Assembly: GCA_046543235.1 (NCBI GenBank)
Contig: JBKGZT010000047.1
Location: forward strand, 1-10,778
Source: Candidatus Acetothermia bacterium
Lineage (GTDB): Bacteria; Bipolaricaulota; Bipolaricaulia; M55B111
DNA length: 10,778 nt
Direction: 5' to 3'
The notes under the pieces were generated by a model. The model ran no database searches. It was not told the DNA's origin and was given only the letters and a program-made list of their open reading frames with translations. The translations under genes were made by a program, and so were the position numbers. How positions within the stretch are numbered: the first letter of the stretch is position 1; every line of letters starts with the position of its first letter. This document shows positions 1 through 10,778 of the stretch, piece by piece.

Positions 1-5
1 TTGGG

Positions 6-842
6 TTAAATCTTCTCGTACTCCTCGTCGGGCATGGAATAGCAGTGTTCCTCGCCTGGAAACTCGCCTTCCTTTACTTCTTCCCTGTACTGGGCCATTG
101 CTTCTACCATCTCGTCTCCCAGTTCGGCGTAGCGTTTGACGAACTTGGGCTTAAACAGCTCGAACAGCCCGAGTATGTCCTGGACTATCAAAAGCTGGCC
201 GTCGGTTGCGGATCCGGCGCCGATGCCGTAGATCGGGACGTCGGCTTCCTCGTAGATCTTTTTTCCGACCCGTTCCGGTATGGCTTCCAAAAGAATGGCA
301 AAGGCACCGGCATCCTCCAGCGCTTTGGCGTCCGCCATTAGTTCTCTGGCCGATTCGGCGTCCTTGCCCTGGCTCTTGTAGCCTCCAAGCTGTGCTGCCG
401 ATTGGGGTGTCATTCCAATGTGGCCTATTACCGGGATTCCGGCTTCGACTATCGCTTCGACCCGTGAGGCCATCCTCCGGCCGCCCTCCAGCTTGACCGC
501 ATCGGTACCACACTCGCCCATGAACCTGCCGGCGCTTTCTATCGCCTTCTCGTCGCTTGGCTGGTAGCTCATGTAGGGCATGTCACCTACCACGAAGGTG
601 GTCTCTGTCGCCCGGGTAACTGCCTTGGTCATCACGACCATCTCGTCCATTGTTACCGGGAGGGTGGAGTCGTAGCCCAGCAGGGTCATCCCGCCGGAAT
701 CGCCGACCAGAATCATCTCTATTCCCGCCTTTTCCTCGTATAAGGCAGTCGGGTAGTCGTAGGCGGTAAGCCAGGAGATCTTCTCGCCTTTCTCCTTCTT
801 CTCGTACAGGTAGTTTATGTTGATCTTGTCTCTGTCGGGCAT
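6..842 (-). CDS. panB: 3-methyl-2-oxobutanoate hydroxymethyltransferase (ketopantoate hydroxymethyltransferase, PanB family)
   Basis: 278 aa with the family motifs LTAYD, LVGDS, GDMPYMSY, AVKLEGG, GHIGMTPQ, LLEAIP, GIGAG, DGQ and PKFVKRY. SD GGAGGT at 849-854; TAA stop at 6-8. Confidence 0.95.
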   Translation of the reverse strand: MPDRDKININYLYEKKEKGEKISWLTAYDYPTALYEEKAGIEMILVGDSGGMTLLGYDSTLPVTMDEMVVMTKAVTRATETTFVVGDMPYMSYQPSDEKAIESAGRFMGECGTDAVKLEGGRRMASRVEAIVEAGIPVIGHIGMTPQSAAQLGGYKSQGKDAESARELMADAKALEDAGAFAILLEAIPERVGKKIYEEADVPIYGIGAGSATDGQLLIVQDILGLFELFKPKFVKRYAELGDEMVEAMAQYREEVKEGEFPGEEHCYSMPDEEYEKI

Positions 843-848
843 GTTAGT

Positions 849-854
849 ACCTCC
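849..854 (-). promoter_or_regulatory. Shine-Dalgarno site of panB
   Basis: GGAGGT lies 6 nt upstream of the ATG at 842. Confidence 0.85.
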
Positions 855-866
855 AGTTGGTTGAAG

Positions 867-2033
867 TTAAGTCTTTAGTTCGGAAAGTGCACTTTCGATC
901 CTTTTCAGCGCCTCTTCGAGCTCGGAACGGGGGGCGGAGTAGCAGAGCCTGAGGTAGCCTTCACCGCCAGCTCCGAAGGCGGTGCCGGGGAGGACGGCCA
1001 CGCCGGCTTCTTTTAGCAGGTAGTCGGCAAGCTCCTCGGCGTCCTTTTGGAAGCCCTCCACGTTCGGGAAGACATAGAAGGCACCGCGCGGGCTGGGACA
1101 GCTCACCCCGTCAATTTCGTTTAACCCTTCCAGGAGGAGCCCCCTCTTCTCCGCCAGGGTCTCTAACTGGCTTTCTACCTGCTCCTGTGGGCCCTGCAGG
1201 GCCTCGACTCCAGCATGCTGAGTGAAGGTAGCGGTGCAGCCGACCGAGTGGGTCAAAAGATAGCCCATCTTTTCGGCAAACTCTCCCGGGGCGGCGGCAA
1301 AACCCAGCCGCCAGCCGGTCATCGAGTAGGTCTTGGAGAATCCATCCACCAGTATGGTCCTCTCCTTCATGCCGGGGTAGGAGGCTATGCTTCTGTGGTT
1401 ACCTTCGTAGATCATCTCGGAGTAGATCTCGTCCGAGAGGACGAACGTATCGTATTCTTTGGCCAGTTCGGCTATCCTCTCGAGTTTCTCCCCGGAGATC
1501 ACGTTGCCCAGCGGGTTGCCGGGTGTATTGAGTAATAGCAGCTTCGTCTCCGGGCCGATCCGGGCCTCGAGCTCCTCGGTATCAAGGACGAAACCGTCCT
1601 CCTCCCGGAAGCCGTAAGGTACAGGCTCTCCACCGGTCACCTCGATCATCGACCTGTAGGTCGGGAAACCCGGATCCGGGTATAGGACATGGTCGCCGGC
1701 CTCTATCAGGGCCACCGTCGAAAGAAAAAGCAGCGGCTTGGCTCCCGGCCCGACCATTACCTCATCGGAGGTAACTTCCAGGTTCTCCCTCGTTGTAGTG
1801 AGCCTGTCCGCTACTGCTTCCCTCAATTCCTCTATACCGCTTGATGGATTATAGTCGGTCTTCCCTTCGGCCAGGGCTTTGATTCCGGCCAGGGTTATGT
1901 TGGAAAAGGTCGGGTAGTCCGGCTGACCGATCTCAAGATGGATCACTTCCCTGCCCTCCGCTTCCAGCTGGTTTGCCCGGGCAAGTACTTCGTAAGCCCC
2001 CTCGGGCTGGAGTGCGGCTACGTTGGGGTTCAT
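867..2033 (-). CDS. PLP-dependent aminotransferase class I/II (aspartate aminotransferase-like); true start may be ATT at 2078
   Basis: Motifs LEIGQPD, GIEELREA, PDPGFPTY, NTPGNPLG, SDEIY, GFSKTYSMTGWRLG (PLP lysine), GAFY, PGTAFG and YLRLCY. Confidence 0.93.
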   Translation of the reverse strand: MNPNVAALQPEGAYEVLARANQLEAEGREVIHLEIGQPDYPTFSNITLAGIKALAEGKTDYNPSSGIEELREAVADRLTTTRENLEVTSDEVMVGPGAKPLLFLSTVALIEAGDHVLYPDPGFPTYRSMIEVTGGEPVPYGFREEDGFVLDTEELEARIGPETKLLLLNTPGNPLGNVISGEKLERIAELAKEYDTFVLSDEIYSEMIYEGNHRSIASYPGMKERTILVDGFSKTYSMTGWRLGFAAAPGEFAEKMGYLLTHSVGCTATFTQHAGVEALQGPQEQVESQLETLAEKRGLLLEGLNEIDGVSCPSPRGAFYVFPNVEGFQKDAEELADYLLKEAGVAVLPGTAFGAGGEGYLRLCYSAPRSELEEALKRIESALSELKT

Positions 2034-2083
2034 CGCGGCAGTTGTTTTGAACTCTCTCGTACCCTCTTTGGTTTTAATTTTCG

Positions 2084-2092
2084 CTCCCCTCC
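2084..2092 (-). promoter_or_regulatory. Strong Shine-Dalgarno site upstream of an in-frame ATT of the aminotransferase
   Basis: Minus strand reads GGAGGGGAG-CGAAA-ATT. The ATT (2078-2076) is in frame with the ATG at 2033, with no stop between them. Confidence 0.6.
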
Positions 2093-2134
2093 ATTCACGC
2101 TTACTATCTCGTCAATCCAATTGTTTAATTCTCG

Positions 2135-2220
2135 CCGGCAACTGACACTGGTTGGCTTAAATCTCCTGAGAAAAGTTCAGACCAGGCCAACCATCGGAAC
2201 ATAAGCTTCTCCGGTGCCGG
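2135..2220 (-). other. Nested inverted repeats forming a putative multi-stem RNA structure in the mttB-aminotransferase spacer
   Basis: Plus-strand pairs: CCGGCA 2135-2140 with TGCCGG 2215-2220; TGGTTGGC 2149-2156 with GCCAACCA 2186-2193; CTGA 2166-2169 with TCAG 2177-2180; CGGA 2195-2198 with TCCG 2210-2213. Confidence 0.5.
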
Positions 2221-2236
2221 GATCAGAAATCAGAAT

Positions 2237-3703
2237 CTACGACCTGCTCTCTTCGTAGTTTGTCACGATCTCGTCAAGTTCGTCGGACACGTCACCGGGC
2301 AGTTTTTTCGGCTCGTGGTTTTCTAGAATGTCGATGACTTTTTTCCTAGCCCTCTCCCTCATGGTGGTCTCGCCGTCCTCGACCCAGCTTTCGTGGACCT
2401 GGCGGTCGACCAGGTCTGGGGACCAAATATCGTCCTTAAACCTCTCTATAGTCGTGGAAGAAGTGAGGTAGTTTCCGCCCGGACCGACTTCATCGACCTC
2501 CTCTACGCCAAGCGTATCCTCGTTGACCTGGACGCTCTGGGTGAAGCGGTCTATCATCGAGATTTCCTCGTTTGCGATGGTCAGAAGCTCGAGTGAAGAA
2601 GTCATACCGGATTCCAGGTAACCGACGTCGTGGACCAGGTTTCCGCCGGCCAGTGCGGCGTAGTTGAGCGAGTTGGCCATCTCCATCGTTGCCTGCTGGT
2701 CTATCTCCTTTGAGTCCGTAAATCCGCCGGCATTGAATGCCGGGACGCCGAGGAACGAACCTACTTCCTTGCGGAGCACCAGGCTCAGCATGGTTTCCGG
2801 CGCGGCGTAGGAAAAGACGGTCGTCTGCATGTCCATGGTCGTGGGGCCACCGCCAAAAATCAGGGACGAACCCTCCCGGACTGCTTGCGATAGGACCAGC
2901 CCGCTCAGGTACTCGGCCTCCGTCAAGGCATAGGCCCCGGCAAGCGAGATCGGTCCGGCAGCACCAAGCGACGGTGTCGGAACGTACATTATCGGTATTC
3001 CTTTTCTGGTGGAGTAAATCAGCTTATCGATTGCTTCCTTGGAATGCTTGAGCGGCGAACTGGGTTCGTCGTAAAGCAGAATGAACGGGTTCGACCGGAA
3101 CTCTTCTTCACCCCCGGCTACGGCGACGCTCATCTCGTAAATCGATTTCAACCCCTCCAGGTCCCACGCGGTAAAAACGATCGGTTTGGTCGTGTTCTTT
3201 ACCATCGCTTCAAAGTGGTGTGCGTCCGAATTGTACTTTGGCACGTCGTTTGCCAGCGCGAAGGACATTACGAAGTCTATATTCTCCAGGTAGTCGACGA
3301 CGGTCGCCGCCCTGACTACGTCTTCCTTTTCACACGTTCGTCGTTCGCCGGTATAAGGATCTATGGTATTCGGAGTCTCCGAGCCCGGGCCGAAATAAGT
3401 ATTGTCTCCTTCCAGGAAAATTTTTCGGTCACCGTTTCTGTCACTCAGCACCACCCGCTTGCCGCAGCTGTCGAGCGCGTTTTCCACCATGCTCGGAGGT
3501 ATCTTAACCGTCTTATCGTCGACCACGGTTGCGCCGGCATCGTCCAGTATCGATACTGCCTCTTCGGAGTGGAACTCGGTACCGGTCCTCTCCAGGATTT
3601 CCAGGGCCGACTGAAATACCCGTTCGTGCTGTTCTTCCGAAAAGACGTTGAGTTTAGGTCTGCTCCAGTAATTGAAATGATCGTTTATGCCCAATTTCAT
3701 CAC
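2237..3703 (-). CDS. mttB: Trimethylamine methyltransferase (MttB/MtgB) superfamily protein, non-pyrrolysine substrate:corrinoid methyltransferase
   Basis: About 488 aa with an N-terminal ILERTGTEFHSEEA and the motifs SPL, GPISLAG, AEYLSG, DMQT, APE, GGFTDSKEIDQQA, GNLVHDVGYLESG, VGPGGNYL and W..DG...RAR. No in-frame TAG. The start is uncertain (GTG 3703, ATG 3700 or TTG 3694; AGGAG spacing favours TTG). Confidence 0.92.
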   Translation of the reverse strand: MMKLGINDHFNYWSRPKLNVFSEEQHERVFQSALEILERTGTEFHSEEAVSILDDAGATVVDDKTVKIPPSMVENALDSCGKRVVLSDRNGDRKIFLEGDNTYFGPGSETPNTIDPYTGERRTCEKEDVVRAATVVDYLENIDFVMSFALANDVPKYNSDAHHFEAMVKNTTKPIVFTAWDLEGLKSIYEMSVAVAGGEEEFRSNPFILLYDEPSSPLKHSKEAIDKLIYSTRKGIPIMYVPTPSLGAAGPISLAGAYALTEAEYLSGLVLSQAVREGSSLIFGGGPTTMDMQTTVFSYAAPETMLSLVLRKEVGSFLGVPAFNAGGFTDSKEIDQQATMEMANSLNYAALAGGNLVHDVGYLESGMTSSLELLTIANEEISMIDRFTQSVQVNEDTLGVEEVDEVGPGGNYLTSSTTIERFKDDIWSPDLVDRQVHESWVEDGETTMRERARKKVIDILENHEPKKLPGDVSDELDEIVTNYEESRS

Positions 3704-3742
3704 TCCTGATTGGTGGTTGAATTATGTATATTAAGGTTCTGG

Positions 3743-4963
3743 CTATCGTATGCTGGCTAGGCCCCTGTCCAGGTCTTCCATCAAGTCATTCGCGGATTCT
3801 ATCCCCACGGACAGCCGGATCAGGTTCTTTCCGATCTCCGCCTCCTCGAGTTCCTCATCGGTCAACCTGTGGAAAATCGTCGAAGCAGGATGGCAGATCA
3901 CCGAACGGGAACTACCCTCGTGCGTCGCGTAAGGGATGAGCTCCAGCCCGTTCAGGAACTCGAACGCCTCTTCCTTGCCGCCCTTGACCTCGAAGGAAAG
4001 CAGGGAGCTGAACTCGTCCATCTGCCTCTTCGCCAGATCGTGGCCCGGGTGGCTCTCGAGTCCCGGATAGTTGACGGACTGAACCGCATCGTGGTCCGCT
4101 AAGAACTCTGCTACCTTCATGGCATTTTCCGAGTGTTTTTTCATCCGCATGTCCAGGCTTTCCAGGCCAAGCAGGGAGAGCCACGCGTTGAACGGCGCCA
4201 TCGCGTTCCCGTACTGGATGTATTCCAGTCGTCTGATTTTCTGGATCAGCCGGTCCTCCCCGACCAGGACGCCACCGAGGATCGTCCCGTTGCCGCTGAT
4301 AAACTTGGAGACGGATTCGATGACGATATCGGCACCAAGATCCAGCGGCCTCTGTAAAACAGGAGTCGCTATAGTATTATCCACTATTAACTTCGTGCCG
4401 TAGGAGTCGGCCAGACCGGCGAGCTTCCCTATATCCCCGACGAACAGCACCGGATTGCTCGGAGTTTCGACAAACATGAATTCCGTATCCTCGGTTACCG
4501 CCTCTTCCCACTGGGAAAAGTCGTCGGGTTTGTCCACGACCTTCGTTTCCACCCCAAACCTCGGCAGAGTTCGGGCAAACAGTTCAAAAGAGCAAGTGTA
4601 AGTATGGTTTGAGACGACGATTTCGTCTCCAGCTTCCAGCGAGTAAAGAGCTATCAGCGAGATAGCCGCCATACCCGAACTGGTGGCAAGGGCCCCTCCC
4701 CCGTTCTCGAGCAGCGCGATTCTATCCTCGAATATATCCAGGGTCGGGTTGTTCTCCCTCGTGTAGATGTAGCCCTGTAGACCACCGTACTCGTCGTAAT
4801 TGGCCTCGGTATCGAACACCCATTCCGCCTTCTCAGCGCTTTCGAAAGGGTGTGCTAAGGACTGGGCCAGCGGGGGCGGCAGCGACTCCTTTGCCACGCT
4901 TTTATCCAATCCGTAGCCACCCATCACCTGCTGTGTTCTCTGATCAAGTTCTTCCTGGTTCAT
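3743..4963 (-). CDS. Cys/Met metabolism PLP-dependent enzyme (methionine gamma-lyase / cystathionine gamma-synthase / sulfhydrylase family), divergent
   Basis: Motifs YTRENNPT, SSGMAAI, ETPSNP, VDNT, SVSKF (PLP lysine at 4304-4306), YPGLESHP, HPAST and IRLSVGIE. SD AGGAGGT at 4974-4980. Confidence 0.92.
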   Translation of the reverse strand: MNQEELDQRTQQVMGGYGLDKSVAKESLPPPLAQSLAHPFESAEKAEWVFDTEANYDEYGGLQGYIYTRENNPTLDIFEDRIALLENGGGALATSSGMAAISLIALYSLEAGDEIVVSNHTYTCSFELFARTLPRFGVETKVVDKPDDFSQWEEAVTEDTEFMFVETPSNPVLFVGDIGKLAGLADSYGTKLIVDNTIATPVLQRPLDLGADIVIESVSKFISGNGTILGGVLVGEDRLIQKIRRLEYIQYGNAMAPFNAWLSLLGLESLDMRMKKHSENAMKVAEFLADHDAVQSVNYPGLESHPGHDLAKRQMDEFSSLLSFEVKGGKEEAFEFLNGLELIPYATHEGSSRSVICHPASTIFHRLTDEELEEAEIGKNLIRLSVGIESANDLMEDLDRGLASIR

Positions 4964-4973
4964 AGAACTTACA

Positions 4974-4980
4974 ACCTCCT
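4974..4980 (-). promoter_or_regulatory. Shine-Dalgarno site of the PLP lyase gene
   Basis: AGGAGGT lies 10 nt upstream of the ATG at 4963. Confidence 0.8.
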
Positions 4981-5125
4981 GATGTTTGAAAAATTGTCAT
5001 TACGGTCAATGGCGCAAGAACGAAAACAAAACACTATTCGGGCTACCTAAATCAATCTCGAGGCTTTCCTGGCAGACAGTTGCGTTCTTAGTCTCGATTA
5101 AACTTGGTAAAACAATTGAGTAAAC

Positions 5126-7216
5126 CTATTTCTGCAGAACCGGTTCCACTTCCTTAAGCTCTTCGATTGGAATGTGACAGGTAATCGTATGTTTGTCATC
5201 ACCTATGGACCGTGTAGGAGGCTCTTCCTCTTCGCAGATTTCCCCTATTTTCCTGGGGCATCTCGTGTGAAAACGGCAGCCGTCAGGTACGTCCCGGGCA
5301 CTCGGTACGGCTCCCTCAAGCCTAATACGCTTCTGTTCGACCTCCGGGTCCGGTACCGAGACCGAAGAGAGGAGCGCCTCGGTGTAAGGGTGGTAGGGCG
5401 GATTCAGAATTTCGTTCGTGGGGCCGACTTCGACCAACCTGCCGAGATACATCACCGCCATGTAATCGCTTATATAGCTGACGACCGCGAGGTTGTGAGA
5501 GATGTACATGAAGGAGGTATCGAGGTCCTCCTGTAGGTCCAGCAGCAGGTTGATGATCGAGGACTGGATCGAAACGTCCAGGCTTGAAGTCGGCTCGTCA
5601 CAGAGAACCAGTTCCGGCTGACTGGCAAAGGCCCGGGCAATTGCGACTCGTTGCTTCTGCCCGCCGCTGAGCTGGTCCGGATGTCTGTCCATATAGCTCG
5701 GCCCTAGATCGACAGCTTGAAGCAGCTCTTCCGTCTTATTGATGGCCTCCTCCCGGTTCGCCCCGGCCAGCTGAATCGGTCGCATCATGGCCTGCTTTAT
5801 AGTTCGCTTTGGGTTTAGAGTGGCACGGGGGTCCTGAAATACTATTCTTATCTGCTTCAGGACTTCCGGTTCCCGTCCTTCTATGGGAACTGAGATATCC
5901 CTGTCTTCGAGCTTGATCTGGCCTTCAGTTATATCTTCGAGCCCGATAATCGTCCTGGCAAGAGTGCTTTTCCCGCAGCCGGACTCCCCTACTACACCTA
6001 AAGTATTTCCCTCCTCCAGGTCGAAGCTCACGTCGTCAACTGCCCTTACTCTTTCGTCCTTTTTTTCTCGGCTAAAGAAACCAGAGCTGGCTTCTCCAAA
6101 GTACTTCTTAACCTTCTCCGCCTCCAGCACCTTCTTATCCTTTCCACTTTCAGCGGTCTCGTAATTTTCTTCCGCCTCCCGAGGGCCCTTTTCGTAACGG
6201 TCCTCGGCAACCACTTCCGCCTCGTAACAACGGACGTATCGGTTCTCGCCTAATTCCCGAAATTCCGGCTCTTTCCCCGTACATCTTTCTTCTCTGTAAG
6301 GACAGCGGGGATTGAACTTACAGCCGGGGGGCAGGTCGTCCAGCTCGACTACGGAGCCCTCCACGGGTCGCAGCTTCCCCTTAACGGTCTTCGTGGATAC
6401 CTCCGGGACGGAGCGCAACAACCCCCGCGTGTAAGGATGGATAGGGTTTCCGATCAGCTCGTCCGTCGGACCCTCCTCGACGAATTGCCCCGCGTACATT
6501 ACACCCGATCGATCGCTGACTTCGTAGACGACGCCAAGATCGTGAGTTATGTACAGGATGGTTGTCTCGAATTCGTTCTTCAGGTCCTTGATTATGTCAA
6601 GTATCCTTGCTTCCACCGTGACGTCCAGGTTGGTGGTCGGTTCGTCCATTATCAGCAGCTTCGGCCGTGAAACGAGGGCCATCGCCAGACAGACGCGCTG
6701 TCGCATCCCTCCGCTCAACTGGTGCGGGTAGCTGTCCACGACGATATCCGGATCGGAAATCTGAAGTTCTTCCAGTGTATCGATCGACCGGTTTCTTGCT
6801 TCCTCTTCGGACATTCCCTTGTGGGTCTCCAGTACTTCGCCGATCTGTTTACCGACCTTGATCGAAGGATTCAGCGCCGCCGAAGGATCCTGGTAGACGA
6901 TGTTTAGCTCCTTACCCCAAATATTCCTCATCCAGCTTTCCGGCTTATCCGATATATCCTCCCCATCCAGCAGGATTCGGCCGCTGTCGATCCGGCCGTT
7001 GCGGTCGAGATACCCCATTATCGCAAAGGCGAGAGTACTCTTACCGCAGCCGGACTCGCCGACTATCCCCTGAGTCGTACCTCTTTCCACCGACAAATCG
7101 ACCCCGCGGACAGCGGTCAGGTCGCCGGAACGCGTTTCGTAAGTCACCACCAGATCTCTTAGCTCGAGAATCGGGTCGGGCGCATGCCTTGTCTCGCTCA
7201 TTTCGTTTCCCTCCAT
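5126..7216 (-). CDS. Dpp/Opp-family ABC transporter ATP-binding protein, fused DppD-DppF type with two NBDs
   Basis: Two Walker A motifs GESGCGKST, signatures LSGGMRQR and LSGGQKQR, Walker B LIMDEPT and VLCDEPT, and two HPYT plus Cys-rich C-terminal domains. Start is either the TAATG-coupled ATG at 7216 or the ATG at 7201 (GGAGG at 7210-7214). Confidence 0.95.
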   Translation of the reverse strand: MEGNEMSETRHAPDPILELRDLVVTYETRSGDLTAVRGVDLSVERGTTQGIVGESGCGKSTLAFAIMGYLDRNGRIDSGRILLDGEDISDKPESWMRNIWGKELNIVYQDPSAALNPSIKVGKQIGEVLETHKGMSEEEARNRSIDTLEELQISDPDIVVDSYPHQLSGGMRQRVCLAMALVSRPKLLIMDEPTTNLDVTVEARILDIIKDLKNEFETTILYITHDLGVVYEVSDRSGVMYAGQFVEEGPTDELIGNPIHPYTRGLLRSVPEVSTKTVKGKLRPVEGSVVELDDLPPGCKFNPRCPYREERCTGKEPEFRELGENRYVRCYEAEVVAEDRYEKGPREAEENYETAESGKDKKVLEAEKVKKYFGEASSGFFSREKKDERVRAVDDVSFDLEEGNTLGVVGESGCGKSTLARTIIGLEDITEGQIKLEDRDISVPIEGREPEVLKQIRIVFQDPRATLNPKRTIKQAMMRPIQLAGANREEAINKTEELLQAVDLGPSYMDRHPDQLSGGQKQRVAIARAFASQPELVLCDEPTSSLDVSIQSSIINLLLDLQEDLDTSFMYISHNLAVVSYISDYMAVMYLGRLVEVGPTNEILNPPYHPYTEALLSSVSVPDPEVEQKRIRLEGAVPSARDVPDGCRFHTRCPRKIGEICEEEEPPTRSIGDDKHTITCHIPIEELKEVEPVLQK

Positions 7217-8070
7217 TAGAGTTCCCCCGCTTCGTACTTCCTAATGGCGTCAGCGAGGAAGTTTACCGCGACGACCAGCGAAGCGATCGCCAGAGCCGGG
7301 AATATCGCCATCCAAGGCGCGTTAGTTATGTGAGGCTGAGCGTTTTTCATCAACAGACCCCAATCCGGTGTCGGCGGCTGGACTCCCAGCCCGAGAAAAC
7401 CCAGGGAAGCACTCAAAAAGATCGCGTAGCCGAACCTTACCGATGCCTCCACACCTAGGGGGCCCCAGATATTGGGAAGTAGTTCGGCAAACATGATATA
7501 AAGATTCGATTCACCCCGAACCTTCGCCGCCTCGATAAATTCCTTTTCTTTGACCTCCAATACCGCACTCCGCGCCACCCGGGCTATCCGGGGAGCATAC
7601 ACCAGTCCAATAACCACTATGACCCCAAAAGTACTGGGTCCAAATATTCCCAGAATGAGCATGGCAAAAAGAAGTGCGGGAAACGACATCAATATATCCA
7701 TGAACCGCATTACAATCTCGTCCACTAGTCCCCCGAGGAAACCGGTGATCAATCCGATGGAACTTCCAAGAAGGAGGCTGATTGCAGTGGCAGTACTCGC
7801 CAAGATCATTATCGACCTGCTACCAATTAATACTCGGCTAAATACATCTCGCCCGAACCTGTCCGTACCAAAAGGGTGTTTTAAACTTGGACCCTCGAAT
7901 CGGTCCTGCATGTTATACTCCGTCGGAGAATAGGGAGCAATCATCGGTCCAAAAAGAGCTATAGCAACCCACAGAAGTATTATCGACATACCTATTAGGC
8001 CCAGACGGGAGTTGGCAAGCCTCTTGACTACCTGAAAAGCGTTTTGGGCTTTTCTCGTTAGTCGTTCCAT
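7216..8070 (-). CDS. Dpp/Opp-family ABC transporter permease (DppC/OppC-like)
   Basis: HPFGTDRFGRD motif, EAA loop EFIEAAKVRG, LGFLGLGVQPPTPDWG and several hydrophobic segments. SD GGAGGT at 8079-8084. Confidence 0.95.
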   Translation of the reverse strand: MERLTRKAQNAFQVVKRLANSRLGLIGMSIILLWVAIALFGPMIAPYSPTEYNMQDRFEGPSLKHPFGTDRFGRDVFSRVLIGSRSIMILASTATAISLLLGSSIGLITGFLGGLVDEIVMRFMDILMSFPALLFAMLILGIFGPSTFGVIVVIGLVYAPRIARVARSAVLEVKEKEFIEAAKVRGESNLYIMFAELLPNIWGPLGVEASVRFGYAIFLSASLGFLGLGVQPPTPDWGLLMKNAQPHITNAPWMAIFPALAIASLVVAVNFLADAIRKYEAGEL

Positions 8071-8126
8071 TTTTCGCTACCTCCGGTCATTTCACTTTCC
8101 TTTAAATATATCACTGTATCACCAAT

Positions 8127-9068
8127 TTAATAACGAATCCTGGGGTCGAGAAACGTGTATATTACGTCCGAGGTCAGATTCAAAATCAGGTAGACCGCGC
8201 TGGTCAGCAACACGCTGGCCTGGATAAGCGGTATATCCTGCCTCTGAATCGAAATATACACGAGCCGGCCGAGACCGGGAAAAGCAAACAAAGTTTCAAC
8301 AACTACAAGGCCGCCGATCAGCCAGCCGAGATTCATCGCTATGACCGTTACTGTAGGCATCAAAGCGTTTCTAAGGATATGCCAGATAACCTTGTGCTGA
8401 GGTAATCCTTTTAAAACAGCCGTCCGGGCGTAATCGGCATGGGAGGCATCAATAACGCTTGCCCTAACCATGCGGGCTACGTAACCCAGTAATACCAGGG
8501 ATACCGTTATTATGGGTAATATTAGCCTTGGAAAAACTTCAAACAGGTTGGCATTGGGCTGAATTGAACTCGTGGCTGGTAAAAGTCCCAGCCAGATAGA
8601 AAATATTAGCACCAGAAAAGTGCCCGATATAAAGGACGGCATCGACAGGGCGACAAGGGAAGAGGTCGAAATAAAGTGATCCAGCCAGCTTCCTTCTTTT
8701 AGCCCTGCAATCACTCCCAGAAAAAGAGACAGAGGAACCAGAAATATCGTTGCGCAGACTGCGAGGAAGAGGGAATTGAGGCCTCGACGCAGCACAATGG
8801 AAGACACGGAAACGCCCTGCATGCTCAGGGAAGTCCCCATGTCGCCGTGAAGAATCCCCCAGATCCAGTTCCCGTATCGGACCAATGGAGGCTGGTTCAA
8901 GCCTAGCCGGGCTCGGAGTCCTTCCAGCGCTTCCTGTGTGGCGTTCTGGCCAAGTATCATCTGAGCGACGTCTCCCGGGATCAACACAGTAAGGGCAAAG
9001 ATTATAATCGAAGCTATGAACAATGTAATAACCATGTTTACCAGGCGCTTTCCAATGAACTTTGTCAT
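8127..9068 (-). CDS. Dpp/Opp-family ABC transporter permease (DppB/OppB-like); start reassigned from 9134 to 9068
   Basis: Motifs PGD, LGLNQP, GDMGTS, DYARTAVLKGL, HILRNA, VETLFAFPGLG and DPRI. GGAGG at 9075-9079 sits 6 nt before ATG 9068 (MTKFIGKRL, a typical DppB N-terminus). The longer ORF start runs through the upstream hairpin. Confidence 0.93.
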   Translation of the reverse strand: MTKFIGKRLVNMVITLFIASIIIFALTVLIPGDVAQMILGQNATQEALEGLRARLGLNQPPLVRYGNWIWGILHGDMGTSLSMQGVSVSSIVLRRGLNSLFLAVCATIFLVPLSLFLGVIAGLKEGSWLDHFISTSSLVALSMPSFISGTFLVLIFSIWLGLLPATSSIQPNANLFEVFPRLILPIITVSLVLLGYVARMVRASVIDASHADYARTAVLKGLPQHKVIWHILRNALMPTVTVIAMNLGWLIGGLVVVETLFAFPGLGRLVYISIQRQDIPLIQASVLLTSAVYLILNLTSDVIYTFLDPRIRY

Positions 9069-9098
9069 TTCCATCCTCCCTTCTGCTTGCGCTAATTT

Positions 9099-9132
9099 AA
9101 AGAAAGAGGGTGCCCTTTTTGTAAGGGCACCC
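9099..9132 (-). terminator. Intra-operon intrinsic terminator-like or mRNA-stabilising hairpin after the binding-protein gene
   Basis: Perfect 10-bp stem GGGTGCCCTT-ACAAA-AAGGGCACCC (9108-9132), followed on the minus strand by TCTTTCTTT. It begins 24 nt after the stop codon. Confidence 0.85.
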
Positions 9133-9156
9133 AACTCGATACTCCACGGGTTTTAC

Positions 9157-10674
9157 TTAATCCTTCAACTCGATAAACCTGTAGTCGTTAATCCAGTTCT
9201 GAGTCAAATAGAACCCTTCGATTCTCTCCGAGGTAGCTCCCAGATAATCTTTGAACATGGGTATCAAGGCAGGTATGTCCTCGTGGAGAATTTCCTGGAT
9301 TTTAGTGAAGTATTCTTGCCTTTTCTCCGGGTCGGGCGTCCCGCTTGCCTGCTCGACGTATTTGTCCAGTTCCTCGTTGCAATAGTGGCTTGCATTCCAG
9401 GAAGCATCACAGGTTAATGCCGTTCCTAGCATCTGCGTAATATCCTCTCTGTGACCCCAAAGAGTCGCTGACATCGGAACCTGGAGCCAGTATTTGGAAT
9501 AGTACTGATCCCTGGGCAGCGTGTTTAGTTCAATCGAGAAACCCGCTGGCCTTGCCATTTCCTGAAGAGTCAAAGCAACGTCAAGAACTGGAGGTATATT
9601 CGATCCACAATAGAGCGTTACCTCGACACCGTCAGAATAACCAGCTTCTTCCAGTAATTCTTTTGCCTTTTCAATGTCCCTCTCTCTTACTCCGCCAAGA
9701 TCATCATAGAATTCGTGCCAATCTGGTATCGGGGTATCGTTACCTACCGTACCTAACCCGTAGCCAGCGGATTCAAGCAATGCTTCCCTATCTACCGTCA
9801 GTGCCAGAGCTCTTCTGACCTTGGGATCCTCAAAAGGTTCTTCCTCCGTATTTAAGTCAATCATAATCGGAGCTGCGTACTGTTCGTCGAGAGTATTGAC
9901 GTTATCCTCCCTCTGGAGGCGGAGATACTGATCCGGACTCAAATCGGTGATGACATCTGCTTGGCCGGAGGAGACCATACTGACACCCGTCTCTTTTTCA
10001 GGCACCATAAGAAAAGTAAGTTCGTCTATTTTGGGAGCGCCCTCAACCCAGTAATCCTCAAAGGCCGAAGCCTCAACCCGTTCCCGCGGGGTAACGTTGT
10101 CCACTTTAAATGCTCCACTACCCATAGGTTCCGTGTCTCCGCGTTCCGAATAGTTGTAATCGGCAGAAATAACTGCAGCGTTATAATCAGTTAATTTTTT
10201 GTGAAATCCTGCGTCGGGCCTACTCAGGTTGAACCTGACAGTATGGTCGTCCAGAGCTTCTACACTTTCGATGATAGGGCCAAGGGTCCCGAGTAATGCA
10301 CTTCCCACATCTTCATCGATAAGCCGTTCAAAGGTATATACGACGTCTTCCGCAGTCAACTTGGAGCCATCGTGAAAGGTTACACCCTGATGAAGCTCCA
10401 TAGTCCATACGGTAGAATCCTCGTTCAACTCGTACGATTTCACGAGCGAAGGTACGGTCTCTTTATCTTCCCCCACTCTGAATAGATAGTCATAGACGGC
10501 ACTCGCGATATTTCCACCTGCATTAGAATTCAAGAAACCCGGTGTTAGGCTACCAGACGGGATCATAACTGCTTTAACTGGTTCCTGAGCCTGCGTACTG
10601 GTAGAAAATCCCGATAACAGCAAACCCGAAAGAATCAATGTAACTACTAACGTTAGACCTATTTTTTTATGCAT
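9157..10674 (-). CDS. ABC transporter substrate-binding protein, family 5 (Dpp/Opp/Nik)
   Basis: 505 aa. Signal peptide MHKK-hydrophobic stretch-TQA, plus GVTFHDGSKLTAEDVVYTF, PMGSGAF, PFEDPKVRRAL and AKELLEEAGY. Confidence 0.95.
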   Translation of the reverse strand: MHKKIGLTLVVTLILSGLLLSGFSTSTQAQEPVKAVMIPSGSLTPGFLNSNAGGNIASAVYDYLFRVGEDKETVPSLVKSYELNEDSTVWTMELHQGVTFHDGSKLTAEDVVYTFERLIDEDVGSALLGTLGPIIESVEALDDHTVRFNLSRPDAGFHKKLTDYNAAVISADYNYSERGDTEPMGSGAFKVDNVTPRERVEASAFEDYWVEGAPKIDELTFLMVPEKETGVSMVSSGQADVITDLSPDQYLRLQREDNVNTLDEQYAAPIMIDLNTEEEPFEDPKVRRALALTVDREALLESAGYGLGTVGNDTPIPDWHEFYDDLGGVRERDIEKAKELLEEAGYSDGVEVTLYCGSNIPPVLDVALTLQEMARPAGFSIELNTLPRDQYYSKYWLQVPMSATLWGHREDITQMLGTALTCDASWNASHYCNEELDKYVEQASGTPDPEKRQEYFTKIQEILHEDIPALIPMFKDYLGATSERIEGFYLTQNWINDYRFIELKD

Positions 10675-10678
10675 TATC

Positions 10679-10685
10679 TCACCTC
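10679..10685 (-). promoter_or_regulatory. Shine-Dalgarno site of the binding-protein gene
   Basis: GAGGTGA lies 4 nt upstream of the ATG at 10674. Confidence 0.8.
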
Positions 10686-10778
10686 GTCGAGATATGATTG
10701 ATCGATTGAAGTCAAGCTCTCTCGAGACTGTTTAGCCTCGTGGCACTTGCACAAATTGAGAAACCTCACGTTCCTACC

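Follow-up and report, generated by a model that had tools for sequence, protein, structure and literature searches.

The window, that is, the whole stretch of 10,778 nucleotides analyzed here, encodes a peptide-type ABC importer, a Cys/Met-family PLP enzyme and an MttB-family methyltransferase, whose linkage is conserved among related loci. It is best explained as two units, one comprising the importer (5126-10674), the PLP enzyme and MttB (2237-4963), and the other the aminotransferase and PanB genes (6-2033). Under this reading, which is given an even chance of being correct as a whole, the first unit would be a substrate-specific methylotrophy module for the uptake, demethylation and gamma-lyase cleavage of a methylated C4 amino acid. 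The host is a Bipolaricaulota metagenome-assembled genome, 87% complete, from hypersaline samples of a salt lake.

All eight open reading frames lie on the minus strand, and a check of frames and domains confirmed the eight co-oriented genes of the preliminary description. The short spacers that it reported hold for most junctions (88, 56, -1, 39 and 24 bp, the ATPase start overlapping the permease 2 stop by one base) but not for two: the spacer between the ATPase and lyase genes measures 162 bp (4964-5125, with AGGAGG 8 nt before the ATG), and that between the MttB and aminotransferase genes, the junction where related loci diverge, 203 bp (2034-2236). A scan for terminator-like sites predicted none within the enzyme part, both long spacers included, and a search of the 203-bp spacer for Rfam elements found none. 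The window spans the entire contig, and the operon may therefore extend past both ends. The GC3 value is 0.49 in the binding-protein gene and reaches 0.69-0.72 in the enzyme genes. The identities to relatives form a mosaic.

The importer begins with a substrate-binding protein gene (SBP_bac_5; 9157-10674, Pfam 280.3 bits), preceded by a leader with GAGGTGA 4 nt before the ATG (10675-10778), where the contig ends. The translated product carries an N-terminal signal peptide and lacks a lipobox cysteine. It is of the Opp/Dpp/Nik type, yet reaches no NCBIfam equivalog (the best gives 170.5 bits against a cut-off of 600); the nearest solved chains are 5u4o, GsiB, DppA and AgaA, and its matches are confined to generic peptide, nickel, glutathione and opine binders, which counts against the module reading. 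The scan also picked up a G+C-rich hairpin of 10 pairs, seven of them G-C, followed by a T-rich run (9108-9132, minus strand) in the gap separating the binding-protein gene from that of permease 1, which is likely to be a partial terminator that boosts binding-protein output. The OppB/NikB-like permease 1 (8127-9068; Pfam BPD_transp_1 and BPD_transp_1_N) most likely starts at the ATG at 9068 rather than at the TTG at 9134: counted from the TTG, residue 23 is the first covered by the Pfam N-terminal domain, and GGGAGG stands 6 nt 5' of the ATG. The OppC/NikC-like permease 2 (7216-8070; BPD_transp_1 and OppC_N) and a fused double ATPase of the OppD-OppF type (5126-7216; two ABC_tran and two oligo_HPY stretches) complete the system. 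A gene for a GntR/FCD regulator lies upstream of the binding-protein gene in all five related loci that reach so far, and is expected, from these relatives, just past the contig end 5' of the binding-protein gene; a tblastn search of the host assembly itself did not find the orthologue.

The PLP enzyme (Cys_Met_Meta_PP; 3743-4963, Pfam 385.7 bits) had been described as divergent, and its scores bear this out, as it falls below all NCBIfam equivalog cut-offs, the best match giving 378.7 bits against 522. The PLP-binding lysine is present (K220). Close to the N-terminus there is an insertion of 16 residues, and the motifs include YTCS and HEGSSR, the former standing where methionine gamma-lyases have YGCT. 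Among solved structures the enzyme is closest to methionine gamma-lyases and an O-succinylhomoserine sulfhydrylase (288-293 bits), and its clade is rare: the best 120 matches listed contain only about 25 clusters with an identity of at least 50%. The tree and gene neighborhoods place the sister clade next to homoserine dehydrogenase or threonine synthase genes, whereby the C4 amino-acid skeleton suggested earlier as the frame for the substrate appears reasonable. Its probable reaction is the gamma-elimination of an amino acid of the homoserine or methionine type.

The MttB gene (MTTB domain; 2237-3703, Pfam 316.8 bits) has no in-frame stop. Its product scores 406.7 bits on TIGR02369, below the cut-off of 525, and alignments to 9yce/2qne and 7xcl show phenylalanine at the pyrrolysine position and no in-frame TAG; a sub-threshold PYLIS_3 match starts at the pyrrolysine-equivalent codon. 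As judged from tree and alignments, the protein is a non-Pyl corrinoid methyltransferase of an uncharacterized branch. In a column check with a positive control from the same genome, the four residues by which MtgB binds glycine betaine (Y97, R312, H348 and F356) correspond to Ser, Phe, His and Gly, so that only the histidine is retained and the other three have changed. The arginine at R312 is reported to be conserved in all non-Pyl MttB members of known function. By these residues the protein is not a classical betaine enzyme. A paralogue on contig C49, beside a BCCT carrier, keeps Y, R and H at these positions and has Y for F.

The genome holds five MttB paralogues, each beside its own transporter, and a GntR gene precedes three of the other four. 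Genes for a corrinoid protein, an MT2 and an activator are absent from the window, a point against the module reading. Elsewhere the genome encodes one MtgC-like corrinoid protein (contig C87), a RamA-like activator with a RACo_C_ter domain (C88), an MT2 of the MtaA/CmuA family (C92) and two pterin-binding proteins, and the window MttB is assumed to partner with genes on other contigs. A search of the 87%-complete genome found no CdhC/acetyl-CoA synthase, another point against the module reading.

The importer-lyase-MttB unit is supported by its conservation. Of 184 Bipolaricaulota species genomes, 11 carry a lyase orthologue (at least 66% identity), and beyond these the best match drops to 45%. 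The lyase gene lies directly upstream of MttB in all nine related Bipolaricaulota loci, ABC genes precede it in all six that reach further, and the order persists at 52-69% identity in a genome of another family (G160). A parallel form of the combination is found in Anaerolineales and on two metagenome contigs. In that Anaerolineales-level order, 21 of 145 genomes carry a lyase of a second clade (clade C), flanked by MttB genes in 11 of the 12 loci examined, and the tree assigns to the same clade all four of the non-Bipolaricaulota lyase sets that were placed (three Anaerolineales loci, L052 and L055). The MttBs paired with clade-C lyases scatter over several MttB clades. The importer, Cys/Met PLP enzyme and non-Pyl MttB thus recur together in other genomes, and the combination is not peculiar to the window. 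In Bipolaricaulota and Anaerolineales the lyases belong to different clades (41% identity), and the MttBs paired with them do not form sister groups, so the substrates of the two pairings may differ.

The preliminary description had assigned all eight genes to one catabolic operon, in which demethylation and/or gamma-cleavage would be followed by transamination and by PanB-mediated C1 release to folate, and such an operon is considered unlikely. The genes are indeed co-oriented, with no terminator predicted between the enzyme genes. The class I aminotransferase (Aminotran_1_2; 867-2033, minus strand, Pfam 231 bits) and PanB (Pantoate_transf; 6-842, minus strand) follow MttB in the window and in L001; an aminotransferase follows it in L003, where the contig ends directly beyond, and also ends three Anaerolineales clusters (L016, L019 and L027; 55-57% identical). 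In G160, the fullest relative, both genes close a tight 13-gene array that includes a U32-like gene, AcnX and PrpD, and therefore a larger single pathway including them may exist. PanB, a 3-methyl-2-oxobutanoate hydroxymethyltransferase, scores above two NCBIfam cut-offs (307.6 bits against 207.55 for TIGR00222, 360.9 against 272 for NF001452) and its gene is single-copy in the host, where neither PanC nor an archaeal phosphopantothenate synthetase was found, a result counted against the module reading; PanC is also absent from all 22 high-quality genomes of family f2, each of which keeps PanB. Pantothenate synthesis is thus not simply settled as the role of PanB. Yet the gene directly after MttB varies among the nine resolvable loci (aminotransferase in three, PanB in one, PrpD in one, an unknown 300-aa gene in two and AcnX in two), L005 and L008 have no aminotransferase gene there, PanB in G069 is 22 kb distant, and the 203-bp spacer separates the MttB and aminotransferase genes. 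PanB is present in 158 of 184 Bipolaricaulota genomes, against 11 of 184 for the lyase, and its tree follows the families, which makes it part of the phylum's vertically inherited core. The aminotransferase, of the AspAT Ib/aromatic type (nearest solved chains 1dju and 1gd9), belongs to a family so widespread that 7996 of 8000 scored candidates gave E values of 1e-60 or below, many of them, from several phyla, 55-59% identical, so that identities at this level are general for the family. Its role is probably general, and whether it belongs to the module is doubtful. The aminotransferase-PanB pair also stands without the module in a genome of a related genus (G067). Given the variable gene after MttB, the core status of PanB, the widespread aminotransferase family and this free-standing pair, the claim that all four enzymes act on one skeleton is not supported.

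Other readings retain the importer, lyase and MttB but change their direction or chemistry. The module may be anabolic, the PLP enzyme being a homocysteine synthase and the MttB methyl group passing to homocysteine via the corrinoid protein and a folate-independent methionine synthase. The position of the lyase on the MetY/MetZ side of its family, with a basic residue typical of sulfhydrylases, would suit this proposal, as would the homoserine and threonine biosynthesis contexts of its sister clade, an MtgB-like MttB paralogue beside SAM synthetase and aspartate-to-homoserine genes, and the failure to find a MetH/BHMT-type homocysteine methyltransferase domain (PF02574) in the host genome; according to PMC7857596, core methionine synthases dependent on a corrinoid protein exist. 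It is nevertheless improbable, since a canonical MetY-like gene is already present on contig C37 (428 bits), a dedicated importer accompanied by a GntR/FCD regulator typically marks a catabolic unit, the lyase clade has an altered active-site motif (YTCS for YGGT), and the cluster lacks a methionine synthase gene. Another candidate is a hydroxyproline- or proline-betaine-type pathway, in which a methylated cyclic amino acid would be imported, demethylated and passed to enzymes resembling 3-hydroxyproline dehydratase, the PLP enzyme having some non-lyase role, for example racemization, and of which the window would be a reduced remnant. Two unrelated families known from hydroxyproline metabolism occur in extended clusters: both AcnX subunits in four loci (L004, L006, L009 and L128), with cis-3-hydroxy-L-proline dehydratase as the best NCBIfam name (368.8 bits against a cut-off of 700), and a proline-racemase-family protein in four Anaerolineales loci. 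A racemase is known within the Cys/Met family (9iz5), and MtpB demethylates proline betaine (PMC13080624). However, AcnX does not occur in the window, nor did a search of the host genome find it; lyase and MttB stay paired where it is lacking (the window, L001, L005 and L008), and the AcnX and racemase matches all fall below curated cut-offs. The window MttB, moreover, lacks the arginine common to the characterized betaine enzymes, MtpB included, and the lyase scores much higher against gamma-lyases (293 bits) than against the racemase (204 bits); the pathway is quite improbable. It is very unlikely that there is no functional unit at all, and that a generic peptide importer stands by chance beside unrelated metabolic genes. 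The general peptide, nickel and glutathione systems matched by the binding protein and permeases, the two long spacers, the GC3 rise and the mosaic identity among relatives would agree with chance, but the importer-lyase-MttB order holds across two families as identity falls from 95% to 52-69%, and MttB genes repeatedly adjoin SBP_bac_5 importers (on contig C92 of the same genome, in Anaerolineales loci and in L011, L025 and L052).

In the methylotrophy module favored here, the Opp/Dpp-type importer would take up a methylated, amino-acid-like compound, the MttB-family enzyme would hand one methyl group to the corrinoid protein encoded elsewhere, and the Cys/Met PLP enzyme would then cleave the C4 amino acid left after demethylation at its gamma carbon, yielding 2-oxobutyrate, ammonia and a thiol or water. 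The aminotransferase and PanB, as phylum-wide genes downstream, need not take part. The catabolic direction, the order of these steps, the partners and the class of substrate are all deduced from the genes; the substrate is most likely a methylated homoserine- or methionine-type amino acid, with S-methylmethionine/methionine or an N-methylated homoserine as candidates. So read, the module would probably let a salt-lake bacterium feed on a methylated amino acid. A literature search found no published description of a pathway with such a gene set, in line with the earlier statement that none is known.

The nearest known system is the glycine betaine:tetrahydrofolate methyl transfer of MtgB, MtgC and MtgA in Desulfitobacterium hafniense (PDB 2QNE, 9YCE), for which MtpB, MtcB, MtyB and MthB serve as siblings for comparison. 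The window MttB belongs to the same superfamily, matches MtgB with about 196 bits across its full length and, like it, lacks pyrrolysine; the host genome also encodes a corrinoid protein like MtgC and an activator like RamA, and in both cases the genes are organized as a single substrate module that includes a dedicated transporter. The window cluster differs in carrying neither a corrinoid-protein nor an MT2 gene, and the published accounts of MtgB-type systems that were consulted describe no PLP gamma-lyase-type gene fixed beside MttB. The Pyl-containing trimethylamine methyltransferase MttB (7XCL) matches the window protein equally well (193 bits), and both have an aromatic residue at the R312 position and glycine at the F356 position, yet the window MttB has phenylalanine for pyrrolysine, no in-frame TAG and a TIGR02369 score below the cut-off. 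The PLP enzyme belongs to the same fold family as methionine gamma-lyase and MetY/MetZ, and like them contains the PLP lysine as well as the Tyr and Arg of the phosphate-binding stretch in the N-terminal part; it has a cysteine at the position of the gamma-lyase cysteine, as in methionine gamma-lyase, while YTCS, HEGSSR, the 16-residue insertion and the sub-cut-off NCBIfam scores set it apart. As for the importer, the title of Alloing et al. 2006, cited in PMC11337228, indicates that Opp-like importers can carry betaines; by that title, Prb of Sinorhizobium meliloti would likewise be an Opp-family importer that serves a methylated derivative of an amino acid, proline betaine, rather than peptides.

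The eight open reading frames of the window all lie on the minus strand and encode, in operon order, a binding protein (SBP_bac_5) carrying a signal peptide, a pair of permeases, a fused double ATPase, the lyase (a Cys_Met_Meta_PP enzyme, 3743..4963), an MTTB-domain protein (MttB, 2237..3703), a class I aminotransferase (867..2033) and PanB (6..842). The spacers, from 5' to 3' along the operon, measure 88, 56, -1, 162, 39, 203 and 24 bp, the first being counted from a revised permease start at 9068. A scan for terminator-like structures places the sole strong coding-strand hairpin between the binding-protein and permease genes and finds none in the two long spacers of 162 and 203 bp. An Rfam search of the window yields nothing above threshold, neither a riboswitch nor any other element, and its single sub-threshold match is PYLIS_3. 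The ORF calls, the domain profiles and the spacer and terminator checks therefore bear out, with small corrections, the eight co-oriented genes of the preliminary description. The window makes up a complete contig of 10,778 bp (C51), which belongs to a 1.32-Mb MAG (G000) of 97 contigs, 87% complete, with a genome GC of 0.527. The stretch is present in four DNA runs of a single study, whose labels are hypersaline lake or microbial mat metagenome, and no RNA run is listed as containing it. In the binding-protein and permease genes (7216-10674) GC3 is 0.49-0.56, versus 0.65-0.72 in the other five genes (6-7216). Compared with two related loci, the binding protein shares 94% identity with that of L005 and 78% with that of L001, and MttB shares 95% with that of L001 and 84% with that of L005; this mosaic of GC3 and identity suggests recombination inside the cluster among species of the genus.

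The importer, lyase and MttB genes recur as a unit in related genomes. An MttB scan of species-representative genomes returned 29 loci, nine of which are from Bipolaricaulota (79-95% identity); the lyase gene stands directly upstream of MttB in every one of the nine, and ABC genes precede the lyase in each of the six that reach further. Lyase orthologues of at least 66% identity occur in 11 of the 184 Bipolaricaulota species genomes, the next best match being at 45%, and they are carried by the window's own genome, seven of its congeners, two genomes from a sister genus and one from another family, G160. This last genome retains the importer-lyase-MttB order at 52-69% identity and displays the fullest form of the cluster, an array of 13 co-oriented, closely spaced genes in which GntR, four ABC genes, the lyase and MttB are followed by an unnamed 300-aa gene, both AcnX subunits (large and small), a PrpD-family gene, the aminotransferase and PanB. 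The check for recurrence of the gene combination in other genomes has thus come out positive for its importer-lyase-MttB part, and this module is real, conserved and lineage-restricted.

A parallel pairing is found in Anaerolineales, of which five loci of the same MttB scan carry GntR, MttB, a Cys/Met enzyme about 41% identical to the window lyase, a second and a third MttB gene, a gene of the proline-racemase family and one for an aminotransferase, with a divergent SBP_bac_5 importer alongside. This lyase type occurs in 21 of the 145 species genomes of the order around one locus, and is flanked by MttB in 11 of the 12 loci examined, the twelfth having less than 500 bp on each side. The metagenome contigs L052 and L055 exhibit lyase-MttB adjacency as well; on L055 a DUF1638 gene (L055:3948-4652) also lies beside two MttB genes and the lyase gene. 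The metagenome scan with the lyase alignment relied on two generic peptide patterns and informs little on the close clade; it kept 80 loci, mostly ordinary MetY/MetZ relatives of 35-49% identity, with MttB beside the lyase in only two, L052 and L055. On another metagenome contig (L053:180-2496), a PrpD-family gene is located directly upstream of a Cys/Met enzyme 42% identical to that of the window, a further PrpD-lyase adjacency beyond the Bipolaricaulota clusters. In the MttB tree, the lyase-accompanying proteins spread over at least five clades with an unresolved backbone, and the clade of the window MttB, supported at 100/100, does not form a sister group with the Anaerolineales MttBs. The lyase-MttB pairing is therefore robust within each phylum.

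The region downstream of MttB is variable. Among nine resolvable loci, the gene directly after MttB is an aminotransferase in three (the window, L001 and L003), AcnX in two (L006 and L009), an unnamed 300-aa gene in two (L004 and L128), PanB in one (L005) and PrpD in one (L008); thus importer, lyase and MttB form the stable unit, and the downstream region is a mosaic. The unnamed 300-aa protein (L128:9960-10886, L004:11562-12452 and L136:11212-12162) matches no Pfam or NCBIfam model and, by language-model features only, lies near U32-family proteins (0.96); besides following MttB in two Bipolaricaulota clusters, its gene adjoins PanB in G084, a genome of another family. An unnamed gene of about 280 aa in the Anaerolineales clusters is unrelated to it. 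PanB itself passes its equivalog models (TIGR00222, 307.6 versus 207.55; NF001452, 360.9 versus 272), is single-copy in the window's genome and is present in 158 of 184 Bipolaricaulota genomes (66 of the 71 high-quality ones), and a PanB tree built from 29 sequences puts the window copy in a clade that agrees with the division of the phylum into families. G067, a genome of a related genus without a lyase match, has the aminotransferase (67%) and PanB (87%) as a pair flanked by permease and heliorhodopsin genes; in G058 PanB is bordered by the trp operon and by a rubrerythrin gene, and in G069 it lies about 22 kb from the lyase. Neither PanC (PF02569) nor the archaeal phosphopantothenate synthetase (PF02006) was found in the 87%-complete window genome; PanC was found in 32 of the 71 high-quality Bipolaricaulota genomes and in none of the 22 high-quality genomes of family f2, two single-contig genomes included. 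Co-transfer of PanB with the cluster into G160 was considered and is unsupported, the partial G160 PanB (44% of columns filled) grouping with family f11. The aminotransferase is of the AspAT Ib/aromatic type. Of 8000 candidates scored against it, 7996 reach E <= 1e-60, and Latescibacterota, Anaerolineae, Acidobacteriota and further phyla contribute many enzymes 55-59% identical to it. An identity of 55-57%, as seen for the aminotransferase that closes the Anaerolineales clusters, therefore represents the general family level, and was dropped as a sign of a shared module.

These observations bear on how far the pathway extends. The preliminary description had proposed all eight genes as a candidate catabolic operon whose four enzymes act on one C4 amino-acid skeleton, and a larger pathway taking in the aminotransferase and PanB may exist, as the tight 13-gene array of G160 includes both. 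The variable junction after MttB, the core-gene character of PanB and the wide distribution of the aminotransferase leave that extension unsupported, such that the core idea holds for six genes (importer, lyase and MttB) and not for the remaining two. Our conclusion is that the aminotransferase and PanB are general genes situated downstream, and at most putative members of the pathway. The extended clusters also point towards a hydroxyproline-type chemistry, by virtue of the AcnX and proline-racemase-family genes that sit in them, and such a chemistry is retained as a rival reading, although AcnX was not found in the window's genome. The reading developed below is instead that of a methyl transfer and gamma-cleavage route, confined to the importer, lyase and MttB.

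The lyase matches PF01053 with 385.7 bits, and its PLP-binding K220 is conserved without exception in two alignments, one with 8 and one with 16 relatives. It scores below the cut-offs of the methionine gamma-lyase model TIGR01328 (354.2 versus 549.7 bits) and of the MetZ/MetY equivalogs (best 378.7 versus 522 and 372.7 versus 510). Methionine gamma-lyases exhibit the active-site motif YGCT, and the Cys at this position has a role in these enzymes; the corresponding motif of the window lyase, YTCS, retains the Cys and replaces the Gly, and the Cys gives a weak hint of a sulfur substrate. A basic residue in the HEGSSR motif was dropped as a special feature, being normal in MetY/MetZ-like enzymes. 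In the lyase tree, clade A comprises the Bipolaricaulota enzymes and rare relatives of 45-56% identity, those at 53-56% (P0018-P0026) including one from a Pseudomonadota MAG; clade C holds the three Anaerolineales lyases placed, together with those of L052 and L055; and the members of sister clade B adjoin homoserine dehydrogenase or threonine synthase genes. The three clades together stand apart from canonical MetY/MetZ-like sequences, among them the second copy of the window's genome on contig C37. A C4 skeleton is the candidate substrate frame on three grounds: the chemistry of the family, the closest relatives of solved structure and the homoserine setting in which clade B occurs.

The window MttB matches PF06253 over residues 16-482 of 488 (316.8 bits versus a gathering threshold of 25), and its TIGR02369 score of 406.7 bits, against a cut-off of 525, falls below trimethylamine MttB proper. 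It is about equally close to MtgB (2qne/9yce, 196 bits) and to the pyrrolysine enzyme (7xcl, 193 bits). Its frame is open under table 11 with no in-frame UAG, and a Phe aligns with the pyrrolysine of 7xcl, in agreement with its earlier designation as a non-pyrrolysine enzyme. The match to PYLIS_3, the pyrrolysine insertion element (2623-2722, minus strand; 21.2 bits versus 38, E 0.69) starts exactly at the codon aligned with pyrrolysine, and probably reflects only residual coding-sequence similarity to true mttB. According to PMC13080624, the glycine betaine ligands of MtgB are Y97, R312, H348 and F356; R312, which the functionally known members share (MtgB, MtcB, MtyB, MtpB and MthB), is proposed as the residue that binds the substrate's acidic group, and the known substrates of the superfamily amount to a handful, namely glycine betaine, proline betaine, carnitine, gamma-butyrobetaine and phosphocholine. 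At the four ligand columns the window MttB has S, F, H and G, whereby one of the four is kept, and all nine orthologues carry the same residues, the Phe at the R312 column being found in nine of the nine aligned. The MttB paralogue on contig C49 of the same genome reads Y, R, H and Y, and serves as a positive control for the alignment. The Arg is also missing in the paralogues on contigs C55 and C92 and in the Anaerolineales MttBs; the window protein thus belongs to a large branch in which no characterised member was found, and on its active-site residues it would not be classed as a glycine-betaine-type enzyme.

The importer presents a complete Opp/Dpp/Nik architecture, consisting of SBP_bac_5, two BPD_transp_1 permeases and OppD/F-type ATPases, and its binding protein scores below all binding-protein equivalog cut-offs (best 170.5 versus 600). 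A GntR/FCD regulator gene precedes the binding-protein gene in each of five related loci extending that far, out of five; its orthologue was not found in the assembly of the window's genome, where its expected position is beyond the contig end. This genome codes for five MttB paralogues, each with its own transporter. The C49 copy is accompanied by a BCCT carrier. On C55 (L045:6186-17994), GntR, two tandem non-Pyl MttBs (41% and 46% identical to that of the window) and a Liv-type ABC importer come after creatininase and hydantoinase/oxoprolinase genes, an arrangement that hints at a creatinine-, creatine- or sarcosine-type methylated compound as the substrate. C92 (L046:1344-11631) carries GntR, MttB, an MtaA/CmuA-family MT2, a PrpD-family gene and an SBP_bac_5 importer, with two binding proteins 40% identical to that of the window. 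Genes for a corrinoid protein, an MT2 and an activator are absent from the window, and one each is found on C87, C92 and C88: C87 codes for one MtgC-like corrinoid protein beside an OpuAC gene and glycine cleavage P-protein genes, and C88 for a RACo_C_ter protein with a RamA-like activator domain. Two pterin-binding proteins are also encoded in this genome, in which neither CdhC nor the PF02574 homocysteine methyltransferase domain was found. This inventory fits a life on methylated compounds by means of interchangeable substrate modules, which we infer to share carrier proteins. MttB-superfamily genes are very common in anoxic, saline and gut habitats.

In the proposed route, the importer would take up a methylated amino-acid-like compound, MttB would transfer a methyl group from it to a corrinoid protein, and the PLP enzyme would then strip the demethylated C4 amino acid of its gamma substituent, yielding 2-oxobutyrate and ammonia. 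One class of candidate substrates would be S-methylmethionine or methionine, with release of methanethiol or sulfide; the other would be N-methylated homoserine up to homoserine betaine, for which several demethylations would be needed, so that it would suit the Anaerolineales cluster, with its three MttBs, better than the window, which has a single one. That the Arg-less MttB branch and its private gamma-lyase constitute, in halophilic Bipolaricaulota and Anaerolineales, an undescribed anaerobic route by which a methylated C4 amino acid is demethylated and its skeleton split to 2-oxobutyrate is a tentative proposal, and one we consider rather doubtful; its substrate could be S-methylmethionine, methionine or homoserine betaine. 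The literature searched gave no published pathway of this kind, be it MttB with a gamma-lyase or the demethylation of S-methylmethionine, hydroxyproline betaine or homoserine betaine, and to that extent the earlier statement that no described pathway has such a gene set still stands.

The conserved gamma-lyase-type partner narrows the substrate search to methylated homoserine- or methionine-like compounds, which renders the question directly testable with three recombinant proteins. If true, S-methylmethionine or methionine would be the first sulfonium or thioether substrate of the MttB family. Were the substrate any of S-methylmethionine, methionine or homoserine betaine, the cycling of algal and plant osmolytes or of sulfur compounds would be linked to cobalamin-dependent methylotrophy, and this link would concern uncultured phyla of hypersaline mats. 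The accessory lyase and the MttB active site match no described system, while in its general kind the cluster is a known one, a methyl transfer unit built on MttB and equipped with a dedicated importer and regulator.
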